Source: a virus (lineage: Duplodnaviria; Caudoviricetes). Taken from it: DNA of 64,000 nucleotides. The notes beneath the pieces were generated by a model that was given only the letters and a program-made list of their open reading frames with translations, was not told where the DNA came from and did not search any database. Positions 1 through 64,000 of the stretch are shown in pieces. Numbering within the stretch: the stretch's first letter is position 1; every line of letters begins with the position of its first letter. The stretch lies in IMG/VR virus record IMGVR_UViG_3300021431_004509, positions 32,001 to 96,000 of that record. One strand, 5' to 3'. The translations under genes were made by a program, and so were the position numbers.

Positions 1-3000
1 CTGAATACTGTCCATGTAAATACCGAACGCATTCTGAAGCTCACCAGCGCTGTCTCCCATGCGGGCCATCGCGTCCTCGGCTTCCTGGAATTGTTCGATA
101 ATGGAGAAGAATACGTTCTGCTGCCTCGTACCAGCCAACTGTTCGGCGACGCCAGCCTTCTCCATGCTGGAAAGCTGACTCCACACACCGGCGATACTCT
201 TCAGAATATCGTAGGTAGATCGATACTCACCGTTTACTGTAAAGTCGACGCCCTTGCCTGTGAGCATGTCGATAACCTTCTGATACTTGGCTTCCTCTAC
301 AGTCTCGCCGAGATCATCCAGTTCAACAGTCGTCTTGCGGATTCTGGCCGCAATTGTACGCAAGCCGGTTGAAGACTTGCTTACATTCTGAACCGTCGTA
401 TTGGCGGCAGTCAGCAGCGCGATCGATTGATCCAGAGAGTTGCCTGATGCGGCGAGCGCACTGCCCGCGTTGTTCATACCCTCCGCAATCTGGCTGACGC
501 TGATCGGGAAGTTGTTGCCGACGACAACCATCTTGTCCATGATAGACTCGATCTGCCCGACATCCTGCTTGAACGCCTTGATAATGGCGGTCATTGCGTC
601 CTGGGCCGCGGACGCGTCAATATCTCCTACGCCCTGAAGCATCGCCGTATATTTTGCAAGCACAGAGGACTCGTCCATCGTATAGCCAAGCCTTGCATAC
701 ACGGTCGTCGCTTCAATCATATCCTTGGTGGACTGCGCAGTCTCTTTCGCGATCTTTGATACGCTGTCCGCGTAGGCGTCCATGTCCTGCTTGGAGCTGC
801 GCGTGACGACCTGCAGCTGGTTCATCGCGGTGTCAAGCTCGACCGCGGTAGAAATCATTTTCTTGACGCCCTGAATAGCTTTCATCGTAAGATTCAGCAT
901 ACTAAGCGTATACGTCAAACGACCACCAATTGCCGTGAGGCCGGTTGACCACCAGCGGCTTAGCGCATTCCCGCTTGTCTTTATTGTAGTTTCTGCATCA
1001 GAAAACGCACGAGCGAGGTCCTTGATCTGCGCCTTATGGCTTTGCTCAACCTTCGTACAACCCTCAACCGTACCCTTTAATGCTATAAGCTCTTGTTTAG
1101 TGTTAACGATCTCGGTGTACTCTTTGTTGAATTTACCTTTGCCGGCAAGTGCGTACTTATCCTCTGCTTCTGTGCATTTCTGAATTAAATCATTTATTTG
1201 CCTTAGCGCGTCGGCCTTTTTCGCTAAGTCCTTATCTGACTGTCCATCATCATGTACTGTTTTTGCTGCTTTCGCTGCTTTTTCTTGCTCTTTTGCGGCT
1301 TCCTTTGCAGCCTTTGCGGCTTCTTCTGAAGCCTGCTTCGCAGCTTTCTGTGCAGACGTGTCAGCTAACTGCGCTTTATATCTGGCAACTGCTGAAGCGG
1401 CATCTTCATATATTTGCCTGATTGTCGCTTTTTGCGCATCAGTAAGGTTCGACGCCTCTTCCTTCTGGTTAAGCTCGTCAAGTTCCTGCTTATACTTCTG
1501 CAGCGCTTCAGATACGATCTGATACTCGTTTGCATTTTTCTCCGGATCAAGCTTTGCAATATCCTTTTGCGCTGCCGCATATTTTTTGGTGACAGAAAGC
1601 AGCTGGTTATAAAACGTTGCTTCCTGCTTCGCAGATTTCGACGCCCCATCGAGAGAAACCTTCTCCTTGTCAAGATCTGCAGAAAGTATCCTCGACGTTT
1701 TCGCTTTTGCTGCCTCGGCCTGCACCGCAGCATCAACGGCCGCCTTGTGCGCCTCGTATAATTTATTTACGTCACCGAGGTCTTTCTTTTCACCGTTTAT
1801 CCAAACACCAGTATCTTTAGACGCGGCCCCGGCACTGCCACCCATCGCCTCATAAAGCTTGGTGATGTTATCTACTGTTGCTTTACTTATATTTATGTCG
1901 TTAAACTTCGTGAAATCAATCGCAGATAATTTCTTTAAGTTTGCAACATCTATACTTGCAAGCTTCCCAAGATAATCACCTAAATTATCCAGCGTTTTAC
2001 TAATCTTTAGCTCATTGAATTTCGATAAATCAACGCCGGATAGTGCCTTTATTTTCCCCGTATCCATCGAGGCAAGTATCGGAAGATTTGTTGCAAGGTG
2101 ACTTAGCGTACTGCTGATCTTCAGATCATTAAACCCATTCAGTGTAACACCAGATAACTTCAGTAAGTTATCAGCGTTAACCGCGGCTATTTTAGGGAGG
2201 TTCTCTGCAAGACTTGTAAGCGTCGCGCCACTTACCTTCAGCCCTTCGAGCCCCGTAAAATCAAAACGCAGCCCAAGCGACCCATTTGAATTGAGTGCCG
2301 AGAGCTGTGTTGCAAGATGTATAATGTTCTCAACTGACTTTGCCGAGAATGAACCGGTTCCCATTTCGGCAATGTTTCTGAATGCCTGCGACACAGCGAG
2401 AAGCTTCGTTGAATCGACCCCGGCATATGCATCGAGTGCGCCGACAAGAGCAGTGACTGATTCAATAGAACCTCTGGCGCCTTCTGATAACTGTGTTGCG
2501 GCCTCACTGATCTGTTTGAAAGACTCGACAATACTCCCGCCGCTTCCGCCGCCGACCGCTCCTACACTTTTAACACCTTCTGTCTCGATGCGTTCAAGTT
2601 TTTCAATGACAGTCCCCATCGTATCTCCGAGACGCTCTAACGCAGCGGAGAACCCTTGAACCATCTGTGAGTCAAACACCCCCCCATGAGAGTTATAGTT
2701 TTCTTCCATTAACCCTCGGAAGTTTGTTTTAACATCCATAATTGCCTGAGACGCAGTGATGCTACCATCTCTTATTTTCCTAAACTGTTCATCGAACATA
2801 AAATCGTTGCTGCCCCAAACATCGTTTAGGTTAACAGATTGTAGAAACGTCTTAAACTCTTCAAGCGACTGTTGTGCGGTATCCTTAAACCGTCTTAATT
2901 CTTCTTCAAGGATATCGATGCCATTACCAACCTTTAGGTTTTGCAACTCTCTCTCAAGTTCAGAAACTTGTTCCCTGGCAAATCTAAAAGACGACTGTAG

Positions 3001-3108
3001 TCTGTCGGTTTCTTCTCGTGCAGCTTTTAATTCCACACGCATCCTGTCAAGCTCTTTTTCGCCAGAAATAACAACCTTGTTGTTAATTATATTTTTATAT
3101 TCAGCCAC
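1..3108 (-). CDS. Tail tape measure protein, N-terminal part (runs off the window)
   Basis: GTG at 3108 with GGAGG 7 nt upstream; the segments I translated are open and in frame down to position 1; TP901-type core (ELDTAMNQLQVV...YARLGY...GNNFPISVSQIAEG...LDQSIALLTAANTTVQN); follows tail genes. Confidence 0.9.
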   Translation of the reverse strand, partial: MAEYKNIINNKVVISGEKELDRMRVELKAAREETDRLQSSFRFAREQVSELERELQNLKVGNGIDILEEELRRFKDTAQQSLEEFKTFLQSVNLNDVWGSNDFMFDEQFRKIRDGSITASQAIMDVKTNFRGLMEENYNSHGGVFDSQMVQGFSAALERLGDTMGTVIEKLERIETEGVKSVGAVGGGSGGSIVESFKQISEAATQLSEGARGSIESVTALVGALDAYAGVDSTKLLAVSQAFRNIAEMGTGSFSAKSVENIIHLATQLSALNSNGSLGLRFDFTGLEGLKVSGATLTSLAENLPKIAAVNADNLLKLSGVTLNGFNDLKISSTLSHLATNLPILASMDTGKIKALSGVDLSKFNELKISKTLDNLGDYLGKLASIDVANLKKLSAIDFTKFNDINISKATVDNITKLYEAMGGSAGAASKDTGVWINGEKKDLGDVNKLYEAHKAAVDAAVQAEAAKAKTSRILSADLDKEKVSLDGASKSAKQEATFYNQLLSVTKKYAAAQKDIAKLDPEKNANEYQIVSEALQKYKQELDELNQKEEASNLTDAQKATIRQIYEDAASAVARYKAQLADTSAQKAAKQASEEAAKAAKEAAKEQEKAAKAAKTVHDDGQSDKDLAKKADALRQINDLIQKCTEAEDKYALAGKGKFNKEYTEIVNTKQELIALKGTVEGCTKVEQSHKAQIKDLARAFSDAETTIKTSGNALSRWWSTGLTAIGGRLTYTLSMLNLTMKAIQGVKKMISTAVELDTAMNQLQVVTRSSKQDMDAYADSVSKIAKETAQSTKDMIEATTVYARLGYTMDESSVLAKYTAMLQGVGDIDASAAQDAMTAIIKAFKQDVGQIESIMDKMVVVGNNFPISVSQIAEGMNNAGSALAASGNSLDQSIALLTAANTTVQNVSKSSTGLRTIAARIRKTTVELDDLGETVEEAKYQKVIDMLTGKGVDFTVNGEYRSTYDILKSIAGVWSQLSSMEKAGVAEQLAGTRQQNVFFSIIEQFQEAEDAMARMGDSAGELQNAFGIYMDSIQ

Positions 3109-3123
3109 CACTACACCTCCTTC

Positions 3124-3822
3124 TTATAGAATCTCTTCCATCAATTGTGGAATTTTTGCGTTCACCCTTTGCATAGCGGCTTCATTATGTTTGTTTGAAA
3201 TCTCCTTAAACTTTGCAAACATCTCTGTGCCTTCTATGGCTCTAAGTTCACGACTAATCATGTAGTATGGGGCCTCCGTCCTTACGGCACGCCGGCCCCA
3301 CTTCCCATACCTATGCCATTCTTTTTTCTCGTTTCCAGGATATTTAACCCATCCTGGTTTTCTGTAATAAGCAACACCAGGAGACGGGTGCCTGCCCCAT
3401 ATGTCTGTTTTCCCGTCATCGATTGTCTTTGCACCGCCGTGCCATCCCTCCTGGAATACAGTTTGATACAAGTTGTCCGCACTGCTGCGGTGTGAGTCCA
3501 AACGGTCTGGATTGTAAAGCTCATCATAATTAGGGCCATTCGCAATCACCATTCCGCGGTCATTTGTCTTGATATCCAACAAGTCATATAGCCCGTTCTG
3601 TCTGTCATACGTAGTCGGTGTATATGCGTTATAGAATTCTTCAACGGCACGGTTGAAAATCTTGGTAATCTCTTCTTTCTGGTATTCACCGAACTCCACA
3701 TAGGCTTCTTCCATCGCGGCCTCGGTCTCCGCGCCCATTAACTCCAATGTCTTATCGGCAAGGGTATGTAGACGTGATTTTGCAGAGTCAATCAATGCGT
3801 CAATATCTCTGGTATCGCTCAT
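3124..3822 (-). CDS. Hypothetical tail-region protein
   Basis: 232-aa ORF with RBS, between chaperone-like genes and TMP. Confidence 0.7.
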   Translation of the reverse strand: MSDTRDIDALIDSAKSRLHTLADKTLELMGAETEAAMEEAYVEFGEYQKEEITKIFNRAVEEFYNAYTPTTYDRQNGLYDLLDIKTNDRGMVIANGPNYDELYNPDRLDSHRSSADNLYQTVFQEGWHGGAKTIDDGKTDIWGRHPSPGVAYYRKPGWVKYPGNEKKEWHRYGKWGRRAVRTEAPYYMISRELRAIEGTEMFAKFKEISNKHNEAAMQRVNAKIPQLMEEIL

Positions 3823-3831
3823 AAATTGCTC

Positions 3832-4260
3832 CTATCCGGCGTCGATACAAAGCTTTACAGACTGTATGATCGCCTCTATTAGTTTCTTGTTCGCGGCCTC
3901 ATAAACAACGTCATAGAGGTCTGAATCATATACAATGTGAAAAATATTTCCAAAATCATTTGGAATCGACACAGACGCAAAGGTCCCGATTACGACGGCT
4001 TTAATAGCACAGTCAAGAAGTTCTATGGCGATACCGTCTTCCGGTGTACGGCAGATATCCAGAACATTCTGGACGGCCTCCATATACTCGCGTGCAGATA
4101 TGGAGTGTTTGACGCAGATTTTCAGACCACGCCAATTAATAAGCTTATATGGTTGAGTCCCGACACAAGCAGCACGCAATAAATCGTCCGCTGTGACAAT
4201 GCCAGCAGGTGAATACGCTGTGGACGGACGCCCATAGACAGGCCGAGTATTACTCGCCAT
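3832..4260 (-). CDS. Putative tail assembly chaperone (paralog of 4250-4870)
   Basis: ATG overlaps the upstream stop; aligns by eye with the upstream ORF; position before TMP. Confidence 0.55.
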   Translation of the reverse strand: MASNTRPVYGRPSTAYSPAGIVTADDLLRAACVGTQPYKLINWRGLKICVKHSISAREYMEAVQNVLDICRTPEDGIAIELLDCAIKAVVIGTFASVSIPNDFGNIFHIVYDSDLYDVVYEAANKKLIEAIIQSVKLCIDAG

Positions 4261-4870
4261 CTTTTGTTCCCTCGTCGTGTTCGTCGCGCAGCTTGTTCTG
4301 TTCTGCAACGACAGCCTTCACAATCTTTTCCTCGTCAATACCGCCTTCACCGATGGCGCTGATCATCTTCTTCAGATCGTCCTGCGACACACCGTCGAAC
4401 AGTCCGGCGATAGAGTTGAGAAACTGATTCGCGCTGTCCATAAAGCTGTTGAATTCGCGCTCCATCGCAGCCGCACGTGCATCGCTGCGGTCTTTGCATC
4501 GCTCGGTTACAGACCGGATGATAGTATCAAGCTGATCATTGCTGATGGCCGCATACACATGGTCGATCAAATCAGATCCGTAAAGCATCGCATACTGGCT
4601 CTCAGTATCTTCCGGCACATCAACGTTGGTATATGCGCCAACAATACAAAGTCTTGTAGCAAAGTCCCTGTTCTCCGGGATGTATTCTCCTGTATCCTTA
4701 TCAAAGCATGCGTCCGAGATAGACGTAACCAGCGCCTTTACCGCATAAAACGGAATTACACGTAGCACGACCAGGTCGTTCCCGTAATAACTGATATGCT
4801 GCTCGTTCGGAAAACGGTCGCTGATAACTTCTGCCATATTCTCAATTGTGATTCTCTTCATTTCGTCCAT
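4250..4870 (-). CDS. Putative tail assembly chaperone
   Basis: RBS then MDEMKR; acidic helical protein between tail tube and TMP. Confidence 0.55.
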   Translation of the reverse strand: MDEMKRITIENMAEVISDRFPNEQHISYYGNDLVVLRVIPFYAVKALVTSISDACFDKDTGEYIPENRDFATRLCIVGAYTNVDVPEDTESQYAMLYGSDLIDHVYAAISNDQLDTIIRSVTERCKDRSDARAAAMEREFNSFMDSANQFLNSIAGLFDGVSQDDLKKMISAIGEGGIDEEKIVKAVVAEQNKLRDEHDEGTKDGE

Positions 4871-4887
4871 TGTCGTTCTCCTTTTCT

Positions 4888-5325
4888 TCATTTCATAATA
4901 TCGATTTTGATTTCTGTACGCGGCCACTCAAGATCGACTCCGCATTGCAATGTCAAGCTCCGCAGATGCAGGCTGTCGTCGTCCACAAGAAAGCCGCTCT
5001 CAACAAATCCGTCCAGAATAAACTTGGGCACAGTATTGTCCACGTCGTGCCGTCGGTTATTCGGGTAATAGACCGTAAATGTCATATCGCATTCTTCAAT
5101 GCGCAGGTTAGTGTAACCTTGGTCTTCGATAAACCAAACGATGAAGTCCTTCCATTTCTGCTTTAAGGAGTTCATCTTGGACCTCAGCATGATCATCCAT
5201 ACATTGATCGACTCATGATATGGGTGCTCAATCGGCTTCTTCGTTGCTCGCTTATGGATAGAGAAGTAATGCTCCTCATACCGCCGCAAGGTTTCCTCAT
5301 CAAATACCAATTTGATCTCTTTCAT
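4888..5325 (-). CDS. rusA: RusA-like Holliday junction resolvase
   Basis: RRHDVDN..K...DG......DDD acidic catalytic pattern. Confidence 0.75.
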   Translation of the reverse strand: MKEIKLVFDEETLRRYEEHYFSIHKRATKKPIEHPYHESINVWMIMLRSKMNSLKQKWKDFIVWFIEDQGYTNLRIEECDMTFTVYYPNNRRHDVDNTVPKFILDGFVESGFLVDDDSLHLRSLTLQCGVDLEWPRTEIKIDIMK

Positions 5326-5378
5326 ATCAGCTCCCATTAAAAAAAAGGAGATAGCGTAAGCTACCTCCCTCGTCAATG

Positions 5379-5612
5379 TTATTGCTCCTCGGCTTTGGCC
5401 GTGGATCTTTTTCTTGCCCGCTTTGGCTTCTCCGCTCCCTGCGGCTTTGCCTCACCGCGCGATTCCAGAATTCGCGCCAGATAAATGGCACCGTGCTCCG
5501 GGCAGCACGCAACGTCCTGCCAGCGGAATTCATTGTTCAAATTCGGGCGGAGTGTGTGGCACGCTTCATACTCCGCGCCACACACCTTACATACCTTTAT
5601 TCCCTTCGCCAT
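5379..5612 (-). CDS. Small Cys-rich, probably Zn-binding protein
   Basis: CxxC...C...CCxxH, basic tail. Confidence 0.65.
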   Translation of the reverse strand: MAKGIKVCKVCGAEYEACHTLRPNLNNEFRWQDVACCPEHGAIYLARILESRGEAKPQGAEKPKRARKRSTAKAEEQ

Positions 5613-5627
5613 GTTGACTCCTGTGGA

Positions 5628-6416
5628 TTAGGCCACATCCTCGGCGTTTGCACCGAACACGATCATATCCCACAGAGTGCCGCCAGCGCCGCAGGCGCCG
5701 GACAGGCCCTCGGCCTCAAAGTTATGCACGCTCTGGTCGTCGCCGAAGTCCAGAGTGAACTCGCCGTTGAAGTCGGCCTTGGGGATATGGAACTGCACAT
5801 GGTACAGGTTGGCGCACTTGTCCTCGCCGATGCAGTCGATGTAGAGCTCGCACTTGCTGGAGTACTTGTCGCTCTGGTTGCTCAGGACGTTTGCGTTGAT
5901 CTTCCGCTTGTAGTACACAGCGATCTGGGTGCCGGCCTTAACATCCTCGGAGAAGGTGAGCTTCTTGGTAGCAGGATCATACGCGAACTTGCCCTTGGAG
6001 GCGGTCGCATCCTGGGTCAGAGAAGCGCGGACGGTGCCGACAGTCTCAAGAATATAGAGCTCCACGATCTCGGCACCGGCGGTACCGATCGCCTTGTACG
6101 CAGTCTGGGCGGTGTGGTCAGCACCAACGGTCAGGAAGTCGTTCCACATGACCTCGGTGCTCTTATCCTCAAACTTGCTGCCGGTCTGCATTTCGACCAG
6201 ACCGCAGGAGAGCATACCGTTGGCGCCGCTGATAGTCATAGTCTTATTGCGCTTCAGGGAGCTGAGCTTACGGCCCTGCTTACCGGTGATGTCGACCTTC
6301 TCCTGACCCTGAGCCAGGGAGGCGTTCTGCAGCTCGTCAAGAGTCCACATATAGTCGCCGGTCGTGATGTCAAAAGCGTTGATGGTCTCAAGGCTGGTGA
6401 TCATAATATCAACCAT
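5628..6416 (-). CDS. Major tail tube protein
   Basis: 262 aa, beta-rich, strong codon bias, position in tail module. Confidence 0.7.
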   Translation of the reverse strand: MVDIMITSLETINAFDITTGDYMWTLDELQNASLAQGQEKVDITGKQGRKLSSLKRNKTMTISGANGMLSCGLVEMQTGSKFEDKSTEVMWNDFLTVGADHTAQTAYKAIGTAGAEIVELYILETVGTVRASLTQDATASKGKFAYDPATKKLTFSEDVKAGTQIAVYYKRKINANVLSNQSDKYSSKCELYIDCIGEDKCANLYHVQFHIPKADFNGEFTLDFGDDQSVHNFEAEGLSGACGAGGTLWDMIVFGANAEDVA

Positions 6417-6429
6417 GATAAATTCCTCC

Positions 6430-7137
6430 TTATTTGTGTGTCAGCCAGTTTAATTCATCCGGGCTGAGTTTTTTGGGGTCAACGGTTCCCGCATAGACCC
6501 CATGCATCTTGTTGTCGAAATCGACTTTCTTTTGTATTTGTCTAACACTTTCGTTAAATTGATAGATAGAGAGTTCTCGTGTCCCCTCGTATCCGTATTT
6601 GAACTGCTCTGTGTTGACCATTGCTATGATAAGCTGTTCGAGCTGGGATTCCGTCTTGCGCTTCTTTTTGCGCTTCGCTTTTTTCCGCGCTCGCTCCAGC
6701 ATATATTCCTGGGCGTCTTTATTCCCAGGCTTATGGTTATCCTTCTCGATGTGATGTATCTTCCTGAGAAGATTTGCGATCCGCGTGTGGATCACGCGAT
6801 CGATCACAATATCGTTCTCCTCGTCGTAAAGCACCATAGCCCCGGTCTCAGTATTTTGACCGAGTGTAAATTTTGTGAGATCCAAATCGTGAAACACCAG
6901 ACTGGTGTCAAGATCTTTGATTCCGTTGAACAGCATAAGAAACAGATCGTATTCGTTAATCGTTGTAAAGTCTACGCCGATATCATCAAGCTGCACCATA
7001 TAGTCGATCGGCATTGCCGTAAGAACGGAAATGATACTGTAGTATGCGTCCTCCTGATCCAGGATCTCTCCAACTGTCGGTATCACGATCCCAATCTTGT
7101 CATTGATCTGCACGACTCTGTCGTATAACAGACTCAT
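6430..7137 (-). CDS. Tail-module protein
   Basis: 235-aa ORF coupled to neighbours. Confidence 0.6.
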   Translation of the reverse strand: MSLLYDRVVQINDKIGIVIPTVGEILDQEDAYYSIISVLTAMPIDYMVQLDDIGVDFTTINEYDLFLMLFNGIKDLDTSLVFHDLDLTKFTLGQNTETGAMVLYDEENDIVIDRVIHTRIANLLRKIHHIEKDNHKPGNKDAQEYMLERARKKAKRKKKRKTESQLEQLIIAMVNTEQFKYGYEGTRELSIYQFNESVRQIQKKVDFDNKMHGVYAGTVDPKKLSPDELNWLTHK

Positions 7138-7661
7138 TGCGCAACCACTCCAGTCTTCCTGTTGATCGGCATTTGCTTCCCGGTTGGGTGTGGGCGGTTC
7201 CAGTCTCTTGTGTGGAAAACAATCTGTTTTCCCTGATAGTCCATCATCGGCGCAAAACGCCGCACGGAATAAAGTTCCAATTCACCCATCCCGTAAAACC
7301 TGCTTCCGTTAAGCGATTTGACGACTTCGTGTGCAAGCTTATCCGTCCGTACGCCGCCTTCCGGCAGACGCAGCAGACTCTTGTGGGTAAACACCCAAAT
7401 GTATAAAACCGGTTTGTACACAGTTTTATTCGCCCTGTCGCCTTCGGACAGGAGGTCTACGTCGCAGCACACAAATGTCTCGCCGTGTTCCACGGTCTCA
7501 GGCACATACTCATAGGGGAAAACATTTTGATAAACAAGCTCCCCTGCATCGGCCATCTCGATATTCTCGTCGATTAGCCTTACGATGTTTTCATTTGTCA
7601 ACAGGTCGCTCATGACCTGATTCTTGTAGCCGAAGAATTCATCCAGATACATTACAGCCAA
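7134..7661 (-). CDS. Putative tail terminator/completion protein
   Basis: Position and size in SPbeta-like neck/tail module. Confidence 0.55.
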   Translation of the reverse strand: MAVMYLDEFFGYKNQVMSDLLTNENIVRLIDENIEMADAGELVYQNVFPYEYVPETVEHGETFVCCDVDLLSEGDRANKTVYKPVLYIWVFTHKSLLRLPEGGVRTDKLAHEVVKSLNGSRFYGMGELELYSVRRFAPMMDYQGKQIVFHTRDWNRPHPTGKQMPINRKTGVVAQ

Positions 7662-8404
7662 TTCCTCCTTCCAGAACCGCCGCCGTCCGGCGGGGCAATC
7701 GGCATCACCGGTCCGGAGAAGTGCTTGTAGTAATCTGCAATTCCAAGCTCCTGGTTATCGTCGTCAGTCGTGTTCACTTCCTGCAGCACGAATTTGTAAA
7801 CACCGTTGTCGTTGTATACGCTTGAAAACTTCAGCGGCTTTGTCAACGCGTACGCAAGCATATGCCCGCTTTCGTGATCGTCTATCAAAAATCTGTTCAG
7901 ACGTCCAAGCTTCGCAGTATCCCTGTTCCTCGCAATCGTAACAGCGATACGCGAATCGCCGCGCGTCACAATAAACTGCCGGTCTTCATATTCGCCTGTA
8001 AGGTATTTAGTGCCGTCCTCAACGATGCACCACTGTTCATGAATCACATCATCGTCGTCAACCCATTTCAGCAGATGATTGCACTGCGTCATCTTCGCCC
8101 TCGTGTACACTTCGGTGTTGTAATCCTTCTCCACAACAAGCCAGTGGTTGTCCATCCATTGCACATAGGCGCCGTGGCGAATATCTTCACCGGGCAGTGC
8201 GTAGATGAACTTGGTCTCCAGATTGTCGGTGTTGATGATCGCGACATCGCGATCTTCGTCGTCAACAATCGCATGATGGAAGGATAACGAATGACGCAGC
8301 TTATCTGCCAGCATGCGCTGTTCTCTGCGCAGCGCCGTTTCGCGTCGTGTGTTTCCTCTGACGTCGGCGCGCGCCTGATAAGCATCCCACATATCCATCG
8401 TCAC
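7652..8404 (-). CDS. Putative head closure/neck protein
   Basis: 250 aa, synteny. Confidence 0.55.
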   Translation of the reverse strand: MTMDMWDAYQARADVRGNTRRETALRREQRMLADKLRHSLSFHHAIVDDEDRDVAIINTDNLETKFIYALPGEDIRHGAYVQWMDNHWLVVEKDYNTEVYTRAKMTQCNHLLKWVDDDDVIHEQWCIVEDGTKYLTGEYEDRQFIVTRGDSRIAVTIARNRDTAKLGRLNRFLIDDHESGHMLAYALTKPLKFSSVYNDNGVYKFVLQEVNTTDDDNQELGIADYYKHFSGPVMPIAPPDGGGSGRRNWL

Positions 8405-8733
8405 ACCTCCGCATATCTCGCCTTTAATTTGTTGCAGATGGAAATGGCCCGAAAGATCTCGCGGCGTACAATTTTAATATCACAGTCTGCGTGCCCGATC
8501 AGGTACTGCAGAATCGACAGGATGCTTGTAAACTCCGCATCGTTGTGAATCGCGGGAAACAAATCTCTGCACCCGATCAATTCACGCAAAAGGCTGCCCA
8601 TGTAAATGTCCAGCGTATCTTCACCGTTCTCGCGCATCGGAAGAATCTTGAATAAAAGATTCACAAGAGTGGTGAAGTATGATTCCAGGACGCATCCGTC
8701 GATATCGCACCCGTAAATTGTTTCTACAATCAT
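8401..8733 (-). CDS. Hypothetical neck-region protein
   Basis: Overlapping start/stop coupling. Confidence 0.6.
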   Translation of the reverse strand: MIVETIYGCDIDGCVLESYFTTLVNLLFKILPMRENGEDTLDIYMGSLLRELIGCRDLFPAIHNDAEFTSILSILQYLIGHADCDIKIVRREIFRAISICNKLKARYAEV

Positions 8734-9179
8734 ATATGAAGCACCGTCAGATCTCCGTGGTTATAGCTGTAATCACGGATCATCTGTGTGTAATCTTTCT
8801 TGACCTGCTTGTATGCTTCCCCGATGCGAAGCAGCAGGTTGGCAGGGGAGTACAGCTCGAAGTCTCTTGTGTTCAAGAGATTCTCAAGGTTCTCCTGCCT
8901 GTATAAAAACGGCTTCATCCACTGCATGACCATACCCTCGGATATGATATCGATAAGTTCATCCATGTCATCAACCTTGATGTCCTGGATGAATTCTCTC
9001 GTCTCATCGTCCGCTGTCGTAAACAGATCATACTTGCAGTTTTTACGGAACATGGAAACCGCGGCCTTCAAATAGCCGTCGATGACATCCTGCCTCTCTG
9101 TATGGTTCATCTGCAGGAAGTCATATTCCGATATTTTCGCAAGGAACGCCGCCGTTAAAGTATCATAAGAAAGGCGCAT
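8730..9179 (-). CDS. Putative head-tail connector/adaptor
   Basis: 149-aa helical protein two genes after capsid. Confidence 0.6.
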   Translation of the reverse strand: MRLSYDTLTAAFLAKISEYDFLQMNHTERQDVIDGYLKAAVSMFRKNCKYDLFTTADDETREFIQDIKVDDMDELIDIISEGMVMQWMKPFLYRQENLENLLNTRDFELYSPANLLLRIGEAYKQVKKDYTQMIRDYSYNHGDLTVLHI

Positions 9180-9190
9180 GCCTTACCTCC

Positions 9191-9778
9191 TTACCGTTCA
9201 ACAAGCTGAATACCAAGCGCATCCTCCAGCGCTGCAATCGCCTTGTTGGAGTCGATCCCATTTTCTGCGATCAGCTGTCTGGCACGGTATCCGATCGAAG
9301 CCTTCTGGCCCTCGGATAAACCCGCGATGATCTTCTTGATTTCCTCGGGCTTCTTGGAAAACAGTTCGTCGAACTGATCGAGCGGGAGCGCATTACGGTA
9401 GAACGCTCTCATCCCGAGATAGTCGATGACCCACGAGAACTCCTCGTCAAACATAAACCAGTTGTTGCGGAAGAACGCTTTATCTGCGCTCTTGGCGCTC
9501 TTGAGCTCCTGCAGCTCAATGTCCTGCACTTCATCGAACCCTTCCCACACAAACAGTTCTCCGGTTTTCCTGCTCTTGTAGACCAGTGTTCCCTCAAACC
9601 CGTTGTGTACCGGGATGTACTGATGAATATCTACCTCGGTCGGGATCATCTTTTTCGCAGTCTCGATCGTCTCCGTTTCTTGCTGTGAGTCAGCGGCCGC
9701 CAGCTTTTCCGTGTTCTGATCGGTCGCCGCCGGCTTTGATGCCGCTGTAGTCTTTCTGCTTGTAGTTCTTCCTGCCAT
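9191..9778 (-). CDS. Conserved post-capsid protein
   Basis: 195 aa with RBS, synteny. Confidence 0.6.
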   Translation of the reverse strand: MAGRTTSRKTTAASKPAATDQNTEKLAAADSQQETETIETAKKMIPTEVDIHQYIPVHNGFEGTLVYKSRKTGELFVWEGFDEVQDIELQELKSAKSADKAFFRNNWFMFDEEFSWVIDYLGMRAFYRNALPLDQFDELFSKKPEEIKKIIAGLSEGQKASIGYRARQLIAENGIDSNKAIAALEDALGIQLVER

Positions 9779-9803
9779 GTTGATCTCCTTTCAATTCAGT
9801 AAA

Positions 9804-9837
9804 TGGGAGTCCTCTTTATGAGGACTCCCGAAAAAAT
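9804..9837 (-). terminator. Hairpin after major capsid gene
   Basis: GGGAGTCCTC/GAGGACTCCC stem with flanking T tracts. Confidence 0.7.
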
Positions 9838-9839
9838 CT

Positions 9840-10853
9840 TTACGCGCCGATGGTGTAGCAGCCGATGCCGGGGTTGCCGTTGGCAAGCAGAATACCGGTG
9901 CCGTACTTCTGGCCGTACACATACTCCTGGGTCAGGTCAGCGTTGTCGACAGCATCGCGCGGGATCACCAGAGGATCGCCCTCCCAGACAAACTTCAGGG
10001 GCTTGTCATCGCCGGAGATGACGGTCAGCATGTTGTCGTCCATAGCAAACTCGGTGGAACCGACCTTGTGGCGCTGAGGGATCGCCATGCAATTGGTGCC
10101 GTAGAAGTTGCCGTAGTAACCCATGTTGTGCAGCTCTTCCTTCGCACCGTCACTCTGGATGGACTCACGCAGATTCCGCAGAGCCTTCTTGGTGCCGATG
10201 ATGGTGGCCTTCTTGCCGCCGGAAGCAGCCTCAACATGCTCGATCAGGTCAAGCATCTTCCCCTCATCGTAAGCGCCGGCGATAGCATAGGTAGAACCAA
10301 GCTTGGCGGCGGTGGCAGCGCTTGTCCACAGAGAGTAGATGTCGTTGAGCATCTGACGGCGGAAGCTCTCGCCAACCTTGTTGATCATGTGGTTGAAATC
10401 CACACGGCCTGCCAGGATGCGGTTGAGCTCCTCGTAGATGCGGACAATATGCATCTCGGTGGGAATGGACACGGACTCAACGCCGTCCAGGCGCTGACGA
10501 CGGATGCCCTGAGTACCGTCTGCAGCCTTGGCGACCACAAACAGATCGTTGTTCTCGGTGACGAATTCATTCTGGTCACCCTCGGCAACGTTGCGGAAAT
10601 CGACGAGGTTCATGAAGAACTCATCGCCGGTCAGACCTTCGACCACGGTGTTGGCCAGAATGGTCTCGATAATAGCAAACAGGCCGTTGCACTTGCCGTC
10701 GCGGATCGCGCGATAGTCGACCTTGGTAGAACCGTTGTTCGCCTCAATCAGAGCCTGCCGCAGCGTGTCGGTAGCCTCTCTGGCGCTGTACTTCTCGACA
10801 GTGTTATGGTAGGCGTCAACCGCCAGCTTGACAATGTCATTCATTTCAGCCAT
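9840..10853 (-). CDS. Major capsid protein
   Basis: 337 aa, strongest codon bias, follows scaffold and decoration genes. Confidence 0.8.
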   Translation of the reverse strand: MAEMNDIVKLAVDAYHNTVEKYSAREATDTLRQALIEANNGSTKVDYRAIRDGKCNGLFAIIETILANTVVEGLTGDEFFMNLVDFRNVAEGDQNEFVTENNDLFVVAKAADGTQGIRRQRLDGVESVSIPTEMHIVRIYEELNRILAGRVDFNHMINKVGESFRRQMLNDIYSLWTSAATAAKLGSTYAIAGAYDEGKMLDLIEHVEAASGGKKATIIGTKKALRNLRESIQSDGAKEELHNMGYYGNFYGTNCMAIPQRHKVGSTEFAMDDNMLTVISGDDKPLKFVWEGDPLVIPRDAVDNADLTQEYVYGQKYGTGILLANGNPGIGCYTIGA

Positions 10854-10890
10854 TGTAATTTCCTCCTTAAAACAAAATAGCCTGGTCGGA

Positions 10891-11415
10891 TTAACCGATC
10901 AGGATAACGAAGTAGGTGTGCTTGCCCACAACGTCGATGGCAATGATCTTGCCAACCTGGGTGGAGCCTGCAGTGGCAGAAGCAGCCACATTCAGCTTGG
11001 TGCCGGCCTTCAGCTCGACAACATTGCCGATCGCAGGATTCTCGACGCCGTCGAGAGCAGCCTTGGTCACGGAGAAGATGCCGCCCTCGTGAAGCCGATA
11101 ACCGCGGCAAATCTTGCCCTCAGCATTGAAATAGTTTTCCAGACCCTTGATACGCTCGTCATACAGCACCTCGGGGGAAGCGACAAGGACAACGTCCTTC
11201 AGCGCAGTATTGGCGGCGGGGGCGGAGCCGACAAAAACCTCGCGCTCATAACCGTTGGTAGCATCGCCCTCCAGAGCGCCAACCTGCAGCACATTGCCGT
11301 TGTCGATCGCGGTGGGAGTCTTGCCGTCAGCACCAAGATACTTGATGGAGACGAGAGCTTCGCGGACGTCAGTGCCGCGCATATTGTCCGTACGAACAAC
11401 ACCATGAATAGCCAT
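10891..11415 (-). CDS. Head decoration/cement protein
   Basis: GGAGG RBS before MAIHGVV at 11415; between scaffold and capsid. Confidence 0.65.
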   Translation of the reverse strand: MAIHGVVRTDNMRGTDVREALVSIKYLGADGKTPTAIDNGNVLQVGALEGDATNGYEREVFVGSAPAANTALKDVVLVASPEVLYDERIKGLENYFNAEGKICRGYRLHEGGIFSVTKAALDGVENPAIGNVVELKAGTKLNVAASATAGSTQVGKIIAIDVVGKHTYFVILIG

Positions 11416-11437
11416 AGTTAATACCTCCTGATTTGTT

Positions 11438-13033
11438 TTAGTCGCGGCTTGTCCCAAATCTCTGGAACAGTCCGCCGTAAGGCTCGTTCTCTTCAGCCTC
11501 ATTCTGTTTCACGACTCTCAATTTGGGAGCCTTATCTTTTGCAGCAAATTTCTCGCTGGAGCTGTTGATTCTTCCCCTGATGGCGAAGCACTTCTCCTCC
11601 AGCTCGGCAATGCTGATGCCGTCGCATGCGCCTCTCAGCGCCTCAAAAGCGTCGCAGCCGGAAAGGTCCTCAAACGCAGCAAACACGCTCTCGCGCTCTG
11701 CGTCCTCATGTGCTTTCTCTGCGTTTGCCTTGTACTCACGGAGTTCCTGAATATCTGCTGTGTCCTGCTTCAGATGCTCCAGCTCGTCAGAAATCTTGTT
11801 GAATTTTTCTGACCACTCTTCGTCGTTCCGGTTATAAGCAGCCTCTGCTGCCTCGAACATCGCGCCCATCTCACTCGCAGCGCCGTCACCTGCGGCGTCA
11901 TCGAACTCAACAAACGCTCTCTTCATCCGCTTGCCGCTGTTGAAGTCAATAGCGGGAACGTCTCCGTTCATGGTAAACGGGAACCCGAAAATGTTCCAGG
12001 ACTGCGTATCTGTCGCATATACCATCCCGGCGTCTGCGTCATAATCCTCGAAACAATAGGCCGGTTCAAGACCCCACGGTTTCATGACTGTCTTCTCCCG
12101 AAGAGCGTCGCCAAGGACTTTGCGCATATTGCCGGAAAGCTCAAAATTCGCAGGGACGCCATCCTCCGCTGCCTGGTTGTCTTCATCCGCAGCGTCGGCT
12201 TTCATCGCCTCAAATTTTTCACGCAGCTCTTCAACAGAGAAATCGTCGATCGAAAAATCAAGCGCATCGGCGTCGAGCTCAAACTCAGCAAGCAATGCAA
12301 GTTTTTCGTCCAAAACTCTTCCTCCTTCCGTAAAAGTGTTTTCTTCTTGTGTATGTATCTCAATCTCCGCAGTTGGAGGATTGATCGTGGAGAATGTTTC
12401 TCTCAGCTCTGCCATCATCTGGTTCATCTTCTCCTTGAACGCAGAAGCTTCAAACACCTCAAGGGCGCTGCCCTCAAAGCACGGACTTGCAGATTCCAGC
12501 AGGCACAGAGCTTCAAACTCAAAGGAATCCACCGTGACATAGTCGGAGTCCTCATCCTTGTGAAATGCCAGAATGTTGACCTCCATTGAGTGGTCAACAT
12601 GCCCGTCAAGATCCTGTGTAATATGGCGGTAAACCTCCTGCCGCTTCCAAAGGATCACAGGCTCGATTTTCAGATAATTGTGCTCAACGCCGTTTTCATC
12701 CGTTTCTACAGAAAAAGACGCCTCCACACTCTCCGGCACAACACCGCACGGCTCTGTCAAATTGCGCAGACGAAATCCGTTTTCGTCCTTCACGAGTTCA
12801 ACATCGTGCGAACCGATTTCATTTGCCTCAATGTCGTAATGCGCAACAATCGGGATGTTACGCAGCGACGGCAGCGCCGCCTCAACAACATCCTGTGAGA
12901 AAGCACTGCCGTTTTGATTTTCGCCGGTATACATGACCTTCAGTTTCCCCTCCGCGAAGGAGGAGTTCAGGTCGACAATATTGTCAATGGATGCGCTGTC
13001 AAAGCGCAGATTCATTTTTGCCATGTCACTCAC
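11438..13033 (-). CDS. Prohead protease/scaffold
   Basis: N-terminal protease-like region (GxNxNGS, SH, HSME, LCLL..PCF) and acidic coiled-coil C-terminus. Confidence 0.75.
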   Translation of the reverse strand: MSDMAKMNLRFDSASIDNIVDLNSSFAEGKLKVMYTGENQNGSAFSQDVVEAALPSLRNIPIVAHYDIEANEIGSHDVELVKDENGFRLRNLTEPCGVVPESVEASFSVETDENGVEHNYLKIEPVILWKRQEVYRHITQDLDGHVDHSMEVNILAFHKDEDSDYVTVDSFEFEALCLLESASPCFEGSALEVFEASAFKEKMNQMMAELRETFSTINPPTAEIEIHTQEENTFTEGGRVLDEKLALLAEFELDADALDFSIDDFSVEELREKFEAMKADAADEDNQAAEDGVPANFELSGNMRKVLGDALREKTVMKPWGLEPAYCFEDYDADAGMVYATDTQSWNIFGFPFTMNGDVPAIDFNSGKRMKRAFVEFDDAAGDGAASEMGAMFEAAEAAYNRNDEEWSEKFNKISDELEHLKQDTADIQELREYKANAEKAHEDAERESVFAAFEDLSGCDAFEALRGACDGISIAELEEKCFAIRGRINSSSEKFAAKDKAPKLRVVKQNEAEENEPYGGLFQRFGTSRD

Positions 13034-13040
13034 CGCCGCT

Positions 13041-13232
13041 TTACTGGTCAGGGCGACCGGTGAAAACCAGCTTGGAACTGATCACCCTTTCCATGTCGTC
13101 CCCGATCTTTGCAGAAAATGATGGGTTGTTCAGAAAAACCCACATCTTCGCACTGTCATCAGCGTGTATCATGGCAAAGCCGATCCGCAGCAACTTGTCG
13201 CGATCAGCCTCCTTAAAAACATAGATAAACAT
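13041..13232 (-). CDS. Small hypothetical protein
   Basis: RBS and ORF between portal and protease. Confidence 0.6.
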   Translation of the reverse strand: MFIYVFKEADRDKLLRIGFAMIHADDSAKMWVFLNNPSFSAKIGDDMERVISSKLVFTGRPDQ

Positions 13233-13247
13233 AGCGATAACCTCTCT

Positions 13248-14741
13248 TTACCAATCGTCTGAGTCTTCTCTGGATTGTTCGCCGGAATCCGTCAGATCAC
13301 CATCTTCGACAGTCGGTCTGCCAGGTTCTCCGCCTGTCGGTGAATTGTTTGCCTGACTTATCTGCGCTGAGTTGCGCAGCGGTCGGAACATATCCTGGAG
13401 CCCAAGAACCTCTCCCTCAAGATAACTCATGCTGTCGATCTCTGCCTGGCCAAGCCCCTGAGACGCACAGTAGAAAGAGATCATTGGCATCCCATACTCA
13501 CACGCCTTCAGATATTGGTCGCCCATTTCCTTCCTGTTATATGGCGACACATCCAGGAAGGTTACCTTCCAGTACCTGCCATAGCTCTGACGCCGCAGGA
13601 AACGATTGACAACTTCCTCCAGACTCTTCACGATTCCAAAGGTAATCATCTGGTCCGCCTTAATGCTGAGCAGCAACGCGTTCGCAGAAGCCTTTGGATT
13701 GTTGAACAGCAGGGAAGACACACCGGCCGCCGTGAACAAATTCTGTTCCGAGTCGGCAACTGTGTCGTTTTCTCCATTGTTTGATCGTTCAAAGCTGATC
13801 TTACTCAACTCCATTGGCGAAAGGATCGATCCGATCTCCTCTGGCAGGATCGCATCAAGATTCTGCCAGAAGTCAACCGCTCTGTTGTAGTCGAGCTGCC
13901 ATTCGCCGTTGTCTGTGAGGCCGAGCTTCATCACGATCATGGCGTAGTTTTCCAGCGCCGTCTTCGTCAGTTTCAGATCTTTGTAATCTTCAATGTCGTA
14001 GAGCTCCCGCAAAATCCCAGCGAAAGGCGGCAGCGGGTAGTCCAGGATGTCTACGTTGCATTTAACAGCAAATGAATTTGGTGAGTCCAGTTCGATCCAC
14101 CTGCACTTTATCCTGTCTTTCTTGTAGATACTCTCATACTTGTACCGAAACTCTTCCGGATAAAACTCAAGCAGATCCTGGTGCGTGTCGAAATAGGAGA
14201 AATCAAACGTAACATTCAGCACGTTCTCCTCAATGGTAGTAATCTGACAGTAATCGCTTGGCAGCTGCTGGATGATGATATCATCAGGCGTTACCCACAT
14301 CGTCCCGTAAAAGACGTCCTCGCGCAAACAAACAGTCAGAATCTTGGGGAACTGGGACTTTACATGCATCGCAGACATCGCCGCAAGAACCTTTCTGTAA
14401 TTGCGGTTTACGGTTTCAATGTTCGCCTTCTTCGGGTCGATCTTATGCGGCGATACCACATAAGCCAGATCGGACAGACCTACAAAGTACTGTATCAATC
14501 TCCTGAAATGGGAGCTTGCCCCATACAGGTACAGCACGGCCTTCCGCAGCTGCTTTTCATAGCGATATGGGTTCGCAATGAAACGTGATATGTCTTCCTT
14601 CGTATACCGGACAAAGGTCGGCGTATTGCGGTAGTTGTTCAAATCCCTGGTGATCAGACGATTGATCAGCGCAAATCTCCTGGATAGACCAAATTCGCCC
14701 CTTACCTCGTTAGCTCCACCCGCGGGCTTCTTCTCTTCCAT
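13248..14741 (-). CDS. Portal protein
   Basis: 497 aa after terminase; GRP-containing acidic tail. Confidence 0.8.
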   Translation of the reverse strand: MEEKKPAGGANEVRGEFGLSRRFALINRLITRDLNNYRNTPTFVRYTKEDISRFIANPYRYEKQLRKAVLYLYGASSHFRRLIQYFVGLSDLAYVVSPHKIDPKKANIETVNRNYRKVLAAMSAMHVKSQFPKILTVCLREDVFYGTMWVTPDDIIIQQLPSDYCQITTIEENVLNVTFDFSYFDTHQDLLEFYPEEFRYKYESIYKKDRIKCRWIELDSPNSFAVKCNVDILDYPLPPFAGILRELYDIEDYKDLKLTKTALENYAMIVMKLGLTDNGEWQLDYNRAVDFWQNLDAILPEEIGSILSPMELSKISFERSNNGENDTVADSEQNLFTAAGVSSLLFNNPKASANALLLSIKADQMITFGIVKSLEEVVNRFLRRQSYGRYWKVTFLDVSPYNRKEMGDQYLKACEYGMPMISFYCASQGLGQAEIDSMSYLEGEVLGLQDMFRPLRNSAQISQANNSPTGGEPGRPTVEDGDLTDSGEQSREDSDDW

Positions 14742-16509
14742 AGGCTCTCGTCACCGTCCTCCTTCCGTATTTAGGTGCCTTCATAATGAAGTTGTCCTTT
14801 GTTAAAGATGTTGCGTTGTTCCGCCTTGCGGTCTTTGCCTCAATCTGAGTCGCAACATAGTAGTTGTAAGCGAGGCTGGAGTAGCGGTCCTTCCGCGCCC
14901 CCGCCTTTTCATATATCCTTACCCTTCCGTTCGTTTCGTCGTGCTGCAGTCGAACCAGCTCGTCAATTAAAAGCGTCGTGTTGATGTATGGCATCTGCAG
15001 CGCAAGCTTTTCAGGCGGGTTCAGCTTCGCATAACCGCCAACGTCGCACAGCAATTCGTCAGCGTCATACTCATTGACAAGCAGCCTGACGCGTCCGCTC
15101 CTGAATCCGTCACGCAGCAAGATCGCGCAGTCGCTGTTTACCTGTGCAGTTGCCTTCATCGCCCAAATTACTTTTGGTGCGTTCGGCACCGTGCAGCGTT
15201 CCGCCATCGTCTGGTCGTTGCAGCAGGAAAGGGCAGGGTAGACCTCCCCTGTATCCGGATCGCTGATATCCCTGACAAGGGCGTCGTAACATCCCATGCC
15301 TACGCCCTGGCAGTCCAGCACAATGTAGTCGCAGTCAAACTCGTCGAAGTACTTGCGAATCAGCAGTGCCTGATCGTCCGTATGCACGCCCTCCATTGAA
15401 TCCGTAAATACAAAATTACTGGTGTATCTCCCGGCCTTCGTCGGCGTCATCTGGTTGAGGAACACAGCTGTCGCGTCGTTGTTGTGCTTTTTGCTCGACA
15501 TCAATGCAATATCCGCAGAAAGGATACGGATCTCTCCCGGCTGTTTTGGCGGTATGGAAACATTGGATACGTTTTTACCTCCTCCAAATTTCGCCGCCAG
15601 CCGTGTGGGATACATTGGATATTTGAGATGGCGATTCTTCGCCACCACGTTGTAATCAAAAAAGGACCCGTCCCCTGCACCCCAGAAGACCGCGTCCATT
15701 TCCATCGCCCACTTGACTTCCGTAAAATCTGCCTCCGTCATCTCTGCCTCCACGTCGTCCATGAAAAGCAGATCCTCGATAACGGCAAGCTGCCACGGCA
15801 AGCCAACTATAAAATTGTCTTTTCCGCCGCGGAGCATTCGCACACAGGTGTCTGTGCATTTCAAATAGCTCCAGTGATCTTGATAGTAGCCTGAGCTGAA
15901 GTAAAGCGTACGGTTGCGCTCCTTCTGCTTTTCGGATTTCTTCTCTTCCTTGGTAAGCTCCGAGTAAACCGGCGCTCTCGCAGAGGAGAGGAACTTTCTC
16001 AGGATCGTGTCGATCGTGTCTTTGTTGATCAGGCGGAACTCGTCCAGAATCAGAACGTGTGCGCGGTTGCCTCGCGCGCTTTCGCCAGCCGTGACAACCT
16101 TGATATACGATCCGTTCCGGAACATGATGATAGCGTTCGTCCCGTTCACCTTCGTTTGCTTCCAGTCGATCTCGGCATTAAGCTCTCTGGAGAGCGGGAC
16201 AAGGTCTACCATGACCTTTTCTAAAATATTTATTGCCTGACCACGCGTCCCCGACGCAACACATATTTTTGTGTGCGGGTACAGGATTGCACGGAAGCAG
16301 CAATAAATCGCACATAAAAACGACTTTCCTTGACCTCTCGAAGCGATATAGATAAACACAACGTTGATGTTCATCATAAACAGCAGGATCTTCTGAAACA
16401 GCTTCAGTTCAAGATGCAGATAGTCCGCCGCAAAGCGGTGCGGATTCGCTCTGTAATACGCAGCCCAAAGCGCGGCCCCGTTCAGTATGCGCTCATATCT
16501 GGACGTCAT
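14710..16509 (-). CDS. terL: Terminase large subunit
   Basis: ASRGQGKS Walker A, ARGNR, LILDE Walker B, nuclease acidic motifs (SADIA, NDAT, KDRYSS). Confidence 0.92.
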   Translation of the reverse strand: MTSRYERILNGAALWAAYYRANPHRFAADYLHLELKLFQKILLFMMNINVVFIYIASRGQGKSFLCAIYCCFRAILYPHTKICVASGTRGQAINILEKVMVDLVPLSRELNAEIDWKQTKVNGTNAIIMFRNGSYIKVVTAGESARGNRAHVLILDEFRLINKDTIDTILRKFLSSARAPVYSELTKEEKKSEKQKERNRTLYFSSGYYQDHWSYLKCTDTCVRMLRGGKDNFIVGLPWQLAVIEDLLFMDDVEAEMTEADFTEVKWAMEMDAVFWGAGDGSFFDYNVVAKNRHLKYPMYPTRLAAKFGGGKNVSNVSIPPKQPGEIRILSADIALMSSKKHNNDATAVFLNQMTPTKAGRYTSNFVFTDSMEGVHTDDQALLIRKYFDEFDCDYIVLDCQGVGMGCYDALVRDISDPDTGEVYPALSCCNDQTMAERCTVPNAPKVIWAMKATAQVNSDCAILLRDGFRSGRVRLLVNEYDADELLCDVGGYAKLNPPEKLALQMPYINTTLLIDELVRLQHDETNGRVRIYEKAGARKDRYSSLAYNYYVATQIEAKTARRNNATSLTKDNFIMKAPKYGRRTVTRAYGREEARGWS

Positions 16510-17537
16510 CCGCCATCACCGCCGCCGGAGAAGATCTGGTTGAACAATTCCTCGTCGTCGTCTTCTTCAACCTCATCGTTCTCGATTCGGTATTCGGCAA
16601 GCGCGTCTTCATACATCTTGCAGTATGTATTTTTAATTCCAAGCATCTTGCATAGATGCCCGAGAAACCATGTCGTCACATACTTTACAATATGGTCCAC
16701 ATCTTTCAGCTCCGGGTCTGGCTCCGGTACCGGACGCTTGTTCTCCCAGCGATCGATCCAGATGCCAAACGGCGTTTTGTCAAACGCCGCGTCGCCCTCG
16801 CTGCCTTGCCCCATGCGCTGGTTCAAACTGTTGATCAGCTTGTCCAACATACCGATCTGTTTTTCAACCGCCTTCCCGTTAGCACGGTCTCGGTTGATGT
16901 CGATCTCAAGGTTGCATATCTGCCGGATCAATGCTTCCATTCCGGCGTCCATCGTTGTACCGTCAGGCAAATTGTTCTGCCAGTAGAGTCTTCTCTGTTC
17001 GAGGCTCTGGTACATCTCTGCGTCGTACCCGGGCCCCCAGTATTCAATGGTACTCTCCGATATATCGTCAATGCTGACGTCTATTTGCGTCGGTGCCTCT
17101 TTGATGCTCTCGATAACGCGATCAATATCTACATCCGTCTCTGCCTGTTTTGTCTCTGCAACCTCGCCCCATAGTGCTCCTTCTTCGCGCAGCGTATCGT
17201 CGTACGATTTCCCGGAATACTGTGCATTGTTGATCCTCGATACATAACTTGCAAACACGGACCTCGTCCCATGCTTCTTCGAAGCCGTAATGTAAATGTC
17301 TCTGTTCCAGTATAAATCGAGCTTCCTGCACATTTGCCGCGTTGCTTTTTCTTCGTCGCCACATTCTGTATAGTACGCGCTGAACATCTTGCTGACGCAC
17401 TCCCTGCAGTACGGCATAAACCCAGTACCTTTGTATAAATAGGCATAGCTCGGCAGGAAATACCCGCTCAGTTTTCCATATGCGCGCCCGCATTTTCTGC
17501 ACACAGTGCTGGATGCGTTGATCTCAATCCCGGCCAT
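16506..17537 (-). CDS. Putative terminase small subunit with Zn finger
   Basis: CxxC...CxxC at N-terminus; directly upstream of terL. Confidence 0.55.
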   Translation of the reverse strand: MAGIEINASSTVCRKCGRAYGKLSGYFLPSYAYLYKGTGFMPYCRECVSKMFSAYYTECGDEEKATRQMCRKLDLYWNRDIYITASKKHGTRSVFASYVSRINNAQYSGKSYDDTLREEGALWGEVAETKQAETDVDIDRVIESIKEAPTQIDVSIDDISESTIEYWGPGYDAEMYQSLEQRRLYWQNNLPDGTTMDAGMEALIRQICNLEIDINRDRANGKAVEKQIGMLDKLINSLNQRMGQGSEGDAAFDKTPFGIWIDRWENKRPVPEPDPELKDVDHIVKYVTTWFLGHLCKMLGIKNTYCKMYEDALAEYRIENDEVEEDDDEELFNQIFSGGGDGG

Positions 17538-18007
17538 TACAGCGCCTCGTCTTCCTCGTCGTCGTACACCGGCTTCGGTAAATAGCTGTCCGGGTCGTCG
17601 TCGTCCTTTTGCAAACCAAACACACGGGCAGCAGCAAGTAGTCTTTGGCCTGGTCTGAATTTCGGTCTGAACCCAGCCGGGATCTCATGCCAGATTTCTT
17701 CGTTTGGTTCACGTACCCTGTGGGCCGCTGCGTGTCTCACACTAAGTGTCCCAAAGTTCCTGATATTCACTGTCTCGCCGTGTCTCATCGCGTCTTCTAC
17801 CAGACACAGCATCGCGTCCAAAATATTCTGGACGTCCGTCGCCGTGTACAGCATACGTTTGTCGGCACGCGCAACAGAGAACGTTGCGTCGGCACCGCTG
17901 CTTTCCTGTGTTACGCGGAAAGTCTCGTTTTTTAATGTAATCGGCTTGCGGATATCGTTTTCTCTCAGGACATCCACTGTAGCCGTGATCAGTTCCTTTT
18001 TATTCAT
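17537..18007 (-). CDS. HU/IHF-family DNA-binding protein
   Basis: MNKKELI start, IRNFGTL, PKFRPG motifs. Confidence 0.85.
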   Translation of the reverse strand: MNKKELITATVDVLRENDIRKPITLKNETFRVTQESSGADATFSVARADKRMLYTATDVQNILDAMLCLVEDAMRHGETVNIRNFGTLSVRHAAAHRVREPNEEIWHEIPAGFRPKFRPGQRLLAAARVFGLQKDDDDPDSYLPKPVYDDEEDEAL

Positions 18008-18027
18008 AATCCTCTCGTCCTCCTGCC

Positions 18028-19047
18028 TTACAGATCGGAAAGCTGCGCTTTGTTTGGGACGCAGATATCCCCGTCCTTGAAGAACATTGCAAGCTTTTCG
18101 TCTTTGGAACTGTCGTCATAGATTTTCAGCATTTCCGATGACGACCATCCGATAATATCCACCACGACACTGTCTGGTATGCCAGCCTTGATCAGGCTCG
18201 TGCAATAAAAATGTCTCAGTGAATGAAAATAAAAGTCTTTCCCCGTGATCTTGCTGAAGCTGGCTGCCCAGCTGTTTAACGTAGATTCCGACAGGGGAGA
18301 CTTCCAGTCGGACGGAGAAACAAAAAGCAGCTCGCTTTCAATACCAAGTTCGTCGCGCTGCGTAAGCCACGCGTTCAAATATGGTGTAAATTTCTTCGCG
18401 AGCGTATAGCACTCCAGATACTTATTCCCTTTTGTAAGAATCGGGGCGCTCTGATAAAGCGCCCCGTCACAAACAAGTCTATCTTCTGTGAAATCATCAA
18501 CGCGAAATCTGCATAACTCAGCTTTCCTACGCCCGCCGTACATAGCAAGCGCAACACAGCACGCCTTCTGATACTCGTGTTTTTCCATCAGCCGATGCAG
18601 CAAAGTTTCCAGCTCGTCCTCAGACCACACCGTTTTCTCTCTCACCGGCTGCAATGTCGGGTCCGCAATCTTCCGCACGATCGGCCTGAATTCTTTGAAT
18701 TCTTCCTCTTCGTCCAATACTGCCTCTATAAAATTCGACAGGGAGCTGATCGCAGATTTGATCCTCCGCACACGCGCAGGGCTGTTCCCATTCTCGTTGA
18801 TCATCCAGTTTTGGAATGCGACAATGTCTCTTTTGCTGACTTTTTGAAACGCCTTGTTGTTTGCATTCTGAAGCACCCAACAAAAGAAAATTGCAAGATC
18901 TGAATCGTATTGCCTGCGCGTCCCCTCGCTTCTGTTGAGTGCCTTCAGGTAATCCAGAAATTCCTTCTTCAGGCGAAGATTTTCTGGATTCACCTGCGCA
19001 AGCAATTCTGGCGAAGTCAGCTTGTTCTGCTTTGTCTTCCTCGGCAT
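18028..19047 (-). CDS. Tyrosine recombinase
   Basis: GGRRKAE (R), HSLRH, GW, Y catalytic residues. Confidence 0.88.
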   Translation of the reverse strand: MPRKTKQNKLTSPELLAQVNPENLRLKKEFLDYLKALNRSEGTRRQYDSDLAIFFCWVLQNANNKAFQKVSKRDIVAFQNWMINENGNSPARVRRIKSAISSLSNFIEAVLDEEEEFKEFRPIVRKIADPTLQPVREKTVWSEDELETLLHRLMEKHEYQKACCVALAMYGGRRKAELCRFRVDDFTEDRLVCDGALYQSAPILTKGNKYLECYTLAKKFTPYLNAWLTQRDELGIESELLFVSPSDWKSPLSESTLNSWAASFSKITGKDFYFHSLRHFYCTSLIKAGIPDSVVVDIIGWSSSEMLKIYDDSSKDEKLAMFFKDGDICVPNKAQLSDL

Positions 19048-19100
19048 AAAAGCCTCCTTCCCGTAATATTCATATAATTTACATGACTGTTAAAAAAGAA

Positions 19101-20309
19101 TTACGACAGATCAATGTCGTAGTGGCAGCGGATACCGTTTTCATCACAAACGCATACCATCTGTTCCGGTACTCCGTAAATCCTCTTCTCCACGCAGAAG
19201 CTGTCCATTCCCTGGAAGCTGCCAGCCATCACAGTTCTCACACCCTGCACATTATCCGTCGCATTATGGTGTTTATGGCCGCACAATACTGCGTACAGCG
19301 GCTGCCGCACCATGGTCTGCAAGGACTGGACCTTACCGTATGAGCCATCGAAATCACCGTGTACCATGCAGTAGTTTTTACCGCGTATGGAGAACATCGA
19401 CATGGTTTCGTCAAGTTTGTGTTCTGCAGAATTGATCTCTATGTTCTCTATGTTTTGGAGCCTCGCCTCAAGGTACCATTCCACCAAATTGTCAAGCCGC
19501 TCAGAAACAAGCGAGTTCTCTTTGTTCGGTTCGATACGGCTGTGATTTCCAGCAACGCTTACGAAACGAACCGTCCTGAAGTGTTTGCTCAACTCAGACA
19601 GAAACCATGCAATCAGCTCCGACACGCCGATCACCTGTTCGATCACGTTCTCTTTGTTCGTTACCTGTATGCTTCTATGGATAGACCCGCTGATCAAATC
19701 ACCAGCCGCCCATACAGTACAGTTTTCACAGTGATGCAGCTCAGTGATCTCAACGATCTTATCAAGATAATCACACAGCGCACGCTTGAACACGTCGGAG
19801 TCGTATCGCCTCCATGCGTTTCTAAAGCACGCCCCATAGTGTATATCGTTCAGTGACACAAGAAGGTCTGAATCGCCGTATGGCATCGGCCCGAATGGCG
19901 GCTCCTTATCTCCGACCGGGAGGACTGGCAGCTCACCTGCTCGGATGCAGCTCTGAATAATATCATTCAGTTCTTCTTCTCTCGCGCGATCTCGCACCAT
20001 CTTGCTGTACGCCATTCTCTGGTCGTAAAATTTCTGCCGCTCTTTGCGCAGCTCGACCATCTTTTCGTCAAGCTCCTGGCTGATATCGTCTCCTGACTGT
20101 GCTGCCGCTTCTTCGCCGATCAGGTCAAGCGTTTTCTTGCTCCCATAGAGCATCCTCCGTGCCACATCGCTTGAATACGCTTTCCCGTACAGCCTTTCTG
20201 ACAATTCTGAATAGTCGTAGTCAGAGAGCGTCTTGTCATCCAGTTTCCCGTAGACGAGCCGCTTATGATATTGAAGCGCGCTCTCCCCGTCTCTTCTCTC
20301 CAGATCCAT
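19101..20309 (-). CDS. Calcineurin-like metallophosphoesterase
   Basis: DIH, GD, GNH, HGD, GHxH motifs. Confidence 0.85.
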   Translation of the reverse strand: MDLERRDGESALQYHKRLVYGKLDDKTLSDYDYSELSERLYGKAYSSDVARRMLYGSKKTLDLIGEEAAAQSGDDISQELDEKMVELRKERQKFYDQRMAYSKMVRDRAREEELNDIIQSCIRAGELPVLPVGDKEPPFGPMPYGDSDLLVSLNDIHYGACFRNAWRRYDSDVFKRALCDYLDKIVEITELHHCENCTVWAAGDLISGSIHRSIQVTNKENVIEQVIGVSELIAWFLSELSKHFRTVRFVSVAGNHSRIEPNKENSLVSERLDNLVEWYLEARLQNIENIEINSAEHKLDETMSMFSIRGKNYCMVHGDFDGSYGKVQSLQTMVRQPLYAVLCGHKHHNATDNVQGVRTVMAGSFQGMDSFCVEKRIYGVPEQMVCVCDENGIRCHYDIDLS

Positions 20310-20557
20310 CAGCGCTTCCTCCGCGCGCCCTGCTTTGTCGTATCGCTGTAGCTATACCTCGCCGTGTAAATAACACCGCGCTGTCTGATACGATCAAGAT
20401 ACGCCATCGCACCCGGGCGCTCCTCGCAGAAGTAGTGCTTCCGCTTGGAGTCCTGCTTCATTGTACGCGCAATGCACAGGTCGGGATATTTCTTCAGCAA
20501 CATTTCTTTTTCTTCTTTTGTAACAGGAACCATTAAGGTTAACTTCATTCCCTTCAT
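20309..20557 (-). CDS. Small basic protein
   Basis: ORF coupled to downstream gene. Confidence 0.6.
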   Translation of the reverse strand: MKGMKLTLMVPVTKEEKEMLLKKYPDLCIARTMKQDSKRKHYFCEERPGAMAYLDRIRQRGVIYTARYSYSDTTKQGARRKR

Positions 20558-20570
20558 TCATTTTTATAGG

Positions 20571-20661
20571 GTACTACTCCCTACCATAGAAAGACACTCA
20601 TCAAAAAGCCCGCAAACCCGCATGAATACTAACTTTTTAAGGCATCCCCAATGTAAACATT
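20571..20661 (-). promoter_or_regulatory. 91-bp conserved element, copy A (candidate phage promoter or protein-binding site)
   Basis: Ungapped similarity to 42866-42956 on the opposite strand. Confidence 0.6.
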
Positions 20662-21498
20662 TTATGTTTTTGCGGCAGCCTCACTGTTTGTATTTCCTCC
20701 TAACGTGGTCTGCTGGTTATCCGCATACTTTGACGCCGCATTCAAGATACGAGATCTCATAACATGGTTAACGATCTGGCGCATATGTACTTTCACCGCG
20801 CAGTCCTTGCAGTATTTCATACGGTGTTTCTGCGATCCATCGGGCACCTTCACAGTAAGTCCGCAGTTCTGGCATACAAAGTACGGCTTGCCAAGCAGCA
20901 TCATATATTGATTGCCGAGATTCCTGTAGTCTCGGATCTCTACTGCAGTCTCGCCGTCCTCAACAAAAAGAACCTTCACGTTCAGGTTTGTGATCCTCTT
21001 GGAAGATTGGATCAAGCCGGCATCCAGCAGCTGCCCATAGAGCAGGTTCTGCCGCTTGTATGACGTGTTGATATTCGCCATTTTCATGATATCACTTTCC
21101 GGCGTGTTGACCCACCAGTCCGTCTGCGGTGATACGACCTTCATATACTTTGCTATGCACAACAGCGTAAAGGCGAGCCGCTGTGCCTGTACTCCTTTCA
21201 CAGCCTTGATCCGTGCAATCTCCGGCTTTGTGATCTCGATCTTATCAATAATAATGAGTGGATGCTTCATCCCGTATTTCACCGAGCTTTCAATCGTATC
21301 GGCCCACAGTACGGTCGATGCGTAAGGATCGCACCGCAGGAGGAATTCTTCAACCTTCTTCTTGACTCCTGCCTTCTTGTACCCCATGTGTTTGTAATAC
21401 TTTGCTACGCGCCCAAGCGTCTCCGCAGGATTGCTTCCGAGCTCATAATGCTCAATCGCTTCCTTCGTCCATGTCAGTTCGTCCAGAATAATACTCAT
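20662..21498 (-). CDS. Conserved protein with C-terminal Zn ribbon, coupled to RNAP gene
   Basis: CxxC...CxxC; overlaps RNAP stop. Confidence 0.65.
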   Translation of the reverse strand: MSIILDELTWTKEAIEHYELGSNPAETLGRVAKYYKHMGYKKAGVKKKVEEFLLRCDPYASTVLWADTIESSVKYGMKHPLIIIDKIEITKPEIARIKAVKGVQAQRLAFTLLCIAKYMKVVSPQTDWWVNTPESDIMKMANINTSYKRQNLLYGQLLDAGLIQSSKRITNLNVKVLFVEDGETAVEIRDYRNLGNQYMMLLGKPYFVCQNCGLTVKVPDGSQKHRMKYCKDCAVKVHMRQIVNHVMRSRILNAASKYADNQQTTLGGNTNSEAAAKT

Positions 21499-24226
21499 CA
21501 GATTCCCCCAATGTTTTTGTTATCACCGTAAACCGCTCACCGCAATACTCGATTTCCCCGTCGTCTGCTTGAACCGGTATGGAAAGAACGCCGCCATTTT
21601 TATCCAGCAGGTTCTGTACCACCTGCTCGGCAAATGTTCCCCACAGCAATCTCTTTGTCGCGCTCTTCCCGTACCAGATATCGATCAGGATATTGACAAG
21701 CTCCGCATCGCAGGAGCACACAGCCGCACACTCACGTCTGAACTCATCGTAAATACTATGGTTGAATACAAACACCTCATCCTGATCCACACTGTTCGAA
21801 TTTGCGTACGCCATGTATTCCTTCAGCCGCCTGCTGTATTCCTCATAAAGCTTTTTCACCGTGTAGTATCTGTGCTGCTTGTATGTCGCGTCGCTTTTAT
21901 ACAACGATGTATCAAACGTTCCTGCCGCAGAAGCCCGACCGACAAACCCGTCGAAGGCTTCTTCAAACTTCCGGCAGATTCTGTTCATCACGCAGTCTCC
22001 GACGCCGACCGGCATACCGAGATCATAATACCGCAGGAAGTCTTTCTGTCTGTCGGTCAGCTCGGAATAGGGGAGTGCCCGCAATTCATCCACCCCAATC
22101 CGAAACTCACGAAGCGCGGCTCCGTCTGACTTCCGGATATATGTCTTGTATTCCTTCATCAGGTCCGGATAGATATACCGCATAAAGGCAGGCTTTCTGT
22201 CCGCAACGATGCTTCTGTAAAAGCTGCGTGTATCGTCGTCCTCAATCTGGTTGACTGCGTGCCTGTCATGCCACTCCCTCGGCATCGGTTTTGCGATAAT
22301 ACCCTTCGCCCGATCAATTACATTCTGCTGCAGAAGCTGGCCGACCATCGTTCTGTATTCCAGCTCCTTATATTCCTTGCTCTCCGGCTTGAAATGTGAC
22401 TGCACCTCATACATGGATGTGATCCAGTTTGTTGTCTTCCCGATCTCATTTCCAAATGCAAGGATGTTCGCCTGTATCGTGTCGTCCTCTCCCGGGACGA
22501 TTTTTGTCGCCTTCCTCTGGGCACACATGATTGTCGGCAGTTCTCTGTTCCGCCTGACAAGAACAGGGTTGTCCGTCAGCATAACAATATCGCCATCGTA
22601 ATCAGCGCCATTGAGTGCGGCTGTCATGGAGTCCCATACGTTAAAGATCGTTCCCGTCGTATTGAAGCGATACCAATACGCAGCCTCCGCGGACATACAT
22701 GGATGAACCTTCCGGATGTTGTTGTGTACAGACATCGGCGCCCGGAAGCACACAAGGTTGTCCTGGCCGTTATCAACCCAATACTTGTTGTAGATCTCTC
22801 CGGCCTTTAACAGCCCGGTCACTTCCATACCGAAGATACTCTGGCAAAGTGCATACGGGTCTCCGGAGATGATGGAGTAATTTCCATGTACATTGAGCAC
22901 GCCGACTTTTGCCTCATTGATCCTGTTGCGAATCAGTTGGTAGATAGACGCCTTCACGAACGGGTCGTCCAGCACACGTTTGTCTGCCATGATAGCCTTT
23001 GCGATCCCAGGCTTTAACCTCTCCGGGCTTGCATTGCCCACACCGGTTCCGGAAAGAAACAGGACTGTCTTTGCCCAATCCCCTCCAAGCACACCATTTA
23101 ACTCATCCATAGTCGGTGCGATCAGCTCATCAATGTCATCGTCAGACATCTGATAGGACTGGATAAACTGATAGTTAAGCGATCTCTGATTCTCCAGCAC
23201 CTCCGGCGCCGTCTTGGTCACGCAAATTGAGTAACCGTTCTCCGTGCAGCAGTCGAGATAATGGTCAATGCTTCTGTAACTATCCCACAGCTTCAGCATG
23301 CTCTCCGTGAAAATCAGTTCTACTTGACGTATGTCAATCTCGTTCCCCCATACGTCCGTCACCATGTATTTCCCGGCGACATTCTCCGCAAAGTCCAAAA
23401 AGTCAAAGGTAAAGATCATGCCCTTTTCAAAGCTGAGTCTTGTGTTGCACCCGCTCATAACGTAGTTAAGGCCAAGCTCCCTGCTCCATCTCTCTGCAAG
23501 TGACGGCAGCATCAGCCCGCAGCCGTCGCACCCATCCATCCGGATCTCCGTATCCTTCTGGAACTCCATGACCGGCTCGCCGTCTCCCTCGTCAGTGATA
23601 TAGATCGTGTCCTCGTGAAACACCGTTTCGAAATCCTTTACCACCAGGATTCCATTCGGCCATGACACAGGGACAGACGCGCTGCATGCAAGCGCCTTAT
23701 AAGCCTCCAGCTTCGCCGGGACAAGCTGCTTGTTCATATCTCTCCCATTGTCGATCCTGCGTCTGATCTCATCGATATGCCGTTCGCTGATAAAGACGAT
23801 GGTGCTGTTTTTGATTCCGCCGTTTGTGCCAAGCAGACGCTTATAGCTGATCCCGTTGATACTGAACCCGTTGCACGCACGCCAGTAATCCTTTTCCTTG
23901 TCAATAATAAGGCACATATAGTCCGGCTTGAACTGGATCGTATCCAGCTTCTGATAAAGCTGGCGCACAGCCTTTCTGTTTTCAATATTGTTATCTGCTT
24001 TGCGCAGCCGCACGATCTCGCGCTTGATCTCCGCTGCGCGTTCGTCTGCGTCGACAATTCCGTTTAACTCATCCAGCCACCGCAGAACCTGGCTGCTTGC
24101 AAGTGCGATCACCTCTCCGTTTTTTCTTGCCTCAGATATCGGGAGAGTAAGCTTCCACCTTGCCTCGCGCAGCCGTGAGCTGTGTATCTTGTAGATATAG
24201 CGCGGACTCGCTGTCTGTTGCTTAAT
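21452..24226 (-). CDS. YonO-like single-subunit two-barrel RNA polymerase (cellular RdRP-like)
   Basis: NGADYDGD catalytic motif, DGCG, FRAP motifs; probable ATT start at 24226 with AGGAGG RBS. Confidence 0.88.
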   Translation of the reverse strand: MKQQTASPRYIYKIHSSRLREARWKLTLPISEARKNGEVIALASSQVLRWLDELNGIVDADERAAEIKREIVRLRKADNNIENRKAVRQLYQKLDTIQFKPDYMCLIIDKEKDYWRACNGFSINGISYKRLLGTNGGIKNSTIVFISERHIDEIRRRIDNGRDMNKQLVPAKLEAYKALACSASVPVSWPNGILVVKDFETVFHEDTIYITDEGDGEPVMEFQKDTEIRMDGCDGCGLMLPSLAERWSRELGLNYVMSGCNTRLSFEKGMIFTFDFLDFAENVAGKYMVTDVWGNEIDIRQVELIFTESMLKLWDSYRSIDHYLDCCTENGYSICVTKTAPEVLENQRSLNYQFIQSYQMSDDDIDELIAPTMDELNGVLGGDWAKTVLFLSGTGVGNASPERLKPGIAKAIMADKRVLDDPFVKASIYQLIRNRINEAKVGVLNVHGNYSIISGDPYALCQSIFGMEVTGLLKAGEIYNKYWVDNGQDNLVCFRAPMSVHNNIRKVHPCMSAEAAYWYRFNTTGTIFNVWDSMTAALNGADYDGDIVMLTDNPVLVRRNRELPTIMCAQRKATKIVPGEDDTIQANILAFGNEIGKTTNWITSMYEVQSHFKPESKEYKELEYRTMVGQLLQQNVIDRAKGIIAKPMPREWHDRHAVNQIEDDDTRSFYRSIVADRKPAFMRYIYPDLMKEYKTYIRKSDGAALREFRIGVDELRALPYSELTDRQKDFLRYYDLGMPVGVGDCVMNRICRKFEEAFDGFVGRASAAGTFDTSLYKSDATYKQHRYYTVKKLYEEYSRRLKEYMAYANSNSVDQDEVFVFNHSIYDEFRRECAAVCSCDAELVNILIDIWYGKSATKRLLWGTFAEQVVQNLLDKNGGVLSIPVQADDGEIEYCGERFTVITKTLGESDEYYSGRTDMDEGSD

Positions 24227-24428
24227 AAGCCCCGCCTCCTTTGGTATTCATATAATTGACTTGACAGATCAATAAAGAAATGGGTCAACCCCATTTTCCC
24301 GCAAATAAGCATAATACTCGTCGTAGAAGGAACGTCTCTCAGCCTCTATGTAAAGTCCGATTGTCTCGTCTCCGCTATGCGCGTCAACGCCCATCAGGAT
24401 CGCAAGCTCCTCGTCTGTAAAGCCGTAT

Positions 24429-25697
24429 TCATTCCATGGTGTCTTCAACTGCGTCACCTCCCTTCGCCGTCTCAACGATCCAATCCCAGAGCAGGTTACG
24501 CATTCGGCAACTCGGCACATACAGGTAGATCGGCTTACCGTCGCGGATCGCGCTTCGCCAGATCCACTGCAGCATCTCTGACAGCGCGATCTCGTCGCGG
24601 TCGATAATGAACCCGCGCTTGGCAAAGAACTTCTGAACGTTCGGGTCCTCATACCGGTTTACCATGTAGGCAAGGTGAGTGCATCGCCTGTACTCGTTCG
24701 TTGCTTTCAGGTTGAGCGGGACGAAGTTTCCGCGGCATCTTCCGTTCGGCGGTACCAGCTTATCCATATCCTTTTTGAAGCATGTCCACATCCGCTCTTT
24801 ACTTGCATCGGCACCGCGTGCTCTGCGAAGGAAACGAAGCATATTCTTCCTGAGCTGTGCGATAAGATCATCGTCCGCATTTCGCATGTTGTACCAATTC
24901 TTTGCGAGTGAATACGTTTCTCTCCCCGGCCTGTTCATATCAGCATCGAGATCAATATGGATCAGTCCTCTATAGTCCACAGCTGGCGGGTTATCCGGAT
25001 GCGGCACAAAGAATGGACCATTGTTGTCAAACTCAATTCCATAGATATCGTACTGGAATCCAAAGATAGCAAGATAGCCGTCGAGTAAACTCTTCTTAAA
25101 ACGATAAGTAAGGATAAACACCTCGTCAAATGCGCTGAGCAAATCCGGGTTCAGGATGCTCATTAAGGAGGTGTCTGCGCAGTACAGGCATCCGGAATCT
25201 GCCATACGTTTATACCCGTTGAACTTCCCCTCATAGCTGTCGTCGATCCAGGACACGCGCCCATCCTCACCAACCTGTACCTGCTGTTTCAGGATCATCT
25301 GCAGATCCTGATGGGTAATTGCCACCTTTTCTATTATATTGATTTCCTCGTCTACGATCAGGACATAATGCTTTTCTTTCACCAGCTCTCTCGCCTCCTC
25401 GTCCATCAGGTAGAAGAGGGAATGGGTAGTGGAAATATTTTTACCGGCCCTGAGGTAATCTTTCAGGATCACTGACTTCGGAATTGCCCGCGCATCATCC
25501 GCGCCGTCTTCTATCGTATCATCTTTCGGTTCATCGAAATCACACCACTGGCAAATACGCTCCACCTCTGTCAGATACGGCGTGATATACAGGAAGCGAT
25601 ATTCATCCTTATGATCCTCCATATACCGGATGGCGGCAGTGGACTTGCCTCTGCCCATCCTGGCGTCTACAACCTTGATATGATTCTCATCATTCAT
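24429..25697 (-). CDS. SF2 helicase-like P-loop protein
   Basis: MGRGKST Walker A, LIVDE Walker B, QWIWRSAIR motif VI-like. Confidence 0.7.
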   Translation of the reverse strand: MNDENHIKVVDARMGRGKSTAAIRYMEDHKDEYRFLYITPYLTEVERICQWCDFDEPKDDTIEDGADDARAIPKSVILKDYLRAGKNISTTHSLFYLMDEEARELVKEKHYVLIVDEEINIIEKVAITHQDLQMILKQQVQVGEDGRVSWIDDSYEGKFNGYKRMADSGCLYCADTSLMSILNPDLLSAFDEVFILTYRFKKSLLDGYLAIFGFQYDIYGIEFDNNGPFFVPHPDNPPAVDYRGLIHIDLDADMNRPGRETYSLAKNWYNMRNADDDLIAQLRKNMLRFLRRARGADASKERMWTCFKKDMDKLVPPNGRCRGNFVPLNLKATNEYRRCTHLAYMVNRYEDPNVQKFFAKRGFIIDRDEIALSEMLQWIWRSAIRDGKPIYLYVPSCRMRNLLWDWIVETAKGGDAVEDTME

Positions 25698-26499
25698 TGT
25701 TCATAAACCATCTCCTCTCGGCAAATTCTTTTCTTGACGAACTGACAATCCATGCCATCGGAAGCACCCCTTCCCAATGGAAGTCCGCAAAGCCGCATGA
25801 ATACAGGATTTTTTGGGTCTGTTTCTTAAAAGAAATATACTCTCGCAACCTTTGACACAGTCGGGGGTGAGAGACACGTATCCTCGACTGTAACAAGGGA
25901 CGATCGTAAACATTATCTTTTCGTTAAAATGATTATCTTCCCCTCCTATATATTATTCTTTTATTTAATAGCAATTTCCTGAAACCCGCATGAGCACTAG
26001 CTTTTTTTGAGGCCATTGACACTGGAAAATGAATTTGTGTCAACGCCCTTTTTTAAGTGCCTCAAAAAGTTCACAAAATCGAAAAAACGTGTGAATCGTT
26101 TTTGGGCTTCCATTGTGGCAACAACGTTTTTGATCTCCCACCTATTCTTACCGGCGAGACGTGCCGCTACGTTTGAAAGTGACGTCCAGAGAGTAAACGT
26201 ATGCTCGCAGGAGCAAACGGTGTAAAGCGGCACGTCGACCGGTTTGCGTTGTCTGCCGCCGAACATCGTATTCGTCTATGCGGCAGGTGTACGATCGGCA
26301 GACGGATCGAATAGAATAGCTTTGCTGCAGACCACTCATATCATATACGATGCAGCGTCGTTTGATTGTGGTATCAAATCAAATAAATGCGGTCGATTAC
26401 TTGGAGTGAAAAATAAATATATATATTATTGTTTTACAAGTTTGAGATCCACAGTCCTGTCGTTCACTTCCACACATAATCATTTATTTGACATGATGC

Positions 26500-26528
26500 A
26501 TTATACCACATGAGGTTCAATTTGTCAA
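26500..26528 (-). promoter_or_regulatory. Sigma-70/A promoter, leftward
   Basis: TTGACA-17 bp-TATAAT with TG extension on minus strand. Confidence 0.85.
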
Positions 26529-26876
26529 GTAAAATCGCTTGACAGACCGAATGTTGCAGTTGCAAAATGAGACAAGGCTAGTTGGCGGCGTATTCGATGT
26601 TTCGCTACGTTTTCTGTCTGGACATTTCTTCTTGATCCGGGAGGGCTGAAGCCCGATCAGATCATTTGGACCCGGAAACCATTGAATTTCAACGGGATCG
26701 TTGAGGGGAAGATTTTTTCAAACGCTACCTGGGAGAAGAAGCAGCTTACATTATTTTTCCCGGTCAAGCCGCCGAAAATACCAAAAACAAGCCGCCCCGA
26801 CGGGCTGAAAGTTTCGCTTTGTAATTTTGCAACATAGCGCCATGGGGAGACGGTCAGCACAAGCCGAAAAAAAATC

Positions 26877-26907
26877 AGACTGTAACGCCGTTTTACCTTT
26901 GGGGACA
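26877..26907 (-). repeat. Inverted copy of the 31-bp core of the 104-bp repeat
   Basis: Reverse complement TGTCCCCAAAGGTAAAACGGCGTTACAGTCT, 1 mismatch to the tandem copies. Confidence 0.9.
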
Positions 26908-26925
26908 GATAACAAAAATTTTTTC

Positions 26926-26954
26926 TTGACAAATACGATTGACGCCCCTATAAT
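26926..26954 (+). promoter_or_regulatory. Sigma-70/A promoter, rightward
   Basis: TTGACA-17 bp-TATAAT. Confidence 0.88.
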
Positions 26955-27030
26955 TGACAGTGTAGTGAAAGCTACACGATGCACATTGACAAATCAAAAA
27001 AACATCTATCGAGAAAGGAAGTAAAAAACC

Positions 27031-28050
27031 ATGAAAAAAACCGCTTTAACTCTTGCCGTCCGTAGCATCAAACGCCGTAACAGTGCCGAAAGAAAGTTGA
27101 TTAATAACCGCTTTTACTATGAGTACAAATTCAACGAAAGCGGCGAATATGTTTCCGACGGCCTGCAAGCCCTGCACAAGTCCGACAAACGCTTTTATAT
27201 CTACATTCCCGCAACAATCGCAAGCGCCGACAATTCGCCTATTTCTGACTTTGGACAAATGTACATGCTGACGCTTGCATATCGCTTTACCGCTCGCGCA
27301 CTGCTGACAAACTATCAGAAATCCGGTCTTGTCATGCTGGACACTCTTTATAAGCAAGTCAAAGCACAGGGGTCAATGCTTTTCGGTCAAGCCATGTTTG
27401 CCGAAATTGAAACGGAATGCAAGTACAGTTACCGCTATTTTGACAGCAAACTGCACAAATTTTTCCAGCGTCAAACGCCGAAAATGAATCAGCGCATTAT
27501 TCACGACGACGCAAAAGAATTTGCATATAACGCAAGCTATGACAAGTCAAAAACAGTTGACGAATACGATGTATTCCAAGACGTAGAAGATTTGCTTTCC
27601 GCCGCACTTGAAAGAATGACAATTCTTGTTAGGGCTGGACAAATCAAGAATTACTGTGATTTTTCGTTACATTCCAGCGCTATTTATGCAGCTATCAACA
27701 GAGAAATTACATATACAAGAACAATTACAGCGCAAATGTCCGATAATGTCCGCATTTTCGACGAAAACGGACTTGAAAGAATCGTTTCCGCGATTTACTT
27801 TGACGAGCACGAAAAGCTTTCAGTTGATGCAATCCTGCAAGAGCTTGCCGGCGTTATGAAAACGCTTTTCCCCCGCTTGAATGTCGAGAAAGCTATTCTT
27901 GCATATCGCAAAACGCTTGACGGTTTCACCATGCGCGAAATTGGAAACGAGCTTGCAGTTGACCATAAACAGATCGTTAGATGGTCAAAAAGTGTCGAAT
28001 ATGCACTTGAAAGCGTCGAATTTGCCGAAAAAGTGTCCGAAATGGTATAA
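27031..28050 (+). CDS. Putative sigma-factor-like/HTH regulator
   Basis: C-terminal region-4-like HTH (GFTMREIGNELAVDHKQIVRW); own promoter and terminator. Confidence 0.6.
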   Translation: MKKTALTLAVRSIKRRNSAERKLINNRFYYEYKFNESGEYVSDGLQALHKSDKRFYIYIPATIASADNSPISDFGQMYMLTLAYRFTARALLTNYQKSGLVMLDTLYKQVKAQGSMLFGQAMFAEIETECKYSYRYFDSKLHKFFQRQTPKMNQRIIHDDAKEFAYNASYDKSKTVDEYDVFQDVEDLLSAALERMTILVRAGQIKNYCDFSLHSSAIYAAINREITYTRTITAQMSDNVRIFDENGLERIVSAIYFDEHEKLSVDAILQELAGVMKTLFPRLNVEKAILAYRKTLDGFTMREIGNELAVDHKQIVRWSKSVEYALESVEFAEKVSEMV

Positions 28051-28060
28051 ACTCAAATGA

Positions 28061-28094
28061 AAAGAGCTGTCATTCTTGACAGCTCTTTTTTTTT
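28061..28094 (+). terminator. Rho-independent terminator
   Basis: AAAGAGCTGTCA/TGACAGCTCTTT stem plus long T run. Confidence 0.85.
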
Positions 28095-28137
28095 CGCCCC
28101 TGACGGCCTGCACAGCGGCCTGACGGCCACGAGCGCC

Positions 28138-28345
28138 CCTGACGGCCTGACGGCCTGACGAAAGAAAATTTTCGTCAAGTGTCCCCAAAGGTCAAACGGC
28201 GTTACAGTCTAAGTGTAAGCGGTCAGCGCTTGCAGAAAACGCCTGACGGCCTGACGGCCTGACGAAAGAAAATTTTCGTCAAGTGTCCCCAAAGGTCAAA
28301 CGGCGTTACAGTCTAAGTGTAAGCGGTCAGCGCTTGCAGAAAACG
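28138..28345 (+). repeat. Tandem 104-bp direct repeat (2 copies) with CCTGACGG sub-repeats
   Basis: 28138-28241 equals 28242-28345. Confidence 0.92.
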
Positions 28346-28804
28346 CACCACCGAGCGCAAGTCGGTGTGAGATCATGCAGCTAACTGCATGTAACCTTGT
28401 GCATAATCAAGGCGTCGCCAGTGGATGGGAGTAGGCCCATTGTTCGGATAGTGAAAGCCGCTGTGAGTGCTGAGTATCGGCAGCCGGCCGTGTATAGCTT
28501 CGGCCGTGACAATGTGATACCGTCACATTCGACACGCTGTCGCGCTGCGCCCTACCGCGTCAAAATTGGGGCGATATATCCAAATGATTTCAGCCTTGCG
28601 CCGTGGTGCGTGTACACGTTTCCGACGTGTACGTTTATCCGGCATATCTCCGATGTGACGGATCGCATGTAATCGGCGCTTGGCTGATTGAAATTGATAT
28701 ATTTTACACACGAAAGCGTGTGGTAGAGCGCCCGCCTGATTACTCCGGCGGGCGTTGAATTATGCGCTTTATGTGCAAATTATATCAAAAGGAGAAAAAG
28801 AAAA

Positions 28805-29578
28805 ATGGCTGAAGAAAAAACCCTGAAGACGATGTATAACGAGGTGATCGCTAATGCGAACGCCGTCGTCGTCGCGATGAATGAGCACAAGCCTCAGAAA
28901 GAGGTCAAAGCGCTCAAAAAGGTTTGCAAGGAGTCGGTCGATCTCTATAACGATCGCCTTGCAAAGGCGTACTACATCCGGCTCTCCGAGGAGCATGGCC
29001 ACGACGCTGTCAAGGTCGCTCTTGAGGCCGAGGAGACCGCAATCCCCGATGCAATCGGCATCTCTTTCAAGGTGACTGATGACGATGTCGCCTTGTTCAG
29101 CGAAAACAAGCCCATCGTGAAGATGAACCTCGTCAAGATGCAGCAGGCTATCGGGCCTGAGTACTTTCACAACAAAGACTGGTTTGCCCGCGTCAATGTC
29201 CTTGCCCGGCTTATGGCGGTCGCTCTGAATGAGGAGCTCGGCGGCAGTGCCACGTTCCAGTACATCCTCGATGAATCCGCGAAAGAATTCAAGCTCAGCG
29301 CCGACGCCGATCCGAAGTCGGTCAAGTCCATGGTCAAGGCGTTCCAGCAGGTCATCGACGACGTCCTGTGGATCGACACGCTCGATAAGAGCGGGAACCA
29401 TGTCAACGGCATCAAGTTTACCTCGAAGCAGTGGGCCTATATCCGCGACTGCATGAGCAAGCAGGGCGGGAAGATCGGTGAAGTCCTGTACGGTTCCCCG
29501 GCAAAATGCACCGAGCTCGTTGCGGATTGCATCCACCTGATTCTGACCAACAAGGGCTGCACCCTCAAGGTCGGATAA
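28805..29578 (+). CDS. Hypothetical early protein
   Basis: Strong RBS, strong codon bias, downstream hairpin. Confidence 0.8.
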   Translation: MAEEKTLKTMYNEVIANANAVVVAMNEHKPQKEVKALKKVCKESVDLYNDRLAKAYYIRLSEEHGHDAVKVALEAEETAIPDAIGISFKVTDDDVALFSENKPIVKMNLVKMQQAIGPEYFHNKDWFARVNVLARLMAVALNEELGGSATFQYILDESAKEFKLSADADPKSVKSMVKAFQQVIDDVLWIDTLDKSGNHVNGIKFTSKQWAYIRDCMSKQGGKIGEVLYGSPAKCTELVADCIHLILTNKGCTLKVG

Positions 29579-29978
29579 TTCAATCGGCCACCGGGCGGGG
29601 ATGAAAATCCCCGCCCACGGTTTTTGACGATCGGCAACGTCTGCCCATTCGGTTGGGTTTTTGCCGACGGTTTAGGGCTGCTGTCCGATAACAAGCCATT
29701 TATGGCTCCATGCACAAGCGTCCACGTCGCGGGGCTGGGTTCGGCAGATTGTGCAATCTATCGACGGGGGTTTGGTTTTATGTCCTACAAGATTCGTATC
29801 GAACGGATTTCCGACGGCGAATCGTTCGGGGAATCTGACCTTATCCCGGTCGCAGATATCGGCGAGTATCTCAAGGTCTTATCTAAGCCGAGTATGTTCG
29901 GCGGCGGGGATTTTCGTTTCGTACTCATCCCGGCATAAAATCGCGGGTTTCTAAAACGTATCGAAAGTGAGGGTTTTT

Positions 29979-30173
29979 ATGTCCTATGAACTGTTTTGCT
30001 CCAAAGTGCGGGGTATTTGTTCTCGCGCTGGGTTATCCGCGGTTTTCTCCCATGAGGACGGGAAACATGTGGCGAGGGTTTCCGATGGTTGCATCATTAT
30101 CGGGAATTCTGTCGCACCGTCTGTCGTGATTCGTGATCCACTGCGGAATCATTGCTTCAGAACTGCAATTTGA
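29979..30173 (+). CDS. Small protein (MSYELF family, copy 1)
   Basis: Paralog of 30301-30492. Confidence 0.6.
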   Translation: MSYELFCSKVRGICSRAGLSAVFSHEDGKHVARVSDGCIIIGNSVAPSVVIRDPLRNHCFRTAI

Positions 30174-30300
30174 TTTCTTCACCATTCCTCCTTTGTTTTG
30201 GCGGGGCTTATGCCACGCCACCTTAATGCAGCCGATGCCGGTCACAAGCCCGGATAAATGCAGAGTGGGGAATTTTATAATTGAATATCGGGGTGATCCC

Positions 30301-30492
30301 ATGTCTTACGAACTATTTAAGGACCGCTGTATTCTTATCGCGCATAGACATGGCGTGGAAACAGATATCGAATTCAGTGACGAGGGTGGGTATTACACAG
30401 CAACATTCCAGAACGGGGATGTCATCGTCGGGAATTCGATATGCCCGTCTGTGCGGATTTTCCATAAGAACGGAAGAATGGAGCGCGTATAA
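30301..30492 (+). CDS. Small protein (MSYELF family, copy 2)
   Basis: Paralog of 29979-30173. Confidence 0.6.
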   Translation: MSYELFKDRCILIAHRHGVETDIEFSDEGGYYTATFQNGDVIVGNSICPSVRIFHKNGRMERV

Positions 30493-30550
30493 AATAGAAA
30501 AACTGTGGATTTTTGTGCGGTTACATGTTAAACTGCACAAGGGTGATTGA

Positions 30551-31267
30551 ATGAAGTATCAGGAAATACGTGAGGCATTTCCGGAGTGTGGGGTTACTGT
30601 TTCTCCGCAGGGAATATCGCTGGTTTTTCCGTATTATATTCCAGACCGCTGGGTTAGTGCGCCTGTAAATGAGGATCAATTCCATAATATGCAGGTTTTT
30701 CAAGAACTCCTGTCATGTGATTCCATTGAGATTGCTTTATCCCCCGGGAAATACGCTAAAATGCTTTTTAATATGCAAATCGCTATAGGGAATTCGCTGA
30801 TGTTTCCACCATTAAACAAACCGCAATCAGGTGATGAAATTATAGCGGAGGCTTCGGAGGGCTTTTTAGCTGACGAGGAATTTGTTGATATATTTAAGGA
30901 TATTGATCCTGGAAATATTGAGGAAATCCTCAACGGTTTTCAGGAATTGAATGAGCGTAAAAAGGGGATCATTGCGAAGACTCCGATGACACTAAGTGGT
31001 GTCCAGCGTTGGAAAATTTTACGCGAGGAATCAGAGGAATTTCTTAAAAGGAATTTGCCGTGGGAAAGATCGATTGAACCTCCAACGAAAGGAATCGACT
31101 TCGGCACGATCGAATTTTACATAGAAGCTAGTCAACTGCTGGTTTTTAAGATATGTCAAACCGATATGCCGGCATTTCGTAAAATGTGTTTCGCGGCTGC
31201 TAGTTTTGATATCTCAAGCCATATCGAAAATGATTTTGCGAACATGGTTTTTGATGTTTTTTCATAA
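30551..31267 (+). CDS. Hypothetical protein, AT-rich gene
   Basis: 238-aa ORF followed by a terminator hairpin near 31292-31318. Confidence 0.7.
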   Translation: MKYQEIREAFPECGVTVSPQGISLVFPYYIPDRWVSAPVNEDQFHNMQVFQELLSCDSIEIALSPGKYAKMLFNMQIAIGNSLMFPPLNKPQSGDEIIAEASEGFLADEEFVDIFKDIDPGNIEEILNGFQELNERKKGIIAKTPMTLSGVQRWKILREESEEFLKRNLPWERSIEPPTKGIDFGTIEFYIEASQLLVFKICQTDMPAFRKMCFAAASFDISSHIENDFANMVFDVFS

Positions 31268-32998
31268 TAGGTAATTCAATAATTATCATGTACACCACCG
31301 AAACTCGGTGGTGTTTTTAATTGCTATCATTCTTTTTCCATACCTCCTTTCTTTCTCATCGGGGCGGGTTTTCCATCCGCCCCACATGGCACCATGTACA
31401 AGCCTCCACGCGGCGGTGCTGGATAATCAACCGATTGTACAATAGGATGACGCCCGGCCAGGCTCCGTATGGACATGGGCAATAGCCGCCATGGCCGGGG
31501 CATCCGACAAAAAAAGGGGTTATGCGTGGAACGATATGTCGTACATGGTATCAAAGAATACCGTAGTTTTCGGCGGACATGAAACGTGGTTAAAGGCCAT
31601 AAGGCTGGAATTGTCCGGGAAAATAAGGTATGTGGGACGCGAGGAATCGTTTAACACTCTGATTATCAGGAACGCAGAGGTTATCTGGATTCAGCCGAAT
31701 GCCATCGCTCACAAGCAGTATTACAAAATAATAAACGTATCCAGAAGATACGGGAAACCTGTGCGGTATTTCAAAAATGCAAGTGCTTCTATCTGTATCA
31801 AACAGATAAAGGAAGCAGACGGCGGAAACGCATAAAGGGGGATTCTTATGGGAGATAATTGGGGTTTGCATCGGTGGTATTACAGCAAGACCACCGGGGA
31901 AATCGTCAAGACCATCGGCGAGGTTATCCGCCACGCGGCGTTTAACCTGTTCAAGTTCCGGTTGCTGGATTTTCGCTGGGCCGTTATCTGGCTCAATCAG
32001 TGAGGGAAATCTATGACGGAATTTGACGCAGCAAATCTAAAGAACGGCGACGTGATCGAGTATCACGGAAACGTATGCAGGGTTCTCCGTGTGTACAAGA
32101 ATCCTGTTCTCGTTGAGTGCCAGACCATAGACCGGGAATTTCCGCACTGGCATTTGGTTCGCCCCGGCGGGTGCAGGAAAATCACGCAGTAGGAGGGAAA
32201 TATGGTTGGGATTTGCCTTGCCAAAAAGGCAAGTATCACTTATACGCACGGGGAAATCGGGAACGAGGAAACCGCGCACATCAATCAGTGTTCAATTACC
32301 TTGCCGCGTCCGTTTTACAAGGTCGAGGCATGGGGCGAGACTTTTTATGATGTCTTTATGCCCGAAGTAGAAAGATGGGTCGGGTTTACCGCGCAGGATT
32401 TCGACGAGGAATTTCTCGTCGTCCAGTTCGATGACGGGGTTATTATCCCGCACACAAAACGGAGGCACCGGAAAAGGAGCTAAGCATGGAAATCTGTTTT
32501 CAGAACAGGAAAACAGGTGAGGAAATCACCTACCACGATGCTGTCGGGTATTTCAAAGCGGCAGACAATGACGGCCCGGTTATTCAGGCAGTTTTTGAGG
32601 ACGGGGAAACGGCAACCTTCCATCAGTCCGAGTGGGACTGCTTCGTTCGTGAATGGAGGGAAATTAAGTAACCCATGTACGTCAGGAAAACGCGAGATCG
32701 CTGGGATATTATGACCAACTGGGGATACGGTTGGGAATGTGAGTACAGCGCGTACTCATACGGCGAGGCTCGCAGCATCCTCAAGGATTACCGCGAGAAC
32801 TCCTGCGGCAGGTTTTCTGTGCGCATGGAAAAGCACCGTGAAAGGATCGTATAGGTATGCGGAAGAAATACGTCTACAAGCTTCTGAAGATCCGCGACGG
32901 GGAAACATGGCCGAAGGGGTCTGTTATCTGGGCTTTGCAGCCGTGTAAGGGCTGGAGAGTGATCGGGAAATCCCCTATTTAACGGAGGTAATAATCCG

Positions 32999-33235
32999 AT
33001 GAATGTCTACTATGTTTTCGGGGATTTCGATAACTCCGGGTTTGCAAGATCTGTAAACGCCTATGTTATTGCTTCCTGCAAGGAGGATGCAATCGCGTTT
33101 TTCAAGAAGCGGTTTACGAACGGTTTGACTGTTATCAACAGAATGGCCGCGTATCAGCTGATGGAGGTAAAAGCAGGCTTGATATTCGGCATCGGGGAAT
33201 CCGAGAATTTGTTCATCATCGAGCCCGGGAAATAA
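32999..33235 (+). CDS. Small hypothetical protein
   Basis: GGAGG RBS. Confidence 0.6.
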   Translation: MNVYYVFGDFDNSGFARSVNAYVIASCKEDAIAFFKKRFTNGLTVINRMAAYQLMEVKAGLIFGIGESENLFIIEPGK

Positions 33236-33257
33236 AACTTACTTTGGTGGTGAGTCA

Positions 33258-33764
33258 ATGAATATCAAGTGTAAATGCGGCAGCACTCCACGGGTTTCCT
33301 ACGGGGACCCGCAGAATCTTTCGATCGTCACCATTGTCTGCCCGTCTTGCGGGCGAAAGTCATTCGGTTTTACAGAGGAAACCGCGCTGTCGCGGTGGAA
33401 AAACGCAAGGCCGGAAATCCAAAAGGATTATTACGGCACCGACGACAAGAAAACCAAGGAGCGGTTTATTCGGGATTTCATCGAGTATTGCAGAGATATG
33501 AAGCGCCGCGCAAAAGAGGACGGTCGCGGAATGCCGATGCATATCAACAAGTTTGTCGGGATTCTCGGCGAGTTTTGGCAGTTTCAGATCTCAGCAACGG
33601 AGGACACTGTCTGGACGGAAGCTCATCTGATCCATTTCGATCATAGTAAGAACCCGCCGATTGATCAGACTACCCATTATCCCAAAACAAAATGGGGCAG
33701 TTCTTATTCACGCTGGGATTCCGAGCTTCGGGAATTTCTCAACCGGGAAATCAACAAGAAATAA
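33258..33764 (+). CDS. Zn-ribbon (Lar-like N-terminus) protein
   Basis: CKCG...CPSCG...W. Confidence 0.55.
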   Translation: MNIKCKCGSTPRVSYGDPQNLSIVTIVCPSCGRKSFGFTEETALSRWKNARPEIQKDYYGTDDKKTKERFIRDFIEYCRDMKRRAKEDGRGMPMHINKFVGILGEFWQFQISATEDTVWTEAHLIHFDHSKNPPIDQTTHYPKTKWGSSYSRWDSELREFLNREINKK

Positions 33765-34772
33765 AACTAACCTTTGGTGAGGAAGAAAATGCTCAAACTT
33801 TTTATTGTCTCTGTTCAAGTTGACAACGGCATGGAACGCTTTGGGTGGTATGGATTTGTCTTTGAGGAATCATTGGAAATGGCTGTAAACCGTGTAAAAG
33901 AAAAGTTTGACGGGGATTACGTCGATATCCTGTGTGCCGCCGAAGCTACTCCAACAGCAGGAATGATTCTGCATACATAAAACCAATCTTTGGTGAGGAT
34001 GTGATCCAATGGGAAAATACGACACTTGTCCGGTATGCGGCCATCTGTCCGTTGATTTCACCGGAGACAACGTAGATCTGGACGGCGCGATTCTTGTCTC
34101 TGCGGAATGCTGGGTTTGCGGTGCATCATGGATGCAGCGTTACGTCTACGCTGGTGATGAGGCGATCGAACGCGTCGAGGAATAAAACTCAGCTTTGATA
34201 GCACCCGGTAAATCCGGGTGCTTTTCATATCCCCGCAAGGGCTTAACGGCGGTTCGACTCCGCTGGCGGGGCTTATTAAACGGAAAGGAGATCACGCTAT
34301 GCTTCGGGTAGTCTTCCTTGTCATCGAATCAGGGGTTCGCGTCGAAAAGGTTTTTGACTCCGAGTATCTCTGCAGGAAATTCGTAAACAAGCTGCGGCAC
34401 TCCAAGCGCTGCAAGCTGATTTCCTATCCGTCGTTTTCCTAATTAACATATGAGGAGGTAATTCAATGTCCGAGAGCAGGGAAAAGAAGCAGCGGTATTA
34501 CGACCGCATGGAGTATTTCAGAAAGTTCCAGATCTGGCTCAGCGAGGAGCCGCCCCGCTGGAAGATCTTCAGCTACCGCCGCTGGATTGCGGCGATGCCC
34601 GATTACGCCGGGGTCTTCTAGCCAGGAATTTAAGCAGGAGGGCAAAGCAAGATGACGCCTACCGATTTGACTATCGTAACCTGCGCCATCATCACGCTTT
34701 TGTCGTTCTTCGTGGAGGGTGCGTTTATCGCCGCCCTTATCAAAGACCGCGAAGGAAGGCGAGGTGATCCAG

Positions 34773-35378
34773 ATGTATGGTAACGCTGAGATATATGTTT
34801 ATCCGGTGGAACTGTGGAAATACGCCATAACGCACAGGACTTTAATCGCAAATAATCACGTCGTAATCGCTGAGGATTCCAAGCGCGGCATTGAAATCAC
34901 GGCCGAAACCGACGAAAAGGGTACGGTTTTGGTTTGCGTGTACATGTCTGGGAATCGTGTTTATTCGGAACCCGTTATCTCCGATGCCGATTGTGTCAGA
35001 ACGCTCGGCAGGATCTATTCCAAGTATTTCGTTATCGAGGATTCGACAAATGTCGATGCGGAAAACGAAGACGAAGAAGATGACGAGGAGGATGAGGATG
35101 AGGACAACGATATTCCCATAAGCGATGATGACGACGAGGACGATGAAACAATCGTCGAGTTCAGAAAAATGGAGCTTGAAAATGCTTTCACGGATTTCAT
35201 CGAGGCTGTCTTATATGACGATGCAAATGAAATCGGGGATAAGGATTTTCTCGAAATGCTCAATGATGTTCTTGACGTTATTTCTCTGTATAGTCCTGTA
35301 TACGCTCCAAGAATCATTGACGGGGTTCTTGAGGAGTACCCATACAATCCGGAAATCGATCCGGAAGACACCAAGTAA
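34773..35378 (+). CDS. Highly acidic protein
   Basis: GAGGTG RBS; long D/E tract. Confidence 0.7.
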   Translation: MYGNAEIYVYPVELWKYAITHRTLIANNHVVIAEDSKRGIEITAETDEKGTVLVCVYMSGNRVYSEPVISDADCVRTLGRIYSKYFVIEDSTNVDAENEDEEDDEEDEDEDNDIPISDDDDEDDETIVEFRKMELENAFTDFIEAVLYDDANEIGDKDFLEMLNDVLDVISLYSPVYAPRIIDGVLEEYPYNPEIDPEDTK

Positions 35379-35428
35379 TCTACACGGGTGAACCCGGTAG
35401 AAATATAAGTAAAAAAGGAGAAAAACAC

Positions 35429-35827
35429 ATGGCAAAAATCACGATCGTCGGCGACGCAGTTGTCGTCACCTCCACCCTCAAGTTCGAGGACATCAAGCTC
35501 GTCCAGAAGGTCCGCCCCAAGGCGCTGACCGTCTATGGCGAGGAGGATGGAAAGAAGGTTCCTGTCTTCGGCATCTGCACTGCTGACGGCAAGGGCCACA
35601 TCAGCGAGTCCGGGATTTCCTTCGGCGGCGCTACCCGCGACGGCGAGGGCCTGGCTCAGATCACCATGGGCGTGCCTTCCAAGGAGGGCAGCGTCAAGGA
35701 GCTGGTCGCGGATGCGATCGGCGGCGCCGTCATGCAGCTGAACAAGCTGGAGGCCACCCTTCCCGCCGTGATCGAGGAGATCAAGGCTGAGAAGACCGCG
35801 ATGCTGGACAGCATCGTTCTGGCCTGA
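35429..35827 (+). CDS. Hypothetical protein upstream of Ubl gene
   Basis: Strong RBS and codon bias. Confidence 0.8.
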   Translation: MAKITIVGDAVVVTSTLKFEDIKLVQKVRPKALTVYGEEDGKKVPVFGICTADGKGHISESGISFGGATRDGEGLAQITMGVPSKEGSVKELVADAIGGAVMQLNKLEATLPAVIEEIKAEKTAMLDSIVLA

Positions 35828-35924
35828 TCCTCCGGCGGGCCGGGGTTCCCGGCCCGCCGCACTACCCACATCAAAATCACAAAACAAAAACCATCAAAAA
35901 AAAAGAGTAAAAGGAGAATAAAAA

Positions 35925-36155
35925 ATGATCAAAGTCTATGTCGGTAACAACGTCGATCGCTGGCCCGTTCTCTGCGATCCCAACACCACCCTCCGTGCTA
36001 TCCTTGAGCAGGAGAAAATCGACTATTCCCGCGCTTCCATGCACCTGGACGGCGCCACCCTGCAGCCCGGCGACCTGGACAAGACCTTCGCCGAGCTCGG
36101 CATCAAGAGCCAGTGCTTCCTGCTCTCCGTGCAGAAGCTGGACAACGCGCGCTAA
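35925..36155 (+). CDS. Ubiquitin-like (beta-grasp) protein
   Basis: 76 aa; ubiquitin-like pattern (IKVYV..TTLRAIL..LDG..L..LDKTFAELGI..LLSV); operon with E2/JAB/E1. Confidence 0.75.
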   Translation: MIKVYVGNNVDRWPVLCDPNTTLRAILEQEKIDYSRASMHLDGATLQPGDLDKTFAELGIKSQCFLLSVQKLDNAR

Positions 36156-36163
36156 GTAACGCC

Positions 36164-36192
36164 AACTCCCCCGGAAATTCCGGGGGAGTTTT
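36164..36192 (+). terminator. Hairpin plus T tract after Ubl
   Basis: AACTCCCCCGGAA/TTCCGGGGGAGTT. Confidence 0.7.
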
Positions 36193-36196
36193 ATAT

Positions 36197-36288
36197 CCCG
36201 AAGTGGCGGAACGGTTAGACGCAGGGCACTTTCAGCCCGGCCAGAGTGCGCGCCTGGCGTCCTGGTTCGAATCCAGGCTTCGGGGCCA
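36197..36288 (+). tRNA. Atypical class II (Ser/Leu-like) tRNA with shortened anticodon arm
   Basis: CCCGAAG/CTTCGGG acceptor, G73-CCA, GGTTCGAATCC T arm, long variable arm; anticodon arm GGGC-ACTTTCA-GCCC. Confidence 0.7.
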
Positions 36289-36323
36289 CGATAAATAAAA
36301 AATAAGTTGAGGTGAGGGAATAA

Positions 36324-37772
36324 ATGTTTAACACACGCGTCATGGATACGGCTTTCACCACGGAGGCCGCCAATGCGTTCTTCAGCGAGAAGATCTCTGG
36401 CGTATCGTACGACGGAGACTTGTCTCTGCTCTCCACGCTCAGGGCATTGCTCCTTAACCGTATGGGAAAAGACGATTCCCTGTATGCATCGTTTTCCTCC
36501 TGGGCGATGAGCTCGCAGCGGCAGGGGAACTATACCAATGAGCAGCTGCTCGACAGCATCAGAAGCAGGTTCACGCCGAATGACAACGAGTTCCGCGTGT
36601 GCTCCTTTAATTCTGAGGATCGCGAAGGGAATGACAAGCTCTATGAGCTGACCAATTCCTACTTTGCGCAGCCCGGAAACGGGTGGGTAAAGCTCGATGC
36701 CATCACGAAATTCTGCAAAAAGAAGTTCGATGTCCTCTGCTTTATCAACGAGCGGAAAAAGTCCACGATCTTCGTCCTGAAGGAGCTGACACTCCGCAAG
36801 CTCCACTACATCCAGGTCGCTGCGCTCACGGCAATGCCCTGGTATTTCAATGTTACCGGCGGCGACAAGGTCAGTGAGAAAGAGATCGCGCTTCTGAACG
36901 CCATCTGCGAGGATACCGCTGACGGGTATCTGAGAGCTCTCGAAGACATCGCTGCGGATTTCGATTTCGAAACCGAGTTCGTCCGCAACAGTCTCTCCAG
37001 AATCGAGACCGCGTACGAGCGTGAGAGAGTCGGTGATGTCCGGCGCGAGATCGAGAATCTCATGGAAAAAATCAACGAGTATCAGGTGTACATCAATACC
37101 TACCTGCGCTCCATGAACGACAAGAACGCAGAGCTCCTCGGCCTGGAAACGAAGATCAACAACGGCGACGGGGAATCCGTCCTCAGCGAGTACTTCCTGT
37201 GCAACAAGCATTTGAAGCTCGACCGCGTCTCCGGCACGGAAATCTACTTCCATGTCAACGACTACCTCACATACTACGATGAGGACATGGCGCAGAACTT
37301 TATTGATTCTGCCAGGAGCGTTATCTACACCAATATTCCTGCCGATAAACGTGAGGATGCCAAGCGTCTGGCGACGGCGGTTTTTGTCGACGGTACGGTC
37401 AAGATCCGTATGTGCGCCGCATATATGCTGGATATCCGCGGCGGATTTGACGGCTGCACTTCGTATGATTTCCACGGGGACGACAGCAGCAGAATCCCCA
37501 ATACGCATATCAATGCGTACCGCTGCCTCGGCAACTACATTTCGACGATCAATGAGCGGATGAAGAGCCGCGATTTCATCGGGGTTCTGGAGCAGATGAT
37601 GGCGTCTGCGAAGAGTATGAACTTCGCTGACGGCGTCGTGATCAGCAGGTTTTTCAGAGACCTTTACAACGGTGTTGGCGGCAAGTGCTTTGAGCTTGCG
37701 GACGGCACCACAATGAATCTGGAAGAGGTGTTTGCCTATCTCGAAAAGGAGGAAGAAAAGAAAGATGAGTAA
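36324..37772 (+). CDS. Coiled-coil protein with C-terminal prokaryotic E2-like domain
   Basis: PNTHINAYRCLG resembles the E2 catalytic Cys motif; between Ubl and JAB. Confidence 0.6.
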   Translation: MFNTRVMDTAFTTEAANAFFSEKISGVSYDGDLSLLSTLRALLLNRMGKDDSLYASFSSWAMSSQRQGNYTNEQLLDSIRSRFTPNDNEFRVCSFNSEDREGNDKLYELTNSYFAQPGNGWVKLDAITKFCKKKFDVLCFINERKKSTIFVLKELTLRKLHYIQVAALTAMPWYFNVTGGDKVSEKEIALLNAICEDTADGYLRALEDIAADFDFETEFVRNSLSRIETAYERERVGDVRREIENLMEKINEYQVYINTYLRSMNDKNAELLGLETKINNGDGESVLSEYFLCNKHLKLDRVSGTEIYFHVNDYLTYYDEDMAQNFIDSARSVIYTNIPADKREDAKRLATAVFVDGTVKIRMCAAYMLDIRGGFDGCTSYDFHGDDSSRIPNTHINAYRCLGNYISTINERMKSRDFIGVLEQMMASAKSMNFADGVVISRFFRDLYNGVGGKCFELADGTTMNLEEVFAYLEKEEEKKDE

Positions 37773-38760
37773 GATCATCCGCTTCACGCCCGAGCTTGTG
37801 GAGGAGATGCGCCGGGAGTTTGAGGAATCTCTCCTGAATGCGAAGCTGGTCAACGGCAGGTTCAGCTTTGTGAAGTCCTTCAACAGCTCCGCGGAAAAGG
37901 CGACGCTCACCTTTACGGAGCAGTCCTATCTCAAGATGCAGGCGTTGATCGATGCGATCGACAAGGAGGTCGCCTGGCACTGTGTCGCCGAACGCTGCGA
38001 GGAAAACAAGTACCGCATCTCGGATATCCTGGTCTATCCCCAGACCGTCAGCGGCGCAACCGTTGATATGGATACCAAGGAATACGCCAAGTGGATCGAG
38101 CAGGGGATTATCTCCGGCGACGAACGCTTTGATCATCTCTACGCCCAGGGGCATTCCCATGTAAATATGGCGGTGTCCCCGTCCACCACAGACCTCGATC
38201 ATCAGGCTGAGATCCTGAAGATGGTCCGCGACAACGGGTTCTATATCTTTATGATATGGAACAAAAAGAACGACCACAATATCTGGATCTACGACATGGC
38301 GAAGAATACCGTGTTCGAAAATTCCGATATCAAGGTCGAGGTCGAGGAGGAGGAAAACGGTCTCACCAAGTTCCTGCGTGAGGCGAAGCCCATGGTAAAG
38401 AACATGGCTTACACCACTCCGACATATGCAGGCGGCTATGGCGGCGGTTACGGCGGTTACGGCGGCTATGGCGGCTACGGCGGCGGTTATGGGAACTATG
38501 GCAGCGGGTACGGCGGGTATTCCGGCGGGAGGTATTCCGGCGGCGCCGCCTCGCAGCAGTCCAAGAAGGATCAGCCGCCCGCAACCAAGAGCATTGTCCC
38601 CGTTACAAAGAACGAGCCCAAGGGTGCTGTCCCGCCAAGAAATACGGCGGCTCAGAAGCCGAGGGTGACAGCCGTCGTCAACAGAGATACCGATGATGAC
38701 GATGACGACGATCCGTCTTCTCCGTTTTACGTGAACGATCATTATTACGGACTGGACTGA
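37765..38760 (+). CDS. JAB/JAMM metalloprotease with GGY-rich tail
   Basis: E...HSHVNMAVSPSTTD matches HxH-x7-S-x2-D. Confidence 0.85.
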   Translation: MSKIIRFTPELVEEMRREFEESLLNAKLVNGRFSFVKSFNSSAEKATLTFTEQSYLKMQALIDAIDKEVAWHCVAERCEENKYRISDILVYPQTVSGATVDMDTKEYAKWIEQGIISGDERFDHLYAQGHSHVNMAVSPSTTDLDHQAEILKMVRDNGFYIFMIWNKKNDHNIWIYDMAKNTVFENSDIKVEVEEEENGLTKFLREAKPMVKNMAYTTPTYAGGYGGGYGGYGGYGGYGGGYGNYGSGYGGYSGGRYSGGAASQQSKKDQPPATKSIVPVTKNEPKGAVPPRNTAAQKPRVTAVVNRDTDDDDDDDPSSPFYVNDHYYGLD

Positions 38761-38773
38761 AGGGAGGTATAAC

Positions 38774-39445
38774 ATGGATCTTTCGAAAAGCTATGACTAC
38801 TTTCAGCCGGAAAAAGACGAGTCCCGCCTCCACATCGTAGGATGCGGTTCCGTCGGATCAACTCTTGCTGAGAACCTGGCCAGATGCGGGCTGAAGAACT
38901 TCACCTTGTGGGATTTTGACAAGGTGGAACGGCACAACATCGTCAATCAGATGTTCCGCTCCGAAGATGTCGGCCGTCTGAAGGTCGACGCGCTCAAGGA
39001 TATTCTGGTCGAAATCAACCCGGAATGTGAGGACAGCGTCCAGACCAGACCCAAGGGCTGGCAGGGAAAAATGATGTCCGGCTACATCTTCCTGTGTGTG
39101 GATAACATCGAGCTCCGCCGGAAGATCGTGGAACAGCATATGGACAATACATTCGTGAAAGCTGTCTACGATTTCCGCACCGGCCTTGAATCCGCCCAGC
39201 ACTACGCCGCCGACTGGAGCAACGAGAAGATGCGTAAGGATCTTCTGAACTCCATGCAGTTCTCACATGAGGAGGCGGCGGAATCCGCCCCGGTTTCCGC
39301 CTGTGGTGTAACGCTCGGCCTTTGCCCGGTGGTTCGCCTGATCTGCGCTTACGGGACGGCAAATCACATCAACTTCGTAAACGGCAAGGGGCTGAAGAAG
39401 ATGGTCATGGCCGACGTGTTCCGCATGGACACGATGGCATTCTGA
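38774..39445 (+). CDS. ThiF/E1-like adenylating enzyme
   Basis: GCGSVG, DFDKVERHNIVNQ, K, CVDN...R motifs; SACG Cys. Confidence 0.9.
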   Translation: MDLSKSYDYFQPEKDESRLHIVGCGSVGSTLAENLARCGLKNFTLWDFDKVERHNIVNQMFRSEDVGRLKVDALKDILVEINPECEDSVQTRPKGWQGKMMSGYIFLCVDNIELRRKIVEQHMDNTFVKAVYDFRTGLESAQHYAADWSNEKMRKDLLNSMQFSHEEAAESAPVSACGVTLGLCPVVRLICAYGTANHINFVNGKGLKKMVMADVFRMDTMAF

Positions 39446-39653
39446 TGAATCAAATCCCCAGCGGTCAGGCCAACCGACCGGTGCAAATTGACAGCACCCT
39501 GGGGCTTTGAGATAGACATGAGGCGCCAACACAAACATTTAATAAATTGTTGCCGCCGGAAGAGAAAAACATACGCGGCAAAGAAATTAAAGTTGTCGCG
39601 GGAGCAGGATTTGTTTTCCAGAAATAGTTGGTTTTGATCCCTGACAATTATTA

Positions 39654-39960
39654 GCTGTAACGTATACCATTCACCACCTTGAATGGACTCCTCGCTGTTA
39701 GTGGGAGTAACACTTTGACCGAGCATGAGAAGGCAGGCACCAGGCTGCGCCCGGCCGGCTTACCGAGTTGGATGCCGCTATAACAAACTAGTTCGCAAAA
39801 GTCAAGAGGGTAATCCTCGCTTTTGCACGAACATCTCACGAGTCGTTCACATTTCGCCAACCAGAACACCAAAAGTTGAACTGATTCGTTCATCTCGAAC
39901 AATTCATCGCCTTCAGACTGCAGGTATCCAGGACATCCAAAGTCCAGAGTTGGTTACAGC
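39654..39960 (+). ncRNA. Retron-like msr-msd ncRNA unit 1
   Basis: GCTGTAAC/GTTACAGC closing stem, G39662, hairpins CCATTCA/TGAATGG and ACTCC-T-CGCT-GTT-AGTG-GGAGT; directly upstream of RT. Confidence 0.8.
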
Positions 39961-39983
39961 AACACGAAAGAAAGGAGAAAAAC

Positions 39984-41153
39984 ATGTACTATGTCGCGGT
40001 GAAAGCTCCGCCGAGATATCACCAGATGACTCTGGAAGAGCTTTTGTACGGAACAAGTCGTGACATGCTGGTCACGAAGAACGAAACCAACACAAGAACA
40101 TACGAGATGGAAACGGTCAGTGAGAAGTTCCTCCGCGGGTTTTATGTCGAGCCGATGATCCGTATGCTTGAGAAGTTCAACGAGTCTACGGCAGAACTCC
40201 GCAGCGTCAACCGCAGGGATCTGTATCATTCGTTCTTTATTCCGAAGAAGAACGGCGGCAAGCGGCATATCGACGCTCCGCGTCCGGAATTGATGGACGC
40301 GCTCCGCAGACTGAAAACGATGTTTGAGGTCGCGTTTTACCCGATCAATCGCGAGACTTCTGTCCAGACCACCTATTATCACACGTCGGCGTTTGCGTAT
40401 ATCGCCGGTAGATGTACCATCGACGCCGTAAAGCGACATCAGGCAAACGAAAGCCGCTGGTTTGGCAAGCTGGACTTTTCAAACTTCTTTGGCACGACCA
40501 CGCTCGACTTCGCTATGAGGATGCTGTCGATGGTTTTCCCGTTCTGCGAAATCTGCCGGACAGACCACGGTCGAGAGGAACTTCGCAAGGCGGTTGAGCT
40601 TGGTTTTCTGGATGGTGTTCTCCCGCAGGGGACGCCGCTGTCACCGCTCCTTACGAACATCATCATGCTCCCCATCGACTTCCGGCTTTCCGGCAAACTT
40701 CGTGACGTAGACGGCAACAGCTTTGTGTATACTCGCTACGCAGACGACATGCTGATTTCCTCCAGATACAATTTCAATATCCGGCAGATTGAAGATGTCG
40801 TCCTCAGCGTCCTGTCCGATTTCGACGCACCGTACCGCCTGAACAGGGAGAAGACAAGATACGGGTCTTCTGCCGGTTCTAACTGGAATCTCGGCGTGAT
40901 GCTGAACAAGGACAACAAGATCACCGTCGGGTATAAGAACAAACAGCGCTTTCAGGCAATGCTCGCAACCTATGCGGTCGACCATAACAACGGAGTCCGC
41001 TGGGACTACGGGGATCTGATGCACATGGAGGGGCTTCGCAGCTATTACCGATCCGTCGAGGGCGACACGATTGACAGGATCGTAAAGCACGTCGGCGATA
41101 AATTTCACCTGGATATCGTGTCGGCAATCAAGCAAGATCTCAGGCCCGCCTAA
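39984..41153 (+). CDS. Retron-type reverse transcriptase
   Basis: IPKKNGGKR, HTSAFAY, DAVKRH (NAxxH-like), LDFSNFF, LPQGTPLSP, YTRYADD, NLG (VTG-like); no maturase or endonuclease domain. Confidence 0.92.
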   Translation: MYYVAVKAPPRYHQMTLEELLYGTSRDMLVTKNETNTRTYEMETVSEKFLRGFYVEPMIRMLEKFNESTAELRSVNRRDLYHSFFIPKKNGGKRHIDAPRPELMDALRRLKTMFEVAFYPINRETSVQTTYYHTSAFAYIAGRCTIDAVKRHQANESRWFGKLDFSNFFGTTTLDFAMRMLSMVFPFCEICRTDHGREELRKAVELGFLDGVLPQGTPLSPLLTNIIMLPIDFRLSGKLRDVDGNSFVYTRYADDMLISSRYNFNIRQIEDVVLSVLSDFDAPYRLNREKTRYGSSAGSNWNLGVMLNKDNKITVGYKNKQRFQAMLATYAVDHNNGVRWDYGDLMHMEGLRSYYRSVEGDTIDRIVKHVGDKFHLDIVSAIKQDLRPA

Positions 41154-41164
41154 AGCAGCGGGCC

Positions 41165-41470
41165 TGCTGCAACGTATTACATCCTAACCAGATGTCCTCC
41201 TCGCTTTTAGTGGGAGGTTCGCCTTGATCCAGAAAAGACACCCGGTGGGAAAAGAGCTGAGCAGGACCTCCTCCGGATGAAGAACTCTCCAGACCAGTTG
41301 CAACCAGCAATAAATAAATTTATTACGGTGTAACCAGCTCGCGAGGGTGCAGATCAGCCATCCAAGAACCTGGAACGAGGGAAAAATAACTTCGACGACT
41401 CGCGGTACACGCTTCAGAGCCAAACGAGCACGTCGCCGAATGAAGACCAAAGCGCAACAAGGTTGCAGCA
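41165..41470 (+). ncRNA. Retron-like msr-msd ncRNA unit 2
   Basis: TGCTGCAAC/GTTGCAGCA stem, G41174, ACATC/GATGT and CCTCC-T-CGCT-TTT-AGTG-GGAGG hairpins. Confidence 0.8.
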
Positions 41471-41503
41471 AACATAGAACCATAATAAGGAGGAAAAGTA
41501 CAA

Positions 41504-42076
41504 ATGACACAGGCAGAATGGGAAAATCAGATCGAAGATTGGTATGACCTTCGATCCTGGTGTATCGACAACGGGTATTTTGAGGATGAAATGTATGATA
41601 TCCTCGACGACTATGAGCTGAACGACAGCGTCAGCGAGGATATCAATAACTTTGACGGCGACTGGATGTCGCTTCGTGACAACCTGGATGATATCAGTAC
41701 CGGGTATACCATCTACCGCCGCGACGGCTCCTTCGACTACGTTGGTCTCGGCGACAGAGACTTCCACGATAAGAAAGAGGAGGTTCTCGATTATCTCATC
41801 GAAATCGGGTACTTCGATCCTGAGGAAGAAGAGGCTCCCGAGGAAGACGACGAGGAAGTCGAACCGTTTGATCCGGAGCTGCCGGAGCCGGAACCTGCTG
41901 ACACGGAGGAAAGCGAATCGTGGACGATCGACTTTGACCTTGACACGATCTTTGCGATCGCAAGCGTCAATGTCGCCATTATGATGGACAGCCGCCCTGT
42001 CGAACCCGAACGTCAGCCGGTAGAGCCAGAGCCCGCAGACGATACCGACCTGTCTGAGCTCATCCCGCTGTTCTGA
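41504..42076 (+). CDS. Very acidic protein
   Basis: AGGAGG RBS; D/E-rich. Confidence 0.8.
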   Translation: MTQAEWENQIEDWYDLRSWCIDNGYFEDEMYDILDDYELNDSVSEDINNFDGDWMSLRDNLDDISTGYTIYRRDGSFDYVGLGDRDFHDKKEEVLDYLIEIGYFDPEEEEAPEEDDEEVEPFDPELPEPEPADTEESESWTIDFDLDTIFAIASVNVAIMMDSRPVEPERQPVEPEPADDTDLSELIPLF

Positions 42077-42095
42077 TTAAAACGGGAGGGAAACG

Positions 42096-42662
42096 ATGAG
42101 CTACTACGCATCCGGCAGCGGTTACATCAAGCTGAGAAGGCAGCCATTCGAGAAGGAATTTGAAAAGCTTAATGAGCTGATCGAAGAATACTTCTACTGC
42201 GACTATTTCGACAGCACACGGGAATTTTCCGTAACCTATGACGGGAACTACCACGGCGATGACGACTATCTGGAAATGCTCAATGAGGTCAACGCCGTGT
42301 GCAATGTTGAATCCGGGGAAATCGTGTTTAGTGGGGACGATGACTGCCATTGGAGATTTGTTTTCCTGAACGGGAAATGGGTCGAGGATCTCGGCCACGT
42401 CGTCTTCGACATGGATGAGGATCACATCTATCGGGACATCAAAACGCCGATCGGTGTGCTCCGGATCAAGACAGGCGAAGACGATCTTGCAGATTCTCCG
42501 GGAGTTTCCGTTAGTTTTGTCGGAAATGACGGTAGGGTATCCCTGTTGGCACGTACGGAATATGACTGTATCCTCCGGAAAATCGTAACGCGGTGCTATA
42601 CGCCGGACTCGCAGTCCATCCCCGTCCACACAACAACGCAGGTGATGAAACATGACTCGTGA
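42096..42662 (+). CDS. Hypothetical protein
   Basis: GGGAGG RBS. Confidence 0.7.
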   Translation: MSYYASGSGYIKLRRQPFEKEFEKLNELIEEYFYCDYFDSTREFSVTYDGNYHGDDDYLEMLNEVNAVCNVESGEIVFSGDDDCHWRFVFLNGKWVEDLGHVVFDMDEDHIYRDIKTPIGVLRIKTGEDDLADSPGVSVSFVGNDGRVSLLARTEYDCILRKIVTRCYTPDSQSIPVHTTTQVMKHDS

Positions 42663-42852
42663 CATTTCTTATTGTGCGACCGCAGACTGCCCGTACACCG
42701 ATTGTCTCCGCCATTTGAAACAGCTGGAGGGGGAGTCGTCCGGAACCATCATCTCCCTCTCCAATTTCGGCGGCATTTGCAGAAAGTACATTGCCCATCT
42801 CGTTGACGAGGCGTCCGATAGTGCAGAAGACCTGTACATGACAGACAATTAA
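42652..42852 (+). CDS. Small Cys-rich protein
   Basis: DISYC...CP...C.R. Confidence 0.55.
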   Translation: MTRDISYCATADCPYTDCLRHLKQLEGESSGTIISLSNFGGICRKYIAHLVDEASDSAEDLYMTDN

Positions 42853-42865
42853 GCCCGTATCATAG

Positions 42866-42956
42866 AATGTTTACATTGACAAGCCCCCGAAAAGCCCGTG
42901 TTTATGCGGGCTTTGGGGGTTTTTGATGAGCGCCTTATTATGGAAAGAAGTAGTAA
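42866..42956 (+). promoter_or_regulatory. 91-bp conserved element, copy B, upstream of tRNA-Thr
   Basis: Matches reverse complement of 20571-20661. Confidence 0.6.
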
Positions 42957-42968
42957 CGGCGCATTTAT

Positions 42969-43044
42969 GCTGGCGTAGCTCAGTTGGCAGAGCAGCTGAT
43001 TTGTAATCAGCAGGTCATGGGTTCGAGCCCCTTCGTCAGCTCCA
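42969..43044 (+). tRNA. tRNA-Thr(TGT)
   Basis: Cloverleaf, GCTGA-TTTGTAA-TCAGC, CCA. Confidence 0.95.
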
Positions 43045-43270
43045 AAAAAAAATACCAGCTGGGGGCGGAAATATGAAGTGGTTTTATGTAGTTGTAACGG
43101 CCGCGATGGTTTTTTCCGGTTTACTGATGGGGGTCCGCGGTTCCGTAAACGGGGACGAAACCCTGTCATATTTCGGAGAATACCTGATGGACGTCTTTGG
43201 CGTGCTTCTTATTGTCGTTCTTCTTGTCTGCGAAGCATTCCCGCAGTTGATATAGGAGGTTTGAACAGGA

Positions 43271-43573
43271 ATGAAGTATCAAAGCGGAGACGTCGTATAT
43301 GTGAGACCGGATTTGCGCACGGGCTACTGGTATCAGATGGAGGATGCAGACGCGCCTGCTGAGATTGCAACCGGTGAAATGCTTGCATTTGCTGGTCTTC
43401 CGATGACGATCGATCGAGTTAGGAGTTATGGCTACACACTGGAGGGAATCGACGATTTCAACTGGACAGATGAGATGTTCGACGAAGAGCGTATGAAAAC
43501 GGACTGGAGTGATGAATGGGACGGATCGACAACGGCAGATGAAATCATCGGTTTGATCTCAGGACACTTATAA
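43271..43573 (+). CDS. KOW/SH3-like WTDEMF-family protein
   Basis: GDVVYVRPDL...WTDEMF. Confidence 0.7.
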   Translation: MKYQSGDVVYVRPDLRTGYWYQMEDADAPAEIATGEMLAFAGLPMTIDRVRSYGYTLEGIDDFNWTDEMFDEERMKTDWSDEWDGSTTADEIIGLISGHL

Positions 43574-43580
43574 GCAACAT

Positions 43581-43666
43581 GGGGAGGTCGCCTAACGGTA
43601 GGGCAGCGGTCTTGAAAACCGTGAACCTGCAAGGGTTTCAGGGTTCGAATCCCTGTCTCCCCGCCA
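43581..43666 (+). tRNA. tRNA-Ser(TGA)
   Basis: Cloverleaf with long variable arm, GCCA end. Confidence 0.93.
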
Positions 43667-43792
43667 TGCCGGGATACCGGCAACTTCATTAACGCCGTAG
43701 ATCGAGGGCGGTGCATTGGTGCTTACGGTGGATAGGTTCGATTCCTTTACTGTCCGCGATTGTGACTTAATGAGGTAAACCGTTTTATATCT

Positions 43793-43868
43793 CTGGGTGT
43801 AGCTCAGCCGGAAGAGCGCCTGATTTGGGATCAGGAGGCCGTGAGTTCGAGTCTCGCCACTCAGACCA
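43793..43868 (+). tRNA. tRNA-Pro(TGG)
   Basis: CCTGA-TTTGGGA-TCAGG, CCA. Confidence 0.95.
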
Positions 43869-43881
43869 TCTCCGCATTTTC

Positions 43882-44234
43882 GCTGCAACGTATTACATCT
43901 CCAGCAGATGTCCTCCTCGCTTTTAGTGGGAGGTTCGCCTTGATCCAGAAAAGAAGGGCCCCGATCGACGGCCGTGGCCAATGGTACTTGCCCAGTTAAA
44001 CGCACTAGAACGAAACCGCGCGCCAACAGTAGCGCAACGCGGCAAACCAACGGGTGATCTGCCAGCCGAACCGGTTAACTAAGGGTGATCGAGGAACCAC
44101 CAGCAGACCGAAAAGCTGAAACAAGGTTTTTCAGGACAATCCGAGTCTCACCCGTAGTACAAGAAGCTGAAGTCAGTTCAACTGAGACTTGTACCTGGAT
44201 CTACTAACTAAGCATTGCAAAAGCTGGTTGCAGC
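43882..44234 (+). ncRNA. Retron-like msr-msd ncRNA unit 3
   Basis: GCTGCAAC/GTTGCAGC stem; first ~70 nt nearly identical to unit 2. Confidence 0.8.
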
Positions 44235-44262
44235 AAACCAAATTCAATTTACAGGAGGGAAT

Positions 44263-44889
44263 ATGAATCTCAAAGAAGCGTTTCGCTACCAGAACTTTCT
44301 GGACAAGATGATGTCAGAAGCGTGTGGAAGCATTACCAGCGGCGACCACTGCTTGAAGACGACTTACCGCCATCTCCGCAGCAAGGCATGCAAGGACGCG
44401 GTTGATGAGGATATCCCGCAGGAAGTCTCGGAATTCTTCTGCAACGATGAGGTGATCGGCTTCATGGGTTTCCTGATCGAACAGCGCAAGGCCCTCTCCG
44501 ATGCGATCGGAGTCGCTAAGGCTTCGATTGGATTTGACCTCGATTCTGCGCTCGAAGCAAACAAATTCCGGCAGCGGTATTGCAACGCGCTGAAGACCAT
44601 GCTCAACATAAAGGCGCGTAAAACCACCTCCAAGGGCAGCGACTACAAGTTCGATGTCAACGGTGTCCAGTCTCCGTACTACTATCCTTTGGAGGTTATC
44701 TGCGAAGAGGCATACAACAGGGAGGCTTCCAAAACGCTGATGCGTGAATGCCTCCTGGAGGCTGACGGGATCTCTGCGGCGATTGATGCTGCCCTGATCA
44801 ATACATCTGTTGCCTTCGATCCAGTCATCGACGTCAACGACAGTTTCGATGACGCAATGACATTCTTCATTGCAGAGTATTCCGCATAA
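44263..44889 (+). CDS. Helical hypothetical protein (MNLKEAFRYQN)
   Basis: AGGAGG RBS; flanked by two ncRNA candidates. Confidence 0.8.
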   Translation: MNLKEAFRYQNFLDKMMSEACGSITSGDHCLKTTYRHLRSKACKDAVDEDIPQEVSEFFCNDEVIGFMGFLIEQRKALSDAIGVAKASIGFDLDSALEANKFRQRYCNALKTMLNIKARKTTSKGSDYKFDVNGVQSPYYYPLEVICEEAYNREASKTLMRECLLEADGISAAIDAALINTSVAFDPVIDVNDSFDDAMTFFIAEYSA

Positions 44890-44905
44890 AAACAGAGAGC
44901 TTCGG

Positions 44906-45359
44906 CTCTCTGTTTTGGGCAGGGCTTTTGAAGCGATTGTTTTGTTTACCTCCAGACGGAGAGTTTCCGTCGCTGCTCAGCGATGCGCAGCTTTTCTTAT
45001 CTGGCGATGGTGCATTTGATGCTTGCCAAAGTCAGATCTGGATGATAACAGCCTGACTTGAAATCGGGGAAAAGACGAATATGGGTTTCGTTTCGTAGAT
45101 TGTGTGAATCATTCACCTTTCAGTGGTTCGCCAGGCGATAACCGCCGCATAAGACACCAAACCGATAGTTCGCCATTCCATCATCCGCGAGTACGCCAGT
45201 TGGCACATGACTCGTCAGCCGTCACGCTACGCAAGAAACGAGTGTGCTCAGCGGTTCGCCGCTTCTGTTATAAAAATTATTCTGAAAACTTCTATTGCCG
45301 CTTATGCGGTTTTTCTGTAAACAATTCATTCAAATCGGAGACCTGCCTGAAACAGAGAG
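44906..45359 (+). ncRNA. Large structured ncRNA candidate
   Basis: 18-bp closing helix and about ten internal stems; no credible ORF. Confidence 0.65.
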
Positions 45360-45385
45360 TCGAAACAGGATAAGGAGGTATTGTT

Positions 45386-45700
45386 TTGGTGGCGGTTCAT
45401 TATCCGGAATGGGCGTACGTCGGCGCCCGCGTTGTTCTGGAAAAAGATTATCCGGACAATAACAGAAGACTGGTATCGGGCGATACTGGAACAATCGTCG
45501 ATCGCAGCAGCATGAGCAGATTGCTGTATATAGAGTGGGATAAGGAATGTAGTGGACACGATTGCGGCGGAAAGGCAAAGCGTGGCCATGGCTGGAACGT
45601 GGATTGCGATGAAGTCGGTCCTGAAATCTTATTCTGCGACGAGGAAATCGAGTACGAGCCGACCAGCCTGGACGATCTGCTCTCATTCCTGTCCACATAA
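45386..45700 (+). CDS. SH3-like HDCxG-family protein
   Basis: Paralog of 55811-56176. Confidence 0.65.
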   Translation: MVAVHYPEWAYVGARVVLEKDYPDNNRRLVSGDTGTIVDRSSMSRLLYIEWDKECSGHDCGGKAKRGHGWNVDCDEVGPEILFCDEEIEYEPTSLDDLLSFLST

Positions 45701-45706
45701 GCCAAC

Positions 45707-45783
45707 GCGGGTATGGTGTTCAACGGCCAGCATGCCGGCCTTCCAAGCCGGAGGTGGGGGTTCGAATCCCCTTGCTCGCTCCA
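45707..45783 (+). tRNA. tRNA-Gly(TCC)
   Basis: CCGGC-CTTCCAA-GCCGG, TCCA. Confidence 0.93.
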
Positions 45784-45869
45784 TAGGTGCAATGCGACTT
45801 AACAGCAGAGGTGGGCGCGTTACGGTATGAATCCGATTCAGGCGTATGACAAACAAGATCCCACCGCGT

Positions 45870-45944
45870 GCCGGTATGGTGTCAGTGGCAGCACGCCAGT
45901 TTCCCAAACTGGAAGGGCGGGTTCAAATCCCGTTGCTGGCTCCA
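45870..45944 (+). tRNA. tRNA-Gly(CCC)
   Basis: CCAGT-TTCCCAA-ACTGG, TCCA. Confidence 0.92.
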
Positions 45945-46116
45945 CAGGCGGGTGCTTGACATTCTGCCGCGACGAGGAAACAGATGACGGGATCGGCTTC
46001 CGTACATCTGCGGAGTCCGCCGAGGGTTTGGACAGTCCCCACAGGCCGATGTAGGAGAAACCGAAAGAAAATGTCCGCTGCAACCCGGTGCATGCGACGT
46101 GCCGGGTTGTGTTTAT

Positions 46117-46193
46117 GGAGACGTAGTGTAAATACGGCAACACACCGGACTTTGACTCCGACATAGTGGGTTCGAATCCCGCCGTCTCTGCCA
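46117..46193 (+). tRNA. tRNA-Gln(TTG)
   Basis: CGGA-CTTTGAC-TCCG, GCCA. Confidence 0.92.
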
Positions 46194-46195
46194 AC

Positions 46196-46272
46196 GGCGC
46201 CATAGTGGAATTGGTGAACACGCCAGCCTTTCAAGCTGGAGATTCCGGGTTCAATCCCCGGTGGCGTCACCA
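46196..46272 (+). tRNA. tRNA-Glu(TTC)
   Basis: CCAGC-CTTTCAA-GCTGG, ACCA. Confidence 0.93.
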
Positions 46273-46275
46273 AAC

Positions 46276-46352
46276 GAGCCCTTAGCTCAGTCGGTCAGAG
46301 CGTCTGACTCATAATCAGAGGGTCCAGGGTTCAAGTCCCTGAGGGCTCACCA
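46276..46352 (+). tRNA. tRNA-CAT (Ile2 or elongator Met)
   Basis: TCTGA-CTCATAA-TCAGA; paired 1-72, so not initiator. Confidence 0.92.
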
Positions 46353-46692
46353 AAAATGAAACGAATATTTGATAGGAGCGGAAAAGATGATTACTCTTTC
46401 CGAAGCGTTCAAACTCTGCGGAATCAAGGAAGAACCGATTTATCTCCGTCATGTGGAGGAATCCAATTCAGTGTGGTGGAGTGGACATTACTTCTGGTCA
46501 AAGAAAATCCGCGACAAGATGGACATGCGGAAAATCCGTGTGGTAAAGATCGAACCGGCTTTTGAACACTTCGGGTCTGATTTCATCGGCTGGCGCTTTA
46601 TTGTCGCCGGCATCACGCCGGAAGAATTGACGAGAATCGAATACAAATAAGGGTGACATGAAATGCAGATTTGACGCGAAGGAGGTAGCATC

Positions 46693-47040
46693 TTGGCATT
46701 TTTCAAACGCGGCGACATTGTGACGGTCCGTGATGACTTGGACACAGAAAAACGGTATAAGTCCGACGGCGATGCACCGGGGAACGACAGGTGTTCCGTT
46801 GCATATGACATGATGAAGTACGCCGGTAAGCAGATGACGATCGCAGAAGTGCAGGAAATTGCTAACTTCCGCGGGCCAAAGACAAGATACCACCTCACTG
46901 AAGATAACGGTGCATGGGTCTGGACGGATGAGATGTTCAGCGAATACCTTGACGGCTACCAAGTTATCTTCCCGGATGATACGGAATATGAGGCGCCTTC
47001 CCGCGAAGAGCTCTCTGCTCTTTTCGGGGCGCTTTGGTAA
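46693..47040 (+). CDS. KOW/SH3-like WTDEMF-family protein
   Basis: GDIVTVRDDL...WTDEMF. Confidence 0.75.
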   Translation: MAFFKRGDIVTVRDDLDTEKRYKSDGDAPGNDRCSVAYDMMKYAGKQMTIAEVQEIANFRGPKTRYHLTEDNGAWVWTDEMFSEYLDGYQVIFPDDTEYEAPSREELSALFGALW

Positions 47041-47070
47041 TACGGTTTTATAAGGAACGGGGGTATTTCT

Positions 47071-47388
47071 TTGCCGTTTTTCAAAGTCGGCGATACGGTC
47101 ACTATCCGTGATGACCTCGATATAAGCGAAGTATATAAGTCAGATGGCGAGGCCGTGGCGAGCTGCCGTGTTGTAAATGCAATGCGCGTACACGCCGGCG
47201 AAAAGCATCAGATTGTCGCAGTTTATAACGGTCCTAAGGCATGGCGATATCAACTGTCCGAATGCGGAGGCTGGAGCTGGACAGATGAAATGTTTGTTGA
47301 ATACCTTGACCGGTACGACTTGCTCGACGACGAAATGGAACCCGGCGCGCCGTCAGAAGAAGAGATCCTTGCGCTGCTTGGTATTTGA
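47071..47388 (+). CDS. KOW/SH3-like WTDEMF-family protein
   Basis: GDTVTIRDDL...WTDEMF. Confidence 0.75.
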   Translation: MPFFKVGDTVTIRDDLDISEVYKSDGEAVASCRVVNAMRVHAGEKHQIVAVYNGPKAWRYQLSECGGWSWTDEMFVEYLDRYDLLDDEMEPGAPSEEEILALLGI

Positions 47389-47942
47389 GGAGGAAAACGA
47401 TGAATAAAACGCCTGTATACGTTGTGTCCAGTATGAGAGATTACGGCGGCTGTGAGATCTACTTCAACGCCGATGGGATTTTTGCCAGTAAGGAAGAGGC
47501 GGAGGCGTACATTAAGCGGGACGCGGCGGAAATCCTTGCAGAGTATGAGGATTCTCTGGTGGTGCTGGAAAAGGCGCCGCATGATATCGCAGATGAGATC
47601 GACTACCTCATCAGTACGGATGAATACACATTCAACTGGCGGATCGACACGTTCTATACAGACAAGTTTTCCATTTGCGACAAACAGGCATGAAACGAAT
47701 TTGAAAGGAGATATGAGGATGAAATACTGCGTAACGATTGTTCGGACGGGCTGTGTTTTCGTAGAGGCGGGAAGTGAGGCCGAAGCTATGGATATTGCTG
47801 ACCACCAGACCACTGATACTGTGAATTGGTCTGACGATTGGGAAGCAACGTACGCGGAAGAAGACGATAGTTTCCCTGACAACATGTATATCTCCGAAAA
47901 AGCGTTTGAATAAAACATTGAGTACTGAAATGGGGTGACGCT

Positions 47943-48371
47943 TTGTATCGCTTTTTCTGTGTTCTTTACAATATCTTTGTAATCCTTGCGATCGTAGCCG
48001 CTGCTGTTGCGTTGATCTGGGGCGTCTGCTACGCCATCGACTCGCACGGCAAGCAAAAGATCACCTTCCGTGCATTCCGCAGCCTCTATGCGGTAGCTCC
48101 AGACCGGTGGAGACTCTGGGCATACGAAAGTGTGTGTGAGAACCCGGGATACTACAGGCGGGGAGGGTATTTTAACGATACAATCTACATGAAAACCTTC
48201 ATCGACCACCTGCGCTACCTGCTGTTTGCACACAAAGCGCTTCGTATAGAAAGAAAACAGAATTTTACGCAGGAATTTGAAAAAATTGCCGCAAGCTGGC
48301 AGACAGATATCGATTCCTATCGCAGCGACGCGGCGAAGGAACTTCGCATTATGCAGGAAAAACTGAGATAA
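47943..48371 (+). CDS. Membrane-anchored protein
   Basis: N-terminal hydrophobic helix. Confidence 0.6.
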   Translation: MYRFFCVLYNIFVILAIVAAAVALIWGVCYAIDSHGKQKITFRAFRSLYAVAPDRWRLWAYESVCENPGYYRRGGYFNDTIYMKTFIDHLRYLLFAHKALRIERKQNFTQEFEKIAASWQTDIDSYRSDAAKELRIMQEKLR

Positions 48372-48662
48372 GGAGCGAGTAGGTTCTATGATCATACAAA
48401 CTCACGAAATCGAAATGTACGACGATATTCTGGAATCTCTCCCGCACCATCCGGAAGATAAGGCGCCTGGTGCTGAGTGGCATGGATTCTGGGTAAACGG
48501 CAACGATGAGATCATGTGCCGCGACCAGGAGACGGCGAACGTCCTCGCAGACTTCTTTGAGGACTGCGGTGTCGGTCTTATGCACACCTTCCATTACGAC
48601 GATGAGGAATCTGACGGCCTCAACCTTGGATGGTGGGCGGTCTACGTAGATGGCCAGTAACG

Positions 48663-49397
48663 ATGCGGATTCTTGATAAGAACACGGATTTTTACGACTT
48701 CTGGCAGGGAGTCTACTACGATCCGACCATCACCTTTGACCGCACGGATTCCTTCCTGCTGACAAAGGAGCTCATGTGCGAGCACCTTTATAACTGCAGG
48801 TGCCGGCATCGCCGCCGTATGGGTGAGTGGCTGCAGGATTTCCTGCTGCTTCAGATCGGACATGCGTTCTGGCTCTTTCTTGTCGATGTCACAGAGGAAA
48901 CTGTTCAGGATCGCCCGACAGATTACGCCATTGAGCTGGTCACGGCATGGAAAAACTATGACAGCCCACGCAAACTGATCGCGCTTGACATCATAGACTT
49001 CGGATATGAGATCCAAAAGCTGCTGTGGGGCAGAAAGTGGGTCAGCGGGAAATTTGAATTGGATAAGGTCATCAGCAGAGCGCCCGACCTCATTCAAGCG
49101 ATCAACACCGGGAATTTCCGAGTCCTTGACAGTATCGACAGCTATAAGATCTACCATGGGGATTTCTACGGCGGGAAAGGCACAGTCGTAGAGAAACACA
49201 TCCCGCTGCTGAAAGCCTGCGGAATTTCGGCCTGTGTTGACCCTCTGGAAATCTACCTGGCTTTCGAAGAATACTTCTCGCTCGAAAAGACTCGGACTGA
49301 GAGAACAGAATCCGTCGGCCTGACGGATAAAGAAAAGGTAAGCAACCACGGTTTCGACGTGAAGACGTCGTTTCGCGGGCAAGTAAAAATTAATTAA
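48663..49397 (+). CDS. Hypothetical phage protein
   Basis: D.YD N-terminus, HGFD..TSFR C-terminus. Confidence 0.7.
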   Translation: MRILDKNTDFYDFWQGVYYDPTITFDRTDSFLLTKELMCEHLYNCRCRHRRRMGEWLQDFLLLQIGHAFWLFLVDVTEETVQDRPTDYAIELVTAWKNYDSPRKLIALDIIDFGYEIQKLLWGRKWVSGKFELDKVISRAPDLIQAINTGNFRVLDSIDSYKIYHGDFYGGKGTVVEKHIPLLKACGISACVDPLEIYLAFEEYFSLEKTRTERTESVGLTDKEKVSNHGFDVKTSFRGQVKIN

Positions 49398-49415
49398 ATA
49401 GGGGAGATTTAATAA

Positions 49416-49850
49416 ATGAAAAGAGCAAAGAAACTTATCGCGTCGATCCTTATCCTTGCTTTATGCGCTGTGTTTCTCATCGGTTGCGAGGGCTTTCGCG
49501 AAAGCGATAGAGTTGGGTACAACATTTCCAAAGAGGCGGACAATTTCAATGTGATGCGTCGCCTTACGGTATTTAATATCCGTACCGATACAGTGTTAAT
49601 GCAGATGACAGGCAGGTTTGCTCTGAAGAACGAGGGGCATGATGAGCTTTCCATCATTGTTGAAGTGGAAAAGGGTACATATCAGAAACATTTCGTGTAC
49701 CTGAATGAGTATACGATGTACACGGTAGAAGATTTATCAGGTGCAAATGTAACGCCGTATGCGTACGAGCTTGAATTTCTTCCTCAGGCACTGGCCCCTG
49801 TTAAGATCACGGCAAACGAGCTTCGTGAAGATTTGATCGAGAATAGTTAA
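49416..49850 (+). CDS. Phage lipoprotein
   Basis: Signal peptide with lipobox LIGC. Confidence 0.75.
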   Translation: MKRAKKLIASILILALCAVFLIGCEGFRESDRVGYNISKEADNFNVMRRLTVFNIRTDTVLMQMTGRFALKNEGHDELSIIVEVEKGTYQKHFVYLNEYTMYTVEDLSGANVTPYAYELEFLPQALAPVKITANELREDLIENS

Positions 49851-49868
49851 AAGAAAGGAGCCTTCGGG

Positions 49869-50183
49869 ATGACGATCACCAGAACCGTAGGCGGCGAGCA
49901 GCTTTCGTTTGAGCTGACGGAATCCGAGCTCGTCAACGCCTTCTTTGAACAGCAGTTTAAGTTCGACAAGCAGGATGTTATGGACAGCATCTACGGATAT
50001 GAGGACGACGATGTTCTCGGCGTATACGGTATCACCATTAAAGAATACACAAAGCTCTCCGGCGACATCGCAGCGGAGATGCGGCGGAACCTGGACAGGT
50101 ACGATATGGATTTCAGCTCCGCAAGAGACGAAGCCGTGCGCGACGTTGTTCAGAAGTACAAGAGGGAAAAGAATGCTGGTTGA
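49869..50183 (+). CDS. Hypothetical protein
   Basis: AGGAG RBS. Confidence 0.65.
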   Translation: MTITRTVGGEQLSFELTESELVNAFFEQQFKFDKQDVMDSIYGYEDDDVLGVYGITIKEYTKLSGDIAAEMRRNLDRYDMDFSSARDEAVRDVVQKYKREKNAG

Positions 50184-51584
50184 GTGGATCAAAAACACGG
50201 TCAAGCGCCTGTTTTGCAGGCACGAGTACTGGAAGGTCGGCAGCTATGAGGATTACGACGGCAGCGTTCGGTATTCTGTCCGGCATTACATCTGCCGCAA
50301 CTGCGGGAAAAGCATCTGGATCGACGGCCGCCTCGACAACATCGCCCATAATCTTTAGGAGGATGCCGCCATGAGTGGTGAACGGAAAGCAAAATACTCC
50401 CTCTGGGAGCTCATCGACGACTGCCGCCAGCGCGGTCCCGTGTGGGATGTGGATCTGCGTTGGTTTATGAGCGGGGAAAAGATCGGCGTCGTCGACAAGT
50501 TTACCGCAGAGGAGCAGTACGGCGAACGTCTCGTGATCAAGCATCGCCGGAACAAGACCAGGATTACGGCCTGGATTTACTGAGAGGCTATATGGGCAGC
50601 GATACAATGAATACTATCTGTATTTATAAGCAGATGACAAGCCGCTGGCGCTGTATGAAAAGCGAATGCTGCGGCTGCGACCCGTCCAAGGAATGTTATT
50701 GTCCGCCTCTCCCGGACAGTATTCGCTATATGCGGCCTGATTTCACCAACGAGACCGGGGACGACTATCCAAACTGAAAGGCAGAAAGGCAATTGAAAAC
50801 AACACAGAAAATCGAAACGCTGAAGTATGAATCGCCTGTCCTCGTCCATGATCGGGAAGCAAAGAAGCACGAATGGATCAGATGCAGCGATTCCATGCCT
50901 CCCATCGGGAAAATGGTTCGTGTATGGCGGGAAGGAATGCCTGAAGCTACCGCGGCTTACCTTCGCAGTGACGGAGAATTCGGTCTTGGCTATACCATCT
51001 GGAAGTATATGACCTACTGGGCGCCGATGTCTGCGCCCTTCGAACAGTAAGGAGTGAAACGATGGATAATCTGGAAGAGATCGTTCAGGCGTGTGGCTAC
51101 GACCCGGAGAAAATCGGGTGCGCAATCCTTGAGAAATGCGGCTACTTTGTCCAGAACTACGGCGGGTATGTCAGCATTTACGAGGGCGACCACATCCTCT
51201 GGATGGGAAGAACGGGTGGATAAGCGTGAACAGATGCACCGAATGGCGCGGCGAACACGCCGCGGTTTCCGATAACCACGTCAACTATATCGACCGCCTC
51301 GCAAAGTACGAAGACTCCGGCCTTGAACCCGAGGAAATCGCTGGTCTGGCAAATTTCCGCGAGCGCATGGATCACATCAAGGCTGTTCAGTACCGGCGAT
51401 ACTATAGCGAGCATGTGTTCCAGGATGTTGTCGCGTATTTCGACGACCGGAAAATCAATGATGATGAAGTTGAGAACGCCATCCGCCTTGATTCCTATGA
51501 CAGCAGAGTCGCGGTCATGCCACGTATACAGGCGGAAAAAGTGTTCGGCTTCAAGTGGGAACGGGATGGAGAAACGGAGCTTTT

Positions 51585-52610
51585 ATGATGACAATTGAAC
51601 AGATCAAAGAGATGGTCGCAGGGGAACAGTATGATTTCCTCAGAACAAATCCGCATCTCGGCGACAGGATCATTTTTCTGACACTCGGCGGCAGCTATGC
51701 CTATGGCACGAGTGTCGAGACATCCGATGTTGATGTCCGCGGCTGTGCCGTGAACAGTCCGAGTGACATCCTCGGTCTCTCCTCCTTCGAACAGGTCCTT
51801 GATAAAGCGACTGATACCACAATCTACGCTTTCAACAAGCTGATACCGCTGCTCCTCAACTGCAATCCAAATACGATTGAGCTTCTTGGCTGTAAGCCGG
51901 AGCATTATTTTTATCTCTCCGACCTCGGCAAACAGATGATCGAGAACCGGCATCTTTTCCTTTCACAGCGCGCTATTTCTTCCTTTGGCGGCTACGCAAA
52001 CCAGCAGCTTCGGCGGTTGGAAAACGCCATCGCCCGTGACGCTCTGCCGCAGGCAAGGCGCGAGGAACACATCATGCAGTCGATGGAGAACTCCAAAGCG
52101 GCATTCGAGCGCAAGTACACGGCCTTCCCGGAGGGCAGTATCAAACTTTACACAGACGATAGCACACGCGATGATCTTGACCGCGAGGTTTTTGCCGACA
52201 TTACGCTGCGTCATTTTCCCGCCAGGGAATTTCACAGTATGATCAATGATATGACAAACATCATCGGCTGTTATGAAAAACTTAACGGCAGGAACAGGAA
52301 GAAGGACGAAGACCATCTCAACAAGCACGCCATGCACCTCGTCAGGCTCTATCTGATGTGCCTGGATATCCTTGAAAAAGAAGAAATCCGCACATACAGA
52401 GGAGAAGACCGCGATATCCTGCTGGATATCCGGCATGGGGAGTACCAGCGCGAGGACGGCACTTACATGGACGAGTTCTTCCAACTGGTAAATGAGCTTG
52501 AGCAGCGCCTACAGTACGCAAAGGAGAACACAAGCCTCCCAAAGGTGCCAGACTACAATGCGGTCGAGGAATTTGTCATGGAAGTTAACAGAAAGGCAAT
52601 TGCTTTATGA
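51585..52610 (+). CDS. Pol-beta-superfamily nucleotidyltransferase (YcgL/RlaP-like)
   Basis: GGSYAYG....SDVDVRG motif; KHAMHLVRL. Confidence 0.85.
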   Translation: MMTIEQIKEMVAGEQYDFLRTNPHLGDRIIFLTLGGSYAYGTSVETSDVDVRGCAVNSPSDILGLSSFEQVLDKATDTTIYAFNKLIPLLLNCNPNTIELLGCKPEHYFYLSDLGKQMIENRHLFLSQRAISSFGGYANQQLRRLENAIARDALPQARREEHIMQSMENSKAAFERKYTAFPEGSIKLYTDDSTRDDLDREVFADITLRHFPAREFHSMINDMTNIIGCYEKLNGRNRKKDEDHLNKHAMHLVRLYLMCLDILEKEEIRTYRGEDRDILLDIRHGEYQREDGTYMDEFFQLVNELEQRLQYAKENTSLPKVPDYNAVEEFVMEVNRKAIAL

Positions 52611-54427
52611 AAACTTTAAGCAAAGAGACCAGGCTGGAAGCAGCGGTATCCAATATAGGCAAGTCTTACCAGGCGCATGTTCGTGTCGCACCGATTAAGC
52701 GTGACTACGGAGATCAGTATTATAAATACTCCTGCCCAATATGCGACTCTCTCGGCCTGAGATTCTCGCTTCCCAATGGCTCCGACAACTGTTTCTGTTG
52801 TGGCGTAAATCTTTATTGGGACGAATGAAAGGGAGCTTTTATCATGAAAGTTGGAGATTGCATCGGAGGTCTGTATAAAAAGACCCTCCAGGACGGAAGC
52901 GAAATATGGGAGCTTCTCGAAAGCAAAATCACAAAGATCGTACAAAACAGCCGTGGTACGAAGGTTTACTCGAAAAGATTCTATCCAATCGATAGAGAGG
53001 AAATCGAAGATAACACCGAACTTATGGCGGATGCTGACGGCTGGATTCTTACGAGAGAAATGGTGCTTCTCACTCCTGAGATTCGCAGCAAGTGTGAACG
53101 CTGGATTCAGTGGGCAAATGAGAACCCAGATAAGGCTGTCGGGCTTATCAGCGGTAAATGGAGGTAGGCTTTGATAATGAACGCTTTTGCCTATAACTTG
53201 CACGCTGAGCTGAATAACGACGGCTCCTATAGAGTCATGCTGTTTGACGTTGGTGAAGATGAGTCACCGATAGAGACCATCATCGAAAGAGCTAAGATCA
53301 CGATCGAATGCATGGGCGATGATGACCGCGTAAGCAACCGCCCGCTGCTTTTCATCGAGGAAGGAGAACGATTCTATGGCTGACATCTGCCCACTCGTCC
53401 CCGTTCCGCCGCATGGAGCATTGATTGACAGGACGAAACTTTGGGCGGAAATCAATAAGATTTGTGATCGTCGCGACGCAGGGATTATTTCTGATTTGAC
53501 CTGCCTCCAGCAGATCTTGTCAGCCGTCAGACACGCTCCCACTATCATCCCGGCGTCGGAGGTAAAAGAATGAGTGAATGGCTGATACGCTGCACGGATG
53601 ATCTCAAATCTGGGGCTTACTATGCCAGCGTGGATATTCACGATGGCGAGCAACCAGTTATGATTCTTTTCAGGAAAGATGGTGAAAAGACTTTTGTCGT
53701 AGGGCAAGGGGAGCCGGTAAATCCGCACGGCAATCTGATAGACCGGAAGGAGCTTTACTTCAATATGTTTGTCGGACCAGACGGAAAGGTGTTTCCAAAT
53801 AGGGACGTTGATAATTTCCCTCACGAAATGCGGTTCGAAGACATCAAGAGGTTTATCAGAAAAGCTCCTATTATTATCCCATCATCTGAATGAAAGTAGG
53901 CTTTTATCATGACTAATTTGGGAGGTGGACGAGTTCGATCCAGCAGGCGGATGGGATGATGACTGGCCTCGTGAAAGCGAGTACGACAGAATCCGAAGGC
54001 GTATTGAAGAAACGTGGCCCGATTGGAAAATCGATGTTGCCAACGAATATATTGAGTCTGTTCACGGTATAAAACTTCGCAAAGGTATGCAGAAGAGCAG
54101 GATGGGAGAAGGAGCAGAATGAAAGGATGTTTTGATTATGCTTGACGACTTGGTAGAGATACTTCGGAACTGCGCCGGCAATCCGGCTCCGTGTGCGGAG
54201 TGTCCTATGCACGATGATGATGCCTGCACGGATGACCTCTTGTACCAAGCAGCCAACGCTGTAGAGAAGCTTCGGTCTGAGATAGAGAAATATCGGCATG
54301 CCGCGTTTGTGATCGGTGAGACCTGCGTGGACGCTGACAAGTGTCACATTGCACCGGAAGCTGCGCTGCAAAAGATCCGCGAAAACATCTACTATACAAG
54401 GCACGAATGTAAAGGGGAGAGTGCCTG

Positions 54428-54952
54428 ATGTGGTGGAAAACGAAGTGCTGCTACTGCGGCAGGCCGATCCGGGTCGAGATCCCGCTCATCCTTGTGCTGC
54501 GCAACCGAGATCATCTGCAAGGAAACGCCTGTCTCCATTGCGTTCCGGCGGCCAGCATCCTTCGCAACGGAATCGACGAGAGTGCCTGGAACACAGAGGA
54601 ATACAAAGGAGTGTCAAACATGACGGGGAAATGTGCCGTCTGCGGCAAGCAGACAGAAGTCTACGTCGCAAGCTCTTCAATTGGTGCTGTGACGTACGCT
54701 TACTGCGAGGACTGTCTTCGTGCTGGTGCCGAGCCGTGGAGCGATCTGGTTTTTAATTGCGCGATCTGCGGACCGTACCCGGAATCCGTAAACACACAGT
54801 TCAGAGAGACCGTCCGCAACACCTGCAGACATCTCGGGAAAACGGAAGAAGAGTTTCAGGCGGATGTCAACGAAGCGATCCTCGATTGGGATGATCATAT
54901 GGAGCTGTTTGAGCAGTATGACGCTGAGAATCCGGAAGAACTTCCGTTCTGA
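54428..54952 (+). CDS. Multi-CxxC Zn-finger protein
   Basis: Several CxxC pairs. Confidence 0.55.
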   Translation: MWWKTKCCYCGRPIRVEIPLILVLRNRDHLQGNACLHCVPAASILRNGIDESAWNTEEYKGVSNMTGKCAVCGKQTEVYVASSSIGAVTYAYCEDCLRAGAEPWSDLVFNCAICGPYPESVNTQFRETVRNTCRHLGKTEEEFQADVNEAILDWDDHMELFEQYDAENPEELPF

Positions 54953-55594
54953 AAAGGAGAAACATGAACTACATTATCAAATTCATGGACGATCACGGCC
55001 TTGTGCGCGGTACGCCGTTCAAGATCGACATATCAAAGCGGCTCTGGTTCTGCTTCAACGAGGATTACGAGTTGGAGCTGGTCGTCCCTGACGAATATTT
55101 GGATATGTGCATGGACTACAAGGGTATTCTGCTCGGACTTCTTTACGGGAATTACACAATCACCGAGATCGCCGGACAGTAAAAGAGGAATTTCATCCAG
55201 AGAAAGGGGGTGCTGATATGATCGATGTCGATGGCATCAGGTCGTTTATCGCCGATAAAAACGTCATACAGTGCAGGGATTATGACCAGCGCAGCATCGT
55301 GCTTGGTATTCTGCGGGAGTGCGGGCTGGAAATAGGGTTTGACGAATCGGACTACCCGAACCATTTTTACGTCTCCTGCGGCATGTTTCATATGAATCAA
55401 ATCCATTGTGGCAATCGTGAACCTATTTGGCGAGATAGCCCGATCATCAGCGGGGAGGAATTTCTGCAGACCTTCTGCGGCTGGAAGCCGGAGAGTCGCG
55501 ACCGGGATTTCGCACCACCCACCATGGCGGAAATCGATTCGCTTTATCGCATTGAGCGCAAACATCTGATGCTGTAAAAGAATAACTCAAAAAG

Positions 55595-55782
55595 GCTCAT
55601 AATGAAAATTGATTCGCAGGAATCCCTCCTCGCTGTCAGTGGGAGGACCGCATGGGGTAAAAGCAGAGAAAGTTATAAAATGTTCTCGCGAACATTTTAT
55701 AACTTGCAAAAAGCGAGGGCTCTTGGCATTGCGACAGCATTCGCAGTCAACGCCAGGAATGCCGCCGCAATGGATTATGAGC
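55595..55782 (+). ncRNA. Retron-like msr-msd ncRNA unit 4 (divergent)
   Basis: GCTCATAAT/ATTATGAGC stem, G55604, GATTC/GAATC and CCTCC-T-CGCT-GTC-AGTG-GGAGG hairpins, 16-bp perfect internal hairpin. Confidence 0.75.
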
Positions 55783-55810
55783 GAAAAAATACTGAAAGAA
55801 AGGAGTCACA

Positions 55811-56176
55811 ATGAGTAGTCTTGATGTTTCCGGTTGGAATGTCGGCGATAGCGTCCGTTTGACGGAGTACGGGTTTAGGCATATCGAATCAAATGCCAAG
55901 CCTGTGTTTAATGATTTGCCGACCGGTGTGATCGTAGAAATTAACGAGGACTACTTCCCGCCGATCGGTGTGTCCTGGGACGTGATGCCTGGCAAACCAC
56001 TCCATGACTGTAAGGGACGCTGTGTAGATGGTACCGGGTGGTATGTGTGCCCGGATATGATTGAGAAGTTCGCGGCTTGCTTTGAAGACGCGGATTTTGA
56101 ACCGCCCCAGCCGATGGCAGAGGCGGATTTTTTACGCCTTGCTTACGACTGCGCGGCAGGCCGGAGCACGACCTAA
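55811..56176 (+). CDS. SH3-like HDCxG-family protein
   Basis: Paralog of 45386-45700. Confidence 0.7.
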   Translation: MSSLDVSGWNVGDSVRLTEYGFRHIESNAKPVFNDLPTGVIVEINEDYFPPIGVSWDVMPGKPLHDCKGRCVDGTGWYVCPDMIEKFAACFEDADFEPPQPMAEADFLRLAYDCAAGRSTT

Positions 56177-56407
56177 ACAATTTGAAAAGGAGAAATAACC
56201 CAAATGGATGGACGCAAGTACACTGTGGAATTTATCGTGGAAGTGGAAGCCGAGAGCGAGACTGAGGCGATCGAAATCGCCAAGGACGGCGTGATCTGTG
56301 ATAACGCCGACGTATATGTGAACGACGCTACCGTACTGGCGAGTCTGTATATCAGACCATCGATGTAGTACACGGCGGTTTTTGATTCTGCCGAAAGGGG
56401 GAGAGCC

Positions 56408-57223
56408 ATGGGCGAAATCGTAGACATCACCGGCGCTCCGGTCTATCAGACCATTGACGCAAAGGTACTCAGGAAGCAGAACACCAAGCTCCAGGCCGGG
56501 CTGATCGCACCGGCTAAGGAGCGCGTGGAAACAGAGCTCGCCCCGGAGCACACGTCCGAGCCGATCAAGGACATGGATGACATCATGCGGATCTCGGAGT
56601 ACCTGATCCAGCGCAAGCGGTACCGGGACAACATGCTCTTTATCGTCGGCATCAACTTCGGCCTGCGGGTTTCCGACCTTGTGCAGCTCCGCTTTTCCAA
56701 TCTCATCAACGACAACCTCACTTTCAAGGACAGCTTCCCGGTTTTTGAAAAGAAGACCAGGAACACCAGGAAGCAGAAGCGAAACCGCTACATCACCATC
56801 AACACCGCCGTGATCGAGGCGGTAACGCTGTATCTGGAAAACACGCCCGGCGTCAGCCTCTCGGACTACATGTTCCGCAGTGAGTCCAACAGAGGCGGGG
56901 ATTTGAACAATCCCATGCACAGGAATTCTGTCGACAGAATCCTCAAGGGGATCGCGGACGATCTGGATCTCAACATCCACGTCTCCACGCACACCCTGCG
57001 CAAGACCTTCGCGTATCACCAGATGGTCATGTCCAACAACGATCCGCGCAAACTGCTGCTCCTGTCGAAGATGATGGGGCACTCCTCCGTGGCGATCACG
57101 ATGGATTACATTGGCATCACCGGCGAGGAGATCGAGGAAGCGTACCGCTCTCTCAACCTCGGCAGCGCAGCGCATAACTATCTCAATTCAAACATCGGCG
57201 AGCGGGAAATCCTCGCCGTGTAA
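56408..57223 (+). CDS. Tyrosine recombinase (catalytic domain only)
   Basis: GLRVSD, HTLRKT, GHSS, Y. Confidence 0.9.
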   Translation: MGEIVDITGAPVYQTIDAKVLRKQNTKLQAGLIAPAKERVETELAPEHTSEPIKDMDDIMRISEYLIQRKRYRDNMLFIVGINFGLRVSDLVQLRFSNLINDNLTFKDSFPVFEKKTRNTRKQKRNRYITINTAVIEAVTLYLENTPGVSLSDYMFRSESNRGGDLNNPMHRNSVDRILKGIADDLDLNIHVSTHTLRKTFAYHQMVMSNNDPRKLLLLSKMMGHSSVAITMDYIGITGEEIEEAYRSLNLGSAAHNYLNSNIGEREILAV

Positions 57224-57238
57224 AAAGGAGGAACACAT

Positions 57239-59458
57239 TTGAGAACACTTCTTCTCCTTCGCGGCGCCCCGGGATGCGGGAAATCCACCTGGATTCGGGA
57301 GCACGGCCTGGAGGACTACGCGCTTTCCGCAGACAAGATCCGCATGATGTGCGCCGGGCCTAAGCTGATGCCGGATGGAACCGTCGCCATTGATGCGACC
57401 AATGACACCGTCGTCTGGAAAACGCTGTTTCAGCTTCTGGAAATCCGGATGCAGAACGGCGAGTTCACTGTCATCGACGCCACCAATTCCAAGGCTTCCG
57501 ACATCAACAAATACAAGGATCTCTGCGATTCTTACAAGTACCGTATCTACTGCGTCGACATGACGGATCTTCCCATCGAGACCTGTAAGGAGCGCAACCG
57601 CTCCAGACCGGAACTGCAGCAGGTTCCCGACGAGGCGATCGACAAGATGTACGCCCGGTTCGAGACACAGAAGATCCCCTCCGGCGTCACGGTGATCGGA
57701 CCTGACGAGCTGGACAGGATCTGGATGAAGCGCATCGACCTCTCCGAATACAAGGCCGTCCACCACATCGGGGACATCCACGGCAGCTATACGGCGCTGA
57801 TGGAGTATTTCAAGGACGGGCTCAAGGACGACGAGTGCTACATCTTCCTCGGCGATTACCTCGACCGAGGCATCGAAAACGCAGACGTCCTGAAATTCCT
57901 GCTGGAAATCTACGAGAAGCCGAACGTGTTCCTTTTGGAGGGGAACCATGAGCGTTGGCTTTGGGTGTACGGAAACGGCGGCACCACCAAGTCCAAGGAA
58001 TTTGAGTTCTTCACCAGGCCGGAGCTGGACGATGCCGGGATCGACAAGAAAGCGGTGCGGAAATTCTATCGCCGCATCGGGCAGTGCGCCTGGTATACCT
58101 ACCACGGCAGGGAAGTTTTTGTCTGCCACGGCGGGCTTTCCGCCATGCCGTCGAACCCGACGCTTGTCTCCACGCAACAGTTGATCAAGGGCGTCGGCAA
58201 CTACAAAGACCACAACACGATCGCAAAGAGCTTTGACGAGCGTGCCGCCGAGAATCTCATCCAGATCCACGCTCACCGGAATGTCAGCAGCTGCCCCATC
58301 AAGGAGAGCGAGCACTGCTATAACCTGGAGGGACATGTGGAATTCGGCGGGTTCCTCCGCTGCCTGAAGCTCACGCCTGACGGCGTCGAGGAATTTGAGA
58401 TCAAGAATACCGTCTTCCGCAAGGAAAACATCATCAACTACCAGCCGAAGACCCAGGATGAACATACGAAAACTTCCATCGGCGATCTGATCATGCGGCT
58501 TCGCAATAACCGCTACGTCCAGGAAAAGCGCTTCGGGGATATCTCTTCCTTCAACTTCACCAAGGCTGCCTTCTACGACAAGGTCTGGGACGAGCAGACC
58601 ATGAAAGCCCGCGGGCTTTACATCGACATCCCCCATCAGAAGATCGTCGCCAGGGCGTACGACAAGTTCTTCAACATCAACGAACGTCCTGAGACCAAGC
58701 TGGACATGCTGCCGTACAAGCTGACCTTCCCGGCCAGAGCTTACCGGAAGGAGAACGGCTTCCTCGGCATCGTCTCCTACCTCCAGGCAACGGATGACTT
58801 CTTCATCACCACCAAGTCCACACCGGACGGGGATTTTGCCCAGTGGTTCCGGGCTTTGTTTGAGACGCAGATCCGCCCGATCGACAGGGAATATCTCAAG
58901 CTCTTCCTGCGGGAACACGATGTCTCCGCCGTCTTCGAGTGTGTGGATATGGTTCACGACCCACACGTGATCGAGTACCCGGACAGCCGGATCTACCTGC
59001 TTGACCTGGTGGAAAACAAGATCCCGTTCTCCAAGCTCTCCTACGACGAGGTGCAGAACCTCGCAAGTACGCTCAAGATCCGGGCAAAGAAACTGGAGTA
59101 CGGCTTTGCCGACTGGCAGGAATTCTTCGACTGGTACAACACCGTTACCATGGACAGCAACAACGACCACATCGAGGGTTATGTGGTCGAGGGCGCCAAC
59201 GGGTATATGGTCAAGGTGAAGCTCCCGTACTACAACTTCTGGAAGCACATGCGCTCCGTTGCCCACTCAGTCATCAAGTCCGGCGGGATTCGCAAGGATC
59301 ACGCGGCCTCCTTGACAACGCCTCTGGCAAATCACTTCGTTGCCTGGGCAAAGACGCTGCACGATTCCCCGGATGTCGACAGCCTCCCGAAGGATATCTG
59401 CAATCTCAGACAGATGTTCTTCCAGTCTGACGAGGGAAAACCTTTCGCAGACTCGTAA
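57239..59458 (+). CDS. Polynucleotide kinase-phosphoesterase-RNA ligase fusion (RNA repair)
   Basis: GAPGCGKS and IDATN kinase; DIHG/GDYLDRG/GNHE phosphoesterase; KFFN, KENG, EGYV, KVK ligase motifs. Confidence 0.9.
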   Translation: MRTLLLLRGAPGCGKSTWIREHGLEDYALSADKIRMMCAGPKLMPDGTVAIDATNDTVVWKTLFQLLEIRMQNGEFTVIDATNSKASDINKYKDLCDSYKYRIYCVDMTDLPIETCKERNRSRPELQQVPDEAIDKMYARFETQKIPSGVTVIGPDELDRIWMKRIDLSEYKAVHHIGDIHGSYTALMEYFKDGLKDDECYIFLGDYLDRGIENADVLKFLLEIYEKPNVFLLEGNHERWLWVYGNGGTTKSKEFEFFTRPELDDAGIDKKAVRKFYRRIGQCAWYTYHGREVFVCHGGLSAMPSNPTLVSTQQLIKGVGNYKDHNTIAKSFDERAAENLIQIHAHRNVSSCPIKESEHCYNLEGHVEFGGFLRCLKLTPDGVEEFEIKNTVFRKENIINYQPKTQDEHTKTSIGDLIMRLRNNRYVQEKRFGDISSFNFTKAAFYDKVWDEQTMKARGLYIDIPHQKIVARAYDKFFNINERPETKLDMLPYKLTFPARAYRKENGFLGIVSYLQATDDFFITTKSTPDGDFAQWFRALFETQIRPIDREYLKLFLREHDVSAVFECVDMVHDPHVIEYPDSRIYLLDLVENKIPFSKLSYDEVQNLASTLKIRAKKLEYGFADWQEFFDWYNTVTMDSNNDHIEGYVVEGANGYMVKVKLPYYNFWKHMRSVAHSVIKSGGIRKDHAASLTTPLANHFVAWAKTLHDSPDVDSLPKDICNLRQMFFQSDEGKPFADS

Positions 59459-59572
59459 TCTTGGCGTGTAACCTGCGGTAGACAAGATAAATATACTGTC
59501 CGTCTTTACTTATATCGTAGGTTCGCAATACACACCGGCAATTTTTCACTCTTTTGCCGGTGTGTATCTTAT

Positions 59573-59658
59573 GCCGGTGTGTTGGAACAGGCAGACAAGG
59601 CGGCCTCAAAATCCGCTGGGCTCAGCCCTTCCGGGTTCAAGTCCCGGCACCGGCACCA
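59573..59658 (+). tRNA. tRNA-Leu(CAA)
   Basis: Cloverleaf, long variable arm, ACCA. Confidence 0.92.
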
Positions 59659-59743
59659 GCCAGCGTGGTGGAATTGGTATACATGTCCGACTTAAAATCG
59701 GGCGCCTTTCGGATTGAGGGTTCAAGTCCCTCCGCTGGCACCA
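59659..59743 (+). tRNA. tRNA-Leu(TAA)
   Basis: TCCGA-CTTAAAA-TCGGG, ACCA. Confidence 0.93.
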
Positions 59744-59744
59744 T

Positions 59745-59820
59745 GTGCCCTTAGCTCAGTTGGCAGAGCACCGGATTTTTAATCCGGATGTCGCGGGTTC
59801 AACTCCAGCAGGGCGCACCA
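59745..59820 (+). tRNA. tRNA-Lys(TTT)
   Basis: CCGGA-TTTTTAA-TCCGG, ACCA. Confidence 0.93.
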
Positions 59821-59866
59821 TCACAATTATTGAACCTTGAAAATTACATAAAGGAGTTGAGACCAG

Positions 59867-60469
59867 ATGGGTAAGGTCAAGTTCTCTCCCGGGAATTCCA
59901 AGATGGGCAGCATCCCAAGCGTGTCCCTTCCGGCAAAAAAGACCTGCCGGGAATGTGCCTGCTGGAACAAGTGCTATGCGGCAAAGCTGGAACGTCTGCG
60001 TCCCGCCGTGCGCAACGCGTACCAGAACAATCTGGACGTTCTCCTGCAGGATGAGGAAAGCTACTGGCGTGAGGTAGAAGCACAGATCATGCTCTCCCGC
60101 TTTTTCAGATTCCATGTGTCCGGCGACATCACAAGCGCCGCGTACCTGGAACACATGTGTGCCGTCGCTGCGCGGAATCCGCACTGCCAGATCCTCTGCT
60201 TCACCAAGAAGTACGAGCTCGTCAACCGCTGTGTGGGGAACGGGCTTTCTATCCCGGAGAACCTCCATCTGATCTTCAGCGGCTGGCCTGGTCTGGAAAT
60301 GGACAACCCCCATTCTTTCCCGGAAGCGCATGTCCTGTTTCGCGACGGTACTACGACGGCAAGAGAAGATGCCATTCCGTGCGGCGGAAACTGCACGGAA
60401 TGTGCTGTCACGGACAGCGGCTGCTGGACGTTGAAATATGGGGAACAGATCGTGTTTAAGGAGCACTGA
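59867..60469 (+). CDS. GP88-like Fe-S/radical-SAM-related protein
   Basis: GNSK, C..C.....CYA, FRFHVSGD, FTK, CxxxCxxC. Confidence 0.7.
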   Translation: MGKVKFSPGNSKMGSIPSVSLPAKKTCRECACWNKCYAAKLERLRPAVRNAYQNNLDVLLQDEESYWREVEAQIMLSRFFRFHVSGDITSAAYLEHMCAVAARNPHCQILCFTKKYELVNRCVGNGLSIPENLHLIFSGWPGLEMDNPHSFPEAHVLFRDGTTTAREDAIPCGGNCTECAVTDSGCWTLKYGEQIVFKEH

Positions 60470-60470
60470 G

Positions 60471-60959
60471 ATGGACAAGGAATACGAAGAGAGTGTACAG
60501 GATTTTCTGGGGCAGTTCCCGGAGCCAGATATGGAACCGGAGGACAGGGCCCCTCCGCCAGAGAAACAGCGCCCGAAAAACAAAGACGGTGTTCCGATCC
60601 CTCCTGGATCTTTACACTTTGATATCCCTAACGATGGGTATTTGCAGGACGCACGGATTTACGATATGCGCGCCGACCAGGGTGAAATTGTATGGAACCC
60701 TCGTCCATTTGATGATGGTTTTTCAGTCACGCTCGACGGCTCGGCAGTCAATGAAGACCTGTTGAACGATATCATCTGGGGAAGGGGTATTTCCGTAACG
60801 GGTCCCATAACAGCGACGATAACAAACGCAGGCCCGATCGGCGTAACTGGTACGACAGCAAATACCGGGTATACGTTGTCTGACATCACCGACGCGATAA
60901 CCCGTGTTACTCAGCGCTTTAATCAGCAATACACAACAACCAACTTTAACACACCGTAG
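60471..60959 (+). CDS. Hypothetical protein, Thr-rich C-terminus
   Basis: AGGAG RBS. Confidence 0.55.
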   Translation: MDKEYEESVQDFLGQFPEPDMEPEDRAPPPEKQRPKNKDGVPIPPGSLHFDIPNDGYLQDARIYDMRADQGEIVWNPRPFDDGFSVTLDGSAVNEDLLNDIIWGRGISVTGPITATITNAGPIGVTGTTANTGYTLSDITDAITRVTQRFNQQYTTTNFNTP

Positions 60960-60974
60960 AAAGGATGATGCCAC

Positions 60975-62138
60975 TTGATCTACTTGGACAACGCGGCCAC
61001 GACCGCGATGCGTCCGGAGGTTCTGGACGCCATGTTCCCGTACATGAAAGAAGCTTACGGGAATCCCGGCTCTGTGTACAGCCTCGGCCGCGAGGCAAGA
61101 GCAGCCGTCGACACGGCCCGCTCTCAGGTCGCAGAGTTTATGGGCTGCAAGCCGGAACAGGTGGTCTTCACCTCCGGCGGCTCTGAGGGAAACAACCTCA
61201 TTATCCGCGGCCTGGAGGAGGAACTGCGCCGCAGGGGTAGAACGTCTGTCGTCGTCTCAAAGATCGAGCACGACAGTGTGCTCAAAGCAGCCCGTGCTCT
61301 CTGTATAAAAGACGGATTTCATTTGCTTACGGTCTCGCCGAATAAGTTCGGCATGATCCCAGCCTGCTCCGTCTCCCAACAGCTTCGGTTTAACAGAACC
61401 GGACTTGTTTCCGTCATGGCGGCCAACAACGAAACCGGCGTGGAAAACACCGTCAGCTGGATCAGCGACATCTGCCACGATGACGGGGCTTTGTTCCATA
61501 CCGATATGGTGCAGGAGGCCGGGTGCGCCCCGCTCCGCGTCACAGAACAGGGGGTGGATTTCGCGACCATCTCTTCCCACAAGATCCACGGCCCGAAAGG
61601 GGTCGGCGCCATTTACGGGAAGGATCTTTCGCTGCTCTCGCCGCTGATCTGCGGCGGTGCCGATCAGGAATTCGGGCTTCGCGGCGGTACGGAAAACGTG
61701 GCCGGGATCGTAGGCTTTGGGAAAGCCTGCGAGATTTCCAGCAGGGAGCTTGCGGCAAACGCAGCTGCGATGAAAGAGCTGTGGCTGCTCTTCTTGAACA
61801 CGCTCAAAGGGAAATTGAAAATCGGAAAGGACTTTGCAGTCAACGGTCTCGGCGCCTGCACCACACGCAAGGCGATAAGCGTCCTGTTCCCGGGTGTGGA
61901 CGCCCAGAGCCTGATCCTGATGCTCGATGCACTGGGTATTTGTGTGTCGGCTGGTTCCGCCTGCCGCAGTCATGAGTCCACGCCGAGCCATGTGCTCACG
62001 GCGATGGGGCTTTCGGCCGAGGATGCGCACAGCACCATACGCGTGTCGTTTTCCGAGCTGAACACGCCGGAGGAAGTCGCGTTTGCAGCGAATAAAATCG
62101 CGGACTGTGTGAATTACATCAGGGAAATCCGTGTATGA
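60975..62138 (+). CDS. iscS: Cysteine desulfurase (IscS/NifS)
   Basis: YLDNAATT, NNETG, SSHKIHGPKGVG (PLP Lys), SAGSAC. Confidence 0.95.
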   Translation: MIYLDNAATTAMRPEVLDAMFPYMKEAYGNPGSVYSLGREARAAVDTARSQVAEFMGCKPEQVVFTSGGSEGNNLIIRGLEEELRRRGRTSVVVSKIEHDSVLKAARALCIKDGFHLLTVSPNKFGMIPACSVSQQLRFNRTGLVSVMAANNETGVENTVSWISDICHDDGALFHTDMVQEAGCAPLRVTEQGVDFATISSHKIHGPKGVGAIYGKDLSLLSPLICGGADQEFGLRGGTENVAGIVGFGKACEISSRELAANAAAMKELWLLFLNTLKGKLKIGKDFAVNGLGACTTRKAISVLFPGVDAQSLILMLDALGICVSAGSACRSHESTPSHVLTAMGLSAEDAHSTIRVSFSELNTPEEVAFAANKIADCVNYIREIRV

Positions 62139-62364
62139 CCGGTGGAAAATGACTGAGCTGAAATATCCAAGGGGTGAGCACGTCTGGACCGGGTATTACA
62201 GCAGGTCCGGGCAGCTCCTCTTTATCGTCACCAGTAAAGAAGCCCGCGACTGGTACTATTTATACAAGCTCGAAAACGACGTCTTCAAAAAGCTTGGCAA
62301 AGCGCGTGAACCGCCTGAGCTTGAACAAAAATTTGGTGTATATGAGGCGATAAACAACAATTGA
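62131..62364 (+). CDS. Small hypothetical protein
   Basis: Coupled ORF. Confidence 0.55.
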   Translation: MYDRWKMTELKYPRGEHVWTGYYSRSGQLLFIVTSKEARDWYYLYKLENDVFKKLGKAREPPELEQKFGVYEAINNN

Positions 62365-62415
62365 ACCGAGAGGAAAACTATGATAAGATTGTCAGCAGAA
62401 ACGGAGGGATCTCAA

Positions 62416-62780
62416 TGGATGTAGAAGAAAAAATGGACGGCAGGATGGAGGATTTGATTGTCGCCATTGGGAAACTTATGGCGGCGGAAGATGCAAAGAC
62501 TTCTATCCTGAACAAGGATAGGCTCAGGAAAGTCAAATTCGTGTACGACGCAATCAAGACGATGCTTTTAAAGCCTGAAATGGAGCTGACCTACGAGCTT
62601 AACGCGCCGCTGAAAAGCATGGCAAGCATCTCCCTTACGGGGAAGGATCTTTGCTTTTCAAATGCGGAGTGGTTCTCCAGAGCCGCGGAATTTTCTGATA
62701 CCATTGACGTCGAACCGCTCGTAAACGGCAAGGTCAGGTTGACGTTCGGTTTCCACGGGCTTACAACCCCAATTGAATAA
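62416..62780 (+). CDS. Hypothetical protein
   Basis: GGAGG RBS. Confidence 0.65.
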
Positions 62781-62792
62781 GGTGGTGATTCT

Positions 62793-63131
62793 ATGAAGCT
62801 GACTTGTTTTGACGCCGTTGATCTGGCGATTGCCGGGGCGATTGAAAGCCACGGATTCCATGAAACCTGTAATTACAGGATGGATGTCGTCCAGGCAGAT
62901 TGCAAACGGATGGATAAGATCGCAGATGAAAACGACTGCGATTCCGTAAGTGCGTCCGTCGATACGATGAGTGGCGCGTTGACGGTTTCTCTCCGCTGCC
63001 CGGTCATCGAATTTGATACAAGCCGCAATGCGTTTCTGGATATCATCGAACATGCGGATCTTTTCCGGTTCAGCTTTGAAGACGACAATGTGCTTCTGTC
63101 GTTTACCTACCAGGGGGTGCTTTCCAAGTGA
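62793..63131 (+). CDS. Hypothetical protein
   Basis: RBS, coupled. Confidence 0.65.
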   Translation: MKLTCFDAVDLAIAGAIESHGFHETCNYRMDVVQADCKRMDKIADENDCDSVSASVDTMSGALTVSLRCPVIEFDTSRNAFLDIIEHADLFRFSFEDDNVLLSFTYQGVLSK

Positions 63132-63376
63132 ATAGGGAAAGACGCGCAAAGATCAGCATGGCGATTGATAAGATCCACACCGCGGGGCATCTCTTGTCCC
63201 AAGCCGTGACCTATATTTCGTCCGCGGCAGACGGCGAGCGGGACGCGTTCGACAATCTCCCGGAGAGTCTGCAGGAATCTGACCGGTTTTCTTCAATGGA
63301 AGACACGGCAGACGAACTGGAGACGATATCGTCAGACCTGGATGATATCGTCTCTCGTATTAATGGGTTGATTTAA
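63128..63376 (+). CDS. Small helical phage protein
   Basis: MN.ERR...E..AFDNLPESLQ. Confidence 0.7.
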   Translation: MNRERRAKISMAIDKIHTAGHLLSQAVTYISSAADGERDAFDNLPESLQESDRFSSMEDTADELETISSDLDDIVSRINGLI

Positions 63377-63400
63377 TTTGTTGTTATAGGAGAGGGTATT

Positions 63401-64000
63401 ATGTTCTGGATTCCGATCGCTGTTCTGGTTTTCTTTGCTCACGTTATTCTTCTCGCCGTCGGTAACGCGAAGGATGCAAATAATAAACGCAAGGAAGACG
63501 CTTTCAAACAAGAGCGGGACCGCTTCATCAAGGCAGTAACCGACGAACGCCTTGAAGAAAAAGCAAAGGATCTTGCCGTGTCTATGTCAAAGGAAGAGCG
63601 TCTTAGATTCATTGGGGAATTTGCCGGCGACAGCAGTTTGCATTGGGAATATCTTGCATTTCCATCTATGGCCGGGCCAGAAGAAAATAAATATACAGAT
63701 ATGTGGGGTACCTACATCCTTGCCTTTATGGCATCAAAAGGGAAACTGCCAAGAAGGGGTGTATATGATATTATCTATCATAGCTGTTGCAATACTGTGG
63801 ATGGGCGCGAGGAGACTGATAGGATGGCATTTATGATGATGTCAAAAGTACAGAGTATACTGAGAGCACGTTACCCAGAACTTGGTATAGAGCTTTTAAT
63901 CCAGCCTGCAGGCGGAGGCCCGATTGGATATTACCGATTTGATGAGTATAAGAATAAGCTTGGTACAGGGAAGTTGAGAAGTGAAATGGCACGCACCAGA
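63401..64000 (+). CDS. Membrane-anchored protein (partial)
   Basis: RBS and ATG at 63401, N-terminal TM helix, frame runs off the window. Confidence 0.65.
   Translation, partial: MFWIPIAVLVFFAHVILLAVGNAKDANNKRKEDAFKQERDRFIKAVTDERLEEKAKDLAVSMSKEERLRFIGEFAGDSSLHWEYLAFPSMAGPEENKYTDMWGTYILAFMASKGKLPRRGVYDIIYHSCCNTVDGREETDRMAFMMMSKVQSILRARYPELGIELLIQPAGGGPIGYYRFDEYKNKLGTGKLRSEMARTR

Follow-up and report, generated by a model that had tools for sequence, protein, structure and literature searches.

A putative ubiquitin-like conjugation cassette of undescribed protein families in a large gut phage, linked to a retron-type reverse transcriptase

Does this phage own a pathway for attaching a ubiquitin-like tag to proteins, and if so which genes belong to it? 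To our knowledge, ubiquitin-like conjugation in bacteria has so far been described as a host defence, in the Bil, CBASS (Cap2/Cap3) and Bub systems. The question was raised by a first-pass annotation of the window, the whole 64,000 nt stretch of DNA that was analyzed (positions 32,001 to 96,000 of IMG/VR virus record IMGVR_UViG_3300021431_004509). It described a ubiquitin-patterned ORF, an E2-like protein, a JAMM protease and a ThiF/E1 protein as a complete phage-encoded conjugation cassette, and suggested that it may serve host takeover, counter-defence or the exclusion of competing phages. The record is 117,148 bp in length and is from a gut phage. The window encodes a portal protein, a large terminase and an integrase, which bears out the carrier as a phage. 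All four ORFs and the motifs quoted for them were located at the coordinates given, all on the plus strand (Table 1). At 35,429, where the described region begins, a fifth conserved gene also starts; it encodes a 132 aa protein (A132) and had not been described. The named genes are all present, but A132 and a retron-type reverse transcriptase (RT) were equally conserved, so the set as first drawn was incomplete. A Shine-Dalgarno sequence and an ATG start were found at each of the four cassette genes. The stop of the C482 gene overlaps the start of the JAB gene by 8 nt and the gap between the JAB and ThiF genes is 13 nt, giving the region an operon-like build.

Table 1. Positions of the cassette genes and adjoining features in the window.
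Feature	Position	Strand	Evidence
A132, 132 aa conserved partner protein	35429..35827	+	ORF; tblastn, hhalign
76 aa ubiquitin-like tag	35925..36155	+	ends ...KLDNA-R
Hairpin and T-run, then type-II tRNA-like gene	36166..36288	+	sequence, ARAGORN
C482, 482 aa Cys/His protein	36324..37772	+	AF2 model, conservation
JAB/JAMM metallopeptidase	37765..38760 (open frame from 37732)	+	PADLOC JAB, JAMM residues
Minimal single-domain E1 (ThiF/MoeB/UBA5 type), 223 aa	38774..39445	+	Pfam ThiF
Non-coding spacer before RT	39446..39983	+	RNA fold z-score
Retron-type reverse transcriptase	39984..41153	+	RVT_1, NCBIfam, PADLOC

The tag has the beta-grasp fold of ubiquitin. The ubiquitin pattern noticed in the first-pass annotation was borne out by structure and by Foldseek, where the top 50 matches were all ubiquitin, SUMO, NEDD8 and kin. 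The tag family does not have the Gly(-Gly) end usual for ubiquitin-like modifiers; its conserved terminal residue is Ala. A conserved Asp-Asn-Ala was present in nearly all of 120 representatives; 83 stop at this point while 34 carry 1-8 further variable residues. The tag in the window has a single Arg overhang after ...DNA. A conserved end with a variable overhang is typical of processed ubiquitin-like proteins, and processing of the tag is implied as well. Overhangs of 2-9 residues are likewise found at the C-terminus of BilA (10.1101/2023.09.04.556158). A precedent for a C-terminal Ala is CdnD of E. cloacae, which ends in ...GRFA and is adenylated by Cap2 (10.1101/2022.03.31.486616). The tag was far more conserved than its enzymes, with a mean column identity of 64-66% compared to 34% for C482.

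The JAMM protease and ThiF/E1 assignments both held, with matches much stronger than chance would give. The JAB protein consists of a peptidase of ~210 aa followed by a low-complexity tail, acidic and rich in Gly and Tyr, of roughly 90-120 aa. The motif HSH-x7-S-x2-D spans residues 130-143, numbered from the ATG at 37,765. The JAMM zinc site is intact, with E68, H130, H132, S140 and D143 conserved at a level of at least 95% in 85 homologs. The PADLOC JAB match was 7.9e-8 and the Pfam Prok-JAB match was 0.031 (14.6 bits, below the cut-off of 25). The E1 is a member of Pfam family PF00899 (ThiF, 3.1e-23, 82.6 bits compared to a cut-off of 28.1). It is a minimal E1 in which the adenylation residues are intact and Cys177 is kept: G23xG25xxG28, D47, D49, N55, Q59, K70, D110, R115 and C177 were conserved at a level of at least 95% in 73 homologs. 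Cys177 is part of PVSACG (family motif PxSAC) and, judging from sequence offsets to MoeB and ThiF, probably lies in or near the crossover loop. The best solved relatives of the E1 were UBA5 (8.5e-10), UBA1 and MoeB (2e-9), with weaker matches to MccB and Cap2. PADLOC models of CBASS E1-E2 proteins matched residues 16-97 only.

An E1 of the minimal ThiF/MoeB type would also suit a ThiS/MoaD-type sulfur carrier. The E1 would then make a thiocarboxylate on the tag for thiolation, for example of phage tRNAs, and the JAB peptidase would trim the tag in the manner of Mec+ or QbsD. JAB peptidases do accompany sulfur carriers, as in CysO/Mec+ and QbsE/QbsD, and the window encodes 12 tRNA genes and a Pnkp-RNA ligase. 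The tag, however, has Asp-Asn-Ala in place of Gly-Gly, and its structural matches listed above are to protein modifiers. From its Cys positions the E1 is without the CxxC zinc motifs of MoeB, and no rhodanese, cysteine desulfurase, PP-loop protein, or thiazole or molybdopterin synthase was found among the nine ORFs in or beside the cassette. A role in sulfur transfer is considered very unlikely.

The assignment of C482 as an E2, given as the weakest part of the first-pass annotation, is only putative: C482 resembles UBC enzymes in its active-site motif and in how its helices and strands are ordered, but no family or fold match was obtained. C482 contains PNTHINAYRCLG. The AF2 model (pLDDT 90.5) comprises an N-terminal alpha/beta domain (residues 1-210), a long helix of ~66 residues (215-280) and a C-terminal alpha/beta domain (283-482). 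The C-terminal domain carries PN-x-H395-x5-C401 and N433. In 27 diverse C482 sequences H395, C401 and N433 were invariant and P392 and N393 nearly so (at least 90%). The combination of a Cys with a PN loop that marks E2/UBC enzymes is present, with 8 residues from the Asn of P392-N393 to Cys401. This PN-x7-C spacing matches that between HPN and Cys in UBC enzymes. C482 has no His before its PN; the invariant His395 comes after it. The C-terminal domain of the model has a UBC-like order of helix, two strands, helical insert, two strands, PN loop, Cys and three helices. Cys401 is the only invariant Cys in the cassette outside the E1. The family is phage-only and very large, with 2,331 clusters at 50% identity; in all of the 150 matches listed for it the domain was at the C-terminal end, mostly of proteins of ~480 aa. 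No Pfam match to UQ_con or Prok-E2 was found at E ≤ 5 among 31 C482 members, and PF14460 had no match at E ≤ 10 anywhere in the whole phage. Comparison of C482 with one Prok-E2_D protein using hhalign gave a probability of 0.2%, and searches against PDB profiles returned no E2. Foldseek and VIA searches with the model of the whole protein gave no E2, their lists being filled by matches to the long helix and the N-terminal domain. C482 is a candidate E2-like transfer enzyme.

Proteins may instead be tagged while C482 plays some other role. The E1 could transfer the tag directly, A132 could be the E2 equivalent, or C482 could serve as an adaptor of E3 type, as an effector or as the chief substrate. 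The lack of an E2 match for C482 in the Pfam, PDB-profile, hhalign, Foldseek and VIA searches is in keeping with this, as are some features of A132. A132 was detected by tblastn in 41 of 54 dereplicated loci and by hhalign, with a probability of 99.1%, in one further clade. In three related phages (L056, L058 and L059) the tag and A132 form a single in-frame fusion, with A132 immediately after the tag. The fusions resemble type I Bub, where BubAB is a ubiquitin-like protein fused to an E2 part of 133 residues which uses Ser rather than Cys, and they parallel the BubAB precursor in being a possible target of a JAB peptidase, by which BubAB is cut (PMC11601596). A132 has invariant S15 and T79, but neither has an invariant His, Asp or Lys partner near it. 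Apart from S15, T79 and E108, most of the invariant positions are Gly or hydrophobic residues. Comparison of A132 with a Prok-E2_D protein and with the C482 domain using hhalign was null, and searches of Pfam, PHROG, PDB and Atlas returned no match to it. A132 may act as a substrate or an adaptor. The sole invariant Cys outside the E1 is in C482, in a PN...C context, and C482 is as constant a member of the block as the E1. These points argue against a cassette in which C482 is not the E2, which is considered unlikely.

The RT matched RVT_1 (2.5e-16), PADLOC RT_II-A (2.1e-40) and NCBIfam retron_St85 (3.5e-45). The best models were those of retrons (St85 / type II-A), with an NCBIfam score of 154.5 bits that is below the curated cut-off of 235. 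The spacer before the RT folds better than shuffled sequence (RNA fold z-score −3.74). In related loci the distance between ThiF and RT is 317-1,872 nt, and of 13 loci inspected most have no ORF of at least 60 aa in the ~300-400 nt that immediately precede the RT. Gene order is kept in related loci despite inserted genes. When 54 dereplicated loci were anchored on the tag gene, C482, JAB, E1 and RT were each present in 54/54 while flanking ORFs were present in 0-16. The complete block was found in 82/86 loci from the tag side, and the whole cassette was upstream of the RT in 69/71 loci counted from the RT side. The link persists down to ~35-48% tag identity and 24-30% C482 identity. Partial sets were found in a few contigs: L082 and L101 contain A132 and the tag only, L105 is without C482 and JAB, and L097 has no RT within 4.2 kb.

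All of these loci are from related phages that make up a single broad group, large phages of gut and rumen, so the constant adjacency of the RT may partly reflect common descent. The cassette and the retron could be independent neighbours which travel together through shared phage ancestry, the cassette serving the phage alone in host takeover or counter-defence. The interval between ThiF and the RT can hold unrelated genes, and ThiF, ubiquitin and JAB are never mentioned in a description of 13 retron types (PMC7736814). The pairing of a ubiquitin-like cassette with a retron-type RT was not found in the literature searched. Independent neighbours are nevertheless judged improbable given an RT in every dereplicated locus compared to the scattered flanking ORFs, a link which holds in both directions, and its persistence at low tag and C482 identity.

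The reading considered somewhat probable is a phage-owned ubiquitin-like conjugation pathway of undescribed families, inherited as one block with the retron-type RT. In such a pathway the JAB peptidase would cut off the residues after ...DNA of the tag: Arg in this phage, 1-8 residues in others, and all of A132 in the fusions. The minimal E1, which probably forms a homodimer as MoeB and UBA5 do, would adenylate the exposed C-terminal Ala, and the tag would be taken onto Cys177 of the crossover loop. The tag would then pass to Cys401 of C482, at an active site to which His395, Asn433 and the Pro-Asn located 8 residues upstream would also belong. The N-terminal domain and long helix of C482 may select the target. 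The tag would be joined to an amine of the target, candidates being A132, the RT, and host or rival-phage proteins, and the JAB peptidase could reverse the mark. The constant link suggests that the cassette and the RT work together, with tagging as the output or a regulator of the retron. A further reading joins the five-gene kit and the retron into one machine, a retron of a new type whose reverse-transcribed DNA would sense ubiquitin-like conjugation or be controlled by it. It would be a near-constant module of a very large phage lineage from the gut, rumen and termite gut, used for rival-phage exclusion or host control. This is advanced tentatively, as plausible and falling a little short of probable.

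The cassette was compared to known systems. BilABCD are type I/II bacterial ISG15-like anti-phage operons (PMC10557695, 10.1101/2023.09.04.556158). They are part of bacterial defence islands whereas this cassette is carried by a phage, and their tag ends in Gly rather than Ala. The E1 here is a single domain of 223 aa, unlike the IAD-AAD-CYS arrangement of the Bil E1 (PMC11601596), so the Bil architecture is absent. The putative E2 is a three-part protein of 482 aa without detectable UBC homology, and a 132 aa partner and linkage to a retron-type RT are additional. No Bil-type match for the tag or C482 was found in PADLOC. The best defence-library matches of the E1 and JAB were to Cap2-type E1-E2 models and CBASS JAB models, respectively. 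Type II CBASS is also similar in that Cap2 adenylates an Ala-ended substrate and a JAB peptidase opposes conjugation (10.1101/2022.03.31.486616). It differs in that its E1 is fused to an E2, the Cap2 models matching the present E1 over residues 16-97 only, and in that its substrate is a cyclase tail and not a free ubiquitin-fold protein. No nucleotide cyclase family was matched among the six proteins, and the CD-NTase and Cap2 pair of type II CBASS is missing from them.

Type I Bub, or 6E, operons encode BubAB, BubCD and BubE (PMC11601596). Both they and the present family have a ubiquitin-like protein made as a fusion to the next protein, in three related phages here, where release by a JAB peptidase would be the counterpart. 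A minimal E1, probably of homodimer type here, and adjacency of JAB and E1 are also shared. Bub works through Ser and Tyr oxyesters with an E1 lacking Cys, whereas Cys177 and Cys401 are kept here. JAB and E1 are separate genes here and fused in Bub, and the partner fused to the tag, A132, is no more than a candidate for the E2 role. No DUF6527/BubE match was found in the locus, which does not classify as type I Bub. The locus is similar to retrons in an RT whose nearest models are St85 / type II-A, in the non-coding stretch before it and in the co-oriented accessory genes that are always present. Accessory genes always beside the RT are how retron effectors are recognized. It differs in having five accessory genes, a large phage as carrier and an RT that scores under the curated NCBIfam cut-off; partners of the ThiF, JAB or ubiquitin-like kind are absent from the retron types described (PMC7736814). 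The E1 is similar to UBA5, MoeB and ThiF in its single adenylation domain, in having all of the nucleotide- and Mg-binding residues, and in a Cys that probably lies in the crossover-loop region. It is shorter at 223 aa and has no zinc CxxC motifs, rhodanese domain or recognizable E2-binding tail.

This phage lineage would own a full-looking pathway whose families are unnamed in any library. Its novel parts include an Ala-ended tag, the 223 aa E1 and a Cys/His family of more than 2,000 clusters at 50% identity. If the pathway tags proteins, it mirrors bacterial ubiquitin-like immunity on the viral side, and its minimal E1 and tag make a tractable pair whose chemistry does not use glycine. Should it work with the RT, retrons would gain a new class of effector or regulator. 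A testable role is also assigned to C482, a very abundant gut-phage protein family.

The window is rich in tRNA genes and also contains a Pnkp-RNA ligase. A hairpin and T-run (36,166-36,195) directly follow the stop codon of the tag gene, and an aberrant tRNA-like gene is located between the tag and C482 genes. ARAGORN predicted this as a 92 nt tRNA-Lys(UUU) at 36,197-36,288, which scores under the Rfam tRNA gathering score. Its anticodon loop reads ACUUUCA, residue 73 is G rather than A, and its variable arm is longer. The same position was occupied by tRNA-Leu(UAA) in 12 of 22 related loci.

The virus record containing the window is 117,148 bp in length, is rated 99% complete and is classed as a provirus. 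Phage genes in the window are those for a portal protein, a large terminase, an integrase, an exonuclease and a 739-aa polynucleotide kinase/phosphatase (Pnkp)-RNA ligase fusion (phrog_8238, 6.8e-221), the latter being a tRNA-repair type enzyme. Twelve tRNA genes are also present in the window. The block under study encodes a 132-aa protein (A132), a 76-aa ubiquitin-like protein (the tag), a 482-aa Cys/His protein (C482), a JAB protein and a ThiF protein (E1), with a retron-type reverse transcriptase (RT) as its neighbour. The cassette ORFs and motifs observed in the first-pass annotation were confirmed.

Positions of the block, nearby features and features of related phage loci (L handles); all other coordinates are those of the window
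Feature	Position	Strand	Remarks
A132, 132-aa ORF	35429-35827	+	ATG start, Shine-Dalgarno site
Tag, 76-aa ORF	35925-36155	+	ATG start, Shine-Dalgarno site
Hairpin with T-run	36166-36195	+	Directly 3' of tag stop codon
Type-II tRNA-like gene	36197-36288	+	Between tag gene and C482
C482, 482-aa ORF	36324-37772	+	ATG start, Shine-Dalgarno site
JAB protein	37765 (probable start)-38760	+	ATG, Shine-Dalgarno; 8-nt overlap with C482 stop
JAB tail	38400-38760		Last ~120 residues
ThiF protein (E1), 223 aa	38774-39445	+	ATG start, Shine-Dalgarno site
ORF-free stretch, 538 nt	Between ThiF (ends 39445) and RT (starts 39984)		
Reverse transcriptase, 389 aa	39984-41153	+	ATG start, Shine-Dalgarno site
Acidic 190-aa protein	41504-42076		Downstream of RT
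Drum RNA (RF02958)	45970-46079		Inside tRNA cluster
Pnkp-RNA ligase fusion	57239-59458		
Tag-A132 fusion ORF, 206 aa	L056:4945-5565; L058:6462-7082; L059:6443-7063		
Partial block	L105:4132-6535		
tmRNA genes	L003:1540-1949; L063:146-528		Related phage contigs
tRNA with CUA anticodon	L061:2919-3013		

With the tag as anchor, C482, JAB, E1 and RT were found in the same order in 82 of the 86 loci with enough sequence. With RT as anchor, the whole kit was in the same order in 69 of 71 loci. C482, JAB, E1 and RT were each present in all 54 dereplicated loci (8 kb each side); the tag gene served as the anchor here, and its own 54/54 is by construction. The first-pass annotation had described a complete cassette of Ubl, E2-like protein, JAB and E1 at 35429-39445. 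The genes it named do recur in 54 of 54 loci, but A132 and RT had been left out. The ORFs flanking the block in the window were each found in 0-16 of the 54 loci. Gene order was kept despite inserted genes, with gaps of 3-2583 nt between JAB and E1 and 317-1872 nt between E1 and RT, and at deep divergence (identities as low as about 35% for the tag and 24% for C482). The block is an island of conservation within a variable region, and this favours the block and RT forming one functional unit, with shared phage descent possibly part of the reason.

The only deposited phage record similar at the nucleotide level, MT835544.1, carries the same block. The block was also present in MAG contigs from human, ruminant and termite guts, labelled mostly as Clostridia, Oscillospiraceae and Ruminococcus. 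Partial blocks were seen in a few MAG contigs: L105 (A132, tag, a 5'-shortened E1 and RT, without C482 and JAB) and L082 and L101 (A132 and tag only). These result from natural deletion or from misassembly. Homologs of the acidic 190-aa protein were located between JAB and E1 in six of 54 related loci and after RT in three; this protein may be an additional, non-obligatory component of the block.

The tag had no match in the family libraries Pfam, PHROG, NCBIfam and PADLOC. It had 222 homologs at about 60-84% identity, a conservation well above that of the neighbouring proteins. The conserved C-terminal end of the family is Lys-x-Asp-Asn-Ala. Of 120 representatives, 83 end directly with this motif, 34 carry 1-8 extra unrelated residues past the Ala (a single Arg in the window) and three have variant ends. 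The same pattern of a conserved end plus overhang occurs in BilA (10.1101/2023.09.04.556158), where the conserved end is Gly, whereas in the tag it is Ala. There is precedent for a C-terminal Ala in Enterobacter cloacae CdnD, which ends in ...GRFA and is adenylated by Cap2 (10.1101/2022.03.31.486616).

By tblastn, A132 was detected 5' of the tag gene in 41 of the 54 dereplicated loci, and profile comparison added one further clade (99.1% probability). In L056, L058 and L059 the two are fused in frame, with A132 directly after the ...DNA end of the tag, so the gene order is swapped compared to the window. This fusion is a natural Ubl-fusion precursor. The tag there could be activated only once cleaved, which parallels BubAB, a protein that BubCD cuts with its JAB domain (PMC11601596). 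A132 had no relative in Pfam, PHROGs, PADLOC, NCBIfam, PDB profiles or the Atlas, and no catalytic-looking invariant residues were found in it. The reading adopted is that A132 serves as a substrate or an adaptor, or is a partner released along with the tag; by analogy to Bub, a role as a small E2 is possible.

The match of the JAB protein to Pfam was poor (0.031), while CBASS-type JAB models from PADLOC matched at 7.9e-8. Residues E68, H130, H132, S140 and D143 were at least 95% conserved in 85 homologs and the JAMM site is therefore intact. The tail of the protein is Gly/Tyr-rich, acidic and of low complexity, with GGY/YGG runs. Such a tail is family-wide in the homologs, with a median length of 90 aa and 23% Gly plus Tyr. 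The ThiF protein scored well over the Pfam cut-off. By sequence, UBA5, the adenylation domain of UBA1 and MoeB are its closest solved relatives; MccB and Cap2 matched more weakly. The glycine loop, D47, N55, Q59, K70, D110 and R115 were at least 95% conserved in 73 homologs, as was Cys177 within a Pro-x-Ser-Ala-Cys motif. The position of Cys177 appears from the sequence to be that of the crossover-loop Cys in ThiF and MoeB.

The structure model of C482 (pLDDT 90.5) has an N-terminal alpha/beta domain, a single helix of ~66 residues and a C-terminal alpha/beta domain. The elements of the C-terminal domain run helix, two strands, helical insert, two strands, Pro-Asn loop, Cys and three helices, an order reminiscent of a UBC core that carries an insertion. 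H395, C401 and N433 did not vary among 27 diverse sequences, and P392 and N393 were nearly invariant. UBC enzymes have the signature HPN...Cys. The Asn of C482 sits 8 residues upstream of the Cys, a spacing like that of UBC enzymes. The Cys, His and Asn, the Pro-Asn motif and the element order make C482 a reasonable E2-like candidate, with the chances roughly even. The C-terminal domain profile matched 2331 clusters at 50% identity; in all 150 matches listed the domain was C-terminal, in proteins mostly of about 480 aa, and a stand-alone form was not found in the databases searched.

The tag, protease and E1 of the first-pass annotation stand, but the E2 assignment of C482, its weakest part, drew no E2 match from Pfam, PDB profiles, hhalign, Foldseek or VIA. 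The Foldseek check of the C482 model against the PDB gave nothing at E ≤ 0.001; the Foldseek and VIA results for whole C482 came mostly from the long helix and N-terminal domain and say next to nothing on the C-terminal domain. One uncharacterised homolog was found in BFVD. Against PDB sequence profiles whole C482 gave weak coiled-coil matches only and the C-terminal domain profile gave none. No Pfam family recurred at E ≤ 5 over 31 members. The ESM Atlas gave a faint Prok-E2_D lead (rank 21, score 0.84, 11% of one cluster), and hhalign of C482 against one Prok-E2_D protein was null. Prok-E2 comparators were sought in genomes, with one match to PF14460 in 301 genomes and none to PF14461 in 401, where the controls likewise gave no signal. 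A scan of viral contigs with a single C482 protein gave no match. A comparison of the two end domains of C482 by hhalign gave a null result, and an internal duplication was rejected.

The most likely mechanism is a tagging pathway in which JAB would prime the Ala-ended ubiquitin-like tag, E1 would activate it, and transfer to a target would proceed through Cys thioesters, the pathway working together with the neighbouring retron. Gene roles are like those of Bil, but the Bil E1 architecture is missing here. The E1 and JAB matches are like those of CBASS Cap2/Cap3, whereas the Cap2 fusion and the cyclase are missing. Type I Bub shares the fusion-and-cleavage logic, but its oxyester chemistry and BubE are missing. 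None of the 13 retron types of Mestre et al. has a ThiF, JAB or ubiquitin-like partner (PMC7736814). Full-text literature searches found no paper in which such a kit is linked to a retron or RT, and none on a phage-encoded kit of this sort.

In the window the tRNA-like gene is aberrant: ACUUUCA forms the anticodon loop (called as Lys-UUU, with C33), G replaces A at position 73, the variable arm is longer by 7 nt and the score is below the Rfam tRNA cut-off. Of 22 related loci, 12 have a tRNA-Leu(UAA) at this position. The gene is either decayed or re-purposed. The drum RNA scored 57.3 bits against a cut-off of 43. Two related phage contigs carry tmRNA genes, and the tRNA with the CUA anticodon is amber-reading and was labelled Pyl by ARAGORN.

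What the first reader, a model, noticed from the sequence alone, without database searches (positions are those of the whole stretch)
44890..45359. ~450-nt structured RNA whose closing helix competes with a terminator
Seen: CTCTCTGTTTTGGGCAGG (44906-44923) pairs with CCTGCCTGAAACAGAGAG (45342-45359), 18 bp with two G-U. The left arm is also the 3' side of the terminator AAACAGAGAGC-TTCG-GCTCTCTGTTT. Internal stems include TTTGAA/TTCAAA, TGTTTAC/GTAAACA, GACGGA/TCCGTC, AAGTCAG/CTGACTT, CCGCATAAG/CTTATGCGG, ACTCGT/ACGAGT and AGCGG-TTCG-CCGCT. Known: large ncRNAs such as GOLLD and ROOL occur in phage tRNA clusters. Inference: a large ncRNA, possibly partnered with the 44263 protein.
Basis: partly seen in the sequence, partly recalled or inferred. 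Interest (0 to 1): 0.7.

Follow-up and report, generated by a model that had tools for sequence, protein, structure and literature searches.

The report
New large phage RNA with partner gene
A roughly 420-450-base, elaborately folded non-coding RNA that matches no catalogued family lies directly behind an unknown 208-residue protein gene in this phage, recurs with that gene in at least 120 other loci examined from gut and rumen phages and prophages, and accumulates as a discrete RNA in metatranscriptomes.

Summary
The 18-bp closing helix is the core of a 23-bp helix (44901-44923 / 45342-45364). Its 5' arm can also form the UUCG hairpin 44890-44915.

Comparative data support a conserved RNA on the + strand:
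- A 23-37-bp closing helix follows homologues of the 208-aa gene in about 60 of 65 IMG/VR loci. It also follows them in 65 of 75 bacterial genome loci, against 0 of 75 in each of two controls.
- Helix sequences differ widely, and interior non-Watson-Crick positions are G:U rather than A:C (108:14 and 96:21).
- A compact H-type pseudoknot tops the stem in two variants, both with covariation. A G-poor core with repeated short words follows.
- Searched from the RNA side, 20 of 21 pseudoknot matches have the protein gene 62-77 nt upstream. The last could not be tested.
- Metatranscriptome contigs from two studies cover 44923-45347 exactly, at about 5-fold the depth of the flanks in the one run where flanks were laid.

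No Rfam family matches the RNA. No Pfam, PHROG, NCBIfam or PADLOC family matches the protein.

Best reading: a new large ncRNA class, cut out of an operon transcript within its closing duplex, probably working with the upstream protein in an RNA-repair and tRNA neighbourhood. Its function is unknown. This scan had noted the same stretch before, only in this genome.

The parts
44263..44889 (+). Gene for the 208-aa partner protein (MNLKEAFRYQNFL...). It belongs to an unnamed family with more than 1000 relatives.
   Evidence: ORF. 1005 homologues, none named and none with a Pfam domain. AlphaFold2 model pLDDT 95.4. Best solved match is 3kdq_A, Z 11.7, function unknown. No Pfam, PHROG, NCBIfam or PADLOC family.
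44890..44915 (+). Alternative 5' hairpin (11-bp stem, UUCG loop) directly after the stop codon. Its 3' half is the outer part of the P1 5' arm.
   Evidence: I8. -17.6 kcal/mol when folded alone. An equivalent hairpin overlapping P1 occurs in 24 of 37 non-redundant loci, with sequences that covary with both P1 arms. The terminator scan did not flag it.
44901..44923 (+). P1 closing helix, 5' arm.
   Evidence: The helix is conserved in position but not in sequence across loci.
45342..45364 (+). P1 closing helix, 3' arm. RNA-library contigs end at 45346/45347, inside this arm, next to the tandem G.U.
44927..44949 (+). 5' strands of the inner extensions of the closing stem (UUUGAA, UGUUUAC). They pair with 45317-45334.
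   Evidence: MFE and centroid folds. Kept in L073 and L076.
44950..44971 (+). H-type pseudoknot, variant A. S1 is CUC 44950-52 with GAG 44961-63. S2 is GACGG 44955-59 with CCGUC 44967-71.
   Evidence: Alignment A8 and pair counts: S1 has 3 pairs and S2 has 4 pairs with changes on both sides. Covariance model R1 hits 44942-44997 at 43.9 bits, E 6e-9, the only hit in the window.
44972..44991 (+). Hairpin P3 (GCUGC/GCAGC) with the conserved loop CAGCGAUG.
   Evidence: All 7 pairs show changes on both sides across 17 sequences. Compensatory U:A to C:G change in L076.
45140..45215 (+). G-poor, C-rich central segment carrying repeated CGCCA, UUCGCCA and CAUCA words. Probably largely unpaired.
   Evidence: Composition by position across 37 elements: G 0.13-0.15 and C 0.25-0.27 at 45-60% of the length. 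Word enrichment: CGCCA in 17 of 37 elements against 3.7 expected, UUCGUCA in 7 against 0.4.
45250..45263 (+). UUCG-loop hairpin AGCGG/CCGCU in the 3' domain.
45297..45314 (+). Hairpin GCCGC-UUAU-GCGGU followed by UUUUU. It looks like a terminator, but RNA contigs read through it to 45347.
44923..45347 (.). Extent of the RNA species seen in metatranscriptome assemblies. The contigs do not give the strand.
   Evidence: Contigs with no mismatch at 44923-45347 (X2, depth 28.1), 44932-45347 (X11), 44934-45346 (X10) and 44939-45244 (X12). In X2 the flanking contigs have depth 2.8-5.8.
45386..45700 (+). Downstream 104-aa ORF. Its ribosome-binding site begins about 10 nt after P1. It is not a conserved partner.
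   Evidence: Downstream genes differ among loci.

Best explanation
Window 44901-45364 encodes a member of a previously uncatalogued class of large (340-520 nt) structured non-coding RNAs of phages and prophages of gut and rumen Clostridia. The RNA is made from the + strand. Its anatomy, from outside to inside, is as follows. A long, nearly perfect closing duplex P1 of 23-37 bp is extended by further short helices. A compact H-type pseudoknot sits at the top of that stem, followed in variant A by a hairpin with a CAGCGAUG loop. Then comes a G-poor central segment with repeated CGCCA and UUCGYCA-like words, and then several 3' hairpins. The RNA gene always lies 5-25 nt behind the stop codon of a conserved gene for a 205-215-aa protein of unknown function. 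Two exceptions, L011 and L013, carry a small inserted ORF between the two. Inferred mechanism: the gene and the RNA are transcribed together in an operon. P1 is cut by a double-strand-specific nuclease of the RNase III type at about 44920 and 45347. This releases a stable RNA of about 425 nt. It also lets the upstream mRNA end refold into the small hairpin that competes with P1. The RNA then acts in trans, most likely as a complex with the co-encoded protein. The frequent neighbours (tRNA genes, PNK-phosphatase-ligase, Rnl1, RtcB) suggest a role in the RNA-damage and repair conflicts between phage and host. Shown here: conservation, covariation, strand, gene linkage, and accumulation as a discrete species. 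Inferred: co-transcription, RNase III cleavage, protein binding and the biological role.
For: 1. Closing helix. It is present right after the gene in about 60 of 65 IMG/VR loci and in 65 of 75 genome loci. It is absent from 75 upstream controls and 75 shuffles. Arm sequences are unrelated between clades.
2. Strand. Interior non-Watson-Crick positions of P1 are G:T 108 against A:C 14 (counted with a symmetric score) and 96 against 21 in the independent genome set. The core has C at about twice the level of G. All covariance-model hits are on the gene's strand.
3. Internal structure, variant A. The pseudoknot plus P3 is 87.6% paired against 34-45% when partners are slid. The covariation score is 0.64 against 0.12-0.18. 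14 of 16 pairs show changes on both sides.
4. Internal structure, variant B. The pseudoknot is 99.2% paired in 67 distinct sequences, with covariation at 4 pairs including a lone U:A to C:G pair.
5. Specificity. Model R1 hits once per locus in 37 loci at the same offset, with no second genuine hit. The only other matches over 650 kb searched on both strands are two weak minus-strand ones (E 0.35 and 0.008).
6. Linkage from the RNA side. 20 of 21 exact matches to the variant-B motif in IMG/VR have the protein gene ending 62-77 nt upstream. The last one lacks upstream sequence.
7. Purifying selection. In L073 the RNA is 98.7% identical, against 93.3% for the gene and 94.2% for the downstream ORF.
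8. Expression. Contigs from four RNA libraries (two samples, two studies) match 44923-45347 with no mismatch. Depth is 28 against 2.8-5.8 for the flanks in X2. The 3' ends coincide at 45346/45347.
9. Not coding. ORF-poor gaps of the same length occur across GC 30-60%, and L076 carries indels.
10. Context. RNA ligase, PNK, RtcB, HAD_SAK_2 and tRNA genes are frequent neighbours.
Against: The contigs carry no strand. They come from libraries that can contain DNA, and their ends are only a weak hint of true RNA ends (tool caveats). No direct evidence shows that the protein binds the RNA. The protein is acidic overall and matches no known RNA-binding fold. RNase III cleavage is inferred only from the duplex length and the contig ends. 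The central and 3' regions could not be aligned across clades, so most of the internal secondary structure of the window's copy is a single-sequence prediction. RNA-repair neighbours appear in a minority of loci: six of 30 upstream neighbours matched an RNA-repair family (Rnl1, AAA_33/Metallophos-type PNK, RtcB or HAD_SAK_2), and four of 26 downstream neighbours matched Metallophos. A large unnamed catalogue of IMG/VR structure candidates (PMC10690425) could already contain fragments of this RNA, and I could not check that.
Confidence: 0.82

Rival explanations
1. The element is a long structured 3' UTR or intergenic processing cassette that acts only in cis. It would stabilise or punctuate the operon mRNA and control expression of the upstream protein through the hairpin/P1 switch. 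The stable fragment would be a by-product with no trans function.
For: The fixed position directly after the stop codon. The conserved competition between the small hairpin and P1. The next gene's ribosome-binding site lies 10-30 nt after P1.
Against: A 340-520 nt RNA with a near-invariant pseudoknot core and stronger conservation than both flanking genes is far more than a processing signal needs. The fragment accumulates about 5-fold above the mRNA. Downstream genes are not conserved.
Confidence: 0.1
2. It is a DNA-level element. Options are a miniature transposable element with terminal inverted repeats, an invertible segment (inverton), or a replication or packaging site. On this reading the inverted repeat is read as DNA.
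For: Long, near-perfect inverted repeats flank about 400 bp, and the 10-nt word AAACAGAGAG recurs at both ends (D8). The fold z-score is similar on both strands.
Against: The element is single-copy in the 117-kb genome. It always sits at the same place and in the same orientation relative to one gene. The strong excess of G:T over A:C in the repeat is not expected for DNA pairing. Internal pseudoknot covariation includes G-U pairs. The matching contigs come from RNA libraries. No recombinase is consistently adjacent.
Confidence: 0.03
3. It is the template or primer RNA of the phage reverse transcriptase at 39984-41153, in the manner of a retron msr-msd or a DGR RNA.
For: A reverse transcriptase gene lies about 3 kb upstream. 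RT genes occur in 3 of 5 related phage records tested. The closing inverted repeat resembles the retron a1/a2 arrangement. Other first-stage notes propose retron-like units in this window.
Against: In the other records the RT lies 10-16 kb away, not adjacent. No RT family appears among the immediate neighbours in 30 plus 26 loci. There is no second copy (variable repeat) of any part of the element in the genome. At 25-35 bp, P1 is far longer than retron a1/a2 helices, and the element is 2-3 times the size of retron ncRNAs (the retron sizes are from my own knowledge). The conserved partner is the 208-aa protein, not an RT.
Confidence: 0.03
4. It is a degraded or unrecognised protein-coding region, for example the 89-aa ORF 45104-45373.
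For: An 89-aa ORF lies inside the region.
Against: No family matches it. Homologous regions across GC 30-60% lack ORFs of 70 aa or more. L076 differs by 9 gap openings. Substitutions follow base-pairing, not codon positions.
Confidence: 0.02

Closest known systems
ROOL (RF03087) and GOLLD (RF01998), large ornate RNAs of phages and prophages
   Same: They are large, intricately folded ncRNAs of unknown function, encoded by phages and prophages and often near tRNA islands (10.1101/2024.12.08.627333). The present RNA sits inside a tRNA cluster beside a drum RNA. It also comes largely from gut and rumen phages.
   Different: Neither Rfam model matches, even at E up to 10. The RNA is smaller (340-520 nt) and is dominated by a 25-35-bp closing duplex. 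It is tied obligately to one protein gene, whereas no protein partner is known for ROOL or GOLLD.
Bacterial Y RNA with Ro60/Rsr in RtcB RNA-repair operons
   Same: In both, a structured ncRNA with paired 5' and 3' ends is encoded next to its protein partner, among RNA ligase and RNA-repair genes. Such pairs also occur in phages (PMC4201824 and PMC7790460, listed; details from my own knowledge).
   Different: The protein here is not a TROVE/Ro protein (no Pfam hit). The RNA is 3-4 times longer. No tRNA-like module was detected. No Y RNA family matches.
OLE RNA with the OapA/B/C proteins
   Same: It is a large, highly conserved bacterial ncRNA that works as a ribonucleoprotein with dedicated proteins encoded nearby (PMC12054373, listed).
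   Different: There is no sequence or structure match (Rfam). The hosts differ (phages against extremophilic Bacillota chromosomes). The protein family differs.
Stable RNAs rnaC and rnaD (species 1 and 2) of the phage T4 tRNA cluster, and RNase III processing stems of rRNA and T7 early mRNA
   Same: These are stable non-tRNA RNAs co-transcribed and processed within a phage tRNA cluster, and long duplexes flanking a mature RNA that are cut by RNase III (my own knowledge, not tested here). The mode of production is the part compared.
   Different: The T4 species are only 120-140 nt and have no linked protein. Cleavage of P1 by RNase III is inferred here, not shown.
Protein structure 3KDQ (Corynebacterium diphtheriae, function unknown; probably the DIP1984 family, NF038048)
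   Same: It is the best fold match of the partner protein: Z 11.7, 145 of 152 residues aligned, rmsd 3.6. One homologue has a faint NCBIfam hit to DIP1984_fam (E 0.43).
   Different: Sequence identity is 13%. There is no sequence-level relation by profile search. 3KDQ has no known function, so the match explains nothing yet.

Membership tests
ROOL / GOLLD (Rfam RF03087 / RF01998) | A match to the family covariance model, which scores sequence and secondary structure together. | tested here: not met
   cmscan found nothing at gathering thresholds on the whole window. It found nothing at E up to 10 on 43800-45800 or at E up to 1 on six homologous loci.
ROOL / GOLLD (Rfam RF03087 / RF01998) | Phage or prophage location, often near tRNA islands. 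| tested here: met
   The element lies inside a + strand tRNA cluster of a 117-kb phage record. This is shared context only.
Any Rfam 15 family (4227 models) | A score at or above the family's gathering threshold. | tested here: not met
   The only matches in 44880-45364 are two microRNA models at E above 1.
Retron msr-msd ncRNA | Location immediately upstream of, and functional linkage to, a retron reverse transcriptase. | tested here: not met
   The RT is 3 kb away here and 10-16 kb away in relatives. No RT appears among the immediate neighbours. The conserved neighbour is the 208-aa protein.
Retron msr-msd ncRNA | Production of multicopy single-stranded DNA primed from a conserved G. | not testable with these tools
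   This needs nucleic-acid extraction from an expressing host.
Miniature transposable element / inverton | Multiple copies or variable position and orientation, with repeats that pair as DNA (no G:T over A:C bias). | tested here: not met
   Single copy, fixed position and orientation, and G:T 108 against A:C 14 and 96 against 21.
   The hairpin is conserved in 24 of 37 loci. The window's U run is part of the stem plus 1-2 further U. The consensus scan did not flag it. Many homologues lack a U-tract after it (sequences).
Bacterial Y RNA / Ro RNP | A Ro60 (TROVE) partner protein and a Y RNA stem with a tRNA-like domain. | tested here: not met
   The partner has no TROVE or other Pfam domain. ARAGORN and Rfam found no tRNA-like element in the RNA.
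Type III toxin-antitoxin RNA (ToxI-like) | Tandem direct repeats of about 30-40 nt preceding an endoribonuclease toxin gene. | tested here: not met
   There are no tandem repeat families, only short scattered words. The RNA follows rather than precedes its linked gene. PADLOC gave no hit.

The most novel reading that the evidence does not exclude
The RNA and the 208-aa protein form a dedicated phage ribonucleoprotein. This would be a new class of large ornate RNA that, unlike ROOL and GOLLD, has its own obligate protein subunit. It would act in the RNA warfare between phage and host, for example as a decoy, sponge or scaffold for host ribonucleases or for the phage's tRNA-repair enzymes. The pseudoknot would be the protein-recognition core, and the G-poor repeated words would be multivalent binding sites.
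Probability: 0.35. Interest if true: 0.88.

Novelty: new variant of a known kind. Interest (0 to 1): 0.78.

Why it matters
Large, highly structured bacterial and phage RNAs without a known function (OLE, GOLLD, ROOL, raiA) are rare, and each has opened new biology. This one appears uncatalogued. It is widespread: more than 1000 partner-protein homologues, 215 matching contigs in a collection holding one genome per species, and about 75 IMG/VR contigs, mostly from gut and rumen Clostridia. It already has expression evidence. Unlike ROOL and GOLLD, it comes with a built-in lead to its function, namely an obligately linked protein that models with high confidence. It also comes with tractable hosts, including prophages in Intestinibacter bartlettii N19 and in a complete Oscillospiraceae genome. 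Its recurring place among tRNA genes and RNA ligase/PNK genes makes a role in phage-host RNA damage and repair directly testable.

Tried and rejected
- blastn of 44200-45750 against 50,697 GenBank phage records gave no match.
- Rfam gave nothing at gathering or E-value thresholds.
- Pfam, PHROGs, NCBIfam and PADLOC gave no family for the protein. A profile search of PDB sequences gave nothing. Foldseek against PDB gave no hit at E of 0.001 or better. BFVD gave only uncharacterised phage proteins. The protein atlas gave only unnamed clusters.
- RNA.duplexfold for helix finding over-extended the helices and was replaced by a diagonal scan.
- Global MAFFT alignment and RNAalifold of full-length elements (A2, A10, A11) aligned only P1, P2 and the pseudoknot. 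The central and 3' regions stayed unaligned, so no full consensus structure is claimed.
- A 'GGCAG / CUGYC box' in the inner part of P1 looked conserved by eye but occurs in only 33 of 109 distinct helices, so I dropped it as a defining feature.
- No RNA contig covers 44627-44922 or 45348-45396 in X2. This cannot be read as termination or cleavage (tool caveat).
- The sigma-70 scan found no + strand promoter in 43800-45800. This is uninformative for a phage of Clostridia.
- Literature searches found no description of this RNA or protein.
- I considered complex prediction and did not run it, because the tool does not model RNA and no protein-protein claim is made.

Full report
**1. What is in the sequence**

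The window is part of a 117-kb IMG/VR phage record. It carries portal, terminase, exonuclease, reverse transcriptase and PNK-phosphatase-RNA ligase genes. It also has a + strand tRNA cluster and a drum RNA.

The finding lies between a 208-aa ORF (44263-44889) and a 104-aa ORF (45386-45700). 44906-44923 pairs with 45342-45359 over 18 bp with a tandem U.G/G.U, and the pairing extends to 23 bp (44901-44923 / 45342-45364). Two further short helices continue it inward (44927-32 / 45329-34 and 44943-49 / 45317-23). The hairpin 44890-44915 (UUCG loop) uses the outer 10 nt of the same 5' arm. The region folds better than shuffles on both strands (z = -4.0 and -4.3), so the strand had to be decided from other evidence. 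The element is single-copy in its genome.

**2. Comparative evidence**

The 208-aa protein has more than 1000 unnamed relatives. I fetched 65 IMG/VR loci, a few Logan and ENA contigs and 80 of the 215 matching bacterial genome contigs. The genome contigs are mostly Clostridia MAGs from gut and rumen. They also include Intestinibacter bartlettii N19 and a complete Oscillospiraceae chromosome.

In nearly all loci the gene is followed by an ORF-poor gap of 400-500 nt, across GC contents of 30-60% and protein identities down to 26%. A diagonal helix scan found a 23-37-bp helix that begins 5-25 nt after the stop codon and spans 340-520 nt. It found this in about 60 of 65 viral loci and in 65 of 75 genome loci with enough downstream sequence. 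The same scan found it in 0 of 75 upstream control regions and 0 of 75 shuffles (maximum control score 34, observed median 59). Arm sequences are unrelated between clades, so the pairing is conserved rather than the sequence.

I recounted the interior of each helix with a score that treats G:T and A:C alike. The non-Watson-Crick positions were G:T 108 against A:C 14 in 48 distinct helices, and 96 against 21 in 62 further helices. The sequences are related, so these are not independent events. The direction is still unambiguous: the helix is selected as RNA of the gene's strand.

**3. Internal structure**

At the top of the closing stem sits a compact H-type pseudoknot.

Variant A is the window's type. 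On a 17-sequence alignment, the pseudoknot plus the following hairpin with a CAGCGAUG loop is 87.6% paired, against 34-45% when the 3' partners are slid. The covariation score is 0.64 against 0.12-0.18. Of 16 pairs, 14 show changes on both sides.

A covariance model of this domain hits exactly once per locus, always on the + strand at the same offset. This holds in 28 viral or Logan loci and 9 genome loci. The only other matches are two weak minus-strand ones, E 0.35 in L052 and E 0.008 in L129. There is no second hit in the 64-kb window.

Variant B has a near-invariant core, GGUUCAGRUGCAGAUGAACURUAAYGCUGCA. It occurs in about 57 of the 80 genome loci and in the more distant viral loci. In 67 distinct sequences it is 99.2% paired, and four pairs covary, including an isolated U:A to C:G pair.

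In the close relative L076 (85% identical RNA), the pseudoknot stem, P3 and the next hairpin each carry a compensatory change.

The central 45-60% of the RNA is G-poor (0.13-0.15) and C-rich (0.25-0.27). It is enriched in the words CGCCA, CAUCA, UUCGUCA and CGCUUCG. This suggests an exposed segment with repeated binding sites. The central and 3' regions could not be aligned across clades, so their helices remain single-sequence predictions.

**4. Linkage to the protein**

I searched IMG/VR with the variant-B RNA motif alone and found 21 places. In 20 of them the protein gene ends 62-77 nt upstream. The remaining locus has only 61 nt of upstream sequence. In L073 the RNA is 98.7% identical to the window's copy, against 93.3% for the protein gene and 94.2% for the downstream ORF. 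The RNA is therefore under the stronger constraint in that comparison.

Downstream genes vary: Metallophos, GP88, integrase, tRNA and others. This argues against a leader function for the next gene. Upstream and nearby genes repeatedly include RNA-repair enzymes: Rnl1, PF09414 ligase, PNK/Metallophos fusions, RtcB and HAD_SAK_2. This is a recurrent context, not a universal one.

**5. The small hairpin**

In 24 of 37 non-redundant loci a stable small-loop hairpin lies right after the stop codon, and its 3' half is the first 6-14 nt of the P1 5' arm. Its sequence changes together with both P1 arms. Many of these hairpins lack a following U-tract, and the window's copy was not flagged by the terminator scan. 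I read it as the structure the upstream mRNA end adopts once P1 is cut or not yet formed, rather than as a proven terminator.

**6. Expression**

Four metatranscriptome runs from two studies hold contigs that match the element with no mismatch and end there. They cover 44923-45347 (depth 28.1), 44932-45347, 44934-45346 and 44939-45244. In run X2 the gene and flanks are at depth 2.8-5.8.

The caveats are the tool's own. Contigs carry no strand, DNA can be present in RNA libraries, and contig ends are only a weak hint. Even so, the coincident 3' ends in two studies and the roughly 5-fold excess in X2 fit a discrete stable RNA of about 425 nt whose ends lie inside P1. A 3' end at 45347 with the usual 2-nt overhang would place the 5' end at 44920, three bases outside the longest contig. 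That geometry suits RNase III, but this step is inference.

**7. The protein**

AlphaFold2 gives a confident model (pLDDT 95.4) built of long helical hairpins and a long beta-hairpin. The only clear structural relative is 3KDQ, a C. diphtheriae protein of unknown function (Z 11.7). No curated family matches it.

**8. Rivals**

- A purely cis-acting UTR or processing cassette remains possible but explains the data poorly.
- DNA-level elements (miniature transposon, inverton) are excluded by single copy, fixed orientation, the G:U bias and the RNA-library contigs.
- A retron or DGR RNA is unlikely. The reverse transcriptase is not adjacent here or in relatives, and no second repeat copy exists.
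- Coding is excluded by the absence of a conserved frame.

**9. Comparison with known families, and novelty**

No Rfam 15 family matches, and I found no paper describing this RNA. By context it resembles ROOL and GOLLD, which are phage RNAs near tRNA islands. By organisation it resembles Ro-Y RNA and OLE ribonucleoproteins. It is not a member of any of these families.

It may lie unnamed among the 8495 IMG/VR structure candidates of PMC10690425, which I could not check. I rate it a new class within the known kind 'large structured phage ncRNAs', distinguished by its obligate protein gene.

Confidence that it is a real, expressed, conserved ncRNA class is about 0.9. Confidence that it works as a complex with the protein is about 0.5. 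Confidence in RNase III-type excision is about 0.5. Confidence in a role in RNA-repair conflicts is about 0.3.

Noticed in passing
window 45970-46079 (+): A drum RNA (Rfam RF02958, 57.3 bits against a gathering score of 43) lies between tRNA-Gly(CCC) and tRNA-Gln, about 600 nt downstream of the new RNA. The same tRNA island therefore carries two non-tRNA structured RNAs.
   Followed up: no
window 39984-41153 (+); related records G001, G002, G005: A reverse transcriptase gene (phrog_2825 / phrog_1423) lies about 3 kb upstream. RVT_1 genes are also present 10-16 kb from the gene-RNA module in 3 of 5 related phage records. Other first-stage notes propose four retron-like ncRNA units around it. 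One of them, 43882-44234, lies directly upstream of the 208-aa gene. Only the last 65-70 nt before the gene is conserved in L073 and L076, so that unit is not part of the conserved module.
   Followed up: partly
window 57239-59458 (+): A 739-aa fusion of polynucleotide kinase, phosphatase and RNA ligase (phrog_8238, E 7e-221). In several other phages a similar 737-794-aa protein lies immediately upstream of the 208-aa gene.
   Followed up: partly
L110:2575-2645 (+): A sub-threshold Gut-1 RNA match (RF01706, 42.8 bits against a gathering score of 50, E 1e-5) lies 20 nt after the 3' end of the new RNA in a Clostridia MAG. A weaker match lies on the opposite strand at 2678-2752.
   Followed up: no
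L011:3137-3448 and L013:3119-3451: In two loci an extra ORF of about 93-98 aa is inserted between the partner gene and the RNA, so the RNA starts 312-333 nt after the stop codon. These are the only clear exceptions to the tight spacing.
   Followed up: no
window 36197-36288 (+): ARAGORN calls a 92-nt tRNA-Lys(UUU) here, which is unusually long. Rfam's tRNA model did not report it at its gathering threshold. It could carry an insertion or be a false call.
   Followed up: no
variant-B loci, e.g. L056:3400-3420 and A11 columns 370-387: A near-invariant word, ACAUCUCCAU, lies in the central region of variant-B RNAs. Its complement contains GGAGA, which resembles a Shine-Dalgarno sequence. Its meaning is unknown.
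   Followed up: no
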